NCBI GenBank assembly: GCA_964562105.1 | Contig: CAZLRP010000001.1 | Span: 2,949-66,948 of the forward strand | Origin: an uncultured Candidatus Saccharibacteria bacterium | GTDB taxonomy: Bacteria; Patescibacteriota; Minisyncoccia; Phycocordibacterales; GWA1-40-21 | Length of the DNA stretch: 64,000 nt | Direction: 5' to 3' | In this document: one piece after another, positions 1 to 64,000 of the stretch | Numbering within the stretch: the stretch's first letter is position 1 | Layout of the letters: each line of letters opens with the position of its first letter | Position numbers and translations under genes: made by a program | Notes under the pieces: generated by a model | Databases searched by the model: none | What the model was told of the DNA's origin: nothing | Seen by the model: the letters and a program-made list of their open reading frames with translations, nothing else

Positions 1-379
1 ATAAAAATCCGTCGATTTAGCTTTATTAACAAAGATAGAGGTTTGAACATAAATTAAATTATAAATTTTATTAAATGTTAACAAAGGAAATTATATCATA
101 GCCAAGAGATAAAAAAACATTTATGTCCATAATAAAAAATAGGTGAAAGAAAAATGAGCGACAACCTTTCGGTTGTCGCTCATTTACTTTTTTGTTTCGT
201 TTTCCTTGATTTTCCTTACTTTTCGGCTTTAGCCCCCAACACTATTTTAAATGAATTGATTATCTTTTTATAAAGATAGTTATGTTTTTATTATTTGTTA
301 TTTTATATTTTATGTTAGTGAAATAGTGACGGGACTCCGGCTGAAAAATAGTTTAAAAACCGCTTTCGCGGTTTTTAAA

Positions 380-1231
380 CTATTTTTCAGCCTTCGCTTT
401 TCCAACCTTTCTTCTTGAAACAACTAAATGATTTGAGTATTTTTTAGGCGTTCTGGTTTTTTGTCCTTTTCCGACATGCTGACCCCAGAGAGTTTTGGCA
501 AATCTCAATCCTCTGCCTTGTCTTCCTTCTCCTCCTCCGTAAGGGTGATCAACTGGGTTCATAGCTGAACCTCTGACTGTTGGTCTAATCCCGAGCCATC
601 TTGATCTTCCAGCCTTTCCAATATTTACAAGCCACTGTTCATCGTTTGAAACATTTCCGATACATGCCCATGCATTTTCTGGAACTTTTCTTATCTCAGT
701 TGATGGAAGCTTGATATGAACATATCCTGCATCATTTGCAACTATTTGGCCAAAGTTTCCGGCAGATCTCACAAGTTTTGCTCCTCCACCAACTTTGACC
801 TCAACATTATAAACAAATGTGCCTACTGGAATTTTCTTAAGTGGCATTCTATTTCCAGGTTTTAATTCCGCAGTTTCTGAAACAACAAATGTATCTCCAA
901 CTTTCATGCCTTTCGGCAAAAGAGTGTATCTTTTTTCTCCATCTTTATAATATACAAGACCGATAAATCCAGTTCTATATGGATCATACTCAACTGTTTT
1001 TATGGTAGCAGGAATATCTTTTTTATCATAAATAAAATCTACATTTCTAAACAGTTTCTTATTACCAGCTCCTTGATGCCTTACTGTGATTCTTCCTCTG
1101 TTGTTTCTACCCCCTTTGCTTTTATATCCTTTTACAAGAGATTTTTCTGGTGAACTAGCAGTAATAACTCCCCTGTAAGTAACAGTGGACATATTTCTTC
1201 TAGCTGGTGATGTTGGCTTATAGAATTTCAT
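380..1231 (-). CDS. rplB: 50S ribosomal protein L2
   Basis: Translation matches L2 throughout (KPTSPARR..., GRNNRGRITVRHQGAG, VHIKLPSTE); position in S10 cluster after L23. Confidence 0.95.
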   Translation of the reverse strand: MKFYKPTSPARRNMSTVTYRGVITASSPEKSLVKGYKSKGGRNNRGRITVRHQGAGNKKLFRNVDFIYDKKDIPATIKTVEYDPYRTGFIGLVYYKDGEKRYTLLPKGMKVGDTFVVSETAELKPGNRMPLKKIPVGTFVYNVEVKVGGGAKLVRSAGNFGQIVANDAGYVHIKLPSTEIRKVPENAWACIGNVSNDEQWLVNIGKAGRSRWLGIRPTVRGSAMNPVDHPYGGGEGRQGRGLRFAKTLWGQHVGKGQKTRTPKKYSNHLVVSRRKVGKAKAEK

Positions 1232-1249
1232 ATTATTATTTTATGATGA

Positions 1250-1549
1250 TTATATGAAAGCTATCTTATCTCCCTTTTTTAAGAATACAAGAGCTTTTTT
1301 TACAGCTTGTTTGACTCCTTTTCTGCCTCTGGCTGTAACATTTTTTGCTGGTAAATTTACTATGTTAATTTTTATTGGAGTAACTTTGTATATCATTTGG
1401 ATTGCTTCTCCAATAGTTTTCTTTGTTGCATCTTTTGTAACTTCAAAAGTATAAACGTTTTGGGATTCAGATTTGATTCCCGCCTTTTCAGTGATTCTTG
1501 GCTTCTTTACGATGGACAAAATATGATTTTTTTCTTGTGTGTTTTTCAT
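1250..1549 (-). CDS. rplW: 50S ribosomal protein L23
   Basis: 99 aa, L23-like sequence (ILSIVKKPRITEKA...); located between L4 and L2. Confidence 0.88.
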   Translation of the reverse strand: MKNTQEKNHILSIVKKPRITEKAGIKSESQNVYTFEVTKDATKKTIGEAIQMIYKVTPIKINIVNLPAKNVTARGRKGVKQAVKKALVFLKKGDKIAFI

Positions 1550-1554
1550 AATGA

Positions 1555-1670
1555 TTTTACGAATTAACGAATTATACTAATGATACGAATGTTTACGAAT
1601 GAATGCATTTGAATTTTTGAGTTATTTGTAGCCATTTGTATCATTCGTTCCATTCGTATATTTGTATGTT
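1555..1670. repeat. ATTCGTA/TACGAAT degenerate heptamer array in the rplD-rplW spacer
   Basis: about 10 units at 8-10-bp spacing (CGAATTAACGAATTA...GATACGAATG...CATTCGTTCCATTCGTATATTTGTATG). Confidence 0.7.
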
Positions 1671-2434
1671 TACCTTGCCATTTTAGCCTCCATAAATTTA
1701 ATTGAATCTGCAGGATTCTCAATTACGAGATACTTCATATTCAATAAATCTACTGGGTTTATATTTCTAACTTCATCGACTTCTACATTTCCGATATTGG
1801 CAAAGCTCTTTTCAAAAGCTGGTTTTTTACCCGAAATGGCAATGATTGCGCTGTTATTTTTCTTGCTGAATATATCCGAAGCTGTTTTTATTTTGCTTAA
1901 AGAATTCAAAATTCCAATTGCTTCTGCTGTTTTTGGTTTTGCTATTTCAAATTTATCTACAAAAAGTATTTCTCCGTCTTTTAGTTTTCTGGAAAGAATA
2001 GTGTAAAGTGCTTTTATTTTCATTTTTTTGTTTATCTTCCTGTCATAGTTTTTCAATCCGTTTGGACCATGAGCAATACCTCCATGTACCCAAATAGGTG
2101 ATCTTGTAGAACCATGTCTTGCGCGCCCTGTTCCTTTTTGTTGCCAAGGTTTCTTACCACCTCCCGAAACTTGCCCTCTTGTTTTTGTATGAGCATAAAT
2201 AACCCTGCTGTCTGAAAGCATTGAAGTCACAACTTGATGAACAAGGTCAGCATTCCAAGAAAGTCCAAAAACATTTGCAGGCAAACTTATTTCTCCGACC
2301 TCTTTCCCACTTTGATTGTAGATTTTTGCAGGAGATATTTCAGGAATTGTTTTTGTTTCTTTTGGAGTAGCTACTTTTTTTATTTTAGTTACAGCTTTTT
2401 TAACAATATTCTTTTTTGTTGTAGTTTTTTCCAT
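1670..2434 (-). CDS. rplD: 50S ribosomal protein L4
   Basis: GTGRARHGSTRSPIWVHGGIAHGP motif typical of L4; operon context. Confidence 0.9.
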   Translation of the reverse strand: MEKTTTKKNIVKKAVTKIKKVATPKETKTIPEISPAKIYNQSGKEVGEISLPANVFGLSWNADLVHQVVTSMLSDSRVIYAHTKTRGQVSGGGKKPWQQKGTGRARHGSTRSPIWVHGGIAHGPNGLKNYDRKINKKMKIKALYTILSRKLKDGEILFVDKFEIAKPKTAEAIGILNSLSKIKTASDIFSKKNNSAIIAISGKKPAFEKSFANIGNVEVDEVRNINPVDLLNMKYLVIENPADSIKFMEAKMAR

Positions 2435-2438
2435 AGTT

Positions 2439-3101
2439 TTATCCTCTGATTTCTACGAGAGTGCCTCTTCTTCCAGGTACTGCGCCGCTAATCAAAAGCT
2501 GATTATTTTCCTGATCGACTCCTAGGACTTTAAGATTTTTTACTGTGATTCTATCTCCCCCGGTTCTTCCTGCCATTCTCATATTCTTTGGAACTTTATT
2601 TCTCAATCCTCCCCCGATAGAACCAGGTGCGTTTTCACAATGTTTCTGTCCGTGGCTTCTTGGCTGTCCTTTGAAACCATGTCTTTTGATAACGCTTTGA
2701 TATCCTTTTCCTTTTGAAATAGCTGATACTTCAATTACATCTCCCGCTGAAAAAGACGAAAGATCTATCTTATCTCCAACTTTATAGGCCGATACGTCTG
2801 GAACGCAAAATTCTTTCAAATATCTCGCGTTCACGCCGTTCATATGACCTTTCATAGGCTTATTTATATTTTTCTCTCTTTTTTCTCCACATCCGATCTG
2901 AACGGCACAATAGCCGTCATTCTCCTTGGTCTTTACTTGAGTAATAGGAGAAGGTCCCGCTGTCAAAATAGTGGCAGGATGAACTTTTCCGCTCTCATCA
3001 AAGACTTGAGTCATATTCTGTTTTATTCCTAGTATGAATTTCATTCTGTTTTGATTATAGATAGAGGACCACAAACCAAAATTAAAATGGTCTGCGGTCA
3101 T
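2439..3101 (-). CDS. rplC: 50S ribosomal protein L3
   Basis: L3-like sequence (KFILGIKQNMTQVFDESGKVHPATIL, GKGYQSVIKRHGFKGQP); operon context. Confidence 0.9.
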   Translation of the reverse strand: MTADHFNFGLWSSIYNQNRMKFILGIKQNMTQVFDESGKVHPATILTAGPSPITQVKTKENDGYCAVQIGCGEKREKNINKPMKGHMNGVNARYLKEFCVPDVSAYKVGDKIDLSSFSAGDVIEVSAISKGKGYQSVIKRHGFKGQPRSHGQKHCENAPGSIGGGLRNKVPKNMRMAGRTGGDRITVKNLKVLGVDQENNQLLISGAVPGRRGTLVEIRG

Positions 3102-3125
3102 ATCCCCTGTAAATATTTAGATTTA

Positions 3126-3512
3126 TTAGATCATCTTAACATCAATATTCACCCCTGAAGGCAAACTGATATTCGTGAGAGCTTCAATAACTTTAGCGTT
3201 TGGATTTATTATATCTATAAGTCTCCTATGTATCCTCATCTCAAATTGTTCTCGCGCATTTTTGTAGACAAAAGATGCCCTGTTGACTGTATATTTTTTA
3301 ATATCCGTAGGCAAAGGTACTGGACCTACAATTTTTGCATCATGCCTTAAAGCTGTTTCAATTATTTGCTTGACTGAGGAATCCAATATTTTGCTGTCAT
3401 AGGCCCTAACCCTTATTCTTAAAATAGAAGACGCCTCTCCTTTAACAGCTACTTTTGCCGCTTTTGTTTTTGATACTTTTTTCGTATTCCTTTTTACTGC
3501 TGTTTTTTCCAT
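3126..3512 (-). CDS. rpsJ: 30S ribosomal protein S10
   Basis: LRIRVRAYDSKILDSS...PLPTDIKKYTVNRASFVYKNAREQFEMRIHRRLIDI is canonical S10. Confidence 0.95.
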   Translation of the reverse strand: MEKTAVKRNTKKVSKTKAAKVAVKGEASSILRIRVRAYDSKILDSSVKQIIETALRHDAKIVGPVPLPTDIKKYTVNRASFVYKNAREQFEMRIHRRLIDIINPNAKVIEALTNISLPSGVNIDVKMI

Positions 3513-3547
3513 TGATTTTTAATGAACGAATGTGAGTATAAAAATCA

Positions 3548-3580
3548 TGGCCCCGTCAAATGCATTTTTATTTGACTGGG
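3548..3580. repeat. P1-related palindromic element, intergenic variant (rpsJ-tuf spacer)
   Basis: GGCCCCGTCAAATGCATTTTTATTTGACTGGGC, same arms with a variant loop. Confidence 0.7.
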
Positions 3581-3583
3581 CTG

Positions 3584-3646
3584 CCCCAGTGAAATATTTT
3601 GCATTAGCAAAATAAAATTTATTAAAATTTTATTTCACAGGGCGTA
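3584..3646. repeat. CCCAGTGAAATA...TATTTCACAGGG palindromic repeat (copy 1)
   Basis: arms CCCAGTGAAATA / TATTTCACAGGG around an AT-rich loop. Confidence 0.6.
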
Positions 3647-3676
3647 GAAAATATAGTCGCTACGCTCGTTATTTTC

Positions 3677-4879
3677 TTACGCAATTATTTTCGTTATAAC
3701 TCCAGAACCAACTGTCTTTCCTCCCTCTCTAATAGCAAACTTCTGTTTATTTTCCATAGCAACTGGAGCAACAAGTTTTACTTTGAAAGTAACTGTGTCT
3801 CCCGGCATAACCATTTCTACTCCTGTAGCAAGCGTAACGTCTCCCGTTACGTCAGTCGTTTTCATATAGAATTGTGGCTTGTAACCTGTAAAGAACGGCG
3901 TATGTCTTCCACCTTCCTCTTTCTTTAATACGTATACTTCAGCTTCAAATTCTGTATGCGGAGTAATGGAACCAGTTTTTGCCAACACTTGTCCTCTGTG
4001 CACATCTTCTTTCTTTGTACCACGAAGAAGAACTCCGGCATTATCTCCAGCTTGTCCTTCTTTGAGCTGTTTATTAAACATTTCTATACCGGTGATAGTT
4101 GTTTTTGATGTTGGTTTGATACCGACAATTTCAACTTCTTCTCCGATTTTTATTATTCCTCTTTCAATTCTTCCGGTAACAACTGTTCCTCTTCCTTCAA
4201 TTGAGAAAATGTCTTCAATAGGCATAAGGAATGGCTTGTCAACATCTCTTACTGGGATTGGTATATATGTATCAAGCGCGGTCATAAGGTCAGTAATACA
4301 TTTTGCACCTGCATCATCTGCTGTTTTTGCCTTTAGAGCTTCCGTAGCTGAACCCCTTATGATAGGAGCTTTTTCTCCATCAAAATTATATTTGGTCAAA
4401 AGTTCTCTAACTTCTGCTTCAACAAGATCCAAAAGTTCTGCATCCGGAACTAGGTCAACTTTGTTTAAGAATACTACTATCTTTGGAACCCCAACTTGGT
4501 TTGCCAAAAGAATGTGTTCTCTTGTTTGTGGCATAGGACCATCAACTGCTGAGACAACAAGAATAGCACCGTCCATTTGAGCGGCTCCTGTAATCATGTT
4601 CTTGATGTAGTCAGCGTGACCCGGACAGTCTACGTGAGCATAGTGTCTTGAGTCTGATGAATATTCAACGTGAGAAATAGCGATGGTAATGATTTTTGTC
4701 GCATCTCTTCTTCCAGCTGATTCTGAAGCTTTTGCGATTTGATCGTAAGCTTTTTCATTAGCCAAACCTTTGAGCGATTGCACGTGAGTAATCGCTGCAG
4801 TCAAAGTTGTCTTACCGTGGTCAATGTGACCAATTGTACCGACATTTACATGCGGTTTATCTCTTAAAAAATCTGCCAT
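3677..4879 (-). CDS. tuf: elongation factor Tu
   Basis: [28 protein letters not shown]-motifs; 400 aa. Confidence 0.97.
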
Positions 4880-5100
4880 ATTTTTGTTATTTTAAAAACA
4901 GGATGCGCGAAAACTTTTACCCTATTTTTAAAACAGTTTTGATTAATTCCCATCATTCACCTACCTGCTCAAGGCTAAGTATGCGAACTGGGAAACTTAT
5001 AAATTACGACTTGCAACTAACGTGGGCTTCCATTACAAAATAAAAACCGCACAGTGCGTACCCGAAATAGTAGCAAAAGAAAAGTAAAGAGTCAACCTCA

Positions 5101-5139
5101 AGACGCAGACTGATGCGGACTTAACGCAGAACTACGCGG
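5101..5139. repeat. P2 repeat, intergenic copy (downstream of tuf-adjacent hypothetical gene)
   Basis: GACGCAGACTGATGCGGACTTAACGCAGAACTACGCGGG; same two sub-motifs in swapped order. Confidence 0.65.
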
Positions 5140-5145
5140 GACAAA

Positions 5146-5180
5146 CAAAGAGCCTTCGCAATAAATTGCGAAGGCTCAAA
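5146..5180 (-). terminator. terminator after the tuf-fusA-inserted hypothetical gene
   Basis: GAGCCTTCGCAATAAATTGCGAAGGCTC. Confidence 0.7.
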
Positions 5181-5194
5181 AGAAATAGGTTTTA

Positions 5195-5869
5195 TTACGG
5201 CATCATACCTTCAAAGATATTTTTGTCTATACTTGACTTCTCAAGTTTATACGTGAAACAAAGAAGGTAGTCATTACTGTCCCAATCATGCCTGGAACAA
5301 ATGGGACGGAATTCAAAGTCATTGTTAGTGCGCGGAACCCATAAAGACGGCATGTTTAAATCAACATCAAAACGATTCCATCGATTCTCCTCATCAAGAG
5401 ATGTATACCAGTGACCTTTAGGCAACTCGTCACGTTTTTGTTCAAAGACAAGTGAGACCCCCTGAACACCTAGAAGAATCGCATTCTTACTTTTAAGAAA
5501 CATCAGACGTTCATCTGATGTTGTTCTACCAGAGATAATTTGTTTCAACACGGAAACATGAAGTTTATCGCCCGGCTTCAAAATCTGAGCCGGGTCGTCA
5601 AACCTATCATCATCAGCAATAAAATCGCTATAGAAAAAAAACTTTTCTTTGTTTTTTTCCTTAAATAACTTTAATCTCGTCTTGTGTTCGTAATCTTTAG
5701 GTACAACAATGACGCCGAGATCTTTTAGAAGAACAAATCTTGGTTTTTGCTCATCTATGATTTTTTGAAAAACATCCGCAACCTTTATTGGGTCACGCTT
5801 CCCATTAAGCACTAAATTGTTAATGGAAGCTTCCAACTTCCACAGTCTTGCAAAAGCATCATTACTCAT
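5195..5869 (-). CDS. hypothetical protein inserted between tuf and fusA
   Basis: 224-aa ORF with its own terminator hairpin at 5146-5180; no recognisable motif; repeat elements lie on both sides. Confidence 0.5.
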   Translation of the reverse strand: MSNDAFARLWKLEASINNLVLNGKRDPIKVADVFQKIIDEQKPRFVLLKDLGVIVVPKDYEHKTRLKLFKEKNKEKFFFYSDFIADDDRFDDPAQILKPGDKLHVSVLKQIISGRTTSDERLMFLKSKNAILLGVQGVSLVFEQKRDELPKGHWYTSLDEENRWNRFDVDLNMPSLWVPRTNNDFEFRPICSRHDWDSNDYLLCFTYKLEKSSIDKNIFEGMMP

Positions 5870-6019
5870 GACCTTCCTCCTTTTTATAAAATATGCCCGC
5901 TACTCACAGGCATTTACTGAATCTAAAGAAATCAAAGCATAATTTAAAATAAATGGCAATCAAAATGCGGGGCAGCCTTCGGCTGCCCCGCATTTTGTAT
6001 TTGTTATTTTCTTATTACT

Positions 6020-6060
6020 TCGTCGCCGGTCACAGGTATTTTTCTGCTGAAAAATCCCGC
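6020..6060. repeat. partial copy of the tRNA-linked module core (TTTTTCTGCTGAAAAA) downstream of fusA
   Basis: shares TCGTCG...TTTTCTGCTGAAAAA...CCGC with the two tRNA-linked copies. Confidence 0.4.
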
Positions 6061-6105
6061 GACCCCGACTCGCGCCGTCGCGCTCCGTCTCACACAAAGC
6101 AAAAG

Positions 6106-6137
6106 AAAAACACCCCATAAATCATAGGGTGTTTTTC
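6106..6137 (-). terminator. terminator after fusA
   Basis: AAAAACACCCCATAAATCATAGGGTGTTTTTC. Confidence 0.7.
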
Positions 6138-6139
6138 AA

Positions 6140-8296
6140 TTATTTGCTTTGTGTGCCCCTCACTTCAATAATTTCTTTGGCTACATTAGGAGGTACTATT
6201 TCATAGCTTCCGAATTCCATTGTGGACGAAGCTCTTCCCTCTGAAATTGACCTCAAGGTGGTAACATAACCGAACATTTCAGCAAGAGGAACATTAGCTC
6301 TGATAACTTTATTCATTCCTCTGTCAAACATTTCAGTTATTTGTCCTCTCCTTGAATTGATGCTTCCCGAAACATCTCCCATGAATTTTTCTGGAGTAAC
6401 AACTTCAACTTTCATTACAGGCTCAAGGAGAACCGGTCTTGCTCTTTTTGCCGCATCTTGAAATGCCATGGACGCTGCAATTTTGTAAGCGATTTCTGAC
6501 GAGTCAACATCGTGATATGAACCGTAAGTAAGTTCGCAAGAAATATTTACCATTCTATATCCGGCAATTACTCCTCTTTCCATGCTCTCTTTTACTCCTT
6601 TTTCAACTGCTGGAATAAATTCTTGCGGAATAACTCCTCCTTTAATAGAATCTATAAATTCAAAGTCATCGTATCTGCTAACATTCTTAGGAATTTTCTT
6701 GCCTTCCTCAAGTTTTTGCATCGGCTTAATTTTAATGAGAACGTGACCATATTGTCCTTTTCCTCCAGACTGTTTTATGTATTTTTCTTCTTTTTCAGCT
6801 TCTCCGGTAATTGTTTCTTTGTAAGCAACTTGTGGTTTTCCAACATTTGCTTCAACTCCGAATTCTCTTTTCATTCTGTCTACAAGAATTTCGAGGTGAA
6901 GTTCTCCCATACCTGCCATAACAGTCTCTCCCGTTTCTTGATCCGACTTGATTTTAAATGTTGGGTCTTCATCCGAAAGTTTCTTCAAAGCAAATCCCAT
7001 TTTTTCTTGGTCAGCTTTTGTCTTTGGTTCAATTCTAAGAGTAATAACCGGTTCTGGAAATACAATTTGGTCAAGAATTATCGGATTGGCTTCATCGCAA
7101 AGAGTGTGAGAAGTTTTCGCGTTTTTCAAACCGACAGCCGCCGCAATTTCTCCGGCAAAAACAGTCTCCACTTCTTCTCTGTCATTTGCGTGCATTCTGA
7201 CAATTCTTCCCAATCTTTCCTTTTCTCCGGTTGTTGAATTGTAAATATAAGTTCCCGAAGAAATACTTCCGGAATAAACTCTGAAATATGTAAGCTGTCC
7301 TACAAAAGGATCATTTTGCAATTTAAATGCCAGAGCGCAAAATGGATCTTCATCAGTTGCATGTCTTAAAACTTCTTCTCCATTGTTTGGATTTATTCCT
7401 TTTACTGGTGGAATATCAAGCGGGGAAGGAAGATAGTCAACAACTGCATCAAGTGTGAGTTGAATACCTTTATTTTTCAAAGCCGAACCTGTAAATACAG
7501 GAACAATCGTATTTGCAATGGTTGCTTTTCGGAGAACTGCTTTGAGCTCATCGATGGGAATCTCTTTTCCTTCAAGATAATCGTTCATAAGCTTTTCATC
7601 ATTTTCAGAAATTTTTTCTACAAGCTCAAGCCTGTATTTTTTTGCATTTTCCAAAAGTTCGGCAGGAATTTCTGCTTCTCTGACAACTTCTCCCATTTCG
7701 CCTTCAAAGTAATAGGCCTTCATTTTTAAAAGATCTACTATTCCTGAAAAATCAGATTCTGAACCAATGGGAAGCTGCATTCTTACAGCATGTTTTGTAA
7801 GTCTTTCCAAAATTGATTGAAATGATCTTTCAAAATTTCCTCCTGTTCTATCAAGTTTGTTTATCAAACAAATTCTTGGAACATTTCCTTCGTCAGCATA
7901 TCTCCAGTTTGTTTCTGATTGAGGTTCCACTCCTGCGACTCCGTCAAAAACAACTACGGCTCCGTCAAGAACTCTGAGTGAACGCTTAACCTCTGCGGTA
8001 AAATCAATGTGGCCGGGAGTATCAATGATATTGAATCTTACTTTCTTACTAAAATCGGTTTTTGGCATGTACGAAGGATTCCAAAAACAAGTAATAGCAG
8101 CTGACGTAATGGTAATACCTCTTTCTCTTTCCTGTTCCATCCAGTCGGTCGTAGTTTCTCCTTCGTGAACCTCACCGATATCGTGCTGAGATCCAGTGTA
8201 ATAGAGAATTCTTTCCGATGTGGTTGTTTTTCCGGCATCAATGTGAGCAATGATTCCAAAATTTCTTACTTTTTCTAATGGATAATCTCGTTTCAT
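6140..8296 (-). CDS. fusA: elongation factor G
   Basis: [28 protein letters not shown]; 718 aa EF-G architecture. Confidence 0.97.
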
Positions 8297-8299
8297 GTA

Positions 8300-8345
8300 T
8301 TTAATATGCGAATATACGAATTATGCGAATGATACGAATGGCTAC
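8300..8345. repeat. heptamer array upstream of fusA
   Basis: ATGCGAATATACGAATTATGCGAATGATACGAATGGCTAC. Confidence 0.65.
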
Positions 8346-8581
8346 AAATAAATACGATGAATTTTTATCATATCTATAATAGTTTTCGTAAGATTATTAT
8401 ACTATATTCATATTTAATTAATTGTTGATAAAATAATTTAAGTAATTTTAATTTACTTTTTTCTTTTTATTTTTAGTGAGATGCGAGGCGCTGAAAAAAT
8501 TTGTGACTAAAATGTACGTTGGTACATTGCAGAAACAAATTTTTTTAGCAACGAAGCAGATTGCAAAAATTAAAAGGAAAT

Positions 8582-9052
8582 TTACCAGGCGAAGTGAGCA
8601 AAGGCTTTATTGGCTTCTGCCATCTTATGAGTATTCTCTCTCTTCCTTACCGCATCTCCTTCATTTTTTGAAGCAGAAATTATTTCCGCAGACAATCTTT
8701 CCGCGAGCGGTGAACCTTTCTTGCTTCTCGCCGCTTCTATAATCCATTTCATGGAAAGTGTTGCTCTTCTTTCAGGTCTTACTTCCACTGGAACTTGGTA
8801 GTTTGCCCCTCCAACTCTTTTTGATCTGATTTCCATATTTGGAGCCGTATTTGAGAGCGCAAGCTCAAGAATTTCAATAGGATTTTTAACTTTCGCTTTT
8901 TCCTTAATTATTTCAAGAGTATCGTAAATAATAGTTTCGGCTGTACTTTTCTTACCACTGTACATAACATAGTTTATAAGTTTTGAAACTTTTGCAGATT
9001 GATATTTATAATCTGGCTTTAACGCTTTCTTTGTTTTTAATTTTCTTCTCAT
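8582..9052 (-). CDS. rpsG: 30S ribosomal protein S7
   Basis: S7-like sequence; probable start at MRRKLKTKK, because the upstream in-frame ATG lies inside a spacer hairpin. Confidence 0.88.
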
Positions 9053-9106
9053 GCGATTGATTTTATTATGAGCGTAGCGAATTTTAAAATCATCGTCCAG
9101 CCCCAC

Positions 9107-9180
9107 TTTTAATCATTAGAATATTCTAAAAAATAAAAGTGGGGCTGGATTAATAAAATATAGTCGCTTCGCTCCTTATT
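9107..9180 (-). promoter_or_regulatory. structured rpsL-rpsG intercistronic spacer (candidate S7 translational operator)
   Basis: 16-bp stem TCCAGCCCCACTTTTA/TAAAAGTGGGGCTGGA overlapping the rpsG start region; GAGCGAAGCGAC motif. Confidence 0.35.
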
Positions 9181-9594
9181 TTATTTAACTTTCGGTTTTT
9201 TTGCACCATATTGGCTGCGACCTTTCTTTCTTCCTTCTACTGCAGTAGCATCGAGAACTCCTCTTACTATCGTGTATCTGATACCAAGGTCTTTAACTCT
9301 TCCGCCTCTTAAAAGAACGACTGAGTGTTCTTGAAGTGTATGTCCCATTCCCGGGATATAAGCGGTGACTTCCATTCCATTCGAAAGTCTGACTCTTGCG
9401 ATCTTTCTGATAGCTGAGTTTGGTTTTTTCGGCGTCTTTGTCGTAACTTTCACGCAAACTCCCCTTTTAAAAGGAGAACAAAGTTTCGTCGGTCTGTTTT
9501 CCAGAGTGTTAAAACCCCTCATCAAAGCCACGGCTTTCGGCTTTCTTGGAGCAGTTTTCCTGTTTTTCTTAATTAATTGGTTTATTGTGGGCAT
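9181..9594 (-). CDS. rpsL: 30S ribosomal protein S12
   Basis: [10 protein letters not shown]...[10 protein letters not shown]...canonical S12; start taken at MPTINQ. Confidence 0.93.
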
Positions 9595-9849
9595 ATTTGT
9601 TAATAATTCAAGCCTAGTAATAAAATAAAAAGCTACAGAAATATTTCGCTTCCTTAGTGCAAAATACCTCCGCAACTCATTTGTAATTCAACTCTAGTCT
9701 TCTAAAAGCAAGCTTTTATTAGACGGAACACTTGCATACAGCCAAGTAGCTAATGTGAAAAGATAATATAATAAAATACCAAAAAAAGCAACCTTCGACT
9801 GAATCTAGAATGTAAAAGTTAGAACATAGAAATTAAAGTAAAAAATATA

Positions 9850-9886
9850 AGAGGAGAATTTTCGCTTTGCGAAAATTCTCCTCTTA
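9850..9886 (-). terminator. terminator after the M50 protease gene
   Basis: AAGAGGAGAATTTTCGCTTTGCGAAAATTCTCCTCTT. Confidence 0.75.
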
Positions 9887-9922
9887 TATTTTTACCAAAT
9901 CCTATATTCTGTCTTCTGTATT

Positions 9923-10537
9923 CTAGCTAATTCCCGTTATCAACTTAAATAGAAAAAATATAATTGGAGATATAATATTCGGCAAAAGCATAACCATAAG
10001 CAAAATAATTAATATTCCGTATTTTTCTGATAAATTATAAAATGTATATTTTGCCTGTGTCGGAAGAAAAGCAAAAAGGATTTTTGATCCATCAAGAGGA
10101 GGAATTGGCAGTAAATTAAAAACGGCAAGACTCACGTTTATAAGCACGACTAAAAGAAATATGCCAATAAGAGGTGACGAAGAATAGTCAGAATATAATA
10201 ATCCCCTGATTATTAGCCCGAAAACAACTGCTACAAAAATATTGGAAGCTGGTCCGGCAAAAGATACAAGGGGTTCGGCTATATTTCTATTTTTTAAATT
10301 ATAAGGATTATACGGCACAGGTTTTGCCCAGCCAATCATAAAAGGTGCATTTAGTAAAAATAAGCTTAATGGCAAAATAACAGAACCTAACCAATCCAAA
10401 TGTTTAATCGGGTTAAGGGTAAGCCTTCCTTCATACTGTGCAGTTTTATCGCCAAAAAAAAGGGCCATGTATCCATGCGATATTTCATGAATTATTACGG
10501 AAAATATAAGTATTAAAATTTGTAAGACTACATCCAT
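9923..10537 (-). CDS. M50 family (site-2 protease-like) membrane metalloprotease
   Basis: HEISHG zinc motif, polytopic membrane protein. Confidence 0.75.
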   Translation of the reverse strand: MDVVLQILILIFSVIIHEISHGYMALFFGDKTAQYEGRLTLNPIKHLDWLGSVILPLSLFLLNAPFMIGWAKPVPYNPYNLKNRNIAEPLVSFAGPASNIFVAVVFGLIIRGLLYSDYSSSPLIGIFLLVVLINVSLAVFNLLPIPPLDGSKILFAFLPTQAKYTFYNLSEKYGILIILLMVMLLPNIISPIIFFLFKLITGIS

Positions 10538-10590
10538 ATATTGCGTTTTTGCAGGATTATGATAGCATGAGAGACCATAAAACTAAAATC

Positions 10591-10836
10591 ATGGCAAAAA
10601 TCTGTCCAATAACAAAAAAGACTTCAATAATGTGCGGTGGCTACAGCAACGCAACTCGTGCTACACAATTTAACCCTACAGGAAAAGTAAGGAAGCAAGT
10701 CAATTTCCAAAAGAAAAGAATCTACGTTCCTGAACTTAAAAAAACCTTTGTTTTGGATATTTCAACAAAAGGCATAAAAACCATACAGAAAAATGGGGCA
10801 TTTGCTACCCTGAAAAAGGCGGGAATAATTAAATAG
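10591..10836 (+). CDS. rpmB: 50S ribosomal protein L28
   Basis: MAKICPITKKTSIMCGGYSNATRATQFNPTGKVRKQ matches the L28 pattern; start taken at MAKIC. Confidence 0.8.
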   Translation: MAKICPITKKTSIMCGGYSNATRATQFNPTGKVRKQVNFQKKRIYVPELKKTFVLDISTKGIKTIQKNGAFATLKKAGIIK

Positions 10837-10958
10837 GTTTTAGTTTTTAGCTTTTAGGTGTCAGTAAATTCAAATACATAATACAAAAGAGCGGCGCCTA
10901 CGGCGCCGCTCTTTTGTATTTCCTAAAACCTAGAAACTAGAACCTAAAACCTAATTTA
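10837..10958. repeat. GGTTTTAG 9-mer arrays in inverted orientation flanking a terminator hairpin
   Basis: GGTTTTAGTTTTTAGCTTTTAGG ... [terminator 10875-10906] ... CCTAAAACCTAGAAACTAGAACCTAAAACCTAA. Confidence 0.6.
10875..10906 (+). terminator. rho-independent terminator after rpmB
   Basis: AAAAGAGCGGCGCCTACGGCGCCGCTCTTTTG. Confidence 0.8.
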
Positions 10959-11435
10959 CTATTTCTTTGCAGTAGTAGTCGTAGCCTGATCTTCCACATA
11001 TATTGGACCGACATTTACTATAATATTCCTTTCTGGTGAATATAATATAGCCTTGAGAGCTTTTTGATAAACAAGGATAACATCTCCATTTTGTGCGCCT
11101 TTATAAAATACTTGGTCTTTTATCAAAGCAGCCGCATCATTTATTACATTGACCACTGGATCTTCACCCGTCGGGAGAACTATGAGCTTACCTACTTTTG
11201 CAACAAGTTCTTTTACTTGGGCTTGTTCCATTTGGCTTGCTACATCAACCGAACTTTTTACTACATATTTATTCCATGAATAAAATGTTCCGGCTCCTAC
11301 CAACATTCCTATTACAAACCATGCGACAATTGGCATTAGTTTCTTTTTACCAATTTTGATATTTTCTACCATTTCCATAAATTTTATTTTGTCTATTATT
11401 TTATTAAAACAGGACACAAAAACTAACAAAAGCAT
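10959..11435 (-). CDS. hypothetical membrane-anchored protein
   Basis: single N-terminal TM helix, no motif. Confidence 0.4.
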   Translation of the reverse strand: MLLLVFVSCFNKIIDKIKFMEMVENIKIGKKKLMPIVAWFVIGMLVGAGTFYSWNKYVVKSSVDVASQMEQAQVKELVAKVGKLIVLPTGEDPVVNVINDAAALIKDQVFYKGAQNGDVILVYQKALKAILYSPERNIIVNVGPIYVEDQATTTTAKK

Positions 11436-11489
11436 TATACAGCATAATAAAAATAAATAAAACTTGACATTAAGTTGGCAATCTAAAAA

Positions 11490-12365
11490 CTATTTTTCTT
11501 CAATGATAGCCAAACCGCCAGAAATAAAAGAAATGTCTCCTAAATCATAAGTGATTAGCACTTTGCTTTTAATATCATTTAAAAAATCCAATATTTCTTT
11601 GTGTGGATGGCCATAACTATTATTTACTCCCGCAGAAATAACGGAGTATTCTGAATTAACGGCCGATAAAAATTCGGGAGAAAGAGAATTTTTTGACCCA
11701 TGGTGTGCAATTTTCAGCACATCGCTTTTTAATTCTGCTCCATCTGTTTTTGCCAGATATTCTAAAACATCAGTCGGCGCATCCCCAGTGAACATAAAAG
11801 TTGAATCCCCATAATAAAGCTCCGCCACGATAGAATATTTGTTTGTATCAGTTCCTTTTGGATTATTATTCGGATACAAAATTTTTAAATAAGCCCCGCC
11901 GCCAAGATCAAAAATTTTTCCCGTTCTCGCAATTTCTGTTTTTATATTCTTCTCCAAAATTTGATGCTCCAGTTCTTTGAAAGTTCCCGTGCTAGAAGTC
12001 GCTCCACTGCTTATGTATTTTCGAACGGAATAATTTTTAAAAACTTCGGGAATTCCTCCAATATGGTCTTGATCCGGATGAGTCACAAGAATCGCGTCTA
12101 TAGTCTTATCGTAAAAAGGCATTACCCTGCCCAGAGCATTTAAAATATTTTTATCCGGTCCCCCATCTATAAGAAGCTGATTGCCAATTGGCGATTCTAT
12201 AAAAATAGCATCGCCTTGGCCAACATCCAAAAATGAAACTTTTAAAACATTATTCCTGGTTTCGGCTACGACAGTATAAAAAATCATTCCGTTCACAAAA
12301 AGAAGCAGAGCCAAGAAATATATTTTTATTTTATTAAATTTAAACATTTTTTTGTATTGTGTCAT
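11490..12365 (-). CDS. ComEC-related metallo-beta-lactamase-fold domain protein (C-terminal module of ComEC as a separate ORF)
   Basis: LDVGQGDAIFIE...HPDQDHIGG MBL motifs after an N-terminal TM helix; the first ATG lies inside the GIY-YIG element's inverted repeat. Confidence 0.72.
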   Translation of the reverse strand: MTQYKKMFKFNKIKIYFLALLLFVNGMIFYTVVAETRNNVLKVSFLDVGQGDAIFIESPIGNQLLIDGGPDKNILNALGRVMPFYDKTIDAILVTHPDQDHIGGIPEVFKNYSVRKYISSGATSSTGTFKELEHQILEKNIKTEIARTGKIFDLGGGAYLKILYPNNNPKGTDTNKYSIVAELYYGDSTFMFTGDAPTDVLEYLAKTDGAELKSDVLKIAHHGSKNSLSPEFLSAVNSEYSVISAGVNNSYGHPHKEILDFLNDIKSKVLITYDLGDISFISGGLAIIEEK

Positions 12366-12718
12366 TCCCGCGCAGGCGGGAATCCAGTGTTAAATTATAA
12401 TTCTGAACTCAAATCTTTCCATTCTGGATTTTCTTTTTCAATCAACCTTCTTTTCCATAGCCTATTCCATCTTTTTATGCATTTTTCTCTTAATATCGCA
12501 CTTTCTATATCTGTTGTCTGTTCATAATATACAAGAGTTTTAACATTGTATTTTTTAGTAAAACCTTCAACTAAACAATTTTTGTGCTCATATACTCTTC
12601 TCAATAAATCGTTTGTAACTCCGATATACAATGTCCCATCACGCTTACTCGCTAAAATGTAAACATAATAATATTTCATGAAAAGATTATACTGGATTCC
12701 CGCCTTCGCGGGAATGAC
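12361..12718 (-). mobile_element. GIY-YIG family-1 element: 28-bp palindromic hairpins (GTCATTCCCGCGCAGGCGGGAATCCAGT) in inverted orientation flanking a GIY-YIG gene
   Basis: left hairpin 12361-12388, right hairpin 12691-12718; located between the two comEC ORFs. Confidence 0.7.
12395..12679 (-). CDS. GIY-YIG nuclease family protein (URI domain, YhbQ-like)
   Basis: YYVYILASKRDGTLYIGVTNDLLRRVYEH = GIY-YIG motifs; 94 aa; flanked by 28-bp inverted hairpins. Confidence 0.85.
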   Translation of the reverse strand: MKYYYVYILASKRDGTLYIGVTNDLLRRVYEHKNCLVEGFTKKYNVKTLVYYEQTTDIESAILREKCIKRWNRLWKRRLIEKENPEWKDLSSEL

Positions 12719-12723
12719 AAATA

Positions 12724-14247
12724 CTAAAGAGCTACCGGATAACTTTTTCTATTTTGATAAATAATCCAAATTCCAATGAAAAAATAATACGCGACCATTA
12801 TAGCAAATGAAAAAAACGTTATATTCGCAGTGGAAAATGGCAGATTCGCGAAAAATTCTGAAACATTAATCATATATGCAAGTAATATCCAAGAAATCCA
12901 TGCGAAAGGAAGCGCAAGTGGAAGCCAAATAAAGCCAAGTGTCCCAGTGATAAAACCAAAAAGCATTGTTGCAGGTATAAAAGCAATAACAAAAATATTT
13001 GCAGGCAACGCGACAAGCGATAGCAAGCCCATTTTATAAAGTATTAAAGGCAAGACTAATATTTGTGCCGAGATTGTTGATGCGATTATATCTCGCAAGC
13101 CGAATTTTTCTGTTATGAAACTAAATTTATTTTTAATAATTGGTGAAACATAAATTATTGCAACAGTCGCGAGAAAAGAAAGCTGAAAAGAAATATCAAA
13201 AACTAAAATTTTCGGATTTATAATTATCATTAATAATCCGGCCAGAACAAGAGCCCTGCCCGCTTGATAATTTCTATGAGTAACAGAAGCTAAGATAACG
13301 ATAAGCGCCATTATTCCCGCTCTTACAGCGGTTGAAGATGCACCCGACATAATTATAAAAAGAATTATACCAGTCACACCTCCAAAAAATCCGGCATTTC
13401 GCGGAAGAAAAGAAAGTATTTTCATTATTGCATTTGCTACGATTGTAATATTGTACCCGGAAAGCGCCACAATATGCGAAAGTCCGGCTTTGCGGAAAAT
13501 TTCGGTCGTGTTTACATCCATTGAACTTTTTGCGCCAAGCAATATACCGGAAAGCAACGGGGCTTCCGGCGCGCTAATAGTTTTATTTATATTGCCAATA
13601 AAAGAATTTTTAAAATTAAATAATAAATTTTTAATTACATTTCCATGCCTGCTAGAAATCAATTCGGTTTTTGCAAAATCAACTTTGTAATAAATATCAT
13701 CCTTTGCTAAATATGAAATATAATCAAACGTTGTAGATGAAATATTGTTTGAATTAGAAAAATTTTCTGGTTTTTCAAGTTTCCCTGAAATTTTTATTAG
13801 ATCTCCATATTTTAGTTCCGGATATAAGTCCGTACTCACAACTCCTTTGCCAGAAACATCAATACTGGAGTTTGCAATAACAATATTTTTAAAATCAACT
13901 ACCAGTATCGCCTGCTTATCTTTTCTTGTAGGTTCATCTGAAATTACACCCGCCAGAGAAATTTTATTACCAATATTGTTTTCCAAATTGAAGTCAAGCA
14001 TTTCTAAATCTTTTAATTCGTATCTGAATATTCCCAGAGCGAAAGAAAAAATAAAAATGGTTATCAGAAAAATTTTTTGACCACTTTCAATATCAACGAC
14101 AAAAAATTTTCTGAACAAAAATAAAATTATTGAAAGAAAAATCAAAAAAATAGAAAAAGTAACTCCGAATTTAAAAAATGAGCATAAAAAAATCGCCAAA
14201 ACAAAACCGATGATTGCTATTGCCAGTAAAGAATCCTTTTTCACCAA
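12724..14247 (-). CDS. comEC: ComEC/Rec2 competence membrane protein, N-terminal (DUF4131 plus competence) part
   Basis: 507-aa polytopic membrane protein with the ComEC competence-domain pattern; ends 2 bp from the GIY-YIG element's right hairpin. Confidence 0.68.
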   Translation of the reverse strand: MVKKDSLLAIAIIGFVLAIFLCSFFKFGVTFSIFLIFLSIILFLFRKFFVVDIESGQKIFLITIFIFSFALGIFRYELKDLEMLDFNLENNIGNKISLAGVISDEPTRKDKQAILVVDFKNIVIANSSIDVSGKGVVSTDLYPELKYGDLIKISGKLEKPENFSNSNNISSTTFDYISYLAKDDIYYKVDFAKTELISSRHGNVIKNLLFNFKNSFIGNINKTISAPEAPLLSGILLGAKSSMDVNTTEIFRKAGLSHIVALSGYNITIVANAIMKILSFLPRNAGFFGGVTGIILFIIMSGASSTAVRAGIMALIVILASVTHRNYQAGRALVLAGLLMIIINPKILVFDISFQLSFLATVAIIYVSPIIKNKFSFITEKFGLRDIIASTISAQILVLPLILYKMGLLSLVALPANIFVIAFIPATMLFGFITGTLGFIWLPLALPFAWISWILLAYMINVSEFFANLPFSTANITFFSFAIMVAYYFFIGIWIIYQNRKSYPVAL

Positions 14248-14310
14248 AATATTTTAGCATAAATTAAAACCCTAGCAGAATATACTGCTAGGGCTCAACC
14301 AAGAATGTTG

Positions 14311-14688
14311 TTAATTAGAAGTATGCTGATTCTCATAATGTATGAGTAGCCCAGAAATAAGAGTTATTCTGTAGCCATCAGCAACAATAGAAATCGAAAC
14401 AATCTTCTTGTTCGGAAATTGCTTTTCCCACATTCCCTTTTTTTTCATGATTGCTTTAATACGTTCATCAGTTCCACCCCCTGTATCAATCTTAATGTAG
14501 ACTGTACTTTGTTGATCGTCATAGATATCTTGATCTTGAGCCACATTTGCACTTGAATTTTCAAGTAAAGCCTTCTCTGCAAAGGAAATATATCTATTTT
14601 CCAAATTACCACTATTACCACAACATGTCAGGGTAAAACCACAAAACAGTATTGTAATTACTATGTAAGGTACTTTCATCTTCAACAC
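14311..14688 (-). CDS. putative lipoprotein
   Basis: signal peptide followed by LTCCG lipobox-like motif. Confidence 0.45.
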   Translation of the reverse strand: MLKMKVPYIVITILFCGFTLTCCGNSGNLENRYISFAEKALLENSSANVAQDQDIYDDQQSTVYIKIDTGGGTDERIKAIMKKKGMWEKQFPNKKIVSISIVADGYRITLISGLLIHYENQHTSN

Positions 14689-14838
14689 CTCCTTAATAAG
14701 ATTACTGTTCCTTTTGCATCAAAATTATGCAAAAGATCCCAGATCAAAAACTCCTTTTTAAGAAAAGCATATTTATAACTAATCGTCAATATAACATAAT
14801 ATTTCACATATCTAAAAACAAAGGTGGAGCCTTTGTTA

Positions 14839-15546
14839 TTATTTTCCCCAACTTTTTAAAATTTCTTTTTCATCTTCTGCATTCGTCGCTTTTTTAAATT
14901 TTACATCGCCTTTTATTCCCTTCACTCTTTTCTCGCATTCGGACCAAGTTTTATCAATTTTCAAAACTCCGTGCACCAAGCTCAAATATGAATATGCGGG
15001 CTTATTATTTTTGATTTTATGAGCTTTTTTTGTCCCATTCCCTTTTATAGATGACAAATCAACTTCATAATCAGAAAGTTTGCCTTTAAAAAGTTTTATT
15101 TCAACGTCGTCGGCAAAAGTTGTTGCAATTTCATCGCATCTTTCATTTCCGGCAATTCCAACATGCCCGCCGACATAATTCCATTTTATTTTTCTTCCTT
15201 TTGAAGCCGCTATCAGATCTTCCCACAAATCACGATTCTGCACATCATCTTTTGTAGAATTTTTCCATCCATTTTTCTGCCATCCATAAACCCATTTCGT
15301 TATCCCATTTATTACGTATGAAGAATCTGTATTGAGCACAATTTCTCCCAACTTGGAAGCGAAGCTTCCAAGTGAAGATAGCGCATTTATCGCGCCTAAA
15401 AGCTCCATTCTGTTATTTGTTGTGTGATCTTCTCTTCCACCAAGCTCCATTACTTTATCACCCATAACAACAATAGCCCCCCACCCACCTGGGCCAGGGT
15501 TCCCCCTTGAAGAACCGTCGCTAAAAATAACAATGTCTTTTTTCAT
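14839..15546 (-). CDS. rnhA: ribonuclease HI with C-terminal extension
   Basis: MKKDIVIFSDGSSRGNPGPGGWGAIV...NNRMEL...TDSSYV RNase H motifs; the upstream in-frame ATG belongs to an inserted hairpin element. Confidence 0.8.
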   Translation of the reverse strand: MKKDIVIFSDGSSRGNPGPGGWGAIVVMGDKVMELGGREDHTTNNRMELLGAINALSSLGSFASKLGEIVLNTDSSYVINGITKWVYGWQKNGWKNSTKDDVQNRDLWEDLIAASKGRKIKWNYVGGHVGIAGNERCDEIATTFADDVEIKLFKGKLSDYEVDLSSIKGNGTKKAHKIKNNKPAYSYLSLVHGVLKIDKTWSECEKRVKGIKGDVKFKKATNAEDEKEILKSWGK

Positions 15547-15589
15547 TGAAATGATAATACCATACGTTATACAAAATGAAAAAAGCATT

Positions 15590-15660
15590 GTCATCCCCGC
15601 GGAGGCGGGGATCCAGTATTAAATCAATTCATACTGGATTCCCGTTTTCACGGGAATGAC
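15590..15660. mobile_element. gene-less double-hairpin miniature of the GIY-YIG family-1 element
   Basis: GTCATCCCCGCGGAGGCGGGGATCCAGT + 15-nt spacer + ACTGGATTCCCGTTTTCACGGGAATGAC; same left-end spacer ATTAAAT as in the full element. Confidence 0.65.
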
Positions 15661-15670
15661 AATACAAAAA

Positions 15671-16063
15671 CTATCCTTCATACTCGTCTGTTGTGTCTTT
15701 TTCTCCATCAACTTTTGTTTTGTGAACTATTCCATCTTTGTGATGAGGTGGCATATATATTGTATAAAGTTTCAAAGGTTTTTCGCTTGAAGTATTTATT
15801 ACGTTATGCTGCGAGCCAGCAGGAACAACTATCGCAAAACCGTCAGAAAAAATCGCCCCTTCTCCATCAATAACCACTTTTCCTTCCCCACTATCAACTC
15901 TAAAGAATTGGTCAGAAGTTTCATGAACTTCCATCCCTATTTCTTCATTTGGAAGTAAACTCATCACTACTACCTGTCCATGCTTTGAAGTATAAAGTAC
16001 TTTTCTAAAATTCTCATTATTTAATGTTTCGTTTTCAATATTTATTACAAATCCTTTTTTCAT
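15671..16063 (-). CDS. cupin domain protein
   Basis: GMEVHETSDQFFRVDSGEG...VPAGSQHNV two-motif cupin signature. Confidence 0.7.
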   Translation of the reverse strand: MKKGFVINIENETLNNENFRKVLYTSKHGQVVVMSLLPNEEIGMEVHETSDQFFRVDSGEGKVVIDGEGAIFSDGFAIVVPAGSQHNVINTSSEKPLKLYTIYMPPHHKDGIVHKTKVDGEKDTTDEYEG

Positions 16064-16065
16064 AA

Positions 16066-16110
16066 AATTAGTTTTTAGGTTTTAGCTTTTAGGTGTTAGC
16101 TTAAAACCAA
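16066..16110. repeat. GTTTTAG 9-mer array
   Basis: AGTTTTTAGGTTTTAGCTTTTAGGTGTTAGCTTAAAACC. Confidence 0.5.
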
Positions 16111-16132
16111 ATTAATTTAATAAATAACCCAC

Positions 16133-16279
16133 CTAAAAGGTCTTTTTTATTTTTACGTAACATATTTTACACAAGTGAAATTTTTTTACCTTACTGTTTT
16201 TGTCTGGTGGACTTAAAAGAATCGCCCCGAAATCGGTTAATTCTTTTTTACATTTATCGCAAATCGGTTTTATCGCCAT
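16133..16279 (-). CDS. small CxxC...CxxC zinc-ribbon protein (48 aa; below the ORF-track cutoff)
   Basis: My own translation: MAIKPICDKCKKELTDFGAILLSPPDKNSKVKKFHLCKICYVKIKKTF. Confidence 0.3.
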   Translation of the reverse strand: MAIKPICDKCKKELTDFGAILLSPPDKNSKVKKFHLCKICYVKIKKTF

Positions 16280-16339
16280 ACAACTATTGTATCAAATTGA
16301 TGATATAATATCATCTAATAAGATTTATTAAATTAATTT

Positions 16340-16385
16340 GAATTATTCGTAGCCATTCGTAACATTCGAATAATTTTCGTATATT
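16340..16385. repeat. heptamer array
   Basis: ATTCGTAGCCATTCGTAACATTCGAATAATTTTCGTATAT directly before an ATG. Confidence 0.65.
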
Positions 16386-16387
16386 AT

Positions 16388-16594
16388 ATGGAACAAGAAA
16401 CAATAAAAAAGCTCGCAGAGCTTGAAGAAAAAATTAACAATGTTTATGTATCGGTGGAAAAAACCAGAAAATATTTTTTTTGGACAATGATTATCACAAT
16501 AGCCGTAGTTGTTTTGCCTGTAATTGGGCTAATGTTTGCATTACCGTCATTTATGACTAATTATGTTGGCAGTTTACAAGGTTTGGGGATATAG
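16388..16594 (+). CDS. small membrane protein
   Basis: 68 aa, one TM helix; preceded by an ATTCGTA heptamer array. Confidence 0.35.
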   Translation: MEQETIKKLAELEEKINNVYVSVEKTRKYFFWTMIITIAVVVLPVIGLMFALPSFMTNYVGSLQGLGI

Positions 16595-16616
16595 ACATAT
16601 GCTCACAAAAAATCAA

Positions 16617-16756
16617 TCCGGGTAGTAGATTTTGACATTAAAATTGTTTTTTGTTAAAACAAGATTTGATATATCTTAAAACAAACCATTATTTAATACT
16701 AACTGCTGTAATATTTAGCTAAATTTTAAAAAACTATGTCAAAATTCACTACCCGG
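16617..16756. mobile_element. MITE-like miniature (about 140 bp) with family-2-type TIRs CCGGGTAGTAGATTTTGACAT / ATGTCAAAATTCACTACCCGG
   Basis: TIRs flank ~95 bp of AT-rich sequence; the right TIR supplies the ATG of the SpoU methyltransferase ORF. Confidence 0.6.
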
Positions 16757-17488
16757 CAAGCAAAACTTATAAAATCTCTGCATGAAAAGAAAAACCGAGC
16801 TCTACTCGGACTATTTTTAGTCGAAGGAGAAAAAAGTGTTTCGGAATTATTAAATTCTGATTTTGAAATAGATTTGTTACTTACGACAACGGAATTTTTT
16901 GATAAGTTTGGAGAAAAAGTAAGAGAAAAATCAAATTTATTTGAAATAGTCAGCCAAATAGAAATAGAAAAAGTTGGGACATTTGAAACAAATGATTCTG
17001 CGCTCGCGGTGGTAAGACAAAAAATAAATAAATCTTTTGAAATTGGAACAAGTAAAATTGTGTTGGCTCTCGATGAAATAAAAGATCCGGGAAATTTGGG
17101 AACAATTATCAGGATTGCCGACTGGTACGGAATAAAAAATATTGTTGCTTCAAAAGAGACGGTTAATTTTTATAATCCAAAAGTTGTCACTGCGACAAAA
17201 GGTTCTTTTTCCAGAGTAAATATATTTTACACTGACCTGAAAGATTTCCTTTCCAAGCAAAAACTGCCGATTTTTGGAGCATTTTTAAATGGTAAAAATA
17301 TTCACGAAACAAAATTTCCTTCTAGCGGAATACTCCTCTTGGGAAATGAATCACACGGCATTAGCAAAGAAATAGAAGATTTAGTTACTGAAAAAATAAC
17401 AATTCCTAAATATGGAGAAACAGAGTCTTTGAACGTCGCGATAGCCACAGCAATAATTCTGGATAATTGGAAAAGGAATTTCTCTTGA
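16736..17488 (+). CDS. SpoU/TrmH family RNA 2'-O-methyltransferase
   Basis: LDEIKDPGNLGTIIRIADWYG, LLGNESHGIS motifs; the start codon lies inside the right terminal inverted repeat of a miniature element. Confidence 0.8.
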   Translation: MSKFTTRQAKLIKSLHEKKNRALLGLFLVEGEKSVSELLNSDFEIDLLLTTTEFFDKFGEKVREKSNLFEIVSQIEIEKVGTFETNDSALAVVRQKINKSFEIGTSKIVLALDEIKDPGNLGTIIRIADWYGIKNIVASKETVNFYNPKVVTATKGSFSRVNIFYTDLKDFLSKQKLPIFGAFLNGKNIHETKFPSSGILLLGNESHGISKEIEDLVTEKITIPKYGETESLNVAIATAIILDNWKRNFS

Positions 17489-17494
17489 TTTCTA

Positions 17495-17743
17495 TTGTTT
17501 TGTCTAGCTTTAATTTTAAATTTAACTTCAATTGTTACGCTTACTGGTAGTCGTAAATCGTGTATATTTATTAATTTAATTTTTATTAAATTTATGTTAA
17601 CTACAATTGCAGTTATTTTGATTATTCTCTGGCTTCTCGGTTTAGTAACTTCTTTTACAATGGGAGGATTCATTCATATCCTTATTGTCATAGCGATTAT
17701 TATGATTTTAGTTAGATTAATCAAGGGAGAAAGAATAATCTAA
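17495..17743 (+). CDS. small membrane protein
   Basis: 82 aa, two hydrophobic helices. Confidence 0.35.
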   Translation: MFCLALILNLTSIVTLTGSRKSCIFINLIFIKFMLTTIAVILIILWLLGLVTSFTMGGFIHILIVIAIIMILVRLIKGERII

Positions 17744-17852
17744 AAAAAACATTTGGATAAAATATCAGGCATCTGATTAAAAAACAGCCTCAAGCTGTTT
17801 TTTAAATAAAACTAGCCCGAACCTTACGGTTCGGGCTTGTTTGCTGATGAGA

Positions 17853-18200
17853 TCAATCACCAAACGCTTGAAAAAACTGTTTGCATTGCGGGCATTGCGC
17901 CTGCGTCTCACCCTTCTTTTTCTCGTTTAATTTACATTTGCAATCCGGACAAAAATCCAGATGCAGAGTCATGGGGTAACCAACTTTCGTTTCGTTGCAT
18001 ATTGGACAATAATTCGGGTCGCCAGTCCTGCCAACTTCAAACATTTCTCTCCCAGACACCTTGATAAAATTGCTTATTTTTTTCATCCCCTCGGGCGTGC
18101 AAGCAACACGAATCACACCTTTCAAAGGTACCAATTCGTGTTCATCATTACCACAACAAAGAACTTCTTCTGCTTCTCTTAAAACCTCTGTTTTTGGCAT
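17853..18200 (-). CDS. cysteine-rich putative zinc-binding protein
   Basis: CPICNE...CPDCKC...CPQCKQ pairs; two terminator hairpins downstream. Confidence 0.5.
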   Translation of the reverse strand: MPKTEVLREAEEVLCCGNDEHELVPLKGVIRVACTPEGMKKISNFIKVSGREMFEVGRTGDPNYCPICNETKVGYPMTLHLDFCPDCKCKLNEKKKGETQAQCPQCKQFFQAFGD

Positions 18201-18354
18201 TTTGCCACCTCCTAATTTAAAATATAAACATAAATATAATAGAGTAAATAACTAAAATGTCAAGCATATGTAAATTGGAATAAAAAAACGGCGCTGGTTT
18301 TTTAAACCTAACGCCGCTAAACTATTTGCATTCGCCATCTACTATTGGTACTTT

Positions 18355-18894
18355 CTAGTCACAAATAGTAATGTCCGGTGCTTGAAAAAGAGTGTAAGTT
18401 TCACCAAAATATCCCGAGGTAGGACGACGTATTGTTTCTTGCCACAGTAAATGCAAGCTTTTCATAACCTCGATTGGAATTGTATCCAACAAAAGAATCG
18501 GAACTTCCACATTAGGATTTGTTATTTCTCGTAAAAAATTATCATATTCCTTTTTTGAATAGATAGTTTTTTTATCATGATTAACAAGTCTGACACGATA
18601 AATTGTGCCCTTCTTACTTGGCACATAATCATCTGACATGAGAAGTTCTTTTAAATAGGAAGGAATCTCAATCCCATTACGCTCATGATGAGTCACCCAT
18701 TCCTTGCCTTCCCAACCGGGAGATTTAAGCGAAAAAAACATTATAGCACCTTTGTCCAGTCCTGAAACTTTTTTAGTTACTATTGTAACTTCGTCGCGGA
18801 GTATCTTAATAATTCCTGCGTTTCCGCCAACCTTACTTTTAATACCCTTCCATTGTTCATCGTGCGACGGCATACCAATAAATTTCTTTCCCAT
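18355..18894 (-). CDS. hypothetical protein
   Basis: 179-aa ORF, no motif. Confidence 0.45.
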   Translation of the reverse strand: MGKKFIGMPSHDEQWKGIKSKVGGNAGIIKILRDEVTIVTKKVSGLDKGAIMFFSLKSPGWEGKEWVTHHERNGIEIPSYLKELLMSDDYVPSKKGTIYRVRLVNHDKKTIYSKKEYDNFLREITNPNVEVPILLLDTIPIEVMKSLHLLWQETIRRPTSGYFGETYTLFQAPDITICD

Positions 18895-19093
18895 ACTAGA
18901 CCTCCTTTCTCAGCTATTGGCTGAAATTTTATTTTAAAGAACAAAAGAAAAATAACTTCATATCAACGGTATAACTTAAGATAATTTCTGTCAAGCACAA
19001 TTTACTTATAAACCTAATGAGACACTTTACCAAACTTAAGTATTGTGGTAGCTTTACGCGGGCTTGATCATTCCAATTCTATAGGAGGTATTT

Positions 19094-19498
19094 ATGGAAC
19101 CATTTGAAATGGAAGTTTTGGCGGGCAATGCGTTGTTTGTCCTTCTGTGTTTGGTCCCGTTAAATATTGAGGAGATTGTTGATGTTTGGAGTATGTATTC
19201 AAAAGAGTTTGAGGATGCTCTCAATATGAGCAATAGCCATGATTGCGGTAACTATTGGATGACTCCGAAAAAAGAACAGGCGCTTCTGAAAGAGTACTTA
19301 CTAAAAGAAGAAATCGTCGAAGAAATAAATGAAATTTTTAAGGGTAAAAGAATCAAATCTTTAAAAATAACGGTGGAAGGAAAAATCTATCTTCAGAAAT
19401 TAATAAATGACGGCATAAAATTCAAATGTAAAACAAGATTGATCAAAGATAAACACTTAATTATTGACACAAAGTGCAAAAGAAAAAAACATAAGTAA
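19094..19498 (+). CDS. hypothetical protein
   Basis: 134-aa ORF followed by two terminator hairpins. Confidence 0.45.
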   Translation: MEPFEMEVLAGNALFVLLCLVPLNIEEIVDVWSMYSKEFEDALNMSNSHDCGNYWMTPKKEQALLKEYLLKEEIVEEINEIFKGKRIKSLKITVEGKIYLQKLINDGIKFKCKTRLIKDKHLIIDTKCKRKKHK

Positions 19499-19643
19499 TC
19501 ATCTTACTCACAACCAAAACCACCCCTAAAAAGGTGGTTTTTATTATTATAGAAAATAAAAAACACGACATGTGTTTTTTATAAAAATTAAGGAGTGCTT
19601 TGTTTATTACAGTTTAATACTAGTTGTGGATTTTCTTTTGGTT

Positions 19644-20381
19644 TTAATGACCAATAAATTTAACAAGATACATGATAGCAATACCAATAACAAAAACAAA
19701 AAAAGAAATTATTGATGTTTTAAAATTAGATTCTTTTCTGATCTCAGGTATTAGATCCGAAGCAGCAATATAAACAAAGCCACCAGCAGCAAAAGGCATA
19801 AGATAAGGCAATAAGCTCTCAAGCGATGAGAATAAAAAATAGCCGGCTACTCCACCCAAAACCACAGTTAGAGCAACAATATAATTTAAAATTAGAGCCG
19901 TCTTTCTTTTGAAACCGGCATAAATAAGAACACCATAATCTCCTATTTCCTGAGGTATTTCATGAACAGCAATAGCAATAGTAGTAGCAATACCCAATTT
20001 AAAATTAATCATAAAAACGCTAGCGATTACCAAACCATCAATAAAATTATGGACACTGTCTCCTACCAAATTCATATAACCGAAAGTATGCACCGAACAA
20101 TCCGCTTTATGACAGTGTCTCCAGTGCAATATCTTTTCAATTAGGAAAAAGACTACAAAAGATATCAAAAATATTTTAAATAATAGATTGGTCTCTACTA
20201 CTTCCGAGGCTTCTGGCAACAAATGAAGAAAGGCTCCACCCATTAGAGCCCCCGCCGATAACGATACTAGAAAAATCAAAATCTTATCTAAAATATCTTT
20301 CTTAAAAAAAATAAATAAAATCGCAACCCAAACGCATAAGGTTATTAAAAAAGTCGCTAAAATTATGGAAAATAAAGTCAT
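19644..20381 (-). CDS. ZIP family metal cation transporter
   Basis: HEIPQEIGDYGVL and HNFIDGL ZIP signatures, 8 TM helices. Confidence 0.8.
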   Translation of the reverse strand: MTLFSIILATFLITLCVWVAILFIFFKKDILDKILIFLVSLSAGALMGGAFLHLLPEASEVVETNLLFKIFLISFVVFFLIEKILHWRHCHKADCSVHTFGYMNLVGDSVHNFIDGLVIASVFMINFKLGIATTIAIAVHEIPQEIGDYGVLIYAGFKRKTALILNYIVALTVVLGGVAGYFLFSSLESLLPYLMPFAAGGFVYIAASDLIPEIRKESNFKTSIISFFVFVIGIAIMYLVKFIGH

Positions 20382-20391
20382 GATTATTATA

Positions 20392-20679
20392 TTATTTGTG
20401 TTTAGTTATTTGTATTGCCTTGCCGTTTACTAAGGCATCGGCAATTTTCTTATAAACAGAGTAAAGTATTCTCTGATAAGTGCTAGGTGTAGCCCCCATT
20501 TTCTTAGCCGCTTCTATTTGCTCCAAATCATCAATATGACGTAGACGATAAGCTTCTATCTCTTCCAAAGAAATCTCTACTACTTCTAAATTACGTAAAG
20601 GTATTCCTTGCGGTTTAAAATAAACAACATTTGGTTCAAACTTTATTTTTCGGCAAAAACATAAATTTGGTCTTGGCAT
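20392..20679 (-). CDS. DUF134 (UPF0251) predicted DNA-binding protein
   Basis: RKIKFEPNVVYFKPQGIP...EAYRLRHIDDLEQIEAAKKMG pattern. Confidence 0.65.
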   Translation of the reverse strand: MPRPNLCFCRKIKFEPNVVYFKPQGIPLRNLEVVEISLEEIEAYRLRHIDDLEQIEAAKKMGATPSTYQRILYSVYKKIADALVNGKAIQITKHK

Positions 20680-20755
20680 ATGTGTATATTATTATAAAAC
20701 ACATGAAAAAGGAACGAGAAATAAGTATCTCGTACCTTTTTCATTTTGTTTCAGT

Positions 20756-21004
20756 CTACAACTTCTTAAGTTCTTCTTCGATCAGTTTCTTCTCCTCTTC
20801 CAAAATTTGTTTTTTATCCTCTTTGGTAACCGATTGATTATTCCAAAAAGGACAACCTGAACAAAAACGACCAAAACCTTGACCCCGGCCTCGTCCACGA
20901 CCAAGTCCACCTCTGCCTGAACCGCCAGTTCCTGGGCAATTACCCATACTGCGACCGGTTCTTGGGCCTTGTCCTTGCGGACCAGTTCCATCTAATCTAG
21001 GCAT
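20756..21004 (-). CDS. Gly/Arg-rich small protein (DUF5320-like), partner of DUF134
   Basis: MPRLDGTGPQGQGPRTGRSMGNCPGTGG... with a coiled-coil tail. Confidence 0.5.
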   Translation of the reverse strand: MPRLDGTGPQGQGPRTGRSMGNCPGTGGSGRGGLGRGRGRGQGFGRFCSGCPFWNNQSVTKEDKKQILEEEKKLIEEELKKL

Positions 21005-21394
21005 AATATTATTTAATTAATGAGACTTTTAAAAATTTAGCTCGACCAAACCTAACTAACCATATTGAGTATATACCCATAACTATTTTAAGTCAAGTAA
21101 TAAAAAAACGCCTGAGACCTGGACCAATTTTGTAACTCAAGAAAACGATATGTCCATAATTTTTATTAAAGCAACCAAAAAGAGTTGTCCTCAAGCTTTT
21201 TAATTCGCTTTACTCACTTGAGTACCGCCTTCGTCTCTCAATTTTCTATAGTCATAGAAAAAATGTAGTCTGCAAATACGACTTACTTGTTTACTTATTT
21301 TGAGGTGGTGTTGTGAAGGATGCTAGAACTGTGTTTGATATAAAAAATGATACAGATATCTATATTCCCACATTTTATCCTGCTTCTGAATATA

Positions 21395-22042
21395 CTATTT
21401 CTTGATTTCCTCCGACACAGTTTTCTTATCCCAATCTATTTCTGGTTTTTTCTTTAACCAAAAAAAATTTAGAACTCCATCTACCATTAAATGAAAAGAA
21501 AAACCCGCCATACCAAATAATGGTAGCATCAATTTTTTTAGCGTGTCATCTGGCCAAAACAAGGATGAAATAATTAGAAGAAAAATTCCCCACGCAATAA
21601 CTGATGAAAAATTATGAAATGGTCTAGGCTTTATGGTATAAAGCGGATTTGCTCTACCTTTCATAACATAAAATAGAAATATAGGAGTTAAGAAAAGTAA
21701 AAAATATAATTCATACCATAGACTTTCCCTTTCGTTGTCTTGTGGTCTGTTTACTAAAATATCAGCATCTGGTAAGAAGTTGCTGTAGAAAAATACAAGC
21801 AAGGATAAAAAGAGAGAGCCAAGTATATGATTATGAAAAACTATACCCAATATAAAATATAGAGCTATAAGTGGAAGAAGAAAACTTTTCCATAACCAAG
21901 CAAGCAAAGAATAATGTTCCCTTATTTCATCTTCAACTTTATGAAATTGGGCATGTGGTGGAATTTTCTTCAAAACTACAGCATCCCAATATTCTTTTAG
22001 TCTTTCTTTTGTATTCGTCATAGATGAAATATGATTATTCAC
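21395..22042 (-). CDS. hypothetical membrane protein
   Basis: multiple TM helices. Confidence 0.45.
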   Translation of the reverse strand: MNNHISSMTNTKERLKEYWDAVVLKKIPPHAQFHKVEDEIREHYSLLAWLWKSFLLPLIALYFILGIVFHNHILGSLFLSLLVFFYSNFLPDADILVNRPQDNERESLWYELYFLLFLTPIFLFYVMKGRANPLYTIKPRPFHNFSSVIAWGIFLLIISSLFWPDDTLKKLMLPLFGMAGFSFHLMVDGVLNFFWLKKKPEIDWDKKTVSEEIKK

Positions 22043-22274
22043 GAAAAAGCAAAATAAGTCAACGTAAACTAAACCTAATAAGCTACTTAATAATACGATT
22101 TAATTGCTAACAAAAATACGAGTGCATAAGTTAGATTAAATATGAGAAGACATAGGACATCTTGGAATAAGACTTAAAAAAAATACACTGTCAGTTGGTA
22201 TGAAAACAAAAGAAAAAATTATATTGCTTTATTCTCCTTCTGATAAAATTATCCCACACCATTAATTACTATAT

Positions 22275-24944
22275 TTAAGATGATTTAACTACAATAAATG
22301 ATTTTTTCTTAAACCATTCAATAAGAATTATCTCGATGAAACTTATTAAAACTATAATGGTCCAGTCAGCAATGATAAGGGGTTGTGTTGAAAGTAATTT
22401 TTGTAATGGGCTAAAATAAATCGATGAAGTAAGCAGTAGTAATCCAATTATGACTGCCCCAACCAAAATTTTATTTGAAAAGATATCTTTTCGAAACATT
22501 GGACGTTTAAAAGATCGAACACTAAAAGAAAACACCAATGAATCAAGACACATAAGAGCAAACACGATTGACCGTGTCTTATCCAAATCCCCTGTAATTT
22601 TCCAAAGAAGGAAAAATGACATGAAAGCGGACAAACCAGTAATAAAGAAAATCGAAAGTAACCATTTTTTCATCGGTCTGTTCAAAATTGATTCGCTTGG
22701 ATCACGAGGTCTTTCATCCATAACCCCAAATGTTTCCTGTTCAGTAGTTAGAGCAATATCAGGCAGACCATCCTCCACTAGATTAATCCAAAGAATCTGG
22801 GCAGCTAAAAGAGGCAACGGTAGGCCAAAAGCCATTGCCACTAAAAATAAAAACAATTCTGAAAAATCGTCAGCTATCAGATAAATAAAAACTTTACGAA
22901 TATTTTGAAAGATAATACGGCCTTGTTCAATCGCTTTTACAATTGTTTTAAAGTTGTCATCTAATAACACGATATCTGCCACTTCTTTGGCAACGTCTGT
23001 ACCTGAACCAACCGAAATACCAACATCAGCTTTTTTTAAGGCTGGAGCGTCATTAACACCGTCACCAACCATAGCCACTACTTCACCCCTGGCTTGTAAA
23101 GCATTTACGATACGAAGTTTATGACCGGGAGACACACGAGCATAAATAGAAACATGTCTTACTTTTTCTTCAAGTTCTTGATCCGATAAATTATCAATAT
23201 CTTCACCCTCAAGAATCATCTCCGAACTTGCTTCAATACCAACTTCTGTAGCAATTGATTGAGCCGTCAATCGGTGATCACCAGTAATAAGAACTGTGCG
23301 AATACCAGCTCGTTTTGTTAAAGAGATTGAATCTTTGGCATCAGAACGTAATGGGTCTTTTAAAGCAATATAGCCAATAAGAATTAAGTCTTTGGATAGA
23401 TTTTCTATTGAATCCATATCTTTTTCTTTTGGAAATTCACGGTAAGCACAGGCCACAACTCTTAATCCACTCTTGGTTAGAGATTCAAGTTTTTGCAAAA
23501 GTTTATTATGAGCCTCCGAACCTAAGGGTTCTATTTTTCCATCAACATAAAAATCAACGGCCCTTGAAGCAACAACTTCTGGTGCACCAATAACATATAG
23601 AATCTTATTTCCATCTAGTTTTGTATGAAGAGAAGCTGAGTATTTTGCTTCTGAAGTAAAAGCTAGTTTCTCTATGGTGGGGTATTCTGCCTCAAGTTTT
23701 TTCTTAGACAATCCAGCGTGCATTCCGGCCACCAATAAAGCTCGTGAGGTAGGCACGCCACGCACAATCCACTCATGAAATTCATCGTCAGGATTTTCAA
23801 TAAAAGCGTCGTTTGTTAAGACAGCCACCTTTAAGGCAAGAATGTGTGACTCAAGACCGTTTGCTTTATTTATATCAATAATTGGGTCTTTATTATTATT
23901 AAAAAGCTCTTGAGTGCCGGTAAGAATATGACTGACCTGCATTTTTCCTTCAGTAAGTGTTCCGGTTTTGTCTGTACAAATAACGGTGACGCTTCCTAGT
24001 GTCTCGTTAGCAATAAGTTTTCTAACTAAACCATTATGCTTAAGTATCCGACGCATACCGAGAGCGAGAATAACGGTAATAGCAGGCAAAAGACCGGCCG
24101 GAATAGCCGATACAGCTAGAGCCAAAGAAGCAATAAAAATATCATTGAACGATTGGCCATTTTTATACCCAAGAACAATAACAATACCAATAATAAATAG
24201 AACAAAAAGACCGACCCAGCGAGAAAGTGAAGATATTTTTTTCTGTAATGGGGTTGGTCGTTCTTTTGTCTCCCGAAGAAGGGATACTATGCCGCCAATC
24301 TCTGTTTTCAATCCTGTTTCAACCACAATAGCTGTCGCTGTTCCCTCCTCCACGATACTTCCCATAAAAACCATATTGATCTGATCAGCTAGTGGACTTT
24401 TTTCTGGAATTTCATCTACGAACTTTGACACAGCCAGCCACTCGCCAGTCAAACTAGACTCATTTATTTTTAATCCGCTCACTTCAATTAGACGAGCATC
24501 GGCAGGAACTTTATCTCCAGATTTTAGAAAAAAAATATCACCTGGAACCAATGTTATGCTATCTATTTCTTTTAAATTACCGTCTCGTAATACCCGAGTT
24601 GAAATCTTGACTATGTTTCTTAGAGCAACTAGAGAATTATTGGCCTTATTTTCCTGATAAAAACCTACAGTGGTATTTATTAGAAGCACCACAACAATAA
24701 AAACAGCATCGGAATAATGAGCAAGATAAAACGAGACTCCACCAGCTACTAAAAAAATAATAACTAAAGGACTGTTAAACTGACTTAAAAAAAGTTTGAT
24801 TTTTGAATAAGGTTTTTCCTTAGGCAAAATATTCATCCCAAATTTTTCTAACCTATTTTTTGCTTCCAGATCTGATAGGCCTTCTTCGTTTGTTTTTAAA
24901 TCCAGAAATATTTTTTTCAACTTTAGAAAATACCACTTCGTCAT
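22275..24944 (-). CDS. P-type cation-transporting ATPase (type IIA-like)
   Basis: ICTDKTGTLT phosphorylation motif, MVGDGVNDAPALKKADVGI hinge motif; 889 aa. Confidence 0.93.
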   Translation of the reverse strand: MTKWYFLKLKKIFLDLKTNEEGLSDLEAKNRLEKFGMNILPKEKPYSKIKLFLSQFNSPLVIIFLVAGGVSFYLAHYSDAVFIVVVLLINTTVGFYQENKANNSLVALRNIVKISTRVLRDGNLKEIDSITLVPGDIFFLKSGDKVPADARLIEVSGLKINESSLTGEWLAVSKFVDEIPEKSPLADQINMVFMGSIVEEGTATAIVVETGLKTEIGGIVSLLRETKERPTPLQKKISSLSRWVGLFVLFIIGIVIVLGYKNGQSFNDIFIASLALAVSAIPAGLLPAITVILALGMRRILKHNGLVRKLIANETLGSVTVICTDKTGTLTEGKMQVSHILTGTQELFNNNKDPIIDINKANGLESHILALKVAVLTNDAFIENPDDEFHEWIVRGVPTSRALLVAGMHAGLSKKKLEAEYPTIEKLAFTSEAKYSASLHTKLDGNKILYVIGAPEVVASRAVDFYVDGKIEPLGSEAHNKLLQKLESLTKSGLRVVACAYREFPKEKDMDSIENLSKDLILIGYIALKDPLRSDAKDSISLTKRAGIRTVLITGDHRLTAQSIATEVGIEASSEMILEGEDIDNLSDQELEEKVRHVSIYARVSPGHKLRIVNALQARGEVVAMVGDGVNDAPALKKADVGISVGSGTDVAKEVADIVLLDDNFKTIVKAIEQGRIIFQNIRKVFIYLIADDFSELFLFLVAMAFGLPLPLLAAQILWINLVEDGLPDIALTTEQETFGVMDERPRDPSESILNRPMKKWLLSIFFITGLSAFMSFFLLWKITGDLDKTRSIVFALMCLDSLVFSFSVRSFKRPMFRKDIFSNKILVGAVIIGLLLLTSSIYFSPLQKLLSTQPLIIADWTIIVLISFIEIILIEWFKKKSFIVVKSS

Positions 24945-25071
24945 ATTAAAAGAATATCAAAGTATAACTCGAAACACAAAACAAAATAAGAATATATTAC
25001 CCGAAACAAACGGTGGTGGCTATCGGGGATGTTTCCCTCGACTAAAAGCTCGTCGTCACTCGCTTTTGTCT

Positions 25072-25134
25072 GGGCACCAGCTCATTCGTTTTTTCTGCTG
25101 AAAAAACATCATTCCGCTGTTCAACCCCCGAACG
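25072..25134. repeat. tRNA-linked module downstream of tRNA-His
   Basis: GGGCACCAGCTCATTCGTTTTTTCTGCTGAAAAAACATCATTCCGCTGTTC followed by an inverted copy of the tRNA-His T-loop (CAACCCCCGAAC). Confidence 0.7.
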
Positions 25135-25199
25135 CAAGCAAAGCAGTTTGCTTGCTTAGCCACCCACGAAAAAACCCGCTTTCGCGGATCCTTTTTTCG

Positions 25200-25273
25200 T
25201 GGGTGGCTATCGGGGGTTGAACCCGAACAAAGAGTTCCACAAACTCTTGTGCTACCGCTACACCATAGCCACC
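25200..25273 (-). tRNA. tRNA-His (anticodon GTG)
   Basis: cloverleaf with extra 5' G(-1), anticodon loop TTGTGGA, T-loop GGGTTCAACCC. Confidence 0.85.
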
Positions 25274-25319
25274 ATGAACACCATTTATAACAGATTTTTA
25301 ATAGAAAATCTACCCGATT

Positions 25320-25377
25320 TTATATTTATTCGTAGCCATTCGTAGATTTGTATCATTCGTATATTTGTATGTTTATC
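25320..25377. repeat. heptamer array
   Basis: TATTCGTAGCCATTCGTAGATTTGTATCATTCGTATATTTGTATGTTTATC, ending at a gene stop. Confidence 0.65.
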
Positions 25378-25920
25378 TTAATATTTTGGAGACTCTTCAG
25401 TACCACTTTCCAATGCTGAATATCTCGCAAGCGCATACAAAAGACTGGATAAACGATTTAAAAAAACAAGAGTTTCTGAATCAATTTTTGCCATACCCTC
25501 TTCGTTTACTGCAACAACCCTTCTTTCTGCTCTGCGTACCAATGTACGAGCAAAATCAAAATCGGCAGACATTTCATTTGCACCGGAAATAAGAAAAGTT
25601 TTAATTGGCGGTAATTTTTTTTCTATATTATCAATAATATTTTCAAGATATTTTGTTTTTTCTTTTTGTATTTTTTTATCTGCACCAGCAACTTGGGCTT
25701 GAATGATAAAAATATTATTCTGAATTATATGAATAATATTCTGAATTTTTTCTCCATCAACCTTATAACTTTTAACTTTACACTTTATAACTCCTAAGTA
25801 TGAATTTGCTTCATCCAAGCACCCCAAAGCTTCGGTTATCGCCGAACTTTTTGAGATTTTCTGGTCGCAACATCCAAACATATTTGTTTTTCCTTTGTCT
25901 CCCTTTTTTGTGTAAAGCAT
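25378..25920 (-). CDS. cob(I)alamin adenosyltransferase (PduO-type)
   Basis: YTKKGDKGKT...ITEALGCLDEANSYLG pattern of PduO/MMAB. Confidence 0.78.
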   Translation of the reverse strand: MLYTKKGDKGKTNMFGCCDQKISKSSAITEALGCLDEANSYLGVIKCKVKSYKVDGEKIQNIIHIIQNNIFIIQAQVAGADKKIQKEKTKYLENIIDNIEKKLPPIKTFLISGANEMSADFDFARTLVRRAERRVVAVNEEGMAKIDSETLVFLNRLSSLLYALARYSALESGTEESPKY

Positions 25921-25976
25921 AATGCACTTTGATTATAACATTTTCCTTTGCTTCTATAAGCTGGCTGAATGTAAGC

Positions 25977-26708
25977 TTATATTAAACCCATCATATATTG
26001 AGCTCCTCCGAGCCAAAATATTACTGCCAAAAGAACGTAAAAACCGAAATGTATCATATAGCTGTACAAAAATCCTTTTTTTGATTTTGTAATGCAATAA
26101 GAAAATATCAAGCCGGCAAAAAATGAAACGCTAAAAAGTATTTTGCCCATAGATGTCGGTATAAAAAGAACTGGAAAATGTATAAACAGTGCATATAGAC
26201 CAAATAAAATCATGTCTTTATTTTTAGACACGTTATTATTAAAAAGATAATAAATACTTATCATAAAAAATGTCTGCTGAAACATTATTTCAAAAGCTTT
26301 TGTTACCAAAAATTTATTGTCCATTTGCAGTATCGCAGATAAATTGCTTTTCATCGCTCCCATTGGACTTCCCTCCGACAAAAGATTTAAAAAATAATAA
26401 ATTAGTATCACAGCCACCGAAAAAACCATCATGATAAACAAATCTTTGGGAGAAAATTGATCTACATATTCTCCTATTTCTTTTTTGAATATGGAAGTGA
26501 GAGCAACTATTACAAGTAAAAAATAAATACATGTTAGAAGATAGTTGTTTATATAGCTTATCCCTTGAGGTTGCAAATAAAGTATAAATACAGCCCAAAC
26601 TGAAAACCAAATAAACGATAAGCCGAAAATTTTATTGAAAGTTTTCATGATTAAATTATCTGAAATGTGCACAAGGGAGGAATCTTTAAACTTACAGTTT
26701 CTGTACAT
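25977..26708 (-). CDS. hypothetical polytopic membrane protein
   Basis: 6-7 TM helices; weak similarity to CAAX-protease (CPBP) topology only. Confidence 0.45.
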   Translation of the reverse strand: MYRNCKFKDSSLVHISDNLIMKTFNKIFGLSFIWFSVWAVFILYLQPQGISYINNYLLTCIYFLLVIVALTSIFKKEIGEYVDQFSPKDLFIMMVFSVAVILIYYFLNLLSEGSPMGAMKSNLSAILQMDNKFLVTKAFEIMFQQTFFMISIYYLFNNNVSKNKDMILFGLYALFIHFPVLFIPTSMGKILFSVSFFAGLIFSYCITKSKKGFLYSYMIHFGFYVLLAVIFWLGGAQYMMGLI

Positions 26709-26754
26709 CTTTTCTGTTTTTTATTTCGCAAAAACTCATAAAAAACTATCAAAG

Positions 26755-26851
26755 GTTTGCAAGTCCTCACGCAAGCAAAGACTTTTGCTTGCTTCCCGCG
26801 CATCAAAAATCAGCAAAAGCTGATTTTTGTGCACGGGAGAGGACTTGCACC
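26755..26851. ncRNA. about 100-nt multi-hairpin structured element (candidate small RNA or repeat)
   Basis: outer stem GCAAGTCCTC/GAGGACTTGC enclosing hairpins GCAAGCAAAGACTTTTGCTTGC and AAAATCAGCAAAAGCTGATTTT; the first hairpin recurs at 25132 and 51300. Confidence 0.35.
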
Positions 26852-26913
26852 TCCACGCCTTACGGCACAGGAACCTCAATCCTGCTTGGCTACTAATTAC
26901 AACACCCGTGCAT

Positions 26914-27597
26914 TCACTGTCTTCTATATTTTTTTTGCTGCCGTTTTTCCACACTTAATGCTTTCTCTATCTTTATCCTCTTTCTACCTAAGCAAACGAC
27001 TTTTCGATTATAATACATTGCCTTGATAATTTCTATAGCTTCTTTTTTGGCATATTTTAATTGTCCAGTTGACTTTTCTCCATCATTCGTGATGTGCCCA
27101 AAAACATTAATCCTGTTCGTTAACTCCGACCTCAACCAATTAATATGTTTCTTGCTCGCTGAAACAAACTCAACATAAAACATATGGCTTGAACGCCAAC
27201 GCGGATCCCAATACGAATAAAAAGTTCCGTCTCCATCAAAACAACCGCGTAAAAAATCAAAAAAATACTCTGATGGAATATCAACAACTCCTAAGCTTTT
27301 CGATTTTGCCCTGCTAATACCTATGGATTCTAAAAATTTGTAGAAAAAAATATCACTAAATTGCACTACATAATATTTCTTTTCTTTGTTTCCGCCGTTG
27401 CCTTTTTTGCCTACATTACATTTAATCCGTAATGCTTTTTGATAATTATCAATTTGTTCCTTGTCTTTGGAAGTAAAACTCACATGCCTACCATCTGGCG
27501 ATACGTTGCCATCAGTCGCAATCAAACCAATAGCATAAGCAAAATTCGGTGACCATGTTATTTTTACTTTTGCCTTTGGCTTTGGTCCTCTTTTCAT
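26914..27597 (-). CDS. LAGLIDADG homing endonuclease (two-motif, free-standing)
   Basis: YAIGLIATDGN and LRGCFDGDGTF LAGLIDADG motifs. Confidence 0.8.
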   Translation of the reverse strand: MKRGPKPKAKVKITWSPNFAYAIGLIATDGNVSPDGRHVSFTSKDKEQIDNYQKALRIKCNVGKKGNGGNKEKKYYVVQFSDIFFYKFLESIGISRAKSKSLGVVDIPSEYFFDFLRGCFDGDGTFYSYWDPRWRSSHMFYVEFVSASKKHINWLRSELTNRINVFGHITNDGEKSTGQLKYAKKEAIEIIKAMYYNRKVVCLGRKRIKIEKALSVEKRQQKKYRRQ

Positions 27598-27712
27598 ACT
27601 CCTTATTGTATCAAATAATATATTATACTCAAGGAAGTAGCGTCTACCAATTAAAATTCAAGCAAAAATCCGCCAAAGGCGGATTTTTGCTTGAATTAAA
27701 CTTTATAACTTT

Positions 27713-28123
27713 CTACTTTTCACTTTCAACTTTTCTAGTATCCGTATTGCTTTCAAGTCTCGCTCCCAAAAGTTCGCTCTTTAAATGTCTCTTAAGTTCT
27801 TTTGTGGCTTTCTCTCTAATATAATAAAGTTTTGATCTTCTCACTTTTGCTCTCTTCAAAATTTCTATTGAATCTATTACAGGTGAATATAATGGGAAAA
27901 TTCTTTCAACCCCCACTTCATCCACTACCCTTCTCACAGTGAAAGTTCCTCCGTTTTCTTTTCCATGTTTTACAGCCAAAATCATACCTTCAAATGCTTG
28001 GAGTCTAGTCTTGTCACCTTCTTGAATTTTCTGCCAAACACGAACGGTATCGCCTGATCTCATATCAATTTTTTTCCTAGCTTCTATATCTATTGGCGAT
28101 ATTTTAATATTTTTCAATTCCAT
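27713..28123 (-). CDS. rplS: 50S ribosomal protein L19
   Basis: GDTVRVWQKIQEGDKTRLQAFEGMILA...RRSKLYYIRE L19 pattern. Confidence 0.9.
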   Translation of the reverse strand: MELKNIKISPIDIEARKKIDMRSGDTVRVWQKIQEGDKTRLQAFEGMILAVKHGKENGGTFTVRRVVDEVGVERIFPLYSPVIDSIEILKRAKVRRSKLYYIREKATKELKRHLKSELLGARLESNTDTRKVESEK

Positions 28124-28178
28124 AATATCAACAAACTAACATAATAATATGCTTTTTGCAATCGTTTTTTTGTAACGA

Positions 28179-29186
28179 TTAATTAGAAACTGTAACGGTC
28201 ATATTTTGAACTTTTTTTCTCAATTTTTTAGCATTGCCATAAGACAGCAATCCTAGATACGATTGTACTGTTTCCATCTTACCTTCTTTGAGTTCAATAT
28301 TTTTAAACATTCTTCTTTTTGTGACAGTCCTTATCACACAGTGATCGGGAAAATGTACCCAACCGAGAAAATCAATACCTGAAGTCAGTGTTTTCAAAAA
28401 TAATTTATCTGGATGTAATGTAAGCCTCAATTCATTCCAAAGAAACTCATTGATTTTAGGTATTGTATTTTCTAGCCGAGTTTTGTCTTGCGATAAAACT
28501 ACAAAATCATCAGCATATCTTATGTAATATTTTGCTTTTAGTTTGTGCTTTATGAACTGATCAAATTCATTCATATAAATATTCACTAGAAGTTGTGATG
28601 TTAAATTTCCAAGTGGCAAACCCCTCCCTTTCTCGGTAGAGTAAAAACTATGAATAATTTCGGATAGTAAATTGATGATATCCCCATCTGGTATATATTT
28701 ATTTAATATTTTCAATAAAATTTTTTGGTCTATTGAAGCAAAAAATTTCTTTATATCACATTTTAGAACCCAGACTGTTTTTGTGTTATTTTTTGAAACT
28801 TTATTTGAAAAACTTTTAAATCTTCTTATAGCTTTATGGGTTCCTTTTCCTAATCTACAAGAATATGAATCGGCAATAAAAGTCTTATCAAAAAACGGGT
28901 ACAATTTTCTATAAAGAGCGTGGTGCAAAAGTCTATCTCTGATTTTTGCTTTATGTATATTTCTTGGTTTTGGATCAGAAATATTAAATGCTTCATATAA
29001 AGAATGTTTGTAGGTTTTATTTTTTAATTCCATATGAAGTAAAATAATATTTGTCATTAAATGTCTTTGAAATTCCTCCACATCCTTGCGAGACTTTTTA
29101 CCAACAACAAATTCCCTCCACGCCTCTAGCAGGTTTTCCATTTCAATGATATTCTCATAACTGTCAGTAAGTTGGATTTTAGACAT
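28179..29186 (-). CDS. diversity-generating retroelement (DGR) reverse transcriptase
   Basis: RT motifs including YADD (IRYADDFVV); the DGR-specific LGNLTSQ variant of motif 4; adjacent TR/VR pair. Confidence 0.85.
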   Translation of the reverse strand: MSKIQLTDSYENIIEMENLLEAWREFVVGKKSRKDVEEFQRHLMTNIILLHMELKNKTYKHSLYEAFNISDPKPRNIHKAKIRDRLLHHALYRKLYPFFDKTFIADSYSCRLGKGTHKAIRRFKSFSNKVSKNNTKTVWVLKCDIKKFFASIDQKILLKILNKYIPDGDIINLLSEIIHSFYSTEKGRGLPLGNLTSQLLVNIYMNEFDQFIKHKLKAKYYIRYADDFVVLSQDKTRLENTIPKINEFLWNELRLTLHPDKLFLKTLTSGIDFLGWVHFPDHCVIRTVTKRRMFKNIELKEGKMETVQSYLGLLSYGNAKKLRKKVQNMTVTVSN

Positions 29187-29229
29187 AATTATTAGACCAT
29201 AAAAAATTAAACTATGATGCCCCCCCCCC
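29187..29229. promoter_or_regulatory. 27-bp divergent spacer between the RT and avd starts, plus the C10/G10 homopolymeric tract
   Basis: RT ATG at 29186 (minus), avd ATGATG at 29214 (plus), C10 at 29220-29229. Confidence 0.5.
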
Positions 29230-29610
29230 GAACAAAGACAGAAATTATTACCGCTTTTACAAAAAGTAAAAACTGTTTATATTCTTTGGTATGAATATTA
29301 TCAAATATTACCCAAACCACACAGATATTCTCTTGGCAACAGAATTGATACCCTTTTTGTAGAAATAATAGAAGCAATATCCATAGCAAGTTTTTTGCCA
29401 AAAGAAGAAAAAAGAACTTACATATCTATCGCCATCAGAAAACTTGATACGTTAAAAATCCTAATAATGGTTCTTTGGGAAACAAAATCACTGGACAATA
29501 AAAAGTATATCGCCCTATCGCTTCATCTGGATGAAATCGGGAAAATGCTCGGCGGTTGGAACGGGCAAATATTAAAACAAAACTCTCCCGCAAAAGCAGG
29601 AGAGAAATGA
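29214..29610 (+). CDS. avd: Avd-like DGR accessory protein (four-helix bundle), frame interrupted by a C10 tract
   Basis: Translation ...YQILPKPHRYSLGNRIDTLFVEIIEAISIASF...LHLDEIGKMLGGWNGQILKQNSPAKAGEK resembles Bordetella phage bAvd as recalled from memory (no alignment was run), including its C-terminus; the ATGATG start joins this frame only if the C10 run is C9. Confidence 0.6.
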
Positions 29611-29616
29611 AAAGAG

Positions 29617-29745
29617 TTGTGAACGCCAGCAAACCGATAGTTATCGTTCCAGTCTTCATCAAACCAATTCAGGTTCAGCTTACGCCTGCTGTCGTTCTCG
29701 TTGAGGTAAGCCACGTTGCGGTTGCCGTTAAGCTTGCAGACAGAA
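29617..29745 (-). repeat. DGR template repeat (TR)
   Basis: Adenine-rich copy (AAC codons: NGNRN, NEND, NLN, NDN in the target frame), invariant partner of the VR. Confidence 0.85.
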
Positions 29746-29799
29746 ATGTGCAAAATACCGTCTATGCCACCATCCCTTGAATACTCTAAGGATTGAATC

Positions 29800-30039
29800 T
29801 TATTTGACATCGTAATGCCTTAATATATTGCACCAAGTATCTTCATTTTTTGTGAAGAGTCTACATAAGTCCTCTGTTTGAAACCTTAGTCGCAAACGCT
29901 CCCAACTTATGGATACTGGATTCGGCAGTGAGAAACCGTAATCGCTCACATATTCACCTAATACCGATTTTATTTTAGCATAAAAAAACAGCTCGTCTAT
30001 CTTTACTGCTTTCGCAGTTTGGATAAACGAGCCGTTCAA
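29800..30039 (-). CDS. small ORF between VR and TR (hypothetical)
   Basis: 79-aa ORF only; no motif. Confidence 0.2.
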   Translation of the reverse strand: MNGSFIQTAKAVKIDELFFYAKIKSVLGEYVSDYGFSLPNPVSISWERLRLRFQTEDLCRLFTKNEDTWCNILRHYDVK

Positions 30040-30103
30040 ATCGAAAGAACTAAGTTCAAAGTTTCAAAGTGCAAGTACACAGTGACACAAAACTAAGTTC
30101 TAA

Positions 30104-30697
30104 TTACTTGTGAACGCCAGCAAACCGATAGCGAGCGCGCCAGTCTTCAACAAACCAATCCAGGCTCAGCCTACGCCTGCTGCCGCTCTCGCTGAGGTAA
30201 GCCACGCGGCGGCGGCCGCAAAGCTTGCAGACAGAACCGAGAGCAACAATGGGGAATTTTCTCTGAAGGTTCGGCTCTTTGACAGAGAGACCTAAAAGGT
30301 CTTGGATTGTGGCAGGTTTGTAGCCAGCTTTGTCCATCTCGGCGATTGCATCTTTCGAGGAAATGCTTTTATTGAAGTGAAAAATCGCCACTTCCTTGTC
30401 TACTTTTTTGCCATCTTTCAGCTTAGGGAAGGTTTTGGAAGTGATGTCGTCGTTCGCCCAATCAAACTTACCGAGCTTAATCGCCTCTTCCACGGAAATG
30501 GTCTCGTCAACCGGAACCATAAAGGTGTGGGTGATGAAGTTGGTCATTTTCGTGATTTCCACTGGTGGACACAAAGCTTCCTTCAGAGTTTTTTGCAAAC
30601 CCTTGGGATTTTCTATCCATCCCTGCATGAGACTGCTGTCCATTTCGGGCAGATTTTCTGCGATGCTAGCTACCAACTTTGCTGTTTGCTTATCCAT
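30104..30697 (-). CDS. DGR target protein with C-terminal variable repeat
   Basis: C-terminal 39 codons are the VR; good RBS (AGGAGG) upstream; ends ...YRFAGVHK at the VR end. Confidence 0.8.
   Translation of the reverse strand: MDKQTAKLVASIAENLPEMDSSLMQGWIENPKGLQKTLKEALCPPVEITKMTNFITHTFMVPVDETISVEEAIKLGKFDWANDDITSKTFPKLKDGKKVDKEVAIFHFNKSISSKDAIAEMDKAGYKPATIQDLLGLSVKEPNLQRKFPIVALGSVCKLCGRRRVAYLSESGSRRRLSLDWFVEDWRARYRFAGVHK
30109..30225 (-). repeat. DGR variable repeat (VR) at the 3' end of the target gene
   Basis: Differs from TR only where TR has A; runs to the target gene's stop codon. Confidence 0.85.
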
Positions 30698-30699
30698 AG

Positions 30700-30925
30700 T
30701 GTTTTTTCCTCCTTTGATAAGGTTTTCACTATTTGCTTGGCTACTGTGTATATTTAATAGTCATAGCCAGAAGACCTCAATTTTTAAGAGCTTTTGGCTA
30801 TGACTATTTTGCAAGTATTTAAAAGAACCACCGGTAATAGTGTACACTGTTTGATATTTTTTGTCAAGATTTTTGAATTTGAAATTATTTTTTAATTTTA
30901 AACTTTATTTTTACTTTTTTCTCTT
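30700..30925. promoter_or_regulatory. upstream region of the DGR target gene with a 12-bp inverted repeat TAGTCATAGCCA...TGGCTATGACTA
   Basis: hairpin at 30758-30806 on the coding side upstream of the AGGAGG RBS. Confidence 0.35.
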
Positions 30926-31743
30926 TACTTTTTAAGTTTACTTATTGCTTCCTCAAAATCTTTCGGGTAAGGAGCGATAATGGTTAATATTTTTTTTGAA
31001 AGAAGATTTATTTCCAATTCTCTTGCATGAAGCGCCATTCTTTTAAATCCCAATTGTTGTTTTTTGTTCAAATAAAAATTCGTGGCATAAAGTTTATCTT
31101 GCACTATTGGATGATTTATAGCACTAAAATGAACTCTTATCTGATGCGTTCTACCGGTTTTTGGTATCGCTTCCACAAAAGTAATATCGTTTATTTTATT
31201 CAAAACTTTAAAATATGTTACGGCCTCACGCGCTTCGCCTCTAATACCTCTTTGGGCTGTCCATTTACGAAAATCAGTTGAGCTTCTGCCTATCGGCCTG
31301 TTTATCATTCCCCTTTCATCTTTGACGTCGCCATAAACAAAAGCCTGGTAAACTTTGCGAACCTTTCTGTCTTTAAATTGTTTTTTTAGAAATTCAAATG
31401 ATTCTTTGTTTTTTGCAATGATAAGAACACCGCTCGTATCTCTATCAATCCTGTGAACTATTCCCGGCCTCAATATTTTTTTACCCGCTAAAGTTTTGCC
31501 TGACGCATTGGACTTTTTGTCCAATGCACGGAAAATCTTGGATTTTCCATCAGGCAAAATTTTTTCGGGTGAACCATCATCAAGAATAATTGGTTCACCG
31601 ACATTTTTTATGCGAGGATATTTTTTCAAAATCCAATCTACCAAAGTTTTTTCCTTGGTTTTTCCATCAAAATGAACAACTAGACCGGCGGGCTTGTTTA
31701 TAATCACGACATCTTTATTTTCGTAGAGAATAGAGATTTTCAT
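30925..31743 (-). CDS. RluA family pseudouridine synthase
   Basis: HRIDRDTSGVLIIAK catalytic motif. Confidence 0.85.
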   Translation of the reverse strand: MKISILYENKDVVIINKPAGLVVHFDGKTKEKTLVDWILKKYPRIKNVGEPIILDDGSPEKILPDGKSKIFRALDKKSNASGKTLAGKKILRPGIVHRIDRDTSGVLIIAKNKESFEFLKKQFKDRKVRKVYQAFVYGDVKDERGMINRPIGRSSTDFRKWTAQRGIRGEAREAVTYFKVLNKINDITFVEAIPKTGRTHQIRVHFSAINHPIVQDKLYATNFYLNKKQQLGFKRMALHARELEINLLSKKILTIIAPYPKDFEEAISKLKK

Positions 31744-31753
31744 GGATAATAGA

Positions 31754-32671
31754 TTATTGATTTACAACATTTTTCAGCTTATTTTTAGTACAAGCGATAA
31801 TCGTATCTACCCAAACTCTCATATCCTCTTCAAACGCTTCCTTAGTAAACCACGCATTAGGAGGTGTAACCAAAACATTTCCTTTAAAATCTTCTGGATT
31901 TTGTTTTTCTGATTCAAAAGCAATACCAGCTAATTTTCCTTTATTAATTAATTGCAGAGCAGTTTCTAAATCAAATATATCATCGGCTGTAATACTGACA
32001 ATAAAAGAACCGTTTTTCATTTTATTCAGCTTTTGTTTATTGAGCATTCCTTTTGTTTGTTTATTTCTGACTAAACAAGGAAAAATAAAATCTGATTTCT
32101 GAAGAGTTTCGTCAAGAGATTTATAAACAAATCTCTTATCTCTGCTTTTTCTTGACCAATAAATAACATTCATTCCCATAGCTTTCCCCAACTCGGCGAT
32201 TCGTGTCCCAATTGAACCTAATCCGACAATTCCCATTGTTTTATCTTTTATTTCCCAACCTTGTTGTTTGTTATAATCAATCTTCCATTCGTTTTTAACA
32301 ACTAGAGATAATTTTCTAGCCACATTCAACATCAGAGAAATGGCATATTCGGCGACTGATTCAGTTGAATATTTTGGAACATTTGTTAAAACAATTCTTT
32401 TCTTTTTTGCATATTCTCCGTCTAGCCAACTAAAGCTAGTCGTGGGCAAACAAATAGCTTTGAGATTTTGAATACCAGAAATGTCAGTGTTTGAAAACTT
32501 CCAACCTACCACTTCCGGGCCAATAGCTATGATTTTTTCTTCGCTGCCCGTGAAAATCTTATCTTTGTAGTTTGGATTCTTTTCTATAAAAAATACCTCC
32601 CCAACTTTTTTTAGAGCATTAATTTGGTCTTTTGTAAAATCTTTTTTGGAATTGATAATAATTATACGCAT
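31754..32671 (-). CDS. D-isomer-specific 2-hydroxyacid dehydrogenase family protein
   Basis: GIVGLGSIGTRIA NAD-binding motif, 305 aa. Confidence 0.78.
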   Translation of the reverse strand: MRIIIINSKKDFTKDQINALKKVGEVFFIEKNPNYKDKIFTGSEEKIIAIGPEVVGWKFSNTDISGIQNLKAICLPTTSFSWLDGEYAKKKRIVLTNVPKYSTESVAEYAISLMLNVARKLSLVVKNEWKIDYNKQQGWEIKDKTMGIVGLGSIGTRIAELGKAMGMNVIYWSRKSRDKRFVYKSLDETLQKSDFIFPCLVRNKQTKGMLNKQKLNKMKNGSFIVSITADDIFDLETALQLINKGKLAGIAFESEKQNPEDFKGNVLVTPPNAWFTKEAFEEDMRVWVDTIIACTKNKLKNVVNQ

Positions 32672-32740
32672 ATATTTTTATTTTAGTAAGTATGTTCTTA
32701 TTGATAATCTAACATAAATACGTTATTGTATAAAGCGTTC

Positions 32741-32814
32741 GGGCGCTTAGCTCAGTTGGTTAGAGCAATCGCTTTACACGCGAAAGGTCAGGGGTTCGAG
32801 TCCCTTAGCGCCCA
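32741..32814 (+). tRNA. tRNA-Val (anticodon TAC)
   Basis: cloverleaf; anticodon loop TTTACAC; T-loop GGTTCGAGTCC. Confidence 0.85.
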
Positions 32815-32853
32815 CAAATTAGGAAACCGCTTTGAGGCAGTTTTTTATTTTTG

Positions 32854-32925
32854 TGCTCTCGGTTGGAATCGAACCAACATTGACGGCTTAGAAGTCCGCA
32901 GTTCTATCCATTGAACTACGAGAGC
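32854..32925 (-). tRNA. tRNA-Arg (anticodon TCT)
   Basis: cloverleaf; anticodon loop CTTCTAA; T-loop GGTTCGATTCC. Confidence 0.8.
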
Positions 32926-32928
32926 ATA

Positions 32929-33549
32929 CTATATTTTAAAATGTGCCAGCATACCTTTTTTCCATCCAATAATTTTTCTAAATAACTCTTTTGAATTTAT
33001 TACTATGGAGCATGTGCCTTCATAAAGAATATTTTTTCTGCTTTTTAAAGATGTTTTTTTGATATATAACTTGTGAAACTGCCTTTTATCTACGCCAGTA
33101 ATCTTTGACCAATAATCAGTAACTTCTGGAGAAGAATGCAAACTATGGATATGTAACGCTATTCTAAATTTACTTTCTTCTACGAGACAAACTTCTCTAA
33201 ACCATTTCATCATCAACTTAATCATATTGCTGTCAGAATTGGCAAATTTGACTCGCTCTTGTTTTTTATCACCTTCTGCCCAATAAAGCAACAATCCGGA
33301 TAAGAATAACTTATTATTTATAAGTTTTTTGAATTCTATTTCAGCTTTATCTATTATTATTTTTGTCCTATTAATCCTATCCGTCTTTCTTGACAAGGCG
33401 GCAAAATACCTTGATTTCTCTCTTCCTTTTAATATTTTGTCTAGATTTTTTTTACTGACTTCAATATCCCTTAACCAAAGACTTAGGGTGCTTTTTGAAA
33501 CATTGACAACTTTAAGGATATTGCCGTAGGATTTACCAGATTTTCTCAT
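32929..33549 (-). CDS. HTH-containing protein with single LAGLIDADG-like motif (possible homing endonuclease relative)
   Basis: N-terminal HTH (SYGNILKVVNVSKSTLSLWLRD) and GLLLYWAEGDK motif; immediately downstream of tRNA-Arg. Confidence 0.4.
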   Translation of the reverse strand: MRKSGKSYGNILKVVNVSKSTLSLWLRDIEVSKKNLDKILKGREKSRYFAALSRKTDRINRTKIIIDKAEIEFKKLINNKLFLSGLLLYWAEGDKKQERVKFANSDSNMIKLMMKWFREVCLVEESKFRIALHIHSLHSSPEVTDYWSKITGVDKRQFHKLYIKKTSLKSRKNILYEGTCSIVINSKELFRKIIGWKKGMLAHFKI

Positions 33550-33627
33550 TTTTATCGCCAAAATTTTCTCGTCGTATTTCACGCATATAATTATAGAATA
33601 ATGTATTAGAAAATACAACAATCTATT

Positions 33628-33957
33628 TTATATAGAAGGGTCAATTAAATTTTCCAATTTTAAATTAGCAACTACAGATTTTTTTGCTTTAAAATTATTC
33701 AGTATTTTTTCTAAATCATCGGATTTTAATTTTTCAATAGTAAGCTCCGTTTTGTCTACGCTTATATACATATCTTCTTTCACAAGAGTTTTATACATAT
33801 GAATATCAAAAAAAACAGAGGTCGCCACTAAGATAGCGAGAAAAATTATTAAAATATTCCAATCTCTTTTTGGATTTACTATGTCTCTTGACAAAAGTGC
33901 AGGCTTTGACAAAGAATCTGTGGTGGGTAATTTAATTTTGTTGATATTATTATTCAT
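33628..33957 (-). CDS. small membrane protein
   Basis: 109 aa, one TM helix. Confidence 0.4.
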   Translation of the reverse strand: MNNNINKIKLPTTDSLSKPALLSRDIVNPKRDWNILIIFLAILVATSVFFDIHMYKTLVKEDMYISVDKTELTIEKLKSDDLEKILNNFKAKKSVVANLKLENLIDPSI

Positions 33958-33974
33958 ATTTATAAAAAATTATT

Positions 33975-34035
33975 AATTGTATTTATTCGTTGCCATTCGT
34001 ATCATTTGTATAATTCGTATATTCGTATGTTTATC
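33975..34035. repeat. heptamer array
   Basis: TATTCGTTGCCATTCGTATCATTTGTATAATTCGTATATTCGTATGTTTATC. Confidence 0.65.
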
Positions 34036-34593
34036 TTATTTATCTTTCATCTTTACTACAGTAAAATCCAAATTTAAAGACCATTCCGGAACTTTTCTGC
34101 CTTTTATTATTGAATCGGAAAATTTATTTAGCGACATTTTGGTTATATTTATTTTCAAAGGATAATTTTCCAAAGATTTTAAAAATAGTTGGATATTTTG
34201 CCATGCCCCTGTGGCATTAATGTTTATTTTTAATAATTCTTCCCCCATTTTGTCTCCTTTGTCATAAGTTGCGCTTGAAACGGTGTTTATATTGTATTTG
34301 AGCCCGGTATTTGAAATCAGCTGTTCTAATGTTTTTAGGAAATCAACGGTACCTCCTTTCGCTATAATATATTCTTCCAATTTTTTCTGATACATTTCAC
34401 CCAAAATCAAATCATCTTTCATCAAAGTTTCGGCACCTTCTTTTTTTAATTCCGTTTTTATATCGTTTGATTTATTTACAGATTCAGCAATCAAATTCTT
34501 CGTAAAAGAAAACAGAAATACAAAAGCGCCCATAGACGCAATGCCCAGAAGCAGAAAAACGGCTAATAATATTTTTGTTTCTTTTTTAGGCAT
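34036..34593 (-). CDS. type IV pilus assembly protein PilO-like
   Basis: N-terminal TM plus coiled coil; position after pilN. Confidence 0.5.
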   Translation of the reverse strand: MPKKETKILLAVFLLLGIASMGAFVFLFSFTKNLIAESVNKSNDIKTELKKEGAETLMKDDLILGEMYQKKLEEYIIAKGGTVDFLKTLEQLISNTGLKYNINTVSSATYDKGDKMGEELLKININATGAWQNIQLFLKSLENYPLKINITKMSLNKFSDSIIKGRKVPEWSLNLDFTVVKMKDK

Positions 34594-34609
34594 TTTTATT
34601 TTTTATTAA

Positions 34610-34690
34610 TTATTTGCAGCCATTCGTTCACCCTGTTAAATTTGAATTCTATTTAATAGGGTAAATTCGTATAATTTGTTAATTCGTAAT
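34610..34690. repeat. heptamer array
   Basis: GCAGCCATTCGTTCACC...AATTCGTATAATTTGTTAATTCGTAATTAT. Confidence 0.55.
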
Positions 34691-35223
34691 TATATGATTA
34701 AAGTTGCAGAAAACTGTGAATCAGAACTTTTTATGAAATCCGATACCGGGAATACTACGCTTTCAAATGAACCATCGGCGGTAATATTTTTATTAAATAA
34801 AGTTAGGCTGTCTCTCGTATTTGCAATACCATTTATTATAATTTTTTTACCGACTGGATTACTTTTTTCAATTATGAACGATAGAATTTTAATATCTTTA
34901 TTTTTTAAGGATATGATTTTCTTTATGATTTCGCTGTAGGACAATTTAGCATCTGCATCATCCGAAAGAGCCCCGACTAGTCCGTTTACTTTCTTTATAA
35001 ACAAAACTGGGTCTTCGCCATTATAAGCATTTTTTTGTTTGATTGATTCTAATTGATTGCTCGTTGTATCATTTTTGTATTTAGCAAAAAAAACTGACGG
35101 AAAAAACAGAGAAATTAATATTATGCTTGATATAAAAATAAATGTCATCAGAAATATGGCTATTCTGAATAAGTATTCAAGAATAATTTGTTTTTTATTT
35201 TTTTGTGGCAAAAAGTTAAGCAT
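34690..35223 (-). CDS. type IV pilus assembly protein PilN-like
   Basis: LNFLPQKNKKQ...TM helix; follows pilM. Confidence 0.6.
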   Translation of the reverse strand: MLNFLPQKNKKQIILEYLFRIAIFLMTFIFISSIILISLFFPSVFFAKYKNDTTSNQLESIKQKNAYNGEDPVLFIKKVNGLVGALSDDADAKLSYSEIIKKIISLKNKDIKILSFIIEKSNPVGKKIIINGIANTRDSLTLFNKNITADGSFESVVFPVSDFIKSSDSQFSATLII

Positions 35224-36343
35224 TTATTTGTTTGTAAGATGAAACCACTAAACCTATCGGCGTTGCAAAACTCAAAGAGTCCTGAAACTTCATGTCGGAT
35301 ACATTTTCTTTAATATCAAGAATATTTGATAACGTGCTAGCTAATACCACTTCAGTATTTATATTTTGATTTATATGCTTAGCCAAACCCGGCAATGTTG
35401 AACTCCTGCCGCATAAAATTATTGTATTTATTTTTTTCGTTTGATAATTTTTTGAATCTATAAATTTATTAATAATATATTCGTTAAATTTTTCTACTTC
35501 GTCTTTTAACACGGAAAAAATATTGGCGAGCGATAAATATGACTCCTTTGAATATGTCGTTTCAAAGGAGAAATCGTTTTCAAAAAATTTACCTACGACC
35601 AATTCATCAGAAAACAAACCTGTTTTTAAAAGGCTTCCCCTTATTACGCCCTCTCCTATTGGCACTAAAGAAGTAGTTCTGACAAAACCATCTATAACAG
35701 CTATAAGTACAGTGGAATCATCTTTTATATTGATTATAATCGAATTTCCCTTGTCTCCTTTGGAAATAACAGAATCGGCAACCATTTTTGATTCTATTTC
35801 ATACGATAACGGGTAAATCCTCGCCTGATCAAATACGTCAGTGTAATCAGATATTACTCTTTTTGGTATAACAGAAACGTTAAGCATCATATCTCTCTCC
35901 AATTTATTATCATTGATAATTTCATACTCAAAAGAAGCTTCTTCTAATTTTATCGGAACATTTTCTTCCATTTTAAATTCTATTGCTTCCCTGATATTAC
36001 TTTTGGCTTCTTTAGGTATTTGAGAATCAAAAATATAAGTTTTTTCTTCCGGTATGGAAACTTTTACAAAATCGGTTGAAATATTTTTCTTTACTTCAGC
36101 AAGAGTTTTTGCCAAAGCATCTTTATTTAATATTTCACCGTCTTTTATAATATTTGGTGCAAGTAAAACTTCGCCGAATTTTTTGACAGAAAATATCCCT
36201 TTTTTATTAAAAAATTCAATATATCTTATAGATTTATTGCATATCTCTATACCAGAAACAGGCATTGAAAGATAATTCGGTAATGAGAAAAGTTTTTTAA
36301 AAAAAATGGAAAGCATAACCTTCAGTATTATATAACGAAACAA
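35216..36343 (-). CDS. pilM: type IV pilus assembly ATPase-fold protein PilM
   Basis: actin-like fold pattern; 375 aa; pilMNO gene order. Confidence 0.78.
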   Translation of the reverse strand: MFRYIILKVMLSIFFKKLFSLPNYLSMPVSGIEICNKSIRYIEFFNKKGIFSVKKFGEVLLAPNIIKDGEILNKDALAKTLAEVKKNISTDFVKVSIPEEKTYIFDSQIPKEAKSNIREAIEFKMEENVPIKLEEASFEYEIINDNKLERDMMLNVSVIPKRVISDYTDVFDQARIYPLSYEIESKMVADSVISKGDKGNSIIINIKDDSTVLIAVIDGFVRTTSLVPIGEGVIRGSLLKTGLFSDELVVGKFFENDFSFETTYSKESYLSLANIFSVLKDEVEKFNEYIINKFIDSKNYQTKKINTIILCGRSSTLPGLAKHINQNINTEVVLASTLSNILDIKENVSDMKFQDSLSFATPIGLVVSSYKQINA

Positions 36344-36358
36344 AGATCTTTCAAAACA

Positions 36359-36958
36359 CTAGAATAAAATTTTGTACAAAATAAACAAAATGATCACGAT
36401 AGCTAAAATAACACTTCCCAAATTGAAGTATTTGAAGACAACCCCACCTATCTTTTGGCCAAAAATTTTCATAATATATGCAACGATAAAAAATCTAATC
36501 CCCCTACCTAATATTGAGGCGAACACAAAAACAATTAAATTTAAGTTGAAAAGTCCAGCCGCAATAGTAAATACTTTGTAAGGTATTGGCGTAAAAGCCG
36601 CAGTAAATATAGACAAAAAAGCATTTTTATTAAAAAAACTACCAACAAGCACAAGCTCATCTTGTAAGCCATACAAAGAAACCAAAGCTTTACCTGCAGT
36701 TTCAAAAAATGCCCAGCCAATAAAATATCCAAATAATCCACCGAGAACAGAAGAAACAGTTGTAATTAGAGCATAATACCACCACTTCTCCCTATTCTTT
36801 ATTACAATCGGCATCAAATATAGATCTGGAGGTATAGGAAAAAATGATGACTCGGCAAAGGAAAGACCACAAAGCCATTTTGTAGCATTAGGACCACTTA
36901 CATTTTTATTAAGTATACTTCTTATGCCCTCAGATTTATTTTTTAAATATTTAAACAT
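36359..36958 (-). CDS. DedA/YqaA family membrane protein
   Basis: FFPIPPD motif. Confidence 0.65.
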   Translation of the reverse strand: MFKYLKNKSEGIRSILNKNVSGPNATKWLCGLSFAESSFFPIPPDLYLMPIVIKNREKWWYYALITTVSSVLGGLFGYFIGWAFFETAGKALVSLYGLQDELVLVGSFFNKNAFLSIFTAAFTPIPYKVFTIAAGLFNLNLIVFVFASILGRGIRFFIVAYIMKIFGQKIGGVVFKYFNLGSVILAIVIILFILYKILF

Positions 36959-37749
36959 TAATTTAATTCTGTTCCCTCTTCTATAAAATCTGGCAATTCC
37001 ATAATTGCGAGATTTTCACCCGTCTTTGCAGCAAGAATCATTCCGTTACTTTCAAAACCCATCATTTTCCTTGGTTCAAGATTAGTTACAAAAGCGACTT
37101 TCTTACCAATAAGCTTAGTGGATTCTGGAAAATACGCGGCTATACCAGAAAGAATCTGTCTTAGACCACTCTCTTCTTTGAAATCTACAGACAATTTTAG
37201 TAATTTGTCTGAGTTTGCTACAGGTTCCGCAGAAAGTATTTTCCCGACTTTCATTTCCACTTTTTTAAAATCATCGTAACTGATTTTGTTGCTGGTTTGC
37301 TCGTCCGGATGAACATCTGTTCGGGCGGGCTTCGCTTCGCTCGCAATGACATTCTTTTTATCCTGCCTGTTTTTTTCTTTATCCATAAATGTCTGCAATA
37401 TTATTGAGGCAGCAGAAGCATCAAGCATTTCGTTTTTACCAAAAGTTTTTTCCACTTGCATAGAAGACATGAATTCTGGTTCAAGAAAAATAGGAAGTTT
37501 GACAGTTAAAGCTAATTCTCTTTTAAAAGAAATTATTTCTGGGTTTATTTTGTTATCCTCTCCTTTATAATCTTTTGATTCTCCGACAACAACAGAGCCA
37601 ATCTCAGACTCTTTACACAAATCCGATATTTTTTGTAACAATTCATTATTATTTTCCAATACCATTTTAGGAAAAGCTACTTTTCCTTCTGCATCAGAAA
37701 TAGCTATTCCAACCCTTTTTTCACCATAATCTATGCCTAAATATTTCAT
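36958..37749 (-). CDS. Holliday-junction resolvase-like RuvX/YqgF fused to a C-terminal tRNA-binding (CsaA/Trbp111-like OB) domain
   Basis: YLGIDYGEKRVGIAISD N-terminus (YqgF); C-terminus KVGKILSAEPVANSDKLLKLSVDF...GMILA matches the tRNA-binding domain. Confidence 0.75.
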   Translation of the reverse strand: MKYLGIDYGEKRVGIAISDAEGKVAFPKMVLENNNELLQKISDLCKESEIGSVVVGESKDYKGEDNKINPEIISFKRELALTVKLPIFLEPEFMSSMQVEKTFGKNEMLDASAASIILQTFMDKEKNRQDKKNVIASEAKPARTDVHPDEQTSNKISYDDFKKVEMKVGKILSAEPVANSDKLLKLSVDFKEESGLRQILSGIAAYFPESTKLIGKKVAFVTNLEPRKMMGFESNGMILAAKTGENLAIMELPDFIEEGTELN

Positions 37750-37825
37750 GCATCTATAATACATTAATAAACTCGATATTAAAACTACAGATTGAACCTT
37801 GAGATTTTTTTGATATAATATATGT

Positions 37826-38068
37826 ATGGATACACAAACATTAAATGGGGCATTTGTCTCATATATGGGTTCTCACCCATGGATAATTTTATTAGTAGTT
37901 TGGTCTGCTATTTGGAAACTTATCGCATTATGGAAAGCCGCCAAGCATAATCAGCTGACTATTTTTATAATTCTTGGTGTTTTAAATACAGCAGGTATAG
38001 CAGAGATAATCTACATCGCTTATCTTTACTTCAAAGACAAAAAAGGAGTAACGATCCCAACAGCATAA
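37826..38068 (+). CDS. small membrane protein
   Basis: 80 aa, two TM helices. Confidence 0.35.
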   Translation: MDTQTLNGAFVSYMGSHPWIILLVVWSAIWKLIALWKAAKHNQLTIFIILGVLNTAGIAEIIYIAYLYFKDKKGVTIPTA

Positions 38069-38082
38069 TTTAGCAAAATAAT

Positions 38083-38118
38083 AAAAAGGGTTTTCGCTCC
38101 GCGAAAACCCTTTTTATT
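38083..38118. terminator. terminator hairpin with conserved TTTTCGC-YYY-GCGAAAA core
   Basis: AAAAAGGGTTTTCGCTCCGCGAAAACCCTTTTT. Confidence 0.75.
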
Positions 38119-38464
38119 ATTATTTATTTTTCTTTGGCTTCTTTTTCTCTTTTCTTGAATTGTTCCTATCATTTCCCATAATTTTATTCTATCCGCACAC
38201 TAACTCTATCATTAACAAAAACGAGATGACAGAATTAGTGAGTAGATTAATTAAATTTGCTAATAACAGATTTATTGTACCATAAAAATATGCCCCTTTG
38301 CTATATTATATTTTTATTATAAAATTGTAGCAGAAGTTCATCATATTATTAGAAGAGAGAGGTGATCCGTCCACATCGTTTTTTATGCTATGCAAAAATG
38401 GGGGTGGTAAAAGAAAGGTAATAAAAAGTAGCCAACAAATCCGGTTTTTACCTAAGAGGTAATT

Positions 38465-38653
38465 ATGGCACAAGAAAGGTGCTATGAATGCAATTCTGTA
38501 ATAAAAGAAGTGGAACCATTGGATGCTCCGAATCTCGTTACCTATGGAGGTCCATGCAAAGCATGTGAGAAAAAAAAAGAAGCAGAAAGACAAAATAGCC
38601 AAACGATCTACAATGTTAAAACTGGCACATTATCAACGGTACCTTCTCTATAA
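38465..38653 (+). CDS. small Cys4 zinc-ribbon protein
   Basis: CYECNS...CKACEKKK. Confidence 0.35.
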   Translation: MAQERCYECNSVIKEVEPLDAPNLVTYGGPCKACEKKKEAERQNSQTIYNVKTGTLSTVPSL

Positions 38654-38723
38654 AAAAGTAAGACACCCCATGTTATATGTGGGGTGTTCTTATTTTAACA
38701 TGATAAAAAATAGCGATGGTTTC

Positions 38724-39311
38724 TTACGAAGGAATTACAAGGGTTACATAATCCAGCTTGCTAAGATCAATTTTTTCATCAAAATTATTTACAACTCCAC
38801 GCGCTTTTCTTGGAGATACGCCAAGCTCCGTACAGAAGTAGTAGTGAAGATTGATAATATTTCCTTCAATTGCATTTCTCTCAACAGATGGTAACTTTAT
38901 TTTTATTTCTGCCGGATAGCTATAATAACGTTCGGGGAAAACCGGCTCCATGACGAAAGCATGAATTCTTTTATACCCTTTGGCAGACGAAACTTTAATT
39001 TTTAAATTCGGATCACCTTTTTCAATTGATATTTGTAAACTATCAGGCAAGAAAATATAACCATGGACAGGATTGAATGCCGATAAGCTATCATTTTTTA
39101 TATAAAGACTGAAAGAAATTTCATACCCTCCATCGGAAGCTTTCGCCAAAAACAATTCTGTTTTCCTATTGGATTGAAAAAATAATTTCAATTTCGGCCT
39201 TTTTAAAAATCGGAGCCATGGCGGTACCAATAAAGAAAAAATTAACGCAACCAAAAACATTGATAAAAAAATAGTTCCAAAAGAATTTCCAAAAATTGTG
39301 CTTATACTCAT
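38724..39311 (-). CDS. hypothetical membrane-anchored protein
   Basis: N-terminal TM helix; 195 aa. Confidence 0.45.
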   Translation of the reverse strand: MSISTIFGNSFGTIFLSMFLVALIFSLLVPPWLRFLKRPKLKLFFQSNRKTELFLAKASDGGYEISFSLYIKNDSLSAFNPVHGYIFLPDSLQISIEKGDPNLKIKVSSAKGYKRIHAFVMEPVFPERYYSYPAEIKIKLPSVERNAIEGNIINLHYYFCTELGVSPRKARGVVNNFDEKIDLSKLDYVTLVIPS

Positions 39312-39435
39312 ATCAAATATTCTATCATTTTTATTAAATTGTTAAAACCCAAATAAAAAACACCGGATTTGCTATTTAAAGTAGTTTTGCTAGCATTAAT
39401 GTCAGAAGTAAAATCTTAAAAAACAGGGGGTAAAT

Positions 39436-39873
39436 ATGATTAGTTATCAATTACTCGGTCCAAAACAGCTTTTGGAAGAAGACGTTTCGGATATCAATTT
39501 CCTTCTTCACCAACTCACCAGCAGTTCCCCAATATGGCTGGATTTTGAAAGAATCAAAGACATTGCGAAAAATTCTCATTTTGCAGTCGCTCGTGATGAG
39601 AAAAAACGAATTATCGGGATGAGCACTTTAACCATCTCGCATATTCCAACAGGAATAGTCGGACATCTTGATGATGTAGTTGTCGCCATATCCTCACGGA
39701 GGCGTGGTGTTGGTGAAGGACTTATAGAGTTTTTGATTTGCGAGGCAAAAATGAAATATTCGATAGATCGAATTAATTTGACTTGCAAGCCAAGCAGGGT
39801 GAAAGCAAACAAACTTTATCAAAAGCTTGGGTTTCGAAAACGCGAAACTAATTGCTATGTACTAAAATTTTAG
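39436..39873 (+). CDS. GNAT family N-acetyltransferase
   Basis: VVAISSRRRGVGEGLI acetyl-CoA-binding motif. Confidence 0.8.
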   Translation: MISYQLLGPKQLLEEDVSDINFLLHQLTSSSPIWLDFERIKDIAKNSHFAVARDEKKRIIGMSTLTISHIPTGIVGHLDDVVVAISSRRRGVGEGLIEFLICEAKMKYSIDRINLTCKPSRVKANKLYQKLGFRKRETNCYVLKF

Positions 39874-39994
39874 TACCAAAAACGGTGACTTCATATGATG
39901 TCACCGTTTTTATTGTTATTAATAAAAAATAATCATTAAAACTTGCCTCAAAGCAAAAAATAGGTTAAATTAATGCTTGTTCGACCAAATACAT

Positions 39995-40081
39995 GGAGAG
40001 GTGGCTGAGCGGTTGAAAGCGTCAGTCTTGAAAACTGAAAGGCTCGCAAGGGTCTCGCGAGTTCGAATCTCGCCCTCTCCG
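39995..40081 (+). tRNA. tRNA-Ser (anticodon TGA)
   Basis: type II tRNA with long variable arm; anticodon loop CTTGAAA; T-loop GAGTTCGAATCTC. Confidence 0.8.
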
Positions 40082-40109
40082 CTGTGATATTAATAACTAA
40101 AAGCATCGA

Positions 40110-40679
40110 GTGATGATTCATAACCATAAAAAATATCTGCTCATTGATTTTTTTGGAGTAATAGCAAAAGAAGTTGCTCCTTTTTGGTTTAATAAATATT
40201 TTTCAGAAGAGTGCGCTTTAAAATTACAAGAAGAAATATTTTCAGATAACATTGACATAAAAGTTAATTCCGAATATGAAATGTATGATATCTTGTCTAA
40301 ATTAATTAATAAAACGCCGAAAGAAATAGAACATGAGATGTTGGCGCTTGTTTTTATAGATGACAAAGTAATCTCGATCCTAAGAAGTTTAAAGAAAAAG
40401 TATATTATCGTACTATGTTCAAATGCTTGTTCTGGTTTCGTAAGAAAAATTATCAAAGATCACGATTTAAGTGATATTTTTAGCGAGATGTACATATCCA
40501 GTGAAATGGGAGTTGCCAAACCAAATGTTCAGTTTTTCCAAAAAGTACTTAATCAATCTAAAATTTTAGAAAAAGAAGCCTTCTTTATTGATGATAATCA
40601 GAAAAATATAGATGTTGCAGAATCTTTAGGAATTGAATCAATTTTGTTTAAAAACACAAGCACACTTCAAAATCTTTAG
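40110..40679 (+). CDS. HAD superfamily hydrolase
   Basis: LIDFFGV motif I region; 189 aa. Confidence 0.65.
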   Translation: MMIHNHKKYLLIDFFGVIAKEVAPFWFNKYFSEECALKLQEEIFSDNIDIKVNSEYEMYDILSKLINKTPKEIEHEMLALVFIDDKVISILRSLKKKYIIVLCSNACSGFVRKIIKDHDLSDIFSEMYISSEMGVAKPNVQFFQKVLNQSKILEKEAFFIDDNQKNIDVAESLGIESILFKNTSTLQNL

Positions 40680-42472
40680 ACTACGTCAACAATCCTCAAT
40701 CTCAACTCTTCCCTACCTCCAAAAAAACTTTTCTCCAGATTCGCAAGTAAATCTATTTTTTCTCCTTTTTCTATTTTCACGGGAAAATCTTCCATCTTAA
40801 CAAAAAAACCAATCGCAGAAATAATTTGCCCTTTCTTATTTTTAAAATTTAGTTTCAAATGTTCATTTTTCTTTCCAAAAATTTTTACATCAGAAATTTC
40901 AATATTATGAAATGCAAAAATCGGTTTTGGATTATCCATTCCAAAAGGTGCAAGCAAACTGATTTCTTTTTCTAAATTATTATTTACATTATCAATATTT
41001 AAGAGAGCGTCCGCAATCAATTCTTTGTCTTCATTTTCGGACACGCTCAATTTCTGATATGCAACCTCAAGCCCATCGGCAAGCAAATCAACTTTTTCCA
41101 AACTCACAGAAAATCCGCCGGAAGAAAAATGTCCACCATACTCGTCAAATAGATGCGCTGATTTTCTCATCATCTCTACAATATTTACACATCCGTCAGA
41201 CCTGCATGAACCTTTCAGGGTTTTTCCTTCTTCTCTTCCCCAGAGAAAAACGGGGCCATTGTGCTCATCCATAAGCGAGTTTGCAACAAGCCCAAGAAGC
41301 GAAGGTTTCCAATCAGGGTTTCCCGCGACAAGAACTTTTCTTTTTTTGTTGGGATCAAATTCATACCAATGTTTTCTGATTTCTTTTACCATTGAAGCTA
41401 CGATCCCTTTTCTCTCATCATTTATTTTATTTAGATGAAGCGCATATTTGATGGCCTCGTTCTCATCTTTTGTCGTGAGTAAATTAAAAGCGTCTTCCGG
41501 AATTCCCATCCTTGAAGCCGCATTTATGCGAGGAGAAATCATAAAACCAATATCATCCTCGGTAATATTTTTTTGATCTGTTTTTATAATAGAAAGCAAT
41601 CTTTGGAGCCCTGATCTTGGAGATTTTCTCAAAACTTTCAAGCCATAGTAAGCAAAAAGTCTGTTTTCTCCGATAAGCGGAACCATATCGGAAATAGTGC
41701 CGATTGCCACCATATCTAGGAGCCACTTTTCCCAACCTGCCGTAAGACAGGTTGCTCCGAGAAATGTCGAGGAGTTTTCTCGTATTTTTTTTATCAAAGC
41801 CTGCACAAGCTTGAAAGCCACACCTGCTCCACAAAGATTTTTATCTGGATATTTACAATTTTTTTGTTTTGGATTGAGTATTGCGAGTGCATGAGGCAAT
41901 TCTTCCCTTGCCCCGTCAAATTGGCTTTTTATTTGACTGGGGTTTTCATCCAGCGAAATTCTTGGCAAGTGGTGGTCCGTGATTATCAAATCTATTTTGT
42001 GTTTTTTTATTTTTTCCGCTTCTTCAACATCGGCAATTCCGCAATCTACAGTAATAATCAAATCCACTTTATTTTTTGCAAATTCGTCCACTGCTTCATC
42101 ATTCAAACCGAAACCTTCAAGAACTCTGTGTGGAATATAATTTTTAAAGTTGTCATAACCGATTTTTTTGAAAAAGTCGTGCAAAATTACAGCACCGGGA
42201 ATTCCATCTGCATCATAATCGCTGTATATAACAATCTTTTCTTTCTTTTCAACAGCCGCCAAGATTCTTTCTACGGCTTTTTCCATTCCGAGCATTAAAA
42301 ACGGGTTATTATTTTCTTCAAAAATAGGGTTTAAAAGGGTTTCGGCTTCTTTTTCTGTTTTGATTCCTCTGTAATACAAGAGTTTGCGTAAAATTTCCGG
42401 AAATTTTCCCAATTCCTCATTAATTTTTTCTGGAATCTCATCTTTTACTAAATATTTTTGCATAAATAACAT
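40676..42472 (-). CDS. recJ: single-stranded-DNA-specific exonuclease RecJ (carries an in-frame palindromic-element insertion)
   Basis: DHH motifs (LIITVDCG, LIITDHH); 598 aa; contains the PSQIKSQFDG insertion. Confidence 0.9.
   Translation of the reverse strand: MLFMQKYLVKDEIPEKINEELGKFPEILRKLLYYRGIKTEKEAETLLNPIFEENNNPFLMLGMEKAVERILAAVEKKEKIVIYSDYDADGIPGAVILHDFFKKIGYDNFKNYIPHRVLEGFGLNDEAVDEFAKNKVDLIITVDCGIADVEEAEKIKKHKIDLIITDHHLPRISLDENPSQIKSQFDGAREELPHALAILNPKQKNCKYPDKNLCGAGVAFKLVQALIKKIRENSSTFLGATCLTAGWEKWLLDMVAIGTISDMVPLIGENRLFAYYGLKVLRKSPRSGLQRLLSIIKTDQKNITEDDIGFMISPRINAASRMGIPEDAFNLLTTKDENEAIKYALHLNKINDERKGIVASMVKEIRKHWYEFDPNKKRKVLVAGNPDWKPSLLGLVANSLMDEHNGPVFLWGREEGKTLKGSCRSDGCVNIVEMMRKSAHLFDEYGGHFSSGGFSVSLEKVDLLADGLEVAYQKLSVSENEDKELIADALLNIDNVNNNLEKEISLLAPFGMDNPKPIFAFHNIEISDVKIFGKKNEHLKLNFKNKKGQIISAIGFFVKMEDFPVKIEKGEKIDLLANLEKSFFGGREELRLRIVDVV
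41911..41942. repeat. P1 palindromic element (CCCCGTCAAATTGGCTTTTTATTTGACTGGGG) inserted in frame in recJ
   Basis: imperfect inverted repeat CCCCGTCAAAT/ATTTGACTGGGG around loop TGGCTTTTT; encodes PSQIKSQFDG on the gene strand. Confidence 0.85.
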
Positions 42473-42487
42473 TATACCAGAGAAACA

Positions 42488-42528
42488 AAAAAGGCGGGTT
42501 TTGCCTTTGGCAAAACCCGCCTTTTTTG
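42488..42528. terminator. bidirectional terminator between recJ and tpiA
   Basis: AAAAAAGGCGGGTTTTGCCTTTGGCAAAACCCGCCTTTTTT. Confidence 0.8.
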
Positions 42529-42536
42529 TTTTGCAT

Positions 42537-43298
42537 TTACTTTATTTCTCTTATCAATTCCACAAAATTATCAATTTTTAAGCTCTCTCTTCCAATCAAA
42601 AGCCCGTCAACATTTCCCTTCTCAATTATTTCCTTGAAATTATTCTTTGTCACTGAACCTCCATAAAGTATTTTTACTTTTTTTACAGCTTCGGCACCTA
42701 AAGTATCGCTTATCAATCTTTTTATAAAAATGCTTATTTCATGAAGCTGATCTGGTTTTATTGCTTCGTTTTCCGGTTTTCCGATGGCCCAGACGGGCTC
42801 ATATGCGATTATCAGATTCTTAATCAATTTTCTTGGTAATTTTGTGATTGCATCTTCAATCTGCTTTTTGATTTCATGGTAATGGTCGCCGTGTTCATTT
42901 CTTTCCTTTTCCCCCGCGCATAGTATTACTTTAAAACCCTCTTTCAAAGACCCCCACATTTTCTCTTTTACGACTTCGTCGCTATCAAGAGTCGCTCTGC
43001 GTTCGGAATGACCCACTAAAATATACTTCACACCAGCTTTTTTTAGTAATTCTACTCCGACTTCCCCAGTATGAGATACCCCAAGCCCCACAAATACGTC
43101 TTGAGCTCCCAAAAGAATTTTTTTTGATGAAGAAATAGCGTTTGAGACCTCATTTAAAAATATAAAAGGCGGACAAACCACCAAACGAACATCACCAAAA
43201 CCTTTTGATTTGTTTTTTATCTCGGTTATTATCTGCCCCGCGTCCTCTGCCGATTTCGGATTCATTTTCCAATTCGCCACGATTAATTTTTTATTCAT
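42537..43298 (-). CDS. tpiA: triosephosphate isomerase
   Basis: AYEPVWAIGKPE, VANWKMN motifs. Confidence 0.93.
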   Translation of the reverse strand: MNKKLIVANWKMNPKSAEDAGQIITEIKNKSKGFGDVRLVVCPPFIFLNEVSNAISSSKKILLGAQDVFVGLGVSHTGEVGVELLKKAGVKYILVGHSERRATLDSDEVVKEKMWGSLKEGFKVILCAGEKERNEHGDHYHEIKKQIEDAITKLPRKLIKNLIIAYEPVWAIGKPENEAIKPDQLHEISIFIKRLISDTLGAEAVKKVKILYGGSVTKNNFKEIIEKGNVDGLLIGRESLKIDNFVELIREIK

Positions 43299-43339
43299 AC
43301 GGTAAGATTATACCATTTTAAAAATATTTGGTATAATTG

Positions 43340-43450
43340 AGATACGAATATACAAATAATACTAATGATACGAATGGCAACGAATAAGAAATTAATTTGA
43401 TTCATTTGTAGCCATTTGTAACATTCGCATAATTCGTTAATTCGTATATC
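43340..43450. repeat. heptamer array (long)
   Basis: GATACGAATATACAAATAATACTAATGATACGAATGGCAACGAATAAG...TTGTAGCCATTTGTAACATTCGCATAATTCGTTAATTCGTATATC before an ATG. Confidence 0.7.
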
Positions 43451-43452
43451 AT

Positions 43453-43914
43453 ATGGAAAACAAAATCTCTTGGGTGGCGTTTGAATATAAAAGAAAAGAA
43501 AAAACCGCAGACTGGTATTGGGCAGTAATTCTTATATCTTTGGTCATAGTGGTAGCATCCATCATCATGCACAATGTTCTTTTTGCAATATTGATAATTA
43601 TCTCCACTGTAATTCTTATGTCATTTTCCGTAGTCGCCCCAAAAACAGTTGAGATAAGTGTAAATCAAAAGGGTGTTACCGTAGGAAAAGAAATGTATCC
43701 CTTTGCAACTCTTGAACATTTTTGGATAGAAAGTACAGACGAAGAAAACCAAAAGATTTTATTAAAATCCAAGAAATTAATTATGCCACTTATAGTTATC
43801 CCCCTTGAAGAACACCATCATCTGGATGTAAGAGAATTTTTACTGCAATATCTTAAAGAAGTAGAAATGCATGAGCCTTTGTCACAGAAAATAATGGAGC
43901 GATTAGGTTTTTAG
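43453..43914 (+). CDS. hypothetical membrane protein
   Basis: two TM helices, 153 aa. Confidence 0.45.
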   Translation: MENKISWVAFEYKRKEKTADWYWAVILISLVIVVASIIMHNVLFAILIIISTVILMSFSVVAPKTVEISVNQKGVTVGKEMYPFATLEHFWIESTDEENQKILLKSKKLIMPLIVIPLEEHHHLDVREFLLQYLKEVEMHEPLSQKIMERLGF

Positions 43915-43935
43915 CTTGTAGCTTTTTAGCTTCTT
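43903..43935. repeat. GTTTTAG-type 9-mer array
   Basis: GGTTTTTAGCTTGTAGCTTTTTAGCTTCTTAG overlapping a gene end. Confidence 0.45.
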
Positions 43936-43985
43936 AGATGATAAATTAAAGCCGATGGAAAATAAATTTTCATCGGCTTTAAAAT

Positions 43986-44057
43986 CCTCTCGTCGTTCAA
44001 TGGATAGGACACAAGCTTGCGAAGTTTGTAATGTTGGTTCGATTCCAACCGAGGGGA
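43986..44057 (+). tRNA. tRNA-Arg (anticodon GCG)
   Basis: cloverleaf; anticodon loop TTGCGAA; D and T arms nearly identical to tRNA-Arg(TCT). Confidence 0.65.
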
Positions 44058-44080
44058 CAATATGAAAAAGTTGCAAGCGA

Positions 44081-44132
44081 AAAAATAGCAAATTAAAAAC
44101 GACCAAACAGGTCGTTTTTAATTTGCTATTTT
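44081..44132. terminator. bidirectional terminator between tRNA-Arg(GCG) and rpsT
   Basis: AAAAAATAGCAAATTAAAAACGACC AAACAG GGTCGTTTTTAATTTGCTATTTTTT. Confidence 0.7.
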
Positions 44133-44398
44133 TTCGCTTTCGTTTTATTCAGAAATAAAGTAATTCTTGATTTATATCTTGCACCTGCGTTTTTCTTTAT
44201 AAATTTTGTTTTTACAGCTTTGTCTATCGCCGTATAAACTTCCGGTAGCATTTTTTCCGCTTCTTTTATTTTATTTCCAACAATAAGTTTCTTGATGCCT
44301 TTCAAAGCTCTCTCCATGGCATTGCTTCTTCGTGTATTGAACACTTCTTTCTTTTTTGCAACTCTTAAGGCTTTTTTAGCTGATGATGTTATAGGCAT
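44126..44398 (-). CDS. rpsT: 30S ribosomal protein S20
   Basis: SAKKALRVAKKKEVFN...S20 pattern. Confidence 0.85.
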   Translation of the reverse strand: MPITSSAKKALRVAKKKEVFNTRRSNAMERALKGIKKLIVGNKIKEAEKMLPEVYTAIDKAVKTKFIKKNAGARYKSRITLFLNKTKAKK

Positions 44399-44544
44399 TT
44401 TTTTATTTAAGTTATTTAATCAAATACTAATCGAGACACGATTTTTTTGACAGGTCTATACATTAACATTTTTTTATAAAAATGCAAATATGTATTTTGT
44501 GTTATACTTAATTTTGTTTAATAAGAGCAAGTGAGAAAAATTAG

Positions 44545-44608
44545 CCAGACCCCAGTGAAATAAAATCTTTAAGGATTTTATCCGCTAGACGCGGATATTT
44601 CACAGGGT
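44545..44608. repeat. CCCAGTGAAATA...TATTTCACAGGG palindromic repeat (copy 2)
   Basis: same arms, different internal sequence; upstream of ruvA. Confidence 0.6.
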
Positions 44609-44649
44609 GATGATTTTGTACATTCGCTTTGCTCATAACAAAATCAATC

Positions 44650-45219
44650 ATGATAGCAAAAATAGAAGGTATAGTTTGGGATACTAATAATAAATTTTTA
44701 ACTGTTGGAGTTGGTGGTATTGGATTTAAAATTTTTACAACTGCAGAAACAAAAGATATTGCGCAAAAAGAAGAAAAAATTTCTTTATTTACTCATTTGG
44801 TAGTCAGAGAAGATGCGCTCGATCTTTATGGATTTCTTACGGAAGAAGAATTAAAATTTTTTGAAATGATAATTTCTATTTCAGGTATTGGTCCAAAAAC
44901 TGGCTTGAATGTTTTAAATATCAGTTCGGTCTCCGCACTGAAACGTGCAATCTCAAGTGGCGACACTTCACACCTCACAAAAGTTTCCGGCATCGGAAAA
45001 AAGATTGCAGAAAAAATGGTTCTTGAACTAAAAGATAAAGTTATGATTACGGAAGAAGAAAATGATTTAAGTTTGAGAGATGAAATAGATGCTATAGAAG
45101 GTTTGAAATCTCTCGGTTACAATCCAAAAGATGCGCGTGATGCATTACGCGAGGTTGATAAGAAAATTTTAAAAACCGGAGACAGAATAAAAGCTGCGTT
45201 GAAAATTTTAGGTAGATAG
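44650..45219 (+). CDS. ruvA: Holliday junction branch migration protein RuvA
   Basis: MIAKIEG...GIGF...SISGIGPKTG HhH motifs. Confidence 0.88.
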   Translation: MIAKIEGIVWDTNNKFLTVGVGGIGFKIFTTAETKDIAQKEEKISLFTHLVVREDALDLYGFLTEEELKFFEMIISISGIGPKTGLNVLNISSVSALKRAISSGDTSHLTKVSGIGKKIAEKMVLELKDKVMITEEENDLSLRDEIDAIEGLKSLGYNPKDARDALREVDKKILKTGDRIKAALKILGR

Positions 45220-45345
45220 GTTTTAGTTTTTAGTTGCTAGGTTTTAGGAAACACAAACTAGGGATTTTTCGCTTTGCGAAAAATCCCTAGTTTGTGTTTG
45301 AATTTTCTAATAGCTAAAAACTAGAACCTAAAACCTAACTTGGTG
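45216..45345. repeat. GGTTTTAG 9-mer arrays flanking a terminator between ruvA and fpg
   Basis: GGTTTTAGTTTTTAGTTGCTAGGTTTTAGG ... [terminator 45249-45299] ... CTAAAAACTAGAACCTAAAACCTAA; the arrays supply the TAG stop codons of both convergent genes. Confidence 0.6.
45249..45299. terminator. bidirectional terminator between ruvA and fpg
   Basis: AAACACAAACTAGGGATTTTTCGCTTTGCGAAAAATCCCTAGTTTGTGTTT. Confidence 0.8.
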
Positions 45346-46254
45346 AACATCGCAATAGTGCGCGCTTCTTCCGCCAATTTTTATTCTTCTGATAATTCCA
45401 TTGCAGTTTTTCTTCTGGCATTTTTCTCCCGTTCTTCTGTAAACTTTGTGAATTTTTTGATACCCGCCTTTTTCTCCAAATGGATTCCTATAATCAGACA
45501 TGGAATCTCCGCCAACTTTTATGGATTGATTTAAAACTTTAATAATATTTTTAAAAAGTTCTTTCAATTTTACCCCTTCAATATCTTTCACTTTTGACAA
45601 AGGATGAATGGAAGACATCCACAAAACTTCATCGGAATAAATATTCCCGATTCCGGAAATAATTGTCTGGTCCATGAGAACAGTTTTTATTTTTCCGTTC
45701 GATTTTTTATTAATTCTTTCCCTGAAAATTTTGTATGTAAATTTTTTTTGCAATGGTTCGGGCCCAAGCTTTTCAAGATCGGTTATTTTATTAATTTCAT
45801 CAGTATTGAAAACAAAAACTTTAGCAAACTTTCTTGCATCGGACAGAACTAAATTATTTTTATCCGATAAGCTAAACGCAAGATGGATGAAACGATTGTA
45901 TGGATCAGAGAGCGGTCCATCCCCGAGAGGGAACCATTTTCTACCTGCCTGCGCAGGCAGGTTCTCAAACTTATATTTTCCATATAAAAGATGCCCTGTC
46001 ATTTTTAAATGAATTAGAATAGTTTTGCCATCTGAAACATCGATTAACACGTTTTTCGCTTTGCGCTCAACGTTTAAGATTTTTTTATTCAAAATTTCTT
46101 TTCTGAAAAATGGAAAATAGTTTTTGTCTTTGATATTATTTTTACCCTTATGAAATGAAGAATCGTAGTCTGTCCACACATCCAAAATAGTAAGTCCTTT
46201 GACTTTTTTATTTAAAATATTTACTGTCGTTTGCACTTCTGGCAACTCTGGCAT
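45328..46254 (-). CDS. formamidopyrimidine-DNA glycosylase (Fpg/Nei family)
   Basis: MPELPEV N-terminus; C-terminal zinc finger C..C...C..C. Confidence 0.88.
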   Translation of the reverse strand: MPELPEVQTTVNILNKKVKGLTILDVWTDYDSSFHKGKNNIKDKNYFPFFRKEILNKKILNVERKAKNVLIDVSDGKTILIHLKMTGHLLYGKYKFENLPAQAGRKWFPLGDGPLSDPYNRFIHLAFSLSDKNNLVLSDARKFAKVFVFNTDEINKITDLEKLGPEPLQKKFTYKIFRERINKKSNGKIKTVLMDQTIISGIGNIYSDEVLWMSSIHPLSKVKDIEGVKLKELFKNIIKVLNQSIKVGGDSMSDYRNPFGEKGGYQKIHKVYRRTGEKCQKKNCNGIIRRIKIGGRSAHYCDVHQVRF

Positions 46255-46381
46255 AATTTGAAGTGTAAGGCTAAAAAAGTAAAAAGTAAAATGTGTTTTT
46301 TAGAGGCAAGGTCTCCTCATGCATTTGAGGCCTTGCCTCTAAAACTTCATATAGTTGTATTAATTAATTTAATAACTTAAA

Positions 46382-47257
46382 ATGCTAATTATGAGCAAAA
46401 GTATCACATCAAAGATTCTAATATCTGTAGCCGTACTTGCCATCGGTATTACTGCTTTTATATTTTTTACACAAAAAATAGAAATAAAAAATAAACAATC
46501 TGAAAAGATAAAAATTTTGATAGTTCCCGGACATGAGCCGAATGCCGGTGGCGCTGATGAATTTAAAGCTATAAAAGAAAGAGATTTGAATCTCCAATTA
46601 TCTATTGTATTAAAAAATAATCTCACACAAAATAAAAATCTTGAGGTGATTTTGGCCCGTGATGAAAATGGCTGGAACAGTGATTTAAAAAATTATGTTG
46701 AAACAAGTTCAACAACAATCATGAGTTGGGTTCTAGATATGAAGAAAAAAATGTTGGCTAAGATTGATGTTGGAGAAATGAAATTGATAGATCCAAATAT
46801 GAAACACAACGACGCAACATCAGATGCTGTTTTATATTTATATGGAACAAATAAATGGATTGGAGAAAATAATATTGATCTGGTTCTACATGTCCATTTT
46901 AATAGTAACCCAAAAATAAATGGCAAACCAAACTACAGTGGATACTGCATGTATGTCCCCGAAAGACAATATGGAAACGCTGCGAGAAGCTTGATTTTTG
47001 CAAACTATCTTAACGAAGAAATTTCTAAAATAGAAAAAGCTAGCAACATGCCTCAAGAAAAAGAAACTATTATTGAGGATCAGGCGCTCATAGCGACCGG
47101 CAATTATGACACATTAAAAATTCCCAGCGTCGTAGTTGAATACGCATATATTTATGAACCGATGATGACAAGTTCAAGTACAAGAAATATTTTTATAAAT
47201 AAAGCTGCGTCATCTACAGCAGAAGCGATTAACAAATATATTGAGAATCAATTTTGA
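46382..47257 (+). CDS. N-acetylmuramoyl-L-alanine amidase (Amidase_3 family)
   Basis: ILIVPGHEPNAGG and IDLVLHVHFNS motifs; N-terminal TM helix. Confidence 0.72.
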   Translation: MLIMSKSITSKILISVAVLAIGITAFIFFTQKIEIKNKQSEKIKILIVPGHEPNAGGADEFKAIKERDLNLQLSIVLKNNLTQNKNLEVILARDENGWNSDLKNYVETSSTTIMSWVLDMKKKMLAKIDVGEMKLIDPNMKHNDATSDAVLYLYGTNKWIGENNIDLVLHVHFNSNPKINGKPNYSGYCMYVPERQYGNAARSLIFANYLNEEISKIEKASNMPQEKETIIEDQALIATGNYDTLKIPSVVVEYAYIYEPMMTSSSTRNIFINKAASSTAEAINKYIENQF

Positions 47258-47754
47258 AATAATTGGTATCCAACTATTCCAAACGCTACGGAAACATTCA
47301 AAGATTCCTTCTTCCCCATCATTGGTATTTCCACAATCACATCACAAAGTACCAAAGTTTTTTTATTTATTCCGTTTACCTCATTCCCCATCACAACCGC
47401 CACTGGATATTTAATTTTTACTTTTTTAAAATCCACGGATTTTTTATCTTGTTCAACTGCAATTATCTGAAATTTTTCTTTTTTTAATTTTTTAATTATT
47501 TCTTTTGTATCTTTAAAATATTCCCATGCGATATCTTTTTCGGCTCCCAGTGCCACTTTGGCCAAATCGTTTCTTGCCCTTCCAAATCTATCTAGCGGAG
47601 TTGGAGTGCATCCACACAAAAATATTTTATCAACCCCCAAAGCATCGGAGGTACGGAAAATTGAACCGACATTATAGACGCTTCTTATATTGTCCAAGAT
47701 TACGGCTTTCTTTATTTTTGATTCCTTTTTCATAACAATTGAAATATACACCAA
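47248..47754 (-). CDS. SpoU family tRNA/rRNA methyltransferase (TrmL-like)
   Basis: SVYNVGSIFRTSDALGV, MGNEVNGI motifs. Confidence 0.8.
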   Translation of the reverse strand: MVYISIVMKKESKIKKAVILDNIRSVYNVGSIFRTSDALGVDKIFLCGCTPTPLDRFGRARNDLAKVALGAEKDIAWEYFKDTKEIIKKLKKEKFQIIAVEQDKKSVDFKKVKIKYPVAVVMGNEVNGINKKTLVLCDVIVEIPMMGKKESLNVSVAFGIVGYQLFQN

Positions 47755-47764
47755 AACCTTATTT

Positions 47765-47810
47765 TGTCATTTCCATAATATATTGCTATTCCCGCGCAGG
47801 TAGAAATGAC
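47765..47810. mobile_element. degenerate solo copy of the family-1 hairpin
   Basis: GTCATTTCC...ATTCCCGCGCAGGTAGAAATGAC. Confidence 0.4.
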
Positions 47811-47870
47811 AAGACTTTCAACTTTATAACTTTTAACTTGAAACTATCATTTTATCTTCTTTGTGATAAA

Positions 47871-48287
47871 ATGACCTACATGATATTAAACACATTTCCA
47901 GATCTGTTAACGTTTAGCATACTCTCTCCTTTTATATTGAGAATTGTTTTGGGTGTTATCGCTATGAATCTCGGCTATCTCAAACTAACTAAAGAAAAAA
48001 TAGATTGGCAGGAACTTTTTGAAACAATAAACATACACCCTGCCAATTTTTTTGTAAAAGTTTTAGCACTTATAGAAATTACAGGAGGACTAATGCTTGT
48101 AATCGGAGCTTATACTCAAATAACCGCAATAATATTCGCTGTGTTATTCTTCTGCGAAGCCGTATTGGAATACAGAGAATCAGACCTAGAAAAAAGAAAT
48201 CTTACTTTTTACATACTGATGTTTACGATTTCCCTTTCGCTCGTCTTCCTCGGAGCCGGAGCTTTTGCGATTGATTTGCCGCTTTAA
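47871..48287 (+). CDS. DoxX family membrane protein
   Basis: DoxX-like TM pattern; start taken at MTYMILN. Confidence 0.65.
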   Translation: MTYMILNTFPDLLTFSILSPFILRIVLGVIAMNLGYLKLTKEKIDWQELFETINIHPANFFVKVLALIEITGGLMLVIGAYTQITAIIFAVLFFCEAVLEYRESDLEKRNLTFYILMFTISLSLVFLGAGAFAIDLPL

Positions 48288-48312
48288 TCGGACCTGCTTT
48301 TTATTTTGTAAT

Positions 48313-48347
48313 AAAAAAGTCTCGAGTTTGCATTACTCGAGACTTTT
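48313..48347. terminator. terminator hairpin downstream of 48366-48698
   Basis: AAAAAGTCTCGAGTTTGCATTACTCGAGACTTTT. Confidence 0.7.
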
Positions 48348-48365
48348 ATTAAACTTAAATTAATG

Positions 48366-48698
48366 CTACGACGGCTTTGGCGTCGGAAGGCCTGTGCCAC
48401 CGTGGGTATTTTTTCCACCCGTCTTACAATAATCCTCAATAACAGCACACGCTTTGTTAAAAACCTCAACATCAAAATCAGGATATTTTTTAGCCATATC
48501 TCGTGCTAAATCCCAAGTTTTCACTTGGCCATCCTTCAAAAGACAATTGAGTACCTCGATTTTATAGACACTATCCACATGAATCTGACTGCGATAATGC
48601 TTGGCTCGATTCTCATACTCTTTGAGTTTTTCTTGGAGCTGATTCCTCCTTTCTGCGTTGTCTGGAAAAAAAATTACTGGTGATTCTTCGTTGGGCAT
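48366..48698 (-). CDS. hypothetical protein (possible winged-helix), visibly higher GC
   Basis: 110-aa ORF; terminator hairpin at 48313-48347. Confidence 0.4.
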   Translation of the reverse strand: MPNEESPVIFFPDNAERRNQLQEKLKEYENRAKHYRSQIHVDSVYKIEVLNCLLKDGQVKTWDLARDMAKKYPDFDVEVFNKACAVIEDYCKTGGKNTHGGTGLPTPKPS

Positions 48699-48740
48699 AA
48701 TGTCCTCCTTTTTATCGTGCGAAATTGAATAACAAAATAA

Positions 48741-49523
48741 TCACGTGCAAGAATCTTTTCGGATCAGATCCTGAAGTTTTGCCAAGCCAACAAGCAATGT
48801 GAGTTGTTGCAATGATGTGTCGGTATTATGTGGACCCAAAGAATATCCACGATCAAGTGATGTATCGTAATAACCATCTGGATCAAGACCGCAGGCATTG
48901 CCTGGGACAGTGAAGTTTATCCATTTTGGTTGTCTACATAACGCTTGAAAGTAATGAAAATACGAGGAAGATTTCCTCTCGGGCCACATATGAGCATCCG
49001 CTCTAATCATTGCTTTTTCAACATCAGTTAGGCAAAAGTTATTGGGTATTTTTGAAAGATATGCGATAACAGTAGGTGTTAGCGTTACATTCAAAGCTCC
49101 GCCCCAAAGATAACCGCCAACTACAAAATTATCCACGACCATAAGTTGCGGTCTTTTACAATCCGTGCTTTCTTCAAAAAGCCACAGAGTTGTAAAAAGC
49201 ATAGCTAATGTTGAACGGAGACCAAGGATATTTGTTTTATCAGATCTAAGTACCGGCAATATACATTCGTACGCCAACCAATCTTTATGATCTGATTTAC
49301 AAGAAATAAGAACTTCTCCAAATCCCCAAGACTTCCCTATTTTAAACTCGGTAAAAGAATCGGTAGATAATTTTTCATAGTCCGTGACAATCGGCAAATT
49401 TTTCTTTATTTTTTCCAAACGATCCATCGCGGCAACGTGAATTCTTATCAACAAAGTTTTTTCATCTTTCACACTAAGTTCATACCACGCCGGAATAATT
49501 TCCCTTTCTGGGCATCGTGTCAT
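48741..49523 (-). CDS. hypothetical protein, visibly higher GC
   Basis: 260-aa ORF with no recognised motif; co-oriented with 48366-48698. Confidence 0.45.
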   Translation of the reverse strand: MTRCPEREIIPAWYELSVKDEKTLLIRIHVAAMDRLEKIKKNLPIVTDYEKLSTDSFTEFKIGKSWGFGEVLISCKSDHKDWLAYECILPVLRSDKTNILGLRSTLAMLFTTLWLFEESTDCKRPQLMVVDNFVVGGYLWGGALNVTLTPTVIAYLSKIPNNFCLTDVEKAMIRADAHMWPERKSSSYFHYFQALCRQPKWINFTVPGNACGLDPDGYYDTSLDRGYSLGPHNTDTSLQQLTLLVGLAKLQDLIRKDSCT

Positions 49524-49747
49524 TGTTTTCTCCTTTTAAGACAAATTTTGAAAATCAAACAACTTTTCTATTTATACCTTATATAGTAAGAATGATTTTG
49601 TCAACGATTATATTTGGTAATAAAAAAGAGCGTAATCGCCATTTTTCTTGTGGTCACAGATAATTTCCTCTTAAATTAAGTATTTTCATGAAATGCTTTT
49701 TTATATACTATATTTATAGAAAATATAACACGTGATATGATTGTTTT

Positions 49748-50812
49748 ATGGAAAAGATAAAAAACGAAGACTTAGGTTATGATACTTTTTTTGAATTAAA
49801 CAGATTAAAATTGGGTGAATTTTCTGTTGGACGAGTTATTGCTGAATATAAAGAAGTTTATAAAATCAAAAATTCAACTAGTGAATATTTGGCTAAAGTA
49901 ACTGGAAAAAGAATATTTAACGCTTCATCAAGAGAAGATTATCCTGCTGTCGGAGATTGGGTAACAATTACTGAACTTAATTCTGAACAAGCTGTAATTC
50001 ATGAGATATTACCAAGAAAAACCGTAATAAAAAGAAAAAGCAATAACAAAAATGAGGTACAAGTAATCGCAACAAATATCGATATTGCGCTTATTGTCGA
50101 ATCAATTGATAGAGATTTTAACTTAAACCGCTTTGAAAGATATTTTACTATTGCAAATGATGGTGGAATAAAATCTACTATTATATTAAATAAGATAGAT
50201 TTAATTTCCAAAGAAGATTTAGCTGCAAAATTAATAAAAATAAAAAATAGATTTAATAATATCGATATTATCTTAACCAGTGTTATAACAAGCGAAGGGT
50301 TAGATGAATTAAACAAATATATCTTACCTAAAAAAACTTATTGTTTCCTAGGTTCATCAGGTGTTGGAAAATCATCTTTAATTAATAAATTACTTGGCGA
50401 AAATTCAATTGAAACAAAAGATATAAGTTTTCAAACCGGCAGAGGAAAACATACTACTACAAGCAGAGAAATGTACTTTTTAAAAAATGGGGGTATTGTT
50501 ATAGATAACCCAGGGATGAGGGAGGTTGGAATGACAAATACAACCCTTGGTATTGATAATTTCTTTGATGAGATAACGGCGCTGTCTAAAGAATGCAGAT
50601 ATTCTGACTGCTCCCACACTTCTGAACCAGGGTGTAAAGTTTTATCTGAATTGAAATCTGGCAGATTAGATGAAAGTAAATATTCAAATTATATTAATTT
50701 AAAAAAAGAAACTGAATATTATGATATGACTGATTTTGAAAAAAGAAAAAAAGATCACAAATTTGGAAAATTTATTAAAAAAGCAAAAGAAGAGATAGAA
50801 AAATATAAATAA
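49748..50812 (+). CDS. rsgA: ribosome small-subunit-dependent GTPase A
   Basis: LGSSGVGKSSLIN P-loop; C-terminal CRYSDCSHTSEPGC zinc knuckle. Confidence 0.88.
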   Translation: MEKIKNEDLGYDTFFELNRLKLGEFSVGRVIAEYKEVYKIKNSTSEYLAKVTGKRIFNASSREDYPAVGDWVTITELNSEQAVIHEILPRKTVIKRKSNNKNEVQVIATNIDIALIVESIDRDFNLNRFERYFTIANDGGIKSTIILNKIDLISKEDLAAKLIKIKNRFNNIDIILTSVITSEGLDELNKYILPKKTYCFLGSSGVGKSSLINKLLGENSIETKDISFQTGRGKHTTTSREMYFLKNGGIVIDNPGMREVGMTNTTLGIDNFFDEITALSKECRYSDCSHTSEPGCKVLSELKSGRLDESKYSNYINLKKETEYYDMTDFEKRKKDHKFGKFIKKAKEEIEKYK

Positions 50813-50930
50813 TATTTAAATTAATTATTGACTTAAGCACACAAATTGGTGTGGCTATAACTTTTACTTTTTGGGAGCTCAAATAGTTCATCGCCCGCAC
50901 CTCTCACCTCGTCGACACTCGGTTCGGGTT

Positions 50931-50990
50931 GGGCACCAGCTCATTCGTTTTTTCTGCTGAAAAAACATCATTCCGCTGTTCGATTCCAAC
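50931..50990. repeat. tRNA-linked module downstream of tRNA-Lys
   Basis: identical 51-nt core followed by an inverted copy of the tRNA-Lys T-loop (GATTCCAAC). Confidence 0.7.
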
Positions 50991-51061
50991 ACGTGAGCCA
51001 AGCAGTTGGCTCACTTAAGCGCACAAAATAAAATCAGCCCCTTCAGGCTGATTTTATTTTG

Positions 51062-51134
51062 TGCGCTTAGTTGGAATCGAACCAACGACCGTCTCCTTAA
51101 AAGGGAGCTGCTCTACCGACTGAGCTATAAGCGC
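51062..51134 (-). tRNA. tRNA-Lys (anticodon TTT)
   Basis: cloverleaf; anticodon loop CTTTTAA; T-loop GGTTCGATTCC. Confidence 0.85.
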
Positions 51135-51195
51135 ATGCAATAACCGAGAAAATATAACAAGAAATTAACAAAAAGTCTATAGATAAACCTATGTT

Positions 51196-51346
51196 GTCGT
51201 TCCCGCGCAGGCGGGAATCTAGGTTGAGTTCAATTAATTCTGGATTCCCTTCTTACAGAAGCTGTACACCTTTCACATTTTGATTACAAAACGTTCAAGG
51301 TCTTGCGGAAGCAAAAACTTTTGCTTCCTCACCTCCGCGGGAATGA
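51196..51346. mobile_element. family-1 double-hairpin element with ~95-bp internal insert
   Basis: GTCGTTCCCGCGCAGGCGGGAATCTAGG ... CCGCGGGAATGACAG; internal hairpin GGAAGCAAAAACTTTTGCTTCC is related to hairpins at 25132 and 26768. Confidence 0.55.
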
Positions 51347-51362
51347 CAGACTCACTGCCCTT

Positions 51363-52106
51363 CTACAATTCCAAAATAAATTTCTCTAACGCTACAAAAA
51401 AATCTATATTTCCTCTGTGAGCTTCATGATACATTGAAACAAGCTTAGAAGAAAAATTTTCCAATTCTTTATCTTTATAATTTTTTGAATACTCGTGAGC
51501 TTTTTGAAATGGAAACGATTTCATATTCGCTTCTTCGGCAGTTTTGCATAATTTACCAAGCAACATACTTTTTACTTGCCAGAAAAATATTCCGTGTACC
51601 TCCTCCGCAGGCACTTGTTCAGCAAGTGCATCTTGATATAGCACCCACAATCCCCTTTTATCGCGCCTGCCTAGAGCATCGGCAAACTCAAAAAAATCTA
51701 TTTTCTCGCCAATCAAAGCAAGTTTTTCTTTTTTATTCAGGGCCTTTTCCGGTTTTACAAACTCCTGCATTTTTTCAGCATTTTTTTCTATCTTTGCAAG
51801 GCTTATTTTATCCATCTTACCTTCCGCAAAGATAAAAATATTGTCCGAACCTGCAAATTCTTTAAGATTTTTTAAAATTAATTCTTTATTATCTTTATTA
51901 TCAAAAGTTTTGTATAAAAATATAATATATTTGCTGGAAAAAAGCGCCTGGCTTCCGGCAAGTTCCATTATCTTCCCAGCCGACAAATCTTCATCTCCTA
52001 TTTTTATCAAAGTTGCATCGGGTTTTTTTGAAAGCAAAGAATCAACGGTTATTTTTGCTTTTTTTCTTGAAGATTCAGTATCCGTACCATAGTAAAAGTA
52101 AATCAT
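51363..52106 (-). CDS. holA: DNA polymerase III delta subunit
   Basis: MIYFYYGTDTESSRKK N-terminus typical of holA; 247 aa. Confidence 0.65.
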   Translation of the reverse strand: MIYFYYGTDTESSRKKAKITVDSLLSKKPDATLIKIGDEDLSAGKIMELAGSQALFSSKYIIFLYKTFDNKDNKELILKNLKEFAGSDNIFIFAEGKMDKISLAKIEKNAEKMQEFVKPEKALNKKEKLALIGEKIDFFEFADALGRRDKRGLWVLYQDALAEQVPAEEVHGIFFWQVKSMLLGKLCKTAEEANMKSFPFQKAHEYSKNYKDKELENFSSKLVSMYHEAHRGNIDFFVALEKFILEL

Positions 52107-52259
52107 AATAAACAGTTTAGCGTAAAGTCGAGTAGGAAGCAAAAACCTAGTAATTTAATTATTATGAATTTAAAATAAAAAAGTGGCGCAGGTTTGGGGA
52201 AACTGCGCCACTCTTGGACTTTGTCTGAGAAGACGATAGACAAACAAAGCCCGGGGAAC

Positions 52260-52838
52260 TTACGAAACATGAACAAACCCACAATTAGGAAGCCATTCTT
52301 TGGGAGGTTTGTTTAATTTCAATGCATTCACCCAACGAGTGCCTTGAATGTACGAGAAACCTGACTCTTCATGCATAGATACAATCCTCGAAAATCCCAT
52401 TTTTTCTGTTCCATCTTCCTTGAGAATTTTCCAGATATGGCATGTTGTTTCTAGATTTGAAATGCCAAAATCACTTTTGTCATCCAAGACTTCAGCGATT
52501 TTAGCATTGTAAAACCTTCCTTTCGGACCAGGTTTATAATCACGAGACAACAGTGCTTGTCTTGCAAGGGGTCCTATTAGAATATCGTTGAGATCAAAGT
52601 ATGTAACCCATGCTTCGCCCGACCAACCATTTAATTTATCTGCGACATGAACTATACCACTTTCTCTATGCCACTTGCTCTCATGAACAAGCCCGGGAAA
52701 CTTTCCTTGAAGCGCAAGCTTGAGAAACTTTTCCAAAATATTCGGATCATAAGGGTAATCACGGTGCACGACTTGATCTCTGAGCTCCATTATGTATGCC
52801 TCGAGCTCTCTTTTTTGGATATCTGGAATATTGCTCAT
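52260..52838 (-). CDS. hypothetical protein
   Basis: 192 aa from MSNIPD; no motif. Confidence 0.45.
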   Translation of the reverse strand: MSNIPDIQKRELEAYIMELRDQVVHRDYPYDPNILEKFLKLALQGKFPGLVHESKWHRESGIVHVADKLNGWSGEAWVTYFDLNDILIGPLARQALLSRDYKPGPKGRFYNAKIAEVLDDKSDFGISNLETTCHIWKILKEDGTEKMGFSRIVSMHEESGFSYIQGTRWVNALKLNKPPKEWLPNCGFVHVS

Positions 52839-52974
52839 AATAATACTCCTTTCGTAAGTTTTTATTAAAGAAATTCTGTATTCATTGTACACCCGTAACA
52901 TCTGCGTGCAAGAATAGACAAAACCCTCGAAAAGCTACGAAATAGATAGATTTTTTAGATTTTTATGATCAAAT

Positions 52975-53775
52975 TTATTTAAACAATATCAAAGCACTCG
53001 CGACAATAGATGCTGTTTCAGCGCGAAGTATTTGCGGACCAAAAGAAACGCTTTTTATTCCCTTCTGCTTAAACAACCCTCTTTCCTTTTCTGTCCAACC
53101 ACCTTCGGGCCCGATAAGTATTCCTATTTTTCTTGCCCCGTCAAATTGGCTTTTTATTTGACTGGGGTTATCTGAATTACCACACTTCGCTCGCAAAGAC
53201 GAACTAAAATTTTCTCCATCAAAATCAAGAACAAATAATTCTCCATCGAAACCTAAAATAGCTTTTTCTAACAATTCTGGATTAAAAATCTTCGGTAATG
53301 CGGTTTTTCCTGATTGTTCTGCTGATTCTTTTGCAATTTTGTTCAATCTTTCTAGATTTAAATTTTTTTTCTCGCTTCTTTCAGAAATTATTGGATGAAA
53401 AGCAGAAACCCCAATTTCTGTGCATTTTTCCACGACAAATTCAAAATTATCTTTTTTTATAATTGATTGGAAAATGTGCAACTCCACAGACGCGGAACTA
53501 CGCGGATTTGACGCAGACTGATGCGGATTTTTAATTTCTTTATCGACAATTAAAATCGCTTCTTGTTTTGAAAGGATTTTAAAATATGCTTCGTATTCGG
53601 AATTTCCACCATTAAAAATTATTATGCGGCTTACCCCGTCAAATTGGCTTTTTATTTGACTGGGGTCGCTAGCTTTCAGTCTGAAAACTTTTATCCACTG
53701 ATGTAAAAGCTCCTTATCGTCAACGTGAACTTCTTTTTTTATTTCTTTGTTTATATAAAATCTGTGCAGTCTCAT
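52975..53775 (-). CDS. rsmE: 16S rRNA (uracil1498-N3)-methyltransferase RsmE with three in-frame repeat insertions
   Basis: MRLHRFYI start and GILIGPEGGWTEKE C-terminal motif; carries two PSQIKSQFDG insertions and one P2 (SASNPRSSASV) insertion. Confidence 0.8.
   Translation of the reverse strand: MRLHRFYINKEIKKEVHVDDKELLHQWIKVFRLKASDPSQIKSQFDGVSRIIIFNGGNSEYEAYFKILSKQEAILIVDKEIKNPHQSASNPRSSASVELHIFQSIIKKDNFEFVVEKCTEIGVSAFHPIISERSEKKNLNLERLNKIAKESAEQSGKTALPKIFNPELLEKAILGFDGELFVLDFDGENFSSSLRAKCGNSDNPSQIKSQFDGARKIGILIGPEGGWTEKERGLFKQKGIKSVSFGPQILRAETASIVASALILFK
53146..53167. repeat. P1 palindromic element copy in rsmE (first)
   Basis: identical 30-nt core, in frame (SQIKSQFDG). Confidence 0.85.
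53491..53530. repeat. P2 repeat (CGCGGAACTACGCGG...GACGCAGACTGATGCGGA) inserted in frame in rsmE
   Basis: encodes SASNPRSSASV within rsmE. Confidence 0.7.
53634..53665. repeat. P1 palindromic element copy in rsmE (second)
   Basis: identical core, in frame (NPSQIKSQFDG). Confidence 0.85.
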
Positions 53776-53832
53776 AATTAATGTGATATTTAGTATACAG
53801 TTATAGCATAAGAAAATCAAAAACAAAAAATT

Positions 53833-53903
53833 GTCATTCCCGCGGAGGCGGGAATCCAGTATTAATTCAATTCAACACTAGATTCCCGCCTCCGCGGGAA
53901 TGA
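53833..53903. mobile_element. gene-less double-hairpin miniature of the GIY-YIG family-1 element
   Basis: GTCATTCCCGCGGAGGCGGGAATCCAGT + 18-nt spacer + TAGATTCCCGCCTCCGCGGGAATGAC, between rsmE and clpP. Confidence 0.65.
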
Positions 53904-53974
53904 CACGATAAGATGGTTGCTTTCAATTAATTTTTGATATATCCTTGAATTGTCTTTAATAATTTAATTGGTTA

Positions 53975-54008
53975 TTAATCTAAAATCTAGAAACTATAAC
54001 CTAATCCA
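53975..54008. repeat. CTAAAAC-type 9-mer array upstream of clpP
   Basis: AATCTAAAATCTAGAAACTATAACCTAATCC. Confidence 0.45.
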
Positions 54009-54581
54009 ATGAACTTAATACCAACAGTCATAGAAAAATCACAATTTGGCGAACGCGCTTTTGATATTTATTCAAGACTTCTCAAAGAAGGAATAATTTT
54101 CCTAGGTGGTCCAATAGATGATGATTCCGCAAATATAGTTATTGCCCAACTTCTTTTTTTGCAATCAGAAGATTCAAAAAAAGATGTAAAGCTTTATATA
54201 AATTCTCCTGGAGGATCTGTTACGGCCGCACTTGCAATACTTGATACAATGAACCATATAAAAAATGATGTTTCCACTGTATGCGTTGGCGTAGCGGCCT
54301 CGGCTGCGGCTCTACTTCTTTCTGCCGGGGAAAAAGGAAAAAGGCTTTCTTTGCCAAATTCGGAAATAATGATTCATCAGCCAATGGGAGGCGCACAAGG
54401 CCAAGCTTCGGACATTGAAATCAATGCGAAACAGATTTTGAAAATTAAAGCGAAATTGAATAAAATAATGGCAGATAATACGGGAAAAACTGTCGCCCAG
54501 ATAGAAAAAGACGCCGATAGAGATTATTATATGTCAGCAGAAGAGGCAAAAAAGTATGGGATTATTGATAAGATAATATAA
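54009..54581 (+). CDS. clpP: ATP-dependent Clp protease proteolytic subunit
   Basis: [10 protein letters not shown]...[14 protein letters not shown]...MIHQP catalytic-triad context. Confidence 0.93.
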
Positions 54582-54592
54582 AAAGAACTGGA

Positions 54593-54630
54593 AAAAGCAC
54601 GGGTTTGCTTCGCAAACCCGTGCTTTTTCG
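54593..54630 (+). terminator. terminator after clpP
   Basis: AAAAAGCACGGGTTTGCTTCGCAAACCCGTGCTTTTTCG. Confidence 0.8.
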
Positions 54631-55046
54631 TTGTTTTCCTAAATTTTAGAAAGAAAATGAAGATGGACAATATCATAAAAATATTATACTATTGAGTAGT
54701 TAATAATTTAATTTCGAAAGATTCCGTTTTTTGTCAGATTTTTAAAAGGAGTCTGTGAAGAATCTAATGTCTGACTAAAACGTTTAAATTTTGAGTGAAA
54801 ATAATGAAGTCCAACGAAATATATCGAGATATGTTGAGGAGGAATAAGTTATTTGCAACCAAAATTTAAGCGTTTTGGTAGACAAGCTATATTTATTTTT
54901 ATTTAGCGATTAGATTCTGAATAGACTCTGCAAGCAGTATGTTTTTATTTCAATCGAAAAAAGTCCTAATCATAAAATTGATTGGGCAACAAACTACATA
55001 AGGCTAGGAAGAAGTCTAAAAAAGACGAAGTCTTTTTTATAATAGT

Positions 55047-56576
55047 ATGTCATTAAAAATAGTCGCTCTTATCGCAAGTTTCGTTGGTCTTGTTGGCATT
55101 GCGATAGGATATTTCTTGCGTATCATCATATCACTTGGGAAAAAAGGTTCTGTGGAACTTGAAGTCAGGCAGATGATGCTAAGCGCGGAAGAAAAAGCGA
55201 AAAAAGTCATTATTGATGCAGAAACAAAATCTGTTGAAATAATGAGCGAAGCCAAAAAAGACGTAAGAGAAAAAGAGGAAAAATTTAAAATCACAGAAGA
55301 TCGTTTGATCAAAAAAGACAGTCTTCTTGATCAAAGGCAGATAGATTTAGACAAGGAAACAGAAAATCTCAAAGCAAAACTGGTTGAGATTAAGGATATG
55401 AAAGAAAAAGTGGAAAAAATAGAGGCGCAAAAAAACGTTGAGCTTTTGTCTATTGCAAAAATGTCAGAAGAAGAGGCAAAAAACAATCTTTTCTCGTCTA
55501 TAGAAAAAAAATATTCGGAAGATATTTTAGGAAGAATGAAAAAATTGGAAGAATCTGGAGAGGAACAATTGGAACATAGAGCAAAAGAAATTCTTGCAAC
55601 TTCAATACAGAGATTATCCACTTCGGTTGCTCCAGATATTATGTCCACGATTTTGAGTATCCCCTCAGACGAGATGAAAGGAAAAATTATCGGCAAGGAG
55701 GGAAAAAATATCAAAGCTTTTGAAAGAGTTACTGGTGTTGAGGTTATCGTAGACGATACTCCGGGTATCATTACAATATCCTCGTTTGATCCTATCAGAA
55801 GACAAGTTGCCCGAGTCGCTCTTGAGAATTTACTTCTTGATGGAAGAATCCAGCCGGCAAAAATTGAAAAAATTGTAGAAAAAGCTCAGCAAGATATAAA
55901 TAAAATCATTAAAGAAAAAGGAGAGCAAGCCGCTTATGAATGCGGGGTCATAAATCTAGATTCTAGGGTTATCGCCATTTTAGGAAGATTACATTTTAGA
56001 ACAAGTTATGGACAAAACGTTCTTCAACATTCAATAGAAATGTCTTTGCTTGCCGGAATGATTGCCGAAGAGCTTGGTGCAAATGTACAAGTAGCAAAAA
56101 CTGCGGCTTTGGTACACGATATTGGTAAAGCGCTTGACCACGAGGTTTCAGGAACTCACGTAGAAATCGGTAAAAGAATTCTTCAAAAATTTGGAGTTAG
56201 TGAAAATGTCGTAAAAGCTATGCAATCTCATCATGAAGAGTATCCTTACGAAAGCCTTGAAGCTGTAATAGTTCAAGTGGCTGATACGATTTCGGGTGGA
56301 AGACCTGGCGCTAGAAGCGATAGCATAGAAAATTATTTAAAGAGATTGCAAGAGCTTGAAGCTACAGCAAATTCGTTCAAGGGCGTAGAAAAATCTTACG
56401 CTTTGCAAGCAGGACGAGAAATAAGGGTTTTTGTAACACCGGAACAGATTTCGGATATTGAAGCAAAGGAATTGGCAAGAGATATAGCTGATAAAATTGA
56501 GCAAGATCTAAAATATCCGGGAGAAATAAAAGTTACTCTGATTAGAGAGTCAAGAATCATAGAATATGCCCGGTAG
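55047..56576 (+). CDS. rny: ribonuclease Y
   Basis: N-terminal TM helix, KH domain (IIGKEGKNIKAFE), HD domain (HDIGKA); stop codon lies inside the GIY-YIG element's inverted repeat. Confidence 0.9.
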   Translation: MSLKIVALIASFVGLVGIAIGYFLRIIISLGKKGSVELEVRQMMLSAEEKAKKVIIDAETKSVEIMSEAKKDVREKEEKFKITEDRLIKKDSLLDQRQIDLDKETENLKAKLVEIKDMKEKVEKIEAQKNVELLSIAKMSEEEAKNNLFSSIEKKYSEDILGRMKKLEESGEEQLEHRAKEILATSIQRLSTSVAPDIMSTILSIPSDEMKGKIIGKEGKNIKAFERVTGVEVIVDDTPGIITISSFDPIRRQVARVALENLLLDGRIQPAKIEKIVEKAQQDINKIIKEKGEQAAYECGVINLDSRVIAILGRLHFRTSYGQNVLQHSIEMSLLAGMIAEELGANVQVAKTAALVHDIGKALDHEVSGTHVEIGKRILQKFGVSENVVKAMQSHHEEYPYESLEAVIVQVADTISGGRPGARSDSIENYLKRLQELEATANSFKGVEKSYALQAGREIRVFVTPEQISDIEAKELARDIADKIEQDLKYPGEIKVTLIRESRIIEYAR

Positions 56577-56885
56577 TGAATTTTCAACTCAATTATGTTT
56601 TATGTCTATATTTTACAAAGTAAGGTTAAATTTGACCAATTATATATAGGTTTTACTACAGATCTCAAAAATAGACTAATAAAACATAATCAGAAGTTAA
56701 ATTTTTCTACTAAGACATATGCGCCATACGAGCTTATATATTATGAAGCCTGCAAAGAAGAGTCTGATGCAAGGCGAAGAGAAAATTATCTAAAGACATC
56801 TCAAGGTAGAAGATTGATTAAAAGGCGTATAAAAGACTGGCTGTATATAAGGAAAAATTTAACAAGTTGAAAATCTACTACCGGG
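56569..56885 (+). mobile_element. GIY-YIG family-2 element with 21-bp terminal inverted repeats CCCGGTAGTGAATTTTCAACT / AGTTGAAAATCTACTACCGGG
   Basis: the left TIR contains the rny TAG stop; the right TIR contains the GIY-YIG gene's TGA stop. Confidence 0.7.
56595..56870 (+). CDS. GIY-YIG nuclease family protein
   Basis: FYVYILQSKVKFDQLYIGFTTDLKNRLIKHN GIY-YIG motifs; flanked by 21-bp terminal inverted repeats. Confidence 0.85.
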   Translation: MFYVYILQSKVKFDQLYIGFTTDLKNRLIKHNQKLNFSTKTYAPYELIYYEACKEESDARRRENYLKTSQGRRLIKRRIKDWLYIRKNLTS

Positions 56886-56928
56886 TATGCGAGATAATTA
56901 TTGAAAAAACATAAAATAATAAATAAAA

Positions 56929-56961
56929 TAAGGGTTTTCGCTTCGCGAAAACCCTTATTTT
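56929..56961 (+). terminator. terminator after the GIY-YIG family-2 element; same conserved core
   Basis: AAGGGTTTTCGCTTCGCGAAAACCCTTATTTT. Confidence 0.75.
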
Positions 56962-57140
56962 ATTTATTATTACACACCACATTCTAAATAGCGTCTACTG
57001 ATTCCCTCTATTGCGCTTTAATAGCAAGGTATTATAATACTGAACAGGTCACCAAATCTTTTATGTGTAGGGAAAGCACAGAAAAGTTTTAAAAGCTTCG
57101 CGTGTCCGGACCTGATATGCGAAATAATTTGCAAATTATT

Positions 57141-57413
57141 ATGAATAAAATGGGTATTGTTGAAGCCGTACAAGGAGTTCTTGGAGGAACAAAAGTACAA
57201 GCTGAACAAGTCGTGGATATGGTTTTTGATACGGTAGTAAAAAGTTTGAAGAAAGGAGATGAAGTATCAATCGCAGGAATTGGTATATTCTCAGTCAAAC
57301 AAAGAGCCGCGAGACAAGCTAGAAATCCAAGAACTGGAGAATCTATCTCGGTCGCAGCTATGAAGGTTCCAAAATTCAGAGCAGCTAAGGCTTTGAAGGA
57401 AGCAGTAAAATAG
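57141..57413 (+). CDS. hup: HU family DNA-binding protein
   Basis: GIGIFSVKQRAARQARNPRTGESI arm motif. Confidence 0.88.
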   Translation: MNKMGIVEAVQGVLGGTKVQAEQVVDMVFDTVVKSLKKGDEVSIAGIGIFSVKQRAARQARNPRTGESISVAAMKVPKFRAAKALKEAVK

Positions 57414-57438
57414 CTTCAGTATTCTACGTAGAATAACA

Positions 57439-57466
57439 AAAAAATCGCCGAGAGGCGATTTTTTGT
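57439..57466 (+). terminator. terminator after hup
   Basis: AAAAAATCGCCGAGAGGCGATTTTTTG. Confidence 0.8.
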
Positions 57467-57523
57467 TTATAAAAAAAGGACTCTATTTAACCGCAACTTT
57501 CGTTGAGGTTAATAGAAATCCTT

Positions 57524-57736
57524 TTATTTTGAAGTGACACAGAAAGTGTCATTAAATTCATAAAACATAATTGAATGATCTTCTTCTCGTTCTTTGCAAG
57601 CTTCGCTTCCCATCTTTACAAGAACAAGACCATCAGAATCAGGTATTTCCATAAAATCCTTATCTCCCATCTGATTTATTACTTCTGCGATATTGGCAAT
57701 TATTTCCGAACTTAAGGTTGTTTTCATATTTTCCAT
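57524..57736 (-). CDS. hypothetical small protein
   Basis: 70-aa ORF. Confidence 0.3.
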   Translation of the reverse strand: MENMKTTLSSEIIANIAEVINQMGDKDFMEIPDSDGLVLVKMGSEACKEREEDHSIMFYEFNDTFCVTSK

Positions 57737-57781
57737 CCTTTTTATTTTATTTTTTCTGCGTTGATAATAACAAATTATTAA

Positions 57782-58471
57782 CTATTTGTCAAATTCATCA
57801 CGATAATTTCTAATTAAATTGCACACCTCTGTGAGTTTATTTTCGTCGCTTGTATAAATTTTAGTATCTATAGCCAATACCTGCTTATATGGATCTTCAT
57901 CGCCGAAAGATTTAGTTGATGCACCGAAATCTATCACATATAGATCTCCCGTTTCATTGTCTATCATGATATTTCCACCATGCAAATCCCTGTGATAGAT
58001 ATTTTTTTCATGCATTTTCTCCAAAAAAGCAGATATCTTTTTTCTAAAATCCTTGAGATCAAATTCTAAAGGTAATTTTCCTGTTCCCTCCAAAACATCT
58101 TTAATACTGACCGCATTTAATCTTTCCATCAATAAAAACTTAATTGCAGTATCGTCTTCATTTCCGCTATAATCAGCAGTAAGATAAGGCTTTGGGACTC
58201 TTACTTCCTCATCTAAATCCTGCAATTCTGACATAAAACCCATCTCTTTTTCCAAAGGAATATAAAAAGGCAAATCATCAGCAGATTTCAATATTTTTAA
58301 ACAAACTTCTTCATTTGAATCTAAAAAATGAACTTCGGCCGTCATTCCTTCGCCAAGCTTGTTTTTTTCTTCTTCAAGAAGTTTTTCTATGACTTTTTTA
58401 TTTCTCTCGTAGAAAATTTTTATTTTTTCATTTTTTTCAAAATCTGGAGTGATTTTTTCATTCTTGAACAT
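57782..58471 (-). CDS. small protein-kinase-like (ePK fold) domain protein
   Basis: VCLKIL (VAIK-like), YHRDLHGGNIM catalytic loop, IDFG (DFG) motif. Confidence 0.6.
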   Translation of the reverse strand: MFKNEKITPDFEKNEKIKIFYERNKKVIEKLLEEEKNKLGEGMTAEVHFLDSNEEVCLKILKSADDLPFYIPLEKEMGFMSELQDLDEEVRVPKPYLTADYSGNEDDTAIKFLLMERLNAVSIKDVLEGTGKLPLEFDLKDFRKKISAFLEKMHEKNIYHRDLHGGNIMIDNETGDLYVIDFGASTKSFGDEDPYKQVLAIDTKIYTSDENKLTEVCNLIRNYRDEFDK

Positions 58472-58684
58472 ATTTGGATGATATCATAAAATTCGTAAAA
58501 ATTCATTTGAGTAAATACTTTCAATTAACACTTTCCATCGCAGGGGCAGAAATTTTCTTGCTACGCCCGCACAAATTTAAAAAACTCAAGATTTCTCTTG
58601 AGCTTTTTAAATTTGTGCGGGCAGGGTGAATCGGACACCCGACCGAAGTTTGGAAAACTTCTGTTTTACCACTAAACTATGCCC

Positions 58685-58814
58685 GCCCGGTAGTAGATTT
58701 TGACATCAAAAAATATTTTTAATCAAAATATACCTACTAAGTTCGTTGCTTTAAGGGTCAAATAGTTTTATATGTGAGACTAGCCAAAAGCTAATGTCAA
58801 AATTCACTACCGGG
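58685..58814. mobile_element. MITE-like miniature with family-2-type TIRs
   Basis: CCCGGTAGTAGATTTTGACAT ... ATGTCAAAATTCACTACCGGG with an ~88-bp internal segment. Confidence 0.6.
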
Positions 58815-58864
58815 CCCGCATTAGAAAAGAACGCTGTAATACTAGCAAAAATATCAAATAGAGG

Positions 58865-59014
58865 CAATTTATCCGCACACTAACATTGTCATTATTGCCT
58901 GTGTTTTTTAGATATAATTAATTAAGCAACTTGTATTCTGAAAAAATCAGATTTGTTAATATAATTTTGACAAGCAATAAAAACACAATGACAATGTTAG
59001 TGTGCGGATTTATT
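58865..59014. repeat. long inverted repeat (about 30-bp arms AATTTATCCGCACACTAACATTGTCATTATTGC) around ~75 bp
   Basis: arms at 58865-58897 and 58974-59014; a partial copy ATCCGCACACTAAC at 38190-38203. Confidence 0.6.
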
Positions 59015-59324
59015 TCGTGCTTTTTTTGACTATAGCTATAATTGCATCAAAATTATCATTTTTTTCTACACCTTTTCTTTTTTTCGCACCGCATTTAATA
59101 CATTTATGATTTATGAAATATTTCCCTTTTTCAAAGTCAATTTTTATCGGCTCCATCATTCCTTGGCAACTCTCTGCTCTGTCTCCCGGATTTATATCTA
59201 CGTGCTTGCTCCAAAGACAGCTTGAGCAGTGATTTGTAAAACCATTGCCGATATTTTTCGTTCCGCATTTTTCACAAATAAAATTCTCAACTTTTTTTTG
59301 GAATTTTCTAGCTTGATTTGTCAT
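59010..59324 (-). CDS. RNHCP domain protein
   Basis: TNHCSSCLWSKHVD matches the RNHCP signature; additional Cys pairs. Confidence 0.55.
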   Translation of the reverse strand: MTNQARKFQKKVENFICEKCGTKNIGNGFTNHCSSCLWSKHVDINPGDRAESCQGMMEPIKIDFEKGKYFINHKCIKCGAKKRKGVEKNDNFDAIIAIVKKSTK

Positions 59325-59359
59325 TTTTTTGTATTGTCATTGCGAGCGGAGTGAAGCAA

Positions 59360-59430
59360 CCCAGGTTAAATTGTATTTATTCGTAGCCATTCGTATCATT
59401 CGCATAATTCGTTGATTCGTATGTTTATCT
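59360..59430. repeat. heptamer array
   Basis: TATTCGTAGCCATTCGTATCATTCGCATAATTCGTTGATTCGTATGTTTATC. Confidence 0.65.
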
Positions 59431-60140
59431 TAAAATTTAACTATCTTCGCTTTATTTTTATACTTTTTTATTAAAACCTGATCTCCATTATCAAGAATTA
59501 TTTCTTCATCGTTGTTATCCGCATAAACGATTGCTTTACCTCGAGTTATTTTTACGACGATTTCGGAATCTTCTTTTAAAACCATGTGGTCCGATTGTTC
59601 TATACTATTATTGAAAGCTACTCCGATGCCAACTTCAAAAAAACTATCGGTAATAGATCTATAATATCCGGTTGAGCCATAAGGTGTAGAAACAGCAACA
59701 CCATCACCTATTATTTCCTCGCCCACCTTTTTATCGTTTATAAAAATTTCATATCGTATAGCACACCTTGGATCAATATTGTGAACGATAATTTCGTTTA
59801 GCCCAACAATTTTTCTTGTCCCGTCAAATTGGCTTTTTATTTGACTGGGATTACCGCAAGAAGTAGCTTCAATTTTAATTTCATCTTCAACCCTGTATTC
59901 CTTCTTTGTAATTTTTTTTAAAATTTCTTCTGGTGATAAATCATGTCCTTTTTTTGAAGTTTTACTTTTCTTCAAAATAAACTTCGGAATTTCAGGATAA
60001 TCTTTTTCTGATTTCATAAGTGTTCCGTCCCCACCGACGACTGCCACCATGTCTGGAGTCTCAGTAACTATTTTAAAACCGGTCTTTTCTACAAGTTTTA
60101 TTATTTCTTCAGTTTTGTGACCGTAGATTAGGAGGTTCAT
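59430..60140 (-). CDS. ppnK: NAD kinase (with in-frame palindromic-element insertion)
   Basis: VVGGDGTLM motif, GSTGY motif; contains PSQIKSQFDG insertion; start uncertain (an alternative ATG lies 42 nt upstream). Confidence 0.8.
   Translation of the reverse strand: MNLLIYGHKTEEIIKLVEKTGFKIVTETPDMVAVVGGDGTLMKSEKDYPEIPKFILKKSKTSKKGHDLSPEEILKKITKKEYRVEDEIKIEATSCGNPSQIKSQFDGTRKIVGLNEIIVHNIDPRCAIRYEIFINDKKVGEEIIGDGVAVSTPYGSTGYYRSITDSFFEVGIGVAFNNSIEQSDHMVLKEDSEIVVKITRGKAIVYADNNDEEIILDNGDQVLIKKYKNKAKIVKF
59820..59849. repeat. P1 palindromic element copy in the NAD kinase gene
   Basis: identical core, in frame (NPSQIKSQFDG). Confidence 0.85.
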
Positions 60141-60303
60141 ATTTATATTTGTGCCAATTATTCTCTTTATGGTACACACCATTCTATTCCAAATTTTCTC
60201 AAAAAGAAAGAGGTTTTTAATTACAATTTAATCCCTTGATTAACATTTTTAAAGTGCTAGATTTAAAGCAGAAGATCTTAAACGAACTATTCTGGAGGCA
60301 GAG

Positions 60304-60663
60304 ATGAAAAAATTACTGAAATACGAAAAGCAACTTTCGTTTGAAGAAAAATCGGATAAACCACAAATGTATCGTTGTAAGGAAAAAAATGAAACTCGCT
60401 ATTTTAGTGCGGGTGATGAATTTTTTACGTTCGAAGGTGTTGTACCAAAAATTTTTCTAAGTATCAACCAAATGATTAGTAAAAATGAGAAGACGGGTAC
60501 ATTAAAAAGATGGAAACTAAAGATTAAACCCGGAGAAGGATTATGTCATTGCTGCTCAAAGACAAATGCACTATTTATGGTTGAGAAAAAGAAAAATGGC
60601 CACGACGGAGAGGAAAGACAGCTTCCGTTTTCATGGCCATACGCGATCTACCTCGAACGCTAA
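60304..60663 (+). CDS. hypothetical protein
   Basis: 119-aa ORF with terminator at 60671-60702. Confidence 0.4.
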   Translation: MKKLLKYEKQLSFEEKSDKPQMYRCKEKNETRYFSAGDEFFTFEGVVPKIFLSINQMISKNEKTGTLKRWKLKIKPGEGLCHCCSKTNALFMVEKKKNGHDGEERQLPFSWPYAIYLER

Positions 60664-60710
60664 TCATTTAAAAATACCGCAATTTTATTTGCGGTATTTT
60701 TTTAATTTAT

Positions 60711-61031
60711 TTAATATATTCTTTTATTGATTTTCTCAATTTTCCCCTCAAGTGCTTTTTCAAAATCAACGTCCATTATCTCGGCAAGAAGTAAGGTTGT
60801 TATCAAAACGTCCGCAAATTCTTCGGATAAATTATTAATATCATGTTTATCAAGTTTTTCTTTCCGTTGTAAAGAGTTGTAACTTAAAACTTCATCGCAC
60901 AATTCGCCCAACTCTTCAGTAAGCTTTACAGTTCTAGCTAAAATAAGTTTTTCTTCATCCTTATAACCAAAGTGTTTTCTTAACCTTTGGTCTTCTTTTT
61001 TTATAAAATTATTCAAATCTTTTAATTGCAT
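60711..61031 (-). CDS. MazG-like nucleotide pyrophosphohydrolase
   Basis: LTEELGELCDEV and EFADVLITTLLLAE motifs. Confidence 0.72.
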   Translation of the reverse strand: MQLKDLNNFIKKEDQRLRKHFGYKDEEKLILARTVKLTEELGELCDEVLSYNSLQRKEKLDKHDINNLSEEFADVLITTLLLAEIMDVDFEKALEGKIEKINKRIY

Positions 61032-61043
61032 GTTTTTAAAAAA

Positions 61044-61310
61044 TTATTCAAGAGAAATAATTTGTATCCCCTTTTTTCTGATTTCTTCTTCTGACCAAAA
61101 CAATTTATCTATTCTAAATTTTCCAACATAAGTTACTTTCTTTTTGGTTTTTCTTCCAGTATATTTTTTTGTTTTTGGATTCCATTCTTCAAGAAGCAAA
61201 ATATCGCCTTCCCCAACGTCAAAATCATCCAAACGAAGCTCATACTTTTTCTTGCTGGAGGCGACAGCATCAAAATATTCAGGCCAAATTTTTTTCTTAA
61301 TTATTACCAT
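61044..61310 (-). CDS. DUF3850 / ASCH-like small protein
   Basis: 88 aa; KIWPEYFDAV...GDILLL pattern. Confidence 0.5.
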   Translation of the reverse strand: MVIIKKKIWPEYFDAVASSKKKYELRLDDFDVGEGDILLLEEWNPKTKKYTGRKTKKKVTYVGKFRIDKLFWSEEEIRKKGIQIISLE

Positions 61311-61363
61311 ACGCAGTATTTTACCTTATTTTAAATGTAAAATATACTTAATTCAGTGCCGGG

Positions 61364-61379
61364 AATTTCTTGCTTGAAT
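61364..61379. repeat. partial copy of the tRNA-Pro 3' end
   Basis: CAGTGCCGGGAATTTC compared with the tRNA's GAGTGCCGGGATTCGAA. Confidence 0.5.
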
Positions 61380-61640
61380 AAAACTTTTCGTAAAAAATAA
61401 TAGCGCCTTGCGGGTTGATTCGTTTATCACGAATTCCGCAAGGCGCGAAACAAAAGAGACACAGCTCCTTGTCCTTTCGGCTCTTGAGACTTTTGGGCAT
61501 TCTCTGTGTAGATTATAATTCCCTTGGTCTCTAGTAAAACGAGAGTCGAGTTTTACTATATGAGTTTAACACAAATGATTCTATAAGTCAAGGATATGTA
61601 GTGTAAAAAATTTACTTATTATCCTTGAAAATAACCGCTT

Positions 61641-61663
61641 GGGAGTGCCGGGAATTTCGACCC
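61641..61663. repeat. partial copy of the tRNA-Pro 3' end
   Basis: GGGAGTGCCGGGAATTTCGACCC. Confidence 0.55.
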
Positions 61664-61813
61664 TTACAGGGTCAGTACAGGTTTCCCATTTTCTCGCAAT
61701 ATTAATTGCTCAAAAATATGGGAGAACCTTTTCGAATCCCGGACATAAGCGAGTAATCTCGCTTATTCACTCCGACAAAATGAAAAATGGCCCTAAAGCC
61801 ATTTTTCATTTTG

Positions 61814-61884
61814 TCGGAGTGCCGGGATTCGAACCCGGATCGCATGCTCCCAAAGCACGAATGCTACCGTTACACTACACTCCG
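61814..61884 (-). tRNA. tRNA-Pro (anticodon TGG)
   Basis: cloverleaf; anticodon loop TTTGGGA; T-loop GGGTTCGAATCCC. Confidence 0.8.
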
Positions 61885-61957
61885 ATATTACAAAAAGATG
61901 ATAACACAAAAGCCAATTTTTGCGAAACAAAAATTGGCTTTTGTGTTTACTTTATAA

Positions 61958-63466
61958 CTAAGATACTTTGTGACTTTTTCTAATCTCTTTCACTTCCTCG
62001 TCATTTTCTTCTTCCTTTTTTTTCTTTCCTTCCTCCCCCATCGCGCGCAAATCTTTTTCCGGAAGCTTTATAAGTTCAAACGCCCGTTCATTTAAATATT
62101 CTTCAGTATTTCTTTTTGGGTCATCAAGAACTTCTTCAAGAAGCGCATGCAAAACAAAGCCGATTTTCGGACCGGGAATTTCTTTTGTCACTTCCATAAT
62201 TTTCTTTCCATCAATGTTTAGCATCCCAACAGAAATCGGATCTCTCGTCGCTTCTTCTATCATCGCATGATATTTTCGGAGTCGATATGGATCTTCTTTC
62301 GGTCTTCCCATTCCTATCCTGTCGCATGCGCGCAAATCCATAAGGTCCCAAATATTTTCTTTTCCAACTCTTGCAACAATTCTTCGAACGGCAGACAAAC
62401 TTATTTGTTCGGTATCCGCAAAAAACATATGTATCCTTACAAGCTTTGTAACTTTTTCAATAATTTTTGTAGGAAATTTTAAATCTTGCAAAATTTTTTC
62501 TGTCATTCTTGCACCGACAACTTCATGCCCGTAAAAAGTTGGTTTATTTTCGCCTTCTCTTTTTGATTTTGGTTTTCCAATATCGTGAAGAAGCGCGGCA
62601 AGTCTGACTTCCAAAGATAATTTTTTATCTGCCGAGTGCTGTAAAGCCCTTAAAGAATGCTCCCAAACATCATATTTATGAGCTCCACCTTGATCTATAC
62701 CGATTGTTTTTTCCAATTCTGAAATTATATATTTAAGAATTCCAAATTTTTGACAAGATTTAATTCCATGCATCGGTTCTGGCGACATAATAATTTTTAC
62801 AAATTCATCACGAATTCTTTCTTTTGCAATTTTTGAAAGCAAACCAGATTCTTCTGCAAGTGCTTTTTCCGTCGCGTTGTCAATTTCAAATCCTACATAG
62901 TTCCCTATTCTCACAGCTCTCAAAATCCTTAGTCCATCTTCACGAAATCTTTCATGCGGATTGCCAACAGTTCTAAGAATTTTATTTTTCAAATCTTCTT
63001 GTCCTTTAAACAAATCAACTACTTGTCCTTTATAATAATTTTCTTTATCTCCTTTTCCTTCAATATTTAAAGCAATTGCATTTATAGTAAAATCTCTTCT
63101 TTCAAGATCGTCTTCCAATTTATCGCTAAAAATAACGCTATCTGGCCTTCTATTATCGGAATATTCTGCTTCAAGCCTATAAGGCGTTACTTCAATAACT
63201 TTGAGAGTTTCGTCTGAAACGGTTTCATTTACAACACCAACTGTTCCGTAAACATTTTCATAAAATGTATCAGGAAATATTTTTATTATGTCTTCTGGCT
63301 TGGCATTTGTTGTAATATCCCAATCTACAGGCTTCACTTTCAAAAGAATATCCCGAACACATCCACCGATAAGATAGGCTTCAAAATTGGCCTTTTTTAA
63401 CTTTTCGGATGCTTCAAAAATTTCTTTTGGTATTGGTCCGTATTCTTCTGTATTTTTTTTCATCAT
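61958..63466 (-). CDS. cca: CCA-adding tRNA nucleotidyltransferase with HD domain
   Basis: GGCVRDILL...DWDI nucleotidyltransferase motif; HD motif LHDIGK. Confidence 0.88.
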   Translation of the reverse strand: MMKKNTEEYGPIPKEIFEASEKLKKANFEAYLIGGCVRDILLKVKPVDWDITTNAKPEDIIKIFPDTFYENVYGTVGVVNETVSDETLKVIEVTPYRLEAEYSDNRRPDSVIFSDKLEDDLERRDFTINAIALNIEGKGDKENYYKGQVVDLFKGQEDLKNKILRTVGNPHERFREDGLRILRAVRIGNYVGFEIDNATEKALAEESGLLSKIAKERIRDEFVKIIMSPEPMHGIKSCQKFGILKYIISELEKTIGIDQGGAHKYDVWEHSLRALQHSADKKLSLEVRLAALLHDIGKPKSKREGENKPTFYGHEVVGARMTEKILQDLKFPTKIIEKVTKLVRIHMFFADTEQISLSAVRRIVARVGKENIWDLMDLRACDRIGMGRPKEDPYRLRKYHAMIEEATRDPISVGMLNIDGKKIMEVTKEIPGPKIGFVLHALLEEVLDDPKRNTEEYLNERAFELIKLPEKDLRAMGEEGKKKKEEENDEEVKEIRKSHKVS

Positions 63467-63532
63467 AACAATTTTATTATATTTTTTGATTTTTAGCTAG
63501 TTTAAAGGTATTATTCAGTTGTTCCCCCATCT

Positions 63533-63590
63533 GCGCTCGTGGTGAAATGGGTCACAATATTTCTGAGGATTAGGGGGTTATTTAACGCGC
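63533..63590 (+). repeat. pseudo-tRNA: duplicate of the 5' half of tRNA-Arg(TCG)
   Basis: GCGCTCGTGGTGAAATGGGTCACAA matches the first 25 nt of the tRNA at 63586 and then diverges. Confidence 0.55.
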
Positions 63591-63657
63591 TCGTGGTGAA
63601 ATGGATATCACAACGGTCTTCGGAACCGTTGTTGTGGGTTCGATTCCTGCCGAGCGC
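63586..63657 (+). tRNA. tRNA-Arg (anticodon TCG)
   Basis: cloverleaf; anticodon loop CTTCGGA; T-loop GGGTTCGATTCC. Confidence 0.7.
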
Positions 63658-63780
63658 ACAATATAAAAAACACCATAGGGATATGGTGTTTTTTATATTG
63701 TGCGCTCGAGCAAGCAAATCTACTTTACTTTCCCTACATACAACAAAAATAGCCTCAAATGAGGCTATTTTTGTTGTATG

Positions 63781-63851
63781 TGCGGACGCCGGGAATCGAA
63801 CCCGGACCCAATCCTTGGCAAGGACTAGTTCTACCATTAAACCACGCCCGC
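63781..63851 (-). tRNA. tRNA-Gly (anticodon GCC)
   Basis: cloverleaf; anticodon loop TTGCCAA; T-loop CGGGTTCGATTCCCG. Confidence 0.85.
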
Positions 63852-64000
63852 ATTTGACTACAGATTATTATACACAAAAAATTGAAAAAGAAAATAAATT
63901 TTAATACCAAAAAAATTATTTTAAATAATAAATAACAAAAAAAATATAAAAATGATATTTTATTAAATTTTTAATTCAAAGACACTTCTCTTTTTTTAAT

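Follow-up and report, generated by a model that had tools for sequence, protein, structure and literature searches.

The window, by which we mean the whole 64,000-nt stretch analysed here (GCA_964562105.1, contig CAZLRP010000001.1, positions 2,949-66,948, from an uncultured Candidatus Saccharibacteria bacterium), contains a complete chromosomal diversity-generating retroelement (DGR) of the kind typical for Patescibacteria (CPR), situated between the housekeeping gene rplS and an rluA-like gene. Read along the minus strand, the element comprises a target gene with a C-terminal VR, an RNA gene that carries the template (TR), avd on the opposite strand, and the reverse transcriptase (RT) gene. 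The first-pass annotation had called the element complete, and the RT, the Avd homology, an exact adenine-only substitution pattern and a modelled lectin fold all agree with that call. A second assembly (Logan contig L001, run SRR13007705) matches the window at 100% over 5517 bp, including a run of ten C's in avd; both the VR and this C10 run are the same in two assemblies of two sequencing runs, which belong to one study.

The RT gene (28179-29186, minus strand) encodes an intact protein of 335 aa with LGNLTSQ and YADD motifs. Compared with solved structures, its best relative is the Bordetella phage bRT (8ub7, E 2e-42), with residues 11-314 aligned across IGSLTSQ/LGNLTSQ and YxDD; group II intron RTs follow at E values of about 1e-19 to 1e-20, Cas6-RT-Cas1, Drt3a and other solved RTs are weaker than these, and retron RTs reach 1e-4 or worse. 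The protein scores 90.5 bits on Pfam RVT_1 and 142 bits on the NCBIfam group II model, whose cut-off is 300; NCBIfam holds no DGR-RT model. At least 8000 homologues are found at E <= 1e-20, the named ones all from Patescibacteria, and identities to thousands of Patescibacteria RTs range from 62 to 83%. The initial assignment to the DGR type, as opposed to the group II or retron types, is thus borne out by the intact motifs and by bRT as the closest solved relative.

The avd gene (29214-29610, plus strand) is frame-shifted as assembled, and three-frame translation together with profile matches points to an Avd homologue. With one C removed from the run, leaving nine, the product scores 43.6 bits on Pfam bAvd PF22296 and so passes that model's cut-off of 40; NCBIfam DivGenRetAVD, whose cut-off is 80, gives it 67.5 bits (E 1e-18). 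A sequence search of solved structures did not reach bAvd. An Avd-like protein behind a repaired frame, as first proposed, is consistent with these scores.

The target gene (30104-30697, minus strand) encodes 197 aa, with an N-terminal helical region and a compact domain at about residues 55-197 that models as a C-type-lectin fold, a scaffold tolerant of variation; the first-pass annotation had proposed modelling the C-terminus for such a fold. Its family has 87 members, all small lectin-fold proteins without a known domain, and can be compared with other DGR targets that have C-type-lectin folds, such as Mtd, TvpA (2y3c), Lcl/DUF1566-like and FGE-like proteins. Upstream of the gene, a consensus scan alone gives a candidate promoter-like site (TTGACA-17-TACACT, 10/12 matches, 30839-30867, minus strand).

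The final 43 codons of the target form the VR (30108-30236, minus strand), a 129-bp repeat of the TR (29617-29745, minus strand), and the two copies are offset by 491 bp. The first-pass coordinates for the TR are exact, while those for the VR (30109-30225, 39 codons) fell slightly short. In the realigned pair there are 18 mismatches, and in all of them the TR base is T on the plus strand, that is, A on the coding minus strand; the probability that 18 of 18 mismatches fall by chance on 36 A's among 129 positions is 2e-12. The restriction to template adenines noticed at first sight therefore holds. Half of the 36 TR adenines are altered in the VR (G at 11 sites, C at 5 and T at 2), and all of these sites fall on the first or second position of a codon in the target ORF. 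In the target frame the TR contains eight AAC codons and one AAT, which brings the Asn codons to nine rather than the eight counted originally. No further TR copy, with any base permitted at the A positions, occurs across the 64-kb window. The same pattern appears in relatives: between near-identical strains, VR differences lie on TR-adenine sites in 13/14, 12/12 and 17/17 cases, and in relatives sharing one RT protein the VRs differ between samples.

The final 24 nt of the VR match the TR exactly, despite the adenines in that stretch. The stretch 29960-30130 (minus strand), which spans the VR end, has a predicted fold with a z-score of -6.2. Within it, an imperfect, A+T-rich hairpin (30046-30101, minus strand) begins 6 nt past the VR end and may correspond to the hairpin that other DGRs carry behind their IMH. 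Beyond it, a predicted terminator-like structure (29982-30036, minus strand), with a 15-bp stem around CUGC-GAAA-GCAG and then a U7 run, is probably the end of the target transcript; a T-run stands at the same place in the alignment of relatives.

The start of avd (ATGATG at 29214) lies 27 nt from the RT start on the opposite strand, in agreement with the first description of the locus. That description also regarded the layout as unusual, which does not hold: Wu et al. 2018 (NAR, PMC5758913) describe TR-(avd)-RT with a reverse-strand avd as 'architecture B3', which makes up 90% of their CPR DGR set, and among the 153 related loci that have sufficient upstream DNA, avd and RT are divergent in 151. 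The window fits this architecture, with avd between TR and RT on the opposite strand and the target upstream, and it shares the gene order, strands, host group and small domain-less target of the B3 elements; its layout is no different, and it is a member. Read along the RT strand, 88 of 98 distinct loci have the VR ahead of the TR, and the median distance from the TR end to the RT is 404 nt. CPR DGRs are also treated by Paul et al. 2017 (Nat Microbiol) and as 'DGR clade 2' by Roux et al. 2021 (PMC8144416). Within the CPR DGR literature covered here, including PMC5758913 and PMC8144416, a repeat in avd, a head-to-head overlap of avd and RT and structured RNA around the TR go unmentioned. Within that same scope, the avd repeat tract and the structured TR RNA look like new features, although Paul et al. 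2017 may hold an earlier description.

The TR is preceded by a structured non-coding domain (29746-29965, minus strand), which is conserved and would form the 5′ part of a TR RNA. Its helices include P1 (29948-29929), P2 (29911-29864) and a long-range P3 (29833-29748) that encloses P3a (29819-29806) and P3b (29793-29772), and it contains an invariant AAAAATGAAGATACTTGGT box. The DNA of this domain is 70-83% identical across related loci, and translated matches to a 79-aa ORF break frame. RNAalifold finds 48 pairs, with compensatory changes in 43. Moreover, 95.1% of alignment cells pair, compared with 79.0% in shuffles (0 of 500 as high) and 35-55% in slid controls, and double-sided changes number 746 against 199. 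Rfam has no relevant family for 27000-32000 (E <= 1) or for 29560-30010 (E <= 10), and none of its RT-associated motifs RT-1 to RT-19, including the BPP-1 DGR motif RT-10, gives a match.

Both ends of this RNA can be proposed from conserved elements. An extended -10 box (ATGCTAAAAT, 29972-29981, minus strand; consensus TGnTAnAAT) stands out as conserved columns in an 81-sequence alignment of relatives and coincides with a promoter-scan match at 29999-29972, making it the probable promoter of the TR RNA. Downstream, 13 nt past the TR and antisense to the final avd codons, a terminator scan locates the hairpin CUCUCCUGC-UUUU-GCGGGAGAG followed by UUUUGUUUU (29574-29604, minus strand), which is conserved in relatives. 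A perfect stem of at least 6 bp with a T-run occurs at this place in 101 of 125 distinct relatives, and stem positions 4-9 pair above all 1000 shuffles, with CG/UA/GC/AU exchanges. The hairpin may act as an intrinsic terminator for the TR RNA, or else RT/Avd may use it as a handle; we infer that it would terminate the RNA and that the 5′ domain would bind RT/Avd. Because a covarying hairpin and U-run lie so close to the TR end, the TR RNA is probably a separate short transcript, and the earlier contention that a TR-to-RT transcript must run antisense through avd becomes doubtful. Scans downstream of the hairpin gave no convincing RT promoter; should the hairpin terminate efficiently, the expression of the RT would lack an explanation.

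The poly-C tract (29220-29229; C10 when read with avd, G10 when read with the RT), which the first-pass annotation had left to a finding of its own, tells more about the element than any other part. It is the only C or G run of at least 7 in the window, whose G+C content is 34%. In three-frame translation, ATGATG and C10 are in one frame and the Avd body (from 29230) is in another. A tract of 9 or 12 C's would give back an Avd of 131/132 aa, and C10 leaves the Avd body out of frame; the body itself contains no stop codon and no second frameshift. By its sequence, the C10 of the window reads as an OFF allele.

Comparison of about 150 related elements suggests that the avd repeat is a reversible, phase-variable on/off switch on mutagenesis. 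Of 151 relatives, 140 have a repeat at the 5′ end of avd: it is a poly-C of 6-14 (mode 10) in 123 loci, and a dinucleotide, tetranucleotide or heptanucleotide repeat in 7, 8 and 2 loci, respectively. Units of 3 or 6 are absent from all 140 repeat-bearing loci. For most loci, avd begins on the antisense of RT codon 8, which reads CAT 49 times and CAC once, compared with 626:356 for His codons elsewhere in the RTs. Starting at the conserved ATG, the leader frame runs without a stop as far as the repeat in 77 of 78 loci, compared with 9/78 and 5/78 for the control frames, and the Avd body past the repeat is in phase 0, 1 or 2 in 18, 28 and 31 loci. Since the window's own avd start is the ATGATG immediately 5′ of the tract, and not the antisense of RT codon 8, the leader argument applies to it by analogy only.

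Tract length also varies at the DNA level. Among relatives with the same RT protein and identical flanks, tracts differ as C10/11/12, C8/9/10/11, C8/10/11, C9/6, C11/10 and C11/8, and a (GCCA) tract gains or loses one unit; in total, 7 of 12 identical-flank groups differ in tract length. These variants yield both full-length (134-141 aa) and truncated Avd alleles. Relatives free of repeats keep avd in frame: in the same clade, an in-frame ATG is present in 4 of 5 repeat-free lineages, and a sister clade with the same layout has eight repeat-free loci, of which all 7 that were checked have one. Among relatives, 23-31% are ON, the share expected of random frames, which taken alone does not show selection on the frame. 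Overall, we infer that tract length would control the level of Avd and hence the activity of the DGR.

In these respects the tract resembles the simple-sequence-repeat contingency loci of phase variation in Neisseria, Haemophilus, Campylobacter and, lately, phages T2/T4 (e.g. PMC5084427, PMC6321876, PMC11868660, PMC12633550). The shared traits are a G/C homopolymer of about 8-12 or a repeat of 2-, 4- or 7-nt units just inside the 5′ end of the coding sequence, units that shift the frame, tract lengths that vary among near-identical genomes, and the coexistence of ON and OFF alleles, here in relatives. The known genes mostly encode surface structures or restriction-modification enzymes, whereas the gene putatively gated here is a cofactor of a targeted mutator; one mutational switch would thus control another diversification system.

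Expression could instead be leaky, with RNA polymerase slippage or ribosomal frameshifting on the C-run supplying, at any tract length in the DNA, a constant low amount of Avd and the tract acting as an attenuator of Avd and mutagenesis. Runs of 9-11 identical bases are known to be long enough for transcriptional slippage (e.g. PMC5009743), the three Avd phases are about equally frequent in relatives, and VRs vary between samples even under an OFF consensus. Indeed, populations of relatives whose consensus is OFF still hold unique VRs, an observation that switching and leaky transcriptional slippage fit equally well. We nevertheless judge a purely leaky tract unlikely: 17 loci carry di-, tetra- or heptanucleotide repeats, which classically undergo slippage in DNA but lend themselves poorly to polymerase stuttering, and the tract length varies in the DNA of otherwise identical sequences. 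The two processes do not exclude each other.

That the window's element is dying, with avd a frameshifted pseudogene and the VR differences relics of past activity, is still less probable. Such decay would agree with an avd that is out of frame as assembled and with a single VR in two sequencing runs; however, nothing but the length of the tract is altered, and the clade at large both conserves this tract and is polymorphic for it, the RT, TR, target ORF, RNA helices and hairpin are all intact, the Avd body has acquired neither a stop codon nor an extra frameshift, and many relatives with an OFF consensus show recent VR turnover.

We give slightly less credence again to an effect on the RT side, in which the repeat, 13-33 nt upstream of the RT start codon, tunes the start of RT transcription or translation and not the avd frame. 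The tract does usually end 13-16 nt before the RT start codon, adjoining the ribosome-binding site, and 41 of 130 distinct loci have, on the RT strand and 2-9 nt ahead of the tract, a TGnNAnnAN box that could act as an extended -10 (44 have the box within 40 nt). Yet the box is missing from two thirds of the loci and is accounted for by conserved Leu-Pro-Val codons of avd, and the repeats share no base composition on the RT strand (G, TG, CT, CTGG, TTGG, ATTG and others). Further, the lack of 3- and 6-nt units, the leader frame open in 77/78 loci and the CAT bias of 49:1 point to a function in the reading frame; the tract may act on both the avd frame and the RT. Finally, it is scarcely credible that C10 is a homopolymer error of sequencing or assembly and avd truly intact, because, error-prone as some platforms are on homopolymers, an independent assembly of another run has the same C10 within 5517 identical bases, and similar tracts in all three phases, multi-base units included, occur in 140/151 loci from many studies and assemblers.

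We therefore return to the gating of Avd by replication slippage, and consider it probable that the locus is a CPR DGR with a dedicated TR RNA and a repeat-gated Avd. In this account, an RNA of roughly 390 nt would start from the conserved extended -10 box and comprise three parts: a structured 5′ domain (about 220 nt), the TR (129 nt) and the hairpin with its U-run. The RT and Avd would copy the TR into cDNA, misincorporating opposite adenines, and the cDNA would replace the VR, so that up to 36 positions could be recoded within the final 43 codons of the small target and its C-type-lectin fold. A hypermutable repeat a few codons past the avd start would gate the production of Avd: replication slippage would alter the tract length, move the Avd body in or out of frame, and thereby turn mutagenesis on or off heritably, reversibly and at random within the population. 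For the window, C10 would place Avd out of frame (OFF), and C9 or C12 would be ON. With somewhat more reserve, we favour extending this account to a very large clade of Patescibacteria DGRs, in which avd overlaps the RT start head-to-head, as a heritable, reversible random switch on hypermutation. It would be coupled to an uncatalogued structured TR RNA gene (promoter, eight-helix 5′ domain, TR and terminator hairpin), such that at any one time a subpopulation alone would diversify its lectin-like protein, and the window copy would be caught OFF, one slippage from ON.

The DGR of Bordetella phage BPP-1 (mtd-avd-TR-brt) shares with the window the adenine-specific transfer from TR to VR, a homologous RT (bRT, E 2e-42), an Avd homologue (frame-shifted as assembled in the window), a target whose C-terminal VR lies in a C-type-lectin fold, modelled in the window, and, putatively, a VR 3′ end that stays invariant. 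We know of no repeat tract in the BPP-1 avd. The BPP-1 parts are all on one strand, whereas the window's avd is inverted. Moreover, the RNA elements that BPP-1 needs for priming are located in the avd 3′ end and the TR-brt spacer (RT-10 motif, Weinberg et al. 2017, PMC5737381), whereas the window's structured RNA is 5′ of the TR, and 3′ of the TR there is just a hairpin and U-run.

The RNA elements that flank the TR are thus arranged unlike those of the Bordetella phage prototype. To our knowledge, the CPR class of DGRs has never been reconstituted, and the conserved structured TR RNA offers a defined substrate for its biochemistry. The 87-member lectin-fold family, in turn, offers a compact scaffold that protein engineering may be able to exploit. 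If avd is repeat-gated, this would likewise account for the frequent absence or truncation of the gene in automatic annotations of CPR genomes; among the relatives, gene calls give avd fragments of 74-114 aa or no avd at all. DGRs are unusually common in CPR bacteria, and uncontrolled mutagenesis of a functional protein should carry a cost, above all in their tiny genomes. To the question of how DGRs are regulated, a repeat-gated avd, if true, would provide a simple answer, limiting mutagenesis to a random and reversible fraction of cells and adding bet-hedging on top of targeted diversification.

All defining parts of a diversity-generating retroelement (DGR) are present, since a pair of template and variable repeats (TR and VR), a reverse transcriptase (RT), a homologue of the accessory protein Avd and a target gene were all identified, with the accessory gene avd out of frame as assembled. 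In particular, a repeat search of the window recovered two 129-bp copies on the minus strand, offset by 491 bp, at 29617-29745 and 30108-30236, the latter forming the last 43 codons of a 197-aa ORF (30104-30697, minus strand). Their alignment contains 18 mismatches, all at a T on the plus strand of the first copy, equivalent to an A on its minus strand; the chance of all 18 landing on adenines is about 2e-12. Half of this copy's adenines (18 of 36) are altered, 11 to G, 5 to C and 2 to T, and every change falls at codon position 1 or 2 of the target ORF. Because the mismatches are restricted to adenines and to these codon positions, and because the second copy lies inside an ORF, 29617-29745 is the TR and 30108-30236 is the VR. 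The first-pass annotation had placed the VR at 30109-30225, which is slightly short; the rest of its description of the pair is correct, including the restriction of mismatches to TR adenines, which realignment reproduced. No further VR was found on either strand within the 64-kb window, and the consensus VR was the same in two sequencing runs.

The RT (28179-29186, minus strand) is an intact 335-aa protein with a Pfam RVT_1 domain and the LGNLTSQ and YADD motifs. In a search of solved structures, its nearest relative was the Bordetella phage DGR RT (8ub7; E 2e-42), compared to E values of about 1e-19 to 1e-20 for group II intron RTs and 1e-4 or worse for retron RTs, which upholds its earlier assignment to the DGR type. 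The avd gene (plus strand) starts at an ATGATG 27 nt from the RT start, followed by ten C's and then a 127-codon open frame in another frame; three-frame translation with 9 or 12 C's yields a protein of 131 or 132 aa. This repaired Avd scores 43.6 bits on Pfam bAvd (cut-off 40) and E 1e-18 on the NCBI Avd model, in agreement with the proposal that 29214-29610 encodes an Avd-like product, while a sequence search of the same protein against solved structures did not reach bAvd and returned matches at chance level only. Overall, the DGR call is correct and well supported.

Profile searches of Pfam and NCBIfam found no domain in the target, whose C-terminus carries the VR. Its family comprises 87 small proteins with a conserved core followed by a variable C-terminus, none of which (0/87) has a Pfam domain. 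Comparison of the modelled target fold returned the Bdellovibrio Bd2740 fibre-tip domain (9.5), LYVE-1 (8.1), many CTLDs (6.5-8), an FGE paralogue (7.1), the Legionella Lcl C-terminal domain (7.1) and Treponema TvpA, a DGR target (6.4).

The divergent orientation of avd had been described as an unusual layout, a view that its relatives overturn. The comparison set comprised 80 loci taken from species-representative genomes and another 80 from metagenomes, with RTs 60-78% identical to the window RT, together with contigs containing identical copies of four related RTs. Of the 153 loci that extend 200 nt or more upstream, 151 have avd immediately upstream of the RT and encoded on the other strand. 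An adenine-biased TR/VR pair occurs in 88 of the 98 distinct loci with enough sequence; wherever the pair is present, the VR precedes the TR on the RT strand, and the TR ends a median of 404 nt before the RT. This is the TR-(avd)-RT arrangement that Wu et al. 2018 named architecture B3 and found in 90% of their candidate-phyla (CPR) DGRs (PMC5758913). The orientation marked as unusual is thus the norm among CPR bacteria, and the window element is a new member of this described class. The target gene and TR-RNA region (29550-30750) has a G+C content of 40-50%, versus 27-32% in the RT gene and 34% in the whole window.

Apart from the ten C's within avd, the window contains no stretch of 7 or more consecutive C's or G's; the same ten C's are also present in a second, independent assembly. 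A repeat occupies the same avd site in 140 of 151 relatives: poly-C in 123 loci (6-14 long, with a mode of 10), a dinucleotide (CA or AG) in 7, a tetranucleotide (GCCA, AACC, CAAT, ACGA and others) in 8 and a heptanucleotide in 2. Repeat units of 3 or 6 were found in none of these 151 relatives.

That the repeat lies within the avd coding sequence follows from several observations. Most loci have a His at RT codon 8, encoded by CAT, whose antisense is ATG, in 49 and by CAC in 1; across the remaining His codons in these RTs the counts are 626 CAT and 356 CAC. Read from the antisense ATG of RT codon 8, the leader frame reaches the repeat without a stop in 77 of 78 distinct loci, versus 9/78 and 5/78 for two control frames over the same stretch. 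Further, 4 of 5 repeat-free lineages of the same clade have an uninterrupted avd, whose in-frame ATG lies at the RT start or overlaps it, with Pro codons at the tract position. It is because of this CAT bias, the open leader frame and the in-frame avd of repeat-free relatives that the repeat is read as coding. A sister DGR group (L195-L203, IMG/VR contigs; RTs 43-60% identical) served as the repeat-free control; it was obtained from a scan of putatively viral IMG/VR contigs that yielded no close relatives with the repeat. It has the same TR-(avd)-RT layout, with avd adjoining or overlapping the RT start, no repeat in 8 of 9 loci and avd in frame in all 7 checked.

Downstream of the repeat, 18, 28 and 31 loci have the Avd body in phase 0, 1 and 2, respectively. 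Taken together, these comparisons indicate that a frame-shifting, length-polymorphic repeat interrupts avd throughout the clade. The window copy, whose avd leader is the ATGATG only and whose tract of 10 puts Avd out of frame, is an OFF allele; one C fewer or two more would restore the frame, and a locked-ON recoding of the tract would be CCACCGCCT. Near-identical flanks surround different units at the same avd 5′ site, namely (AACC)n, (CAAT)n, (ACGA)n, (AGCC)n/(CAGC)n and (GCCA)n, in seven loci (L016, L021, L026, L036, L039, L012 and L108). The sequence of the repeat turns over, with its position and frame-shifting unit size kept.

Tract lengths also differ between loci that share an RT protein or identical flanks. 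They are C11, 10, 12, 11, 11 and 11 in RT protein group P0061; C11, 8, 9, 9, 9, 9, 11, 9 and 10 in P0114; C8, 11, 10, 11 and 11 in P0096; C9 and C6 in the pair L087/L089; C11 and C8 in L047/L125; and 41 and 45 nt of GCCA repeat in L012/L108. The pair L018/L105 has C11 and C10, with one substitution across 2180 bp. Five other groups with the same RT or identical flanks have no tract-length difference. The in-frame alleles of a group encode an Avd of 134-141 aa, and its remaining alleles end after 18-57 codons. The tract is far more mutable than its surroundings and has the anatomy of a contingency locus, which suggests phase-variable mutagenesis. One RT protein (P0022, from Hainich groundwater and Logan assemblies) was seen in two contexts: with a normal avd and TR upstream (L087 and L089), and joined from about codon 4 to unrelated sequence (GCTACCCGAACCCCCGAATCC...) with no avd (L088, L090-L094), the second resulting either from a deletion or rearrangement or from chimeric assembly at the repeat.

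In near-identical strain pairs, 13/14, 12/12 and 17/17 of the VR differences lie at TR-adenine sites, which points to an active DGR clade. Samples with one shared RT protein also have different VRs, even where the consensus tract puts Avd out of frame; VR turnover under an OFF consensus fits frequent switching and the production of some Avd through polymerase slippage equally well. In one locus (L181), the VR (530-626) is 3 nt shorter than the TR, with the gap at adenine positions, matching the AAC-associated in-frame indels reported by Wu et al. 2018 (PMC5758913).

Moreover, the TR itself appears to lie within a conserved, covarying RNA gene absent from Rfam. The VR is followed by a hairpin and then a terminator-like stem-loop with a U7 run (predicted fold, z -6.2). 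Beyond it, an alignment of 81 relatives has a conserved extended -10 box, TGnTAnAAT (29981-29972, minus strand), and a 5′ domain of about 220 nt between box and TR, whose DNA is 70-83% identical across relatives. A 79-aa ORF here (29800-30039, minus strand) was considered as a second accessory gene but discarded, since it runs across both the terminator-like stem-loop of the target and the promoter-like box of the TR RNA and has no family matches. Because translated matches to it break frame in relatives despite the conserved DNA, the 5′ domain is non-coding. A 95-aa ORF containing the TR likewise has no family matches and was taken as a TR by-product.

RNAalifold gives the 5′ domain 48 base pairs in eight helices, 43 of them with compensatory changes. 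Standard pairs form in 95.1% of alignment cells, versus 79.0% when shuffled (0/500 shuffles reach the observed value), and 746 cells are changed on both sides, versus 199; sliding the 3′ partners by 1-3 columns lowers pairing to 35-55%. One helix pairs the region just 3′ of an invariant AAAAATGAAGATACTTGGT box with the 20 nt immediately before the TR. The evidence for structure is covariation and not energy, because the fold of the 421-nt TR RNA region alone is unexceptional (z -1.26). On the other side, 13 nt after the TR (minus strand), a 9-bp stem is followed by UUUUGUUUU; the stem is perfect in 101 of 125 distinct relatives, and its positions 4-9 covary beyond all 1000 shuffles. The box, the structured 5′ domain and this hairpin together argue that the TR would form the 3′ portion of its own RNA, which is about 390 nt long, probably terminates at the hairpin and has a 5′ domain that may recruit RT or Avd. 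Rfam searches of the locus returned no match to the TR RNA or to the hairpin, and this covers the RT-associated motifs described by Weinberg et al. 2017. Among those motifs, RT-10 is the BPP-1 spacer RNA (PMC5737381); the structured domain is 3′ of the TR in BPP-1, whereas here it is 5′. At 29574-29610, the same DNA is a protein tail on one strand and an RNA structure on the other: the last 11 or so avd codons (KQNSPAKAGEK), a tail kept in relatives, are the complement of the post-TR hairpin and its U-run. This antisense encoding accounts for the conserved Avd tail ...KQNSPxxxGEK.

A promoter scan of the window and a check for the box in relatives found no convincing RT promoter. An extended -10 beside the repeat on the RT strand is unsupported, because just 44 of 130 distinct loci have it and avd codons account for it. 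Elsewhere in the window, two stand-alone ORFs, both about 230 aa long, each directly adjoin a tRNA gene (26829-27597 and 32853-33621): one at 26914-27597 beside tRNA-Leu (26829-26911), with a weak LAGLIDADG_3 match in the precomputed annotation of the independently assembled Logan contig L001, and one at 32929-33621 beside tRNA-Arg (32853-32925). Both may be homing-endonuclease-like genes.

Neither the avd repeat nor the structured TR RNA was found described in the literature covered, which did not include Paul et al. 2017 or a preprint from 2026. In two sets of related loci (L083-L086 and L175-L194), automatic gene calls omit avd or shorten it to 74-114 aa, a consequence of the repeat and of avd overlapping the RT start. 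Surveys built on called proteins will therefore under-count or shorten Avd in CPR DGRs.

Follow-up and report, generated by a model that had tools for sequence, protein, structure and literature searches.

A putative contingency repeat in the first codons of avd that may switch DGR mutagenesis in CPR bacteria

How an avd gene can be expressed that has no usable start codon in its own frame is the question raised by a DGR located in the stretch of DNA analysed here, which is 64 kb long and is referred to as the window. The Avd reading frame lacks an ATG of its own, and the sole start codons open to it are those of a tandem ATGATG (29214-29219, plus strand), which is directly followed by a homopolymer of ten C's (C10, 29220-29229, plus strand). 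With ten C's the tandem is out of frame with Avd by +1 nt, and it is in frame with C9 or C12. On the other strand the tract reads as G10 and lies 34-43 nt upstream of the ATG of the RT gene (29186, minus strand), the distance from tract to ATG being 33 nt. This layout had been described in a sequence-only reading of the locus and could be confirmed in all its parts, with the avd start codon being a presumed one here and in the following.

The locus is a genuine DGR. Its reverse transcriptase (RT; 335 aa, 28179-29186, minus strand) is encoded divergently from avd, matches RVT_1 at 1.5e-25 and contains the motif LGNLTSQ; no NCBIfam RT family reached its cut-off. A template repeat (TR) of 129 nt (29617-29745, minus strand) is 86% identical to the variable repeat (VR; 30108-30236, minus strand), and the mismatches between them are found at TR adenines in 18/18 cases, with 18 of the 36 A's of the TR being changed. 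The VR constitutes the 3' end of the target gene and ends one codon before its stop. This target gene (30104-30697, minus strand) encodes 197 aa with a C-terminus that is formed by the VR, and it has no match in Pfam or NCBIfam. As in the DGR of Bordetella phage BPP-1 (avd-TR-brt), the TR-to-VR mutagenesis is adenine-specific, the RT possesses the [LIV]GxxxSQ motif, and Avd is of the four-helix-bundle type. In BPP-1, all parts lie on one strand and avd has no repeat, whereas in the window avd is inverted between TR and RT, stands head-to-head with the RT gene and carries the repeat. The layout TR-(avd)-RT corresponds to architecture B3, which accounts for 90% of CPR DGRs (Wu et al. 2018, PMC5758913).

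The minus strand encodes a hairpin directly behind the 3' end of the TR (CTCTCCTGC/GCGGGAGAG, then TTTTGTTTTA; 29583-29604, with the T-run extending to ~29573), antisense to the conserved avd C-terminus KQNSP..GEK. Of 131 related loci, at least 103 have a hairpin followed by a U-run, the stems of which differ between loci yet stay complementary, as judged from fold inspection and not from a formal test. This terminator-like hairpin may end the TR RNA, in which case the RT would need its own promoter; alternatively, it may be an element recognized by the RT. Two overlapping promoter-like sites, CTGTCA-17-CATAAT and TAGACA-16-AAAAAT (29161-29207, plus strand), lie just ahead of the avd ATG within the 5' coding region of the RT; they match the consensus at 9/12 positions each and are weak evidence for an avd promoter. 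A search of Rfam over positions 28000-31000 gave nothing relevant. The region that directly follows the DGR RT gene holds rplS (27713-28123) and, next to it, a free-standing ORF (227 aa, 26914-27597, minus strand) that resembles LAGLIDADG homing endonucleases.

The Avd reading frame (29218-29610, plus strand) opens just past a TGA (29215-29217) and ends with the stop codon TGA at 29608-29610. Its product is recognized by the Pfam family bAvd (PF22296) with 43.6 bits at a gathering cut-off of 40, and it matches NCBIfam DivGenRetAVD with E=1e-18, which is under the equivalog cut-off. An AF2 model predicts a four-helix bundle with a pLDDT of 90, in which the helices comprise residues 11-27, 32-58, 61-87 and 93-120 (numbered from 29221), and the first 10 residues, including the PPP that is encoded by the tract, form a disordered N-terminal tail with a pLDDT of ~59. 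By Foldseek the model resembles the Bordetella phage Avd structures 4dwl and 8ub7 (TM 0.76-0.91); a sequence search of the PDB gave no significant match. Both the Avd profile and helix 1 begin right behind the tract, at KLLPLLQK.

Translation from the ATG of the sequence as it stands gives MMPPPRTKTEIITAFTKSKNCLYSLV and then terminates. The Avd frame is closed by the TGA at 29215-29217, and neither ATG, GTG nor TTG is found in it until a TTG at 29395. The sequence-only reading had named a TTG as the sole in-frame start, but the fallback ORF of 71 aa from this first in-frame TTG (29395-29610, plus strand) begins at residue 59 of the model and would hold helices 3-4 only, which means that helices 1 and 2 are both lost and not helix 1 alone. 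Likewise, the removal of one C indeed joins the ATG to the Avd frame, as had been proposed, and so does the addition of two, but the repaired protein has 131 aa and not 133. An alternative genetic code with UGA read as Gly was considered and rejected: reading past the TGA at 29215-29217 still hits a TAA at 29200-29202 without having met a start codon, and avd itself ends in TGA.

The C10 tract is the sole G/C run of 7 or more in the window, which has 34% GC and in which ~0.003 C10 runs are expected by chance; among the proline codons of the long ORFs in the window, CCC is the rarest (10%). A Logan assembly of run SRR13007705 is 100% identical to the window over 4931 nt, C10 included, so that for the window's own organism C10 alone has been seen, in two assemblies that possibly share reads. 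In the three sister loci L001, L002 and L003, the ATG directly abuts a C10 tract with the same offset as in the window. The window also contains dispersed short tandem arrays with a 9-nt unit, ATTCGTATC (CGAATGATA on the other strand), at 1558-1667, 8303-8340, 16345-16368, 25337-25370, 33994-34028, 43341-43445 and 59379-59422, which look like a dispersed genome-specific repeat.

The repaired Avd has ~2,700 homologues, essentially all of them from CPR/Patescibacteria, and for the RT the number of homologues is ~8,000. Many of the Avd homologues possess PP, PPP or PPPP just ahead of LLPLLQK, and several gene calls are truncated there. For a comparison at the nucleotide level, 160 loci from species-representative genomes and metagenomes were collected, which are the closest relatives (Avd identity of at least 58%) and form a sample that is biased accordingly; each locus was anchored on the first codon of LLPLLQK, and 134 loci were left after removal of duplicates. 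In all 144 loci in which an RT was found, it lies on the strand opposite to avd, head to head, with its ATG ~23-60 nt from the anchor. A simple repeat occupies the exact avd site in 117 of the 134 non-redundant loci, so that the tract for which the sequence-only reading had advised to look in related DGRs is indeed found at the same place. It is poly-C in 104 of them, with a mode at C10 (C7 in 7 loci, C8 in 11, C9 in 29, C10 in 40, C11 in 15 and C12 in 2), and it mostly ends 0-10 nt ahead of the helix-1 codons LLPLLQK. Another repeat stands there in 13 loci, namely (GA)6-22, (CA)8-17, (CA)n(GA)n, (CAAT)7, (CAAC)4-9 or (CAGC)6-8, and in the other 17 the site is without a repeat or shows no more than C6 or an interruption of the run, as in CCCTCCC. 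Across 570 kb of related loci, G/C runs of 8 or more occur 96 times at the avd site versus twice elsewhere.

As several unrelated motifs occupy one and the same site, the conserved feature is a slippage-prone repeat; neither a peptide nor a G-rich RNA element nor a fixed sequence is maintained. A functional poly-proline motif in particular was rejected, as other loci encode RERERE, HTHT or QSIN-type repeats at this position. A scan of viral contigs (IMG/VR) yielded a single relative, L201, with ~24 GA units at the avd site (664-701). The single non-CPR Avd compared, that of a Vibrio phage (L202), has the canonical same-strand layout and no repeat. One locus without an avd repeat, L041, has a 14-nt G run at the C-terminus of its RT (1998-2011, RT strand), which extends the RT ORF to 396 aa.

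The consequence of the repeat for the reading frame was assessed by scoring as ON every locus in which the Avd frame is joined to a start codon located ahead of the repeat. By this definition, 42 of the loci with a repeat are ON and 75 are OFF, and the ON fraction of 36% is not different from the 1/3 that is expected for a random frame. The poly-C loci are distributed over the three frames as 35:38:23, and after exclusion of Nanopore-derived MAGs 32 of 96 are ON and 64 OFF. Among the loci without a repeat, a small control group (n=17), 14 are ON and 3 OFF, which corresponds to 82% ON and differs from the loci with a repeat (Fisher's exact p=4e-4). The chance-level frame with a repeat versus 82% ON without one indicates that the stretch upstream of the repeat is coding and that it is the repeat that randomises the frame. 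Nevertheless, the avd ORF is intact from anchor to stop in all 75 OFF loci, with 115-134 codons as in ON loci. The window and L001, L002, L003 and L005 are all OFF, and dN/dS among them is 0.02-0.10 at a dS of ~0.8 or more; for the window avd against its relatives, dN/dS is 0.02-0.07 at saturating dS. A scrambled frame in a gene that is yet under strong protein-level selection is the signature of an intermittently expressed, phase-variable gene.

Length differences between near-identical populations could be followed with RT proteins that are present on several contigs, as the same RT was then retrieved from different samples, which gave nine identical-RT groups. The repeat length varies in seven of these nine groups, with 0-1 flank substitutions in most pairs over ~1-2.6 kb and a maximum of six. 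In group P0220, contigs with no substitution in 2.6 kb carry (CA)18, (CA)16 and (CA)15, and avd is called with 80, 137 and 114 aa, respectively; they come from three JGI samples (3300006072, 3300025838 and 3300004806), while P0216 and P0181 are represented in the Ga05580xx series. Poly-C lengths are C11 in three contigs, C10 and C9 in P0216; C11 in two, C10 and C9 in P0240; C11 in four and C12 in P0181; C9 in three and C10 in P0234; and C10 in three and C11 in P0217. In P0142, C9 and C6 were found in replicate samples from one aquifer well, with six flank substitutions. The tract is uniform in P0224 (C9, seen twice) and P0127 (C10, six samples). Three further flank-identical pairs differ in the repeat alone, with C9/C10, C10/C11 and (CA)8/(CA)12. 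ON and OFF states are found together within RT groups, and the length changes toggle the avd ORF. Differences of one nucleotide in homopolymers of low-coverage short-read contigs may be errors; this does not concern the di- and tetranucleotide repeats and the difference of 3 nt. The reproducibility of the calls, as with C10 in 6/6 samples of P0127 and C11 in four samples of P0181, argues that assembly calls are not noise.

Some of these contigs deserve separate mention. Those of L004, L089 and L194 end (position 1) inside or beside the repeat, which fits assembly breaks from length heterogeneity or poor coverage. In L165 and L167-L170, which stem from the same aquifer, the P0142 RT is 5'-truncated and joined to unrelated DNA, and avd is missing; they look like a rearranged or decayed copy beside the intact DGR of L164 and L166. 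In L176 (1854-1860), L177 (1854-1862) and L178 (1692-1701), a second poly-G tract of 7, 9 and 10 nt, respectively, lies between TTGCCA and TATAAT (TTGCCA-N8-G7/9/10-TATAAT), 28 nt past the stop codon of the RT and ahead of a gene for a secreted PG_binding_1 protein. It is a promoter-spacer tract of the classic type, and its length differs between samples in which the RT is identical.

From this comparison of sequences, we think it rather probable that C10, lying within the first codons of avd, functions as a contingency (phase-variation) repeat and gates Avd and hence DGR mutagenesis, and that the window is in the OFF state. Slipped-strand mispairing at replication would change the length of the tract, and full-length Avd would be made only from lengths that set the upstream ATG in frame, which are C9 or C12 in the window. 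Other lengths, such as the C10 of the window, would lead to a dead-end peptide of 26 residues. Through the tract, adenine mutagenesis of the target gene would thus be active in only a minority of cells and silent in all others, and the window would represent an OFF state that is one deletion away from ON. In Bordetella phage, the one system studied, Avd is the obligatory partner of the DGR RT (summarised in PMC5758913), and with such a requirement the repeat would turn mutagenic retrohoming on and off. We infer that the window's DGR depends on Avd by analogy to that phage, that switching takes place within the window's organism as well, and that the switch acts at the level of the DNA rather than at that of RNA or ribosome. 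The phase-variable avd that the sequence-only reading had suggested is therefore strongly supported by comparison, through the 117 of 134 loci with a repeat and through the length differences that toggle the ORF between near-identical populations; in the window's organism, both assemblies have C10 alone.

Two findings speak against a switch and at the same time for an alternative that we regard as unlikely, namely that the tract is a programmed recoding site. Here either the ribosome, by tRNA-Pro slipping +1 on CCC-C in front of a CGA that would be slow to decode, or the RNA polymerase would slip, every tract length would yield a small and roughly constant amount of Avd, and the repeat would function as an attenuator. 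The first of these findings is that the closest multi-sample relative, the species of L001, has C10 and is out of frame in 6/6 samples, and the second that a chance-level in-frame fraction is also expected if the DNA frame did not matter; the family-wide distribution of 35:38:23 indeed looks as if the frame were nearly neutral. In the ATG frame the window reads CCC CCC CCC CGA, which is a textbook-like +1 context, and the window, L001, L002 and L003 have all kept ATG-C10 with the same +1 offset despite a dS of >0.8. Given the uniform C10 and the same offset in three sister species, the C10 state itself could be functional, for example by +1 ribosomal frameshifting at CCC-C-GA. However, 13 loci possess di- or tetranucleotide repeats, which toggle the ORF at the DNA level, and productive slippage of ribosome or RNA polymerase on repeats of this kind is not known; the slippage that is documented for the E. 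coli RNA polymerase takes place at A/T and not at G/C runs. Moreover, the OFF loci need -1 or +1 corrections in comparable numbers (38 vs 23), so that no single recoding direction fits, and the frame offset, which a programmed +1 site would keep across homologues, is conserved only in the four closest relatives.

More doubtful still is a second alternative, in which the repeat chiefly serves the RT gene and the effect on the avd frame is collateral. The G-run in the 5' leader of the RT would then be a Shine-Dalgarno-like sequence, a part of a leader structure or a promoter spacer. This would be in line with the location of the repeat, which in the majority of loci precedes the RT ATG by ~2-25 nt (mode near 14; 4 nt in P0216), and with the repeat-less loci L012, L054, L093 and L128, which have CCTCC or CCCTCCC at the site and thus GGAGG on the RT strand. 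In the window, however, the run is 34 nt away from the RT ATG, and the (TC)n, (TG)n, (ATTG)n and (GCTG)n repeats that other loci show on the RT strand are devoid of Shine-Dalgarno character. A G-run acting as RT Shine-Dalgarno sequence is possible in some loci, but it was rejected for the window on account of this distance, and some relatives, such as those in P0224, have their own GAGGA between run and ATG. An influence of the tract on the spacing of an RT promoter, as contemplated in the sequence-only reading, is not supported either: the tract is not flanked by a pair of promoter-like hexamers on the minus strand of the window, and the repeats of relatives, which lie ~5-40 nt from the RT ATG, are up to 30-45 nt long and therefore incompatible with a promoter spacer of 16-18 nt. 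A hand-picked candidate, TTGTTC-N18-TTTAAT, matches at only 8/12 positions, does not pass the criteria of the scan and lacks conservation in L001. Also, a change in run length leaves the RT-proximal end of the repeat in place, and the distance of the repeat to avd helix 1, mostly 0-10 nt, varies much less than its distance to the RT ATG.

We give even less credence to the view that the C10 of the window is a homopolymer miscall of a true C9 and that avd is an ordinary intact gene, an explanation that had been raised together with the switch. Errors of one nucleotide in length occur at G/C runs of ten or more on all sequencing platforms, a C9 would give a clean Avd of 131 aa, and the relative L200 indeed has C9 and is in frame. 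On the other hand, the second assembler also arrived at C10, and the three sister species also have C10, as does the closest multi-sample relative in each of its six samples. Repeated calls within RT groups are reproducible, and about 2/3 of the 104 poly-C loci are out of frame, which remains so (64/96) after excluding Nanopore MAGs. Finally, that avd is a frameshifted pseudogene and the DGR dead or Avd-independent, as had been envisaged for a uniform C10, is barely credible and contradicted by the data: although the sequence as it stands offers no standard start codon from which full-length Avd could be made, the window ORF is intact over 131 codons and under the purifying constraint given above, all 75 out-of-frame related loci retain an intact ORF, dN/dS is 0.02-0.10 among out-of-frame relatives, and the VR displays 18 adenine-specific changes.

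A contingency repeat in avd, as we prefer to interpret the tract, would have much in common with the contingency loci of Campylobacter jejuni, Neisseria and Haemophilus influenzae. There too, the first codons of an ORF contain a G/C run (7-12) or an array of di- or tetranucleotides, changes in its length shift the frame, and genomes that are otherwise identical differ in tract length; in any given genome sequence many copies are OFF, and interrupted, "locked" tracts occur. The tetranucleotide repeat (CAAT)n is that of the H. influenzae contingency locus lic1A. Classical contingency loci gate surface structures or restriction-modification enzymes in host-adapted pathogens, whereas the gene gated here would be a cofactor of targeted hypermutation in free-living or episymbiotic CPR bacteria. 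Phasevarions, which depend on phase-variable Type III mod methyltransferases that carry SSRs, are likewise based on a repeat in a single small regulatory or accessory gene, by which a system-wide process downstream is toggled stochastically; the output of the avd repeat would differ in being mutagenic retrohoming of one target gene and not methylation-dependent regulation. In the promoter-spacer homopolymers of Neisseria porA/opc and Bordetella fim, the length of a G/C run modulates expression. The tract between avd and RT is unlike these in that it is not bracketed by -35/-10 hexamers.

The type of repeat is therefore known, and it is the gated function that is new, a contingency repeat on the cofactor of a targeted hypermutation system. 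In the literature that was searched in full text, which included DGR surveys and had Paul et al. 2017 (Nat Microbiol) outside its scope, no repeats, frameshifts or phase variation in avd are described. About 2/3 of the avd genes compared here are missed or truncated by gene callers, and DGR surveys that require an annotated avd will consequently under-count or mis-classify CPR DGRs.

We consider the arguments to be evenly poised on a broader statement, namely that across much of the CPR an evolutionarily maintained contingency repeat in avd gates DGRs. It would act as a stochastic mutation switch over targeted hypermutation and thus as a case of second-order evolvability, with ~2/3 of natural populations being OFF at any time and with unrelated motifs having repeatedly replaced one another at the site. 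Constant diversification would erase well-adapted variants, and if the statement is true, a random switch in an essential cofactor would be a simple answer to the question of how DGR mutagenesis stays rare and regulated in the CPR bacteria, which are the largest natural reservoir of DGRs. The avd switch is testable in existing metagenomes, in which the in-frame fraction can be compared with VR diversification over samples and time series. Contingency loci are known mainly from host-adapted pathogens, and the avd repeat, if the interpretation is true, would be clear evidence for contingency loci at work in Patescibacteria.

Follow-up and report, generated by a model that had tools for sequence, protein, structure and literature searches.

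A probable family of short hairpin-forming repeats within and between genes of Paceibacteria-type Patescibacteria

Hairpin copies in three genes and one spacer

The window, which is the whole 64-kb stretch of DNA analysed here, carries a short palindromic element at four positions inside recJ, rsmE (two sites) and a NAD kinase gene, and a non-coding variant of it in the spacer between tuf and rpsJ (Table 1). An earlier note on this DNA had reported four identical 30-mers in these three genes, and exact search confirmed them: CCCGTCAAATTGGCTTTTTATTTGACTGGG matches the + strand at 41912-41941, 53137-53166, 53635-53664 and 59820-59849, and matched in none of 100 dinucleotide-preserving shuffles. 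The start of 53146 given earlier for the second of these was about 10 nt off. With the outer C/G pair included, the palindromes span 41911-41942, 53136-53167, 53634-53665 and 59819-59850. Read in gene sense, the full unit is a 32-nt imperfect palindrome, CCCCAGTCAAAT-N9-ATTTGACGGGG, followed by a 4-nt tail of the form YRRG, usually CAAG. This makes 36 nt and 12 aa, and not the 30 nt and 10 aa that had been proposed for the insert.

The stem has 4+7 bp (11 bp) with one bulged base and closes on a 9-nt loop, and loop length ranges from 8 to 10 nt among the variants of the element. The hairpin-forming ability claimed for the repeat is borne out by the predicted folds of both strands, which come to -13 to -15 kcal/mol for RNA and about -9 for DNA (z of about -4 to -4.8). 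Five copies have T-A in place of C-G as the outer stem pair, and three have C-G in place of T-A as the loop-closing pair. A search of the window allowing up to five arm mismatches found no extra copies, and no decayed ones in particular. Rfam 15 at the gathering threshold returned only 10 tRNAs in the window, and the element matches no RNA family there.

Table 1. Element copies, their host genes and the spacer features in the window
Feature	Coordinates	Strand	Description
recJ copy, 36-nt unit	41907..41942	-	Gene-sense CCCCAGTCAAATAAAAAGCCAATTTGACGGGG+CAAG; encodes (N)PSQIKSQFDGA(R)
rsmE site A, 36-nt unit	53630..53665	-	After KASD; encodes PSQIKSQFDGVS
rsmE site B, 36-nt unit	53132..53167	-	Directly before the KIGILIGPEGGW strand; encodes (N)PSQIKSQFDGA(R)
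NAD kinase gene copy, 36-nt unit	59815..59850	-	Encodes (N)PSQIKSQFDGT(R); outermost pair T-A, not C-G
recJ host gene	40676..42472	-	Pfam DHH, DHHA1, RecJ_OB; PDB RecJ matches, E down to 4e-67
rsmE host gene	52975..53775	-	Start set at the MRLHRF methionine; Pfam Methyltrans_RNA; model against solved RsmE structures TM 0.75-0.82
NAD kinase host gene	59430..60140	-	Pfam NAD_kinase_C; PDB NAD kinase matches
Non-coding variant hairpin, tuf-rpsJ spacer	3551..3581	-	8-nt loop; fold -14.9 kcal/mol; 39 nt upstream of the rpsJ start
Conserved cassette after the hairpin	3510..3550	-	CCATGATTTT-TATACT-CACATTCGTTCATTAAAAATCA-ATG: -10-like box, short AT-rich leader, rpsJ start

All four intragenic copies of the window lie in - strand ORFs and are read in one common frame, (N/D)PSQIKSQFDG(A/V/T). 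Translation thus agrees with the earlier claim that each copy adds the peptide (N)PSQIKSQFDG to its host in the same frame. AlphaFold models were used to place the inserts. In the RecJ model, pLDDT drops below 50 only in residues 172-182, which are the insert. In the RsmE model it is 62-66 around site A (residues 31-50) and 53-65 around site B (residues 191-210), and in NAD kinase the 12-aa insert sits at a beta-hairpin turn. The inserts are modelled as low-confidence surface loops of otherwise confident AF2 structures, off the protein core, as had been expected from the sequence, and the RsmE fold is predicted to be intact despite them.

Presence, absence and reading frame of the unit

The 36-nt unit is cleanly present or absent at its sites. 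The RecJ site lacks it in 119 of 120 orthologues and the NAD kinase site in all 60 representatives examined; most RsmE orthologues are also without it, and at site A, 17 of the 19 orthologues aligned show a clean gap of 12 aa. A few relatives are filled at the same places: P0005 at RsmE site A, with identical arm codons; P0004, P0009, P0010 and P0012 at site B; and the metagenome loci L122 and L137 at the NAD kinase site. These alignments support the proposal of a clean insertion in RecJ, RsmE and NadK, with a length of 12 aa. They also speak against an ancestral PSQIKSQFDG segment on divergent DNA, which the earlier note had named as the contrary outcome, since most orthologues do without it and the RsmE carriers use identical codons.

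Seven RsmE copies, namely the window's two and five in four orthologues that were found by host-gene homology and picked by peptide pattern, all read CCC AGT CAA AT. ... TTT GAC GGG G, with varying flanking codons. That the orthologues carrying the unit use the same rare codons indicates a constraint on the DNA or RNA hairpin and not on the peptide. The same peptide does occur in many proteins, always in frame, as would be expected if PSQIKSQFDG were an ancestral or convergently selected functional motif. Such a motif deserves next to no credence: nearly all orthologues lack it, the rare codons CCC, GGG and AGT are identical in every copy in a genome of 34% GC, the same DNA is also found between genes and on the other strand, and the inserts are low-confidence model loops. 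Orthologue absence and the identical rare codons effectively refute it.

At the DNA level, deleting the unit from recJ in silico leaves GAA AA/G GAA GAA (the slash marks the junction), where an 83%-identical orthologue, P0124, has GAA AAA GAA GAA. The sole true filled/empty DNA pair above 90% identity, filled P0010 against empty P0069 and P0066 (93% identical), gives GATAA/TAAAATT with no duplication, and the 35 nt immediately 5' of the P0010 insert are unusually diverged. No target-site duplication was seen in the filled/empty comparisons for recJ and rsmE, and codon-level reconstruction at 7 further sites agrees. Judged from these alignments, excising the 36-nt unit would restore the orthologous sequence exactly.

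RsmE carriers of any one site are scattered over the tree, and their nearest relatives (89-93% identity) are empty. The filling of the same sites in distant lineages (RsmE N, A and B; NadK) could reflect target preference, survival in permissive loops, or exchange of alleles by recombination. One explanation does away with transposition: related lineages would take up each other's DNA, and filled alleles would spread by gene conversion or homologous recombination, with the hairpin perhaps acting as an uptake or recombination signal. It would account for the filled sites in non-sister lineages, for the local excess of divergence beside the P0010 insert and for a loop variant, AAAAAGCCA, that is common to four genomes; Patescibacteria are also thought to be naturally competent. 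We nevertheless consider it unlikely. Recombination moves existing alleles and cannot make copies at 37 or more unrelated sites, and with 5 copies in its 64 kb the window has about 1 per 13 kb, a density that known uptake sequences far exceed. DUS/USS occur at about 1 per kb and build up by substitution, whereas the element arrives as a block. The element was rejected as an uptake sequence on both counts, low density and block insertion.

The element was found in at least 21 species-level Patescibacteria genomes, including the window, and in many metagenome contigs. Twenty species-level MAGs hold 64 copies, the window being the 21st genome, and 83 more were counted in the 80 metagenome loci examined, the search having matched 92 stretches. 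The DNA pattern that collected these loci had its arms fixed, so arm conservation in those samples is due to ascertainment; DNA loci also served to gauge how many kinds of protein act as hosts. The pooled set contains 152 distinct copies, 60 of them intragenic. Among these, 52 are coding in the sole stop-free sense frame, (N/D/H)PSQIKSQFDGA, 7 are coding on the other strand in open frames, and 1 would disrupt an ORF. The remaining copies are intergenic or at contig edges.

This distribution fits the coding properties of the unit. Its length is a multiple of three, so insertion never shifts the host frame and selection filters orientation and codon phase. Two of the three sense-strand phases contain a stop (TAA or TGA), and the two open antisense frames yield the hydrophobic peptides PVKLAFYLTG and RQIGFLFDW, which leaves almost only copies in the PSQIKSQFDG frame. 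Counted as distinct sites, the ratio is 37 in the sense frame to 8; picking open frames at random would give 1:2. The orientation bias is far weaker between genes (21 against 10), so the coding bias mostly reflects selection on the peptide. The earlier view that only in-frame, tolerated insertions survive is therefore upheld, with 52 of 60 intragenic copies in the stop-free frame and 1 of 60 disrupting its ORF. These counts also run counter to the other contrary outcome named in that note, copies in every frame with stops at similar frequency. The accompanying argument that perfect identity means recent spread holds as to the identity but not as proof of recency, the arms being invariant across many species and the loop variant AAAAAGCCA recurring in four genomes.

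With a stable hairpin in the mRNA sense, the message might also lose the 36 nt, or the ribosome might bypass them, and the host proteins would then be unaltered; bypassed coding-sequence hairpins exist elsewhere. An untranslated insert would, however, tolerate the stop-containing phases, yet only the one intragenic copy breaks its ORF, and antisense-coding copies have had their loops changed to hydrophilic codons, as in PVKLDSHLTG. On the frame filter and these loop changes, this very improbable reading was rejected.

The spacer hairpin and its upstream cassette

The spacer copy lies between EF-Tu (3677-4879) and S10 (3126-3512) and has C in place of the last G. The fifth, variant-loop copy that had been noted here was confirmed, with its span refined from 3548-3580 to 3551-3581. 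The sequence after the hairpin aligns with 10 loci of other genomes as hairpin, TGATGATTTT, a TATAGT-like box, CGCTTCGCTCATTAAAAATCAATC and ATG. The genes whose start codons follow the cassette differ among the window and these 10 loci, which come from several genomes. The gene in the window, rpsJ, is Pfam-confirmed; the others look like housekeeping genes such as serS, priA, rplJ, ftsE, nusA and yebC by our own reading of their N-termini. The spacer copy belongs to a separate, non-coding subfamily embedded in this conserved cassette, and the tails differ, with CAAG on the coding copies and another tail on the cassette copies. A regular-expression search for the leader cassette in the window found the rpsJ copy only. 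In the collection as a whole, 26 intergenic copies stand ahead of a gene in their own sense, and for 13 of them the distance to its start codon is 37-42 nt. Upstream of ruvA there is a related palindrome, Y-shaped and with a compensatory C/G swap, and after it comes the same TGATGATTTT motif.

These observations raise the possibility that the hairpin serves the host primarily as a cis-regulatory device, either as a palindrome that binds a protein or as an insulator or terminator hairpin within a promoter-leader cassette, in which case the copies inside genes would be either internal regulatory sites or by-products. The regular spacing of half of those 26 copies, the cassette shared ahead of different genes, the arms that are invariant across species and the ruvA relative all argue for it. 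We regard it as possible, if clearly the lesser likelihood, because it leaves unexplained the 36-nt blocks in RecJ, RsmE and NadK loops that are absent in close orthologues. Its promoter and terminator forms also fit the spacer poorly: a consensus scan of the gene strand found no sigma-70-type promoter or canonical site, only 13 nt separate the -10-like box from the TTGACG of the 3' arm, and the T-run stands 6 nt from the stem and so does not form a canonical terminator. The distinct tail of the coding copies is a further point against it.

The invariant arms and the upstream cassette nonetheless suggest a host function beyond what a purely selfish model needs. At its most ambitious, and this is a doubtful proposal, the hairpin would be recognised by a protein that is conserved in Paceibacteria, a DNA enzyme or a binding protein specific for hairpins. 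It would then have a dual role, as part of a portable promoter-leader cassette for housekeeping operons and as an actively inserting, precisely excising 36-nt module that remodels the loops of essential proteins. If this were true, then together with CGTC REPs and the Y-shaped GTGAAAT relatives it would make palindrome-driven loop evolution general in these ultra-small genomes.

A probable dispersed repeat family and its known counterparts

In the explanation we favour, and think probable, the copies belong to a family of dispersed repeats in Paceibacteria-type Patescibacteria that are short and non-autonomous, form hairpins and are the functional equivalent of REPs and RPEs. A 36-nt block would be gained at A-rich sites with no target-site duplication and apparently also lost cleanly. 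The copies left by selection would nearly all read (N/D/H)PSQIKSQFDGA and lie in surface loops where otherwise ordinary proteins can tolerate them. The arms would be invariant because the hairpin is recognised by the spreading mechanism or by a host protein, and mobility would be provided in trans by an enzyme. A bulge in the hairpin and the lack of a duplication both suggest that this enzyme works as in the IS200/IS605-RAYT type, on single strands and by recognising hairpins. Movement at the present day would be an extrapolation, the copies having been compared between genomes.

Candidate enzymes, vectors and further host proteins were sought. The IS608 TnpA sequence, identical to PDB 2a6m, was run with phmmer against ORFs of at least 60 aa, on 0.5 Mb and then on 0.96 Mb around the copies; nothing scored better than E = 0.47, which is a weak test given the single-sequence query and the partial genomes. 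Viral contigs gave one match only, a 29-nt variant, so phages are no obvious vector. A 48-aa concatenation of three peptide variants had no match in a database of 5.8 billion proteins, apart from one candidate with words in common.

Like the ends of IS200/IS605 elements and REP-RAYT systems, which move by single-strand, hairpin-guided Y1 HUH transposition, the element has an imperfect hairpin with an extrahelical base and no target-site duplication, and its clean empty sites are compatible with precise excision. It differs in the absence of a detected Y1 transposase within the 0.96 Mb, in its weak strand bias outside genes and in having no established conserved cleavage tetranucleotide. Bacterial MITEs such as the Neisseria Correia elements are also small and non-autonomous, and next to genes they can bring in or give rise to signals for promoters and terminators. 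They are far longer, however, make target-site duplications and end in inverted repeats derived from a parent IS, neither of which was seen here; a MITE with target-site duplication was rejected on the filled/empty comparison.

Rickettsia palindromic elements, RPE-1 to RPE-10, were reportedly described by Ogata et al. in 2000 and 2002. They and the element are both dispersed, hairpin-capable palindromes in coding and non-coding DNA, with in-frame intragenic copies that are absent from orthologues, keep the ORF and add a peptide to surface loops of housekeeping proteins, and both occur in the reduced genome of a host-dependent bacterium with no known transposase. The element differs in belonging to an unrelated phylum, Patescibacteria, in its 36-nt unit against roughly 100-150 nt for classical RPE-1, in arms that are invariant across many species, and in having one subfamily tied to an upstream cassette. 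Its intragenic share is also higher, 60 of 152 copies against 85 of 728 RPEs within ORFs of R. felis (PMC1166351). The earlier label of RPE-like thus stands as an analogy, and does not extend to membership of any RPE or tagged-REP family, RPEs having been compared by description.

In-frame palindrome insertion is known for Rickettsia and some proteobacteria, and is apparently not yet reported for Paceibacteria-type bacteria. In line with the earlier note, a literature search brought up no paper on such repeats in Patescibacteria. Patescibacteria are regarded as extremely streamlined, and several families of selfish palindromes inside essential genes would mean that streamlining does not exclude such DNA. 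Palindrome insertion would make protein loops vary in length time and again, and would account for the "lineage-specific insertions" that appear when proteins of the candidate phyla radiation are aligned or their structures predicted. The inserts can mislead orthology and annotation pipelines, and they offer presence/absence markers for strain tracking. The conservation of the arms across species provides a handle for finding a hairpin-recognising protein, the partner still to be found for RPEs and CGTC REPs as well. Such a protein could be developed into a tool for the genetics of organisms that are very hard to manipulate.

CGTC- and GTAG-tagged REPs, including the intragenic REPs of R. conorii (RPE-4 and RPE-6), Opitutus terrae and Thauera, were described by Di Nocera et al. 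2013 (PMC3733652). These are 20-40-nt palindromes, mostly intergenic with a minority in ORFs, notably of DNA repair and RNA-modifying genes, and the CGTC class is likewise without a dedicated transposase. CGTC REPs have an 8-9 bp stem starting with A-T pairs, a 4-5-nt loop and a CCA tail (PMC3733652), whereas the element has its bulged 4+7 bp stem, 9-nt loop and YRRG tail. The element has no unpaired CGTC (or TGTC/CCTC) tag, as the GTC of its + strand CGTC pairs with GAC in the stem. Nor does it carry GTAG at either end, and the single-sequence search of 0.96 Mb, weak as it is, found no TnpA-like ORF of the kind that goes with GTAG REPs in the RAYT system. True CGTC-1 REPs (TGTC-ATTCCCGC-GSAG-GCGGGAAT-CCAG) coexist with the element in the window and often adjoin it. 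RsmE also has a segment adjoining one element copy that we read as REP-derived, and a further repeat-derived segment.

A 36-nt palindromic unit in recJ, rsmE and nadK

The 30-mer CCCGTCAAATTGGCTTTTTATTTGACTGGG has four copies on the + strand of the window and gave matches in 0 of 100 shuffles. The host ORFs all lie on the - strand and are assigned by Pfam to RecJ, RsmE (twice, sites A and B) and NAD kinase. With the outer C/G pair included, each copy is a 32-nt imperfect palindrome with an 11-bp stem, one bulged base and a 9-nt loop, and the fold energies predicted on either strand are -13 to -15 kcal/mol for RNA and about -9 for DNA. All four translate to (N/D)PSQIKSQFDG(A/V/T), and a fifth copy, whose loop is 8 nt, is located between EF-Tu and S10. 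No further, more diverged copies were found in the window when up to five arm mismatches were allowed. The copies, their positions and the peptide are as an earlier note had described them, apart from one start coordinate, which was wrong.

RecJ, RsmE and NAD kinase were each aligned with their own orthologues to define the insert. A stretch of sixteen residues in the window's RecJ corresponds to just four in 119 of 120 orthologues (60-84% identical). Of 19 RsmE orthologues aligned at site A, 17 show a clean gap of 12 residues, and NAD kinase has 12 extra residues at a beta-hairpin turn, absent in all 60 representatives examined. Removing CCCCAGTCAAATAAAAAGCCAATTTGACGGGGCAAG from recJ leaves GAA AAG GAA GAA, and P0124, a RecJ orthologue at 83% identity, reads GAA AAA GAA GAA there. 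At RsmE site B, a DNA alignment of the filled orthologue P0010 with the empty P0069 and P0066 (93% identical) places the junction at GATAA/TAAAATT and shows no duplicated bases. The same empty-site reconstruction holds for the other seven copies whose DNA was read. The alignments and the DNA-level excision therefore establish a 36-nt unit, in which the 32-nt palindrome is followed by a tail of 4 nt. In a set of 125 distinct copies, CCCAGTC is preceded by A (87%) and C (94%), and GACGGG is followed by G (96%), C/T, A, A and G; we infer A-rich target sites resembling AA/AAAA.

Directly 5' of the P0010 site-B insert, 35 nt (L063:2105-2140) differ from the empty alleles (L065, L066) far more than does the remainder of the gene, which is nearly identical to them in DNA. 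The loop may evolve rapidly here, or the stretch may have arrived together with the element by recombination.

The RsmE model has a mean pLDDT of 84 and a TM of 0.75-0.82 to solved RsmE structures, and its confidence is low at site A (residues 31-50), at site B (191-210) and in a separate repeat-derived segment (81-100). For the RecJ model the mean pLDDT is 88.5, and its sole segment below 50, residues 172-182, is the insert, in a loop after the DHH motif that is variable in solved RecJ structures too. The lowest-confidence part of the RsmE model (residues about 84-98) is encoded by a tandem 21-nt repeat, AATCCGCATCAGTCTGCGTCA / AATCCGCGTAGTTCCGCGTCT, translated as NPHQSAS-NPRSSAS; only some RsmE orthologues (P0002, P0006, P0035, P0003) have segments like it.

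Reading frame and nucleotide constraint

The sense strand has a single stop-free frame, giving PSQIKSQFDG, with TAA or TGA in the other two; on the opposite strand two frames are open and encode PVKLAFYLTG and RQIGFLFDW. Among 152 distinct copies, 52 are coding in the sense-strand open frame, 7 are coding on the other strand, 92 are intergenic or at contig edges, and one would interrupt its ORF if read. Because ORF-breaking copies are nearly absent, the data argue that the element is translated. With orthologous sites collapsed there are 37 sense-frame sites versus 8, against a null of 1:2 among the open frames. Intergenic copies with co-directional gene neighbours show an orientation bias of only 21:10, so the coding bias is best explained by selection on the peptide, the hydrophilic one being tolerated and the hydrophobic ones not, and is not accounted for by strand-specific insertion. 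In the few copies that are coding on the antisense strand, the loop is changed and more hydrophilic.

Nucleotide conservation was read from seven copies, five in four RsmE orthologues (reached via host-gene homology) and the window's two, chosen by the peptide pattern PSQ....FDG and not by a DNA pattern. All seven use the codons CCC AGT CAA AT. ... TTT GAC GGG G, among which CCC, GGG and AGT are improbable choices at 34% GC; the neighbouring codons vary freely. Loop positions are variable, and in a small, partly ascertained sample of stem variants some changes are compensatory: the outer pair is T-A instead of C-G five times, once in nadK, and the loop-closing pair is C-G instead of T-A three times. 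These sequences place the constraint on the element's DNA, not on the protein.

Distribution and occupied sites

A one-genome-per-species scan found 60 loci in 20 Patescibacteria MAGs, labelled by their depositors as Paceibacterota, Taylorbacteria, 'Patescibacteria group' or Saccharibacteria; a metagenome scan found 92 additional stretches, and viral contigs gave one match only. Loop variants cluster weakly by genome (the observed clustering was equalled or exceeded in 27 of 2000 label shuffles), yet three other genomes have the window's variant too.

In a neighbour-joining (NJ) tree of 110 RsmE orthologues, orthologues filled at the same site fall in scattered positions, and the sequences closest to them (89-93% identity) lack the element. 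Across lineages, four sites are used in RsmE, two in RecJ and one in NadK. The site-B loop of other RsmE orthologues contains, for example, SLRAKRGNPG, VIPAQAGIQ and SFLRRQESI, peptides that we read as putative translations of other palindromic repeats, of the CGTC-1 REP type. The RecJ orthologue P0123 has a different insert, GTNPPSRVRFGEAM, at exactly the loop holding the window's element, which suggests either a hotspot of insertion or a RecJ loop that is unusually permissive. The distribution agrees with repeated gain of the element, and perhaps its precise loss, in insertion-tolerant loops; filled alleles could also have been passed on by recombination (allele exchange).

Copies are clustered in one MAG, bin-8470 (L039:5505-5681; L041:3952-5688), where a 273-aa ORF contains two, separated by 150 nt, and two adjacent ORFs contain three between them. 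An inverted pair with a spacing of 280 nt occurs in a second MAG (L030:846-1187). In MAG AMAZON01 (L007, L019, L051) the element is the core of a non-coding palindrome of ~70 nt (GAATGRCTCAAC ... GTTGAGYCATTC), a lineage-specific extended form.

Non-coding copies and comparison with known repeats

Half of the intergenic copies that precede a same-sense gene (13 of 26) are found 37-42 nt 5' of that gene's start codon. The cassette hairpin-TGATGATTTT-TATAGT-CGCTTCGCTCATTAAAAATCAATC-ATG is common to ten loci and the window, before different genes that, from their N-termini, look like putative housekeeping genes. Its -10-like box varies as real -10 boxes do, but only 13 nt separate it from TTGACG in the 3' arm, and a scan of the spacer called no canonical promoter or terminator on the gene strand. 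The hairpin could mark a boundary beside a promoter, bind a protein or serve as a portable leader. The element would gain interest if its invariant hairpin has a protein partner of its own or takes part in gene expression.

A Y-shaped palindrome of ~57 nt, also present at L001:5017 and L026:1449, has the layout CCC(N)GTGAAAT, two small internal hairpins, ATTTCAC(N)GGG. Apart from a compensatory C/G swap, its outer stem is the same as in the main element; its fold z-scores are -3.7 to -5.5, and it has no Rfam match.

Repeats and other features of the window
Feature	Window coordinates	Setting
30-mer copies (start)	41912, 53137, 53635, 59820	recJ, rsmE site B, rsmE site A, nadK
Fifth copy	3551-3581	tuf-rpsJ spacer
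Y-shaped palindrome	3585-3642	adjoins spacer hairpin
Y-shaped palindrome	44551-44607	followed by TGATGATTTT and ruvA start
TGTC-ATTCCCGC-GSAG-GCGGGAAT-CCAG	12361-12387, 12692-12718, 15590-15616, 15634-15660, 51196-51222, 53833-53859, 53878-53904	intergenic spacers, mostly head-to-head pairs; pair 53833-53904 just upstream of rsmE
SSLRAKCGNSD segment	53168-53200	directly 5' of rsmE site B (gene sense)
Tandem 21-nt repeat	53482-53529	rsmE
ATTCGTA-rich repeats	1549-1677, 8298-8366, 16335-16398, 25317-25380, 33975-34038, 43334-43457	intergenic
ATTCGTA-rich repeat	59369-59432	intergenic, adjoins nadK stop
tRNA genes (ten)	25202-63851	

The element behaves like Rickettsia palindromic elements (RPEs) and like the REPs within genes that Di Nocera et al. 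(PMC3733652) listed. According to those authors, gene-borne REPs are often found in repair and RNA-modifying enzymes, and CGTC REPs have no dedicated transposase. The element is much shorter than classical RPEs. It also lacks the unpaired tag that defines the tagged REP families, its loop is 9 nt long and its tail is not theirs. In its bulged hairpin, lack of duplication and clean empty sites it is like IS200/IS605 and RAYT substrates, but no Y1 transposase was found in 0.96 Mb of DNA surrounding copies. The earlier note's reading of an RPE-like, peptide-encoding repeat holds once one start coordinate and the unit length (36 nt) are corrected, and the element is a new family of a known kind in a new phylum. 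Nothing in the literature searched ties REP, RPE or MITE-type repeats to Patescibacteria, an absence that is not proof.

The seven TGTC...CCAG repeats of the window fit the definition of CGTC-1 REPs, the family of Neisseria dRS3 and Rickettsia RPE-6 (PMC3733652). The SSLRAKCGNSD segment looks like a decayed CGTC-type REP. The flank GTTAYCTGGATTGC... at rsmE site B recurs beside non-coding copies in L015, L017, L026 and L032, and thus the element and CGTC-type REPs are often side by side.

Between genes, the window also has 60-70-nt repeats in which the heptamer ATTCGTA (or TACGAAT) is frequent; they are beside gene ends and may be promoter or leader regions of downstream genes. The GC skew of the + strand is negative in 15 of 16 4-kb windows, and the - strand carries almost every long ORF, a pattern consistent with a single replichore in which genes run in the direction of replication.

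Follow-up and report, generated by a model that had tools for sequence, protein, structure and literature searches.

A widespread repeat family has settled in many essential genes of the tiny CPR bacteria without breaking them. Two of its arrays lie in the window, the whole 64,000-nucleotide stretch of DNA analysed here; one is read in frame within rsmE and the other is non-coding, upstream of tuf, and both observations are confirmed. The arrays are members of a large dispersed family of tandem decamers that is tolerated in frame, with a CPR unit of 21 nt that is compatible with codons. The account towards which we lean, with modest conviction, is that both window arrays are solo copies of this family, old and tolerated in rsmE, and that the family spread with GxxExxY nucleases.

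Each array is 42 nt long and consists of four head-to-tail units (Table 1). The unit measures about 10.5 nt, its core is AYGCRGA, and the four cores are separated by spacers of 3, 4 and 3 nt, so that two units make a 21-nt double unit equal to seven codons. The double units stand in the order B-A in rsmE and A-B upstream of tuf, where the final core is degenerate. In the A double unit, the two loci agree at 20 of 21 positions, a similarity that points to copying within the genome or gene conversion. The initial annotation had placed CGCGGAACTACGCGGATTTGACGCAGACTGATGCGGATTT (53491-53530) inside rsmE and described two of its sub-motifs in swapped order at 5101-5139, where GACGCAGACTGATGCGGA is followed by CGCAGAACTACGCGG. 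These sequences are present as described; the anatomy is different, with a single four-unit array at each locus and the order of the double units exchanged.

Table 1. Repeat arrays and associated features, in window coordinates
Feature	Position	Strand	Details
Tuf-upstream array	5102..5143	+	Non-coding; cores at 5103, 5113, 5124, 5134; units from 5103: ACGCAGA-ctg, ATGCGGA-ctta, ACGCAGA-act, ACGCGGG
Sigma-70-like promoter match	5067..5095	-	TTGACT, 17-nt spacer, TACTAT, with TG; consensus match only
Terminator-like hairpin	5150..5177	-	After the 224-aa hypothetical gene; 6 nt from the array
rsmE	52975..53775	-	16S rRNA U1498 N3-methyltransferase (RsmE family), 266 aa
rsmE array	53489..53530	+	Four units, cores at 53490, 53500, 53511, 53521; units from 53490: ACGCGGA-act, ACGCGGA-tttg, ACGCAGA-ctg, ATGCGGA
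CCCCGTCAAATTGGCTTTTTATTTGACTGGGG hairpin family (D2) copy	53634..53665	+	PSQIKSQFDG, RsmE residues ~37-46
CCCCGTCAAATTGGCTTTTTATTTGACTGGGG hairpin family (D2) copy 2	53136..53167	+	PSQIKSQFDG, RsmE residues ~203-212

The window is AT-rich (30-39 % G+C), which makes the GC-rich array blocks conspicuous. The 18-mer GACGCAGACTGATGCGGA occurs exactly twice in the 64 kb and has no match in 100 dinucleotide shuffles. The 15-mer CGCAGAACTACGCGG matches the window with zero and with one mismatch; at least two matches arose in 2 of 100 shuffles, and its recurrence, taken alone, is marginally unusual. A profile derived from 97 independent metagenome arrays provides further evidence. It matches the window at exactly two sites (E = 5e-9 and 8e-9), the next-best match having E = 1.5, and together with the exact 18-mer at both loci it upholds the claim of a genuine dispersed family. 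The window thus holds two arrays only. Counted on both strands, AYGCRGA occurs 27 times against 19-24 expected under Markov models, and seven of the 27 occurrences fall within the two arrays. A DNA uptake sequence (DUS/USS) was considered and rejected, as the core is not enriched in single copies in the window.

The tuf-upstream array lies in a 315-nt gap between a 224-aa gene that could not be annotated and tuf. It is outside every ORF of at least 50 aa, in keeping with the non-coding location given in the initial annotation. The promoter-like match is upstream of tuf; on the minus strand, it comes immediately downstream of the array. No inverted partner array was found on the far side of the 224-aa gene near tuf.

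The rsmE product matches PF04452 and scores 147 bits with TIGR00046 against a cut-off of 41; the gene remains intact and above the family cut-off despite its insertions. Homologues are found in Paceibacterota, Taylorbacteria and similar CPR bacteria, and the organism itself belongs to CPR, as a relative of Paceibacteria. At 266 aa, it is about 35 aa longer than most orthologues (228-235 aa), and the alignment places the surplus residues in three blocks, namely the two PSQIKSQFDG segments and the array. The claim of three repeat insertions in this gene is thereby confirmed. The array is on the plus strand and rsmE reads it antisense, as NPHQSAS-NPRSSAS, a peptide that includes the SASNPRSSASV noted at the outset. 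In an AlphaFold model of RsmE, only residues 36-47, 84-95 and 196-212 have a pLDDT below 50, and these three segments coincide exactly with the three repeat-encoded blocks. The array segment lies between the N-terminal domain's last strand (72-82) and the first strand of SPOUT (98-104). In the model, its position is accordingly a loop, the predicted linker that joins the PUA-like N-terminal domain to the SPOUT methyltransferase domain. The array would be translated there as a hydrophilic Ser/Ala/Pro/Asn peptide that is simply tolerated.

Comparison with other RsmE proteins bears on the age of the copy. The linker is 13 residues long in 78 of the 86 homologues with recognisable anchors. Array-like linker sequence is found in 7 of the 86, six with 20-22 residues and one (P0063) with 13, and the array occupies the same site in P0002, P0003, P0006, P0035, P0063 and P0100. 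The orthologues that share the site are 59-71 % identical, which contradicts a recent landing in rsmE. At the DNA level, the same unit structure is present at the rsmE site of L002, L004 and L005, with partly decayed cores in L005. Identity between the window array and these copies is 37/42, 30/42 and 29/40, respectively, for whole-gene identities of 76, 72 and 68 %; in L004 and L005 the array values resemble those of the gene, and the array drifts about as fast as the gene. The same array was assembled independently in L002 and L003, which rules out an assembly artefact.

The number of units at this site varies, from a single double unit in P0063 through two in both the window and L002 to about 2.5 in L004. 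Head-to-tail units whose number differs between relatives are the behaviour of a simple tandem repeat (VNTR), which accounts for the length variation and not for the dispersal. Compared with the empty rsmE sites of L253 and L254, filled sites show a net gain of about 24 nt; the insertion boundary at the rsmE site is not clean, and target duplication is absent there. The window copies are one-armed, and with no target duplication at that site they do not qualify as MITEs. Since same-site arrays occur in 7 of 86 homologues, the sequence comparisons indicate that the rsmE copy is old and inherited, with a variable unit number, rather than recently landed. Inheritance would have been vertical, with unit number changing and cores decaying in some lineages. 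The suggestion that rsmE is a preferred or tolerant landing site holds in its second half: the orthologues carry several repeat families inserted in several loops, so the gene is tolerant, and it is not preferred. The comparison of orthologues thus bore out insertion at several loops, while the array copy, being shared, proved not to be recent.

Arrays of this kind are common elsewhere. A scan of species-representative genomes with a three-unit pattern and a scan of metagenomes with a four-unit pattern (spacing 3-4-3) each returned at least 120 matches; the true number in public collections is far above 240. Outside CPR, the matches listed are ACGCRGAT-type decamers with a 10-nt period, and their hosts include Nostocales, Anaerolineae, other Chloroflexi, Acidobacteria, Proteobacteria and others. 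The listed non-CPR arrays are intergenic on low-GC contigs and often form inverted pairs. Spacing separates the two groups: among the matches listed, 109 of 136 non-CPR arrays have spacing 3,3, whereas 21 of 24 CPR-like arrays have 3,4 or 4,3 and none has 3,3. The CPR double unit of 10 + 11 = 21 nt equals seven codons, so that copies within genes cause no frame shift. Across arrays in general, the cores are conserved and the spacers variable. Nested or mixed-core arrays were observed in L145, L092 and L097, and two-arm versions occur in L094, L100, L140 and L145. On phage-like contigs (L268, L262, L291 and L304), two to six arrays in the same orientation immediately precede a Shine-Dalgarno sequence with an ATG.

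On low-GC metagenome contigs, 52 of the 102 arrays among the matches listed lie inside stop-free ORFs of at least 200 aa. The array-hosting genes match 73 Pfam families among the matches listed, and hosts identified in this way include class I aminoacyl-tRNA synthetases, PolX, TGT, TsaD, enolase, AtpA, MnmA, L4, KsgA and LepA. Further in-frame hosts are TopA, RecG, a beta-CASP RNase, UvrA, UvrB and IF-2. With arrays in frame in AtpA, TopA, RecG, UvrA, UvrB, IF-2, LepA, TsaD, PolX and others, the special status first given to rsmE does not stand. In both AtpA and PolX, the match to the Pfam domain is longer by roughly one array length. In-frame copies on low-GC contigs are read in sense in 43 cases and in antisense in 9 (among the matches listed). 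The T-Q/R-x-N-A-D frame accounts for 29 of the coding cases listed; the frame used in the window, P/L-R-x-S-A in antisense, belongs to a minority, with 8 of the cases listed. Hydrophilic reading frames predominate, and hydrophobic ones (ICV.LR) are nearly absent from long ORFs, which is the pattern expected from selection for tolerable peptides.

A candidate for the mobilising partner is found in the GxxExxY / PDDEXK_3 nucleases, a group of unknown function with multiple transfers according to a 2012 survey of the PD-(D/E)XK superfamily (PMC3424549). Two CPR RecG genes (L038 and L169) carry an in-frame insertion of a PDDEXK_3 / GxxExxY domain (PF13366 at 4e-31, TIGR04256) that separates helicase motif II from motif III. 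A forward array marks one border of the domain and a reverse array the opposite border; in L169 both are degenerate, with one or two units each. Removal of arrays and domain leaves a normal RecG sequence. In LepA (L233), a PDDEXK_3 domain follows an array directly and in frame, with the upstream border only. Arrays also accompany free-standing GxxExxY genes from Chloroflexi and other bacteria: in L010, L246 and L250 they flank the gene on both sides, with a palindromic array at each side in L246 and L250; in L044, the gene is at the end of the locus and the arrays are on the one readable side. Other GxxExxY genes are flanked by arrays with different cores, ACTAAT and AGGAT among them.

Array-encoded tails (DADKHG, DTDEHR) were detected in 11 of 120 GxxExxY homologues, compared with 0.2 in shuffled tails, and no array-encoded sequence was found in the interiors of these proteins. 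Among array-selected loci, three of nine nuclease genes are no more than 60 nt away from an array with at least three units, where 0.73 would be expected, a modest excess (p ~0.03). The reverse scan, from nuclease gene to arrays on viral contigs, yielded two loci only, and a crude gene-flank periodicity test was set aside because about 34 % of the controls were positive. The 64-kb window contains no PDDEXK_3 gene, and a permissive HMM search revealed no nuclease remnant between the arms of L094, L100, L140 and L145.

Repeats flanking a gene are the signature that tied REPs to RAYTs (PMC3116915), and arrays that bracket nuclease genes likewise suggest a REP/RAYT-like mobile system. From this resemblance we infer that the family may have spread through such a relation with GxxExxY nucleases. 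Spread would take place at the DNA level, probably together with the GxxExxY / PDDEXK_3 genes that are bracketed in several phyla. Arrays would serve as recognition or cleavage sites for the nuclease, and repair or transposition would then copy them, with or without the nuclease gene. Solo arrays, including both window copies, would be non-autonomous or dead copies. The nuclease may mobilise the arrays, or it may merely target or insert at arrays that already exist. Several results count against the mobile account: the window has two arrays in 64 kb and no PDDEXK_3 gene, the rsmE site lacks a clean boundary and a target duplication, the two-arm arrays enclose no nuclease remnant, and the adjacency statistic is modest and comes from loci chosen for their arrays. 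A broader proposal, which we advance tentatively and consider rather doubtful, is that AYGCRGA arrays, arrays with variant cores (ACACAGA, ACGAAT, ACTAAT, AGGAT) and GxxExxY / PDDEXK_3 nucleases together form an undescribed multi-phylum mobile system resembling REPIN/RAYT, with a CPR branch whose 21-nt unit would let arrays and nuclease domain enter essential genes in frame.

The principal alternative is that the arrays are cis-acting sites of host or phage, carrying helically phased protein-binding sites every 10-10.5 nt, with coding copies incidental or bound as DNA. The period does equal the helical repeat of DNA, conserved cores with variable spacers would suit binding sites, and the intergenic window copy is directly upstream of the promoter-like match for tuf. 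Some high-GC phage-like contigs, where three to six co-oriented arrays precede Shine-Dalgarno and ATG with no nuclease gene nearby, fit a cis-acting role better than selfish spread. Nevertheless, the intergenic window copy runs antisense to tuf, arrays on low-GC contigs fall in about half of the cases inside unrelated housekeeping genes in either orientation, some orthologues have decayed cores (L005), and no candidate binding protein was identified; we therefore judge this reading unlikely. Replication slippage acting locally and independently at each site, with convergence of GC-rich decamers, would explain head-to-tail units and the differing unit number among rsmE orthologues. It can expand arrays but cannot seed one sequence everywhere, and an exact 18-mer, spacer included, is common to two loci 48 kb apart, while an identical core and spacing rule recurs at hundreds of unrelated loci and genomes, which makes slippage very improbable as the origin.

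We give equally little credence to selection on the encoded peptide as a flexible Ser/Ala/Pro linker module useful to RsmE and other proteins. The location in an inter-domain linker, the predominance of hydrophilic frames among coding copies and the retention of the array in several orthologues are what such selection would produce. Against it, 78 of 86 homologues do without the array, the same DNA also occurs in a non-coding position, and at least four different frames or orientations are read, giving unrelated peptides. Least probable of all, in our assessment, is a structured RNA or DNA hairpin formed by two 4-bp stem-loops. Stems of CGCG/CGCG and CGCA/TGCG are predicted and folding z-scores reach -2.2 for the rsmE copy, but they are only -0.7 to -1.6 for the tuf-upstream copy. 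Moreover, the R of a unit (core position 5) and the Y of the next unit (position 2) are not associated (Fisher p 0.46 over 126 arrays; 1.0 on low-GC contigs). An Rfam search of the whole window at the gathering score, including the rsmE array, returned tRNAs only, and a search of 4700-6300 at a permissive threshold returned nothing at the tuf-upstream array; the arrays thus have no Rfam match. The check on RNA folding that the initial annotation had proposed therefore ended in a weak fold with no covariation, and the 4-bp hairpins arise incidentally from a core that is partly palindromic.

Among known systems, the nearest phenomenon is the Rickettsia palindromic elements (RPEs), palindromes of about 100-150 bp found in frame in housekeeping genes (Ogata et al. 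2000, 2002, summarised in PMC10969869). Like RPEs, the arrays are a dispersed family in the small AT-rich genome of a host-dependent bacterium, with in-frame copies that are translated in many unrelated housekeeping genes at fold-compatible positions, and with other copies intergenic. They share with RPEs multi-copy dispersal, in-frame non-disruptive insertion and a loop or surface position, and they lack the palindrome and the size. Unlike RPEs, they are 42 nt long and built from direct tandem units of about 10.5 nt, for which a hairpin is unsupported (z -0.7 to -2.2); they have no sequence relation to RPEs, belong to a different phylum and extend far beyond one genus. The association with a nuclease gene family is likewise not known from RPEs. 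The arrays are thus a functional analogue of RPEs and not a member of that class.

REP/REPIN sequences are extragenic imperfect palindromes of 20-40 nt that occur with RAYTs, tyrosine transposases of the IS200 family (PMC3116915). The resemblance lies in short, mostly non-autonomous repeats that occur as singlets and inverted doublets, in a candidate mobilising gene flanked by repeats, in lineage-specific flavours, and in singlets that look like decaying immobile copies (PMC3116915). Here, however, the flanked gene encodes a PD-(D/E)XK (GxxExxY) nuclease and no tyrosine HUH transposase, mobilisation being a presumed step. The arrays are also tandem rather than a single imperfect palindrome, and CPR copies are often intragenic, whereas REPs are extragenic by definition. 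Membership in REP/REPIN-RAYT was rejected on both counts, the arrays being direct repeats, about half of them intragenic on low-GC CPR-like contigs, and accompanied by no RAYT.

Two further comparisons concern the size of the unit and the inserted gene. The arrays have a very small unit and, in L145, L092 and L097, the nested or mixed-core form. The small dispersed repeats (SDRs) that Elhai and colleagues are said to have described in Nostoc in 2008 are reportedly 21-27 nt long and seemingly mobile, are said to occur frequently inside tandem short repeats or nested with them, and reportedly have a shared secondary structure with compensatory changes. Both the small unit and the nesting recall the arrays; shared secondary structure with compensatory changes is absent from the arrays, in what is a comparison by description only. 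PD-(D/E)XK homing endonucleases such as I-Ssp6803I are encoded by small nuclease genes inserted in conserved host genes. The insertion of a PD-(D/E)XK nuclease gene into conserved host genes is similar here, but in L038, L169 and L233 the domain of the putative nuclease is in frame with neither intron nor intein, and it would consequently stay part of the host protein.

The searchable literature on GxxExxY, PDDEXK_3, in-frame repeats of CPR and the motif, incomplete as it is, contains no description of the arrays. This is compatible with novelty of the arrays and of their in-frame spread in CPR, and does not prove it.

For the window itself the message is modest, since its two copies are probably tolerated relics. 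If the proposed account is correct, it has a wider bearing, on gene calling, on the alignment of orthologues and on the puzzling extra segments of CPR proteins. It would explain the ACGCRGAT-type decamer arrays that are common between the genes of cyanobacteria, Chloroflexi and many metagenome-assembled genomes, and it would give a testable role to the very large and uncharacterised GxxExxY / PDDEXK_3 family. CPR/Patescibacteria would then join Rickettsia as a lineage with selfish repeats inside essential genes, in this case with a repeat unit that appears tuned to the codon frame.

Four of the five window copies of the hairpin repeat CCCCGTCAAATTGGCTTTTTATTTGACTGGGG (family D2), every one of which has the same orientation, are in frame, and each of these four encodes (N)PSQIKSQFDG. 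Two of them lie in RsmE, a 16S rRNA methyltransferase with three repeat-derived inserts, one in RecJ, and one in a 250-aa gene taken from its sequence to be a putative NAD kinase. The peptide PSQIKSQFDG is also present in RsmE orthologues, where the alignment places it at different loops.

Another repeat, GTCATTCCCGCGSAGGCGGGAATCCAG, which matches the pattern ATTCCC-N8-GGGAAT, occurs in the window as inverted-repeat pairs. One pair is located immediately upstream of rsmE, and in the RsmE orthologues P0100, P0035 and P0063 the repeat is translated as VIPAQAGIQE and SFLRRQESIL. Furthermore, the third RsmE insert is preceded by the peptide SLRAKCGN (residues ~196-203), which resembles SLRAERGNPGL (P0006), SLRGAERRGN (P0022) and SLRAHLAF...SNP (P0007) at the same loop of these orthologues. 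Possibly, the region represents yet another repeat family within rsmE, the fourth, in a decayed state.

Coordinates of repeats, genes and embedded domains (window positions unless a locus is named)
Feature	Position	Strand	Remark
TACGAAT / ATTCGTA arrays	1549-1677, 8298-8366, 16335-16398, 25317-25380, 33975-34038, 34665-34688, 43334-43457, 59369-59432		AT-rich, period ~9 nt
D2 copies	53136-53167, 53634-53665	+	in frame, RsmE
D2 copies	3550-3580, 41909-41940, 59817-59848	+	repeat copies in window
RecJ	40676-42472		D2 host
250-aa gene	59430-60182		D2 host
GTCATTCCCGCGSAGGCGGGAATCCAG pairs	12350-12720, 15579-15662, 51185-51349, 53822-53906		inverted repeats
SLRAKCGN region	53180-53215	-	RsmE
224-aa ORF	5195-5869	-	between tuf and fusA
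GC-rich island	6040-6100		AATCCCGCGACCCCGACTCGCGCCGTCGCGCTCCGTCTCAC
RecG ORFs	L038 774-3488, L169 4413-7190		nuclease-bearing; two contigs, same site
LepA ORF	L233 9904-12135		nuclease-bearing
Synthetase ORF	L127 3338-7084		His_Phos_1 match

The window also contains AT-rich tandem arrays with the core TACGAAT / ATTCGTA, which are frequently inverted neighbours in apparently intergenic regions. They share the architecture of the ACGCRGA arrays, the dispersed decamer family found in rsmE and near tuf. Similar arrays (cores ACTAAT / ACGAAT) flank the GxxExxY nuclease genes of loci L181 and L193, and in L145 they are nested within an ACGCAGA two-arm array.

In str operons, nothing normally stands between fusA and tuf; here the two genes are separated by a 224-aa ORF, for which the family search returned no Pfam or NCBIfam match. 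No partner array was found on the far side of this ORF, and the GC-rich island between it and fusA is dissimilar to the ACGCRGA family.

A complete PDDEXK_3 / GxxExxY nuclease domain lies in frame within the helicase core of CPR RecG and the GTPase core of CPR LepA, and these insertions carry no intein or intron signature. Histidine phosphatase (His_Phos_1) domain matches were found in four class I aminoacyl-tRNA synthetase ORFs of alignment A3, which come from CPR-like contigs; in the L127 ORF the match is internal (residues 520-701) and adjoins that of the catalytic domain.

Finally, co-oriented ACGCRGATGA arrays, 3-6 per contig, are present on IMG/VR contigs of 62-64 % G+C (L268, L262/L302, L291 and L304). 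Each array is directly followed by TCGGAAGGAT and then, in several cases, by a start codon. The arrays resemble a leader or regulatory sequence that recurs ahead of many genes.
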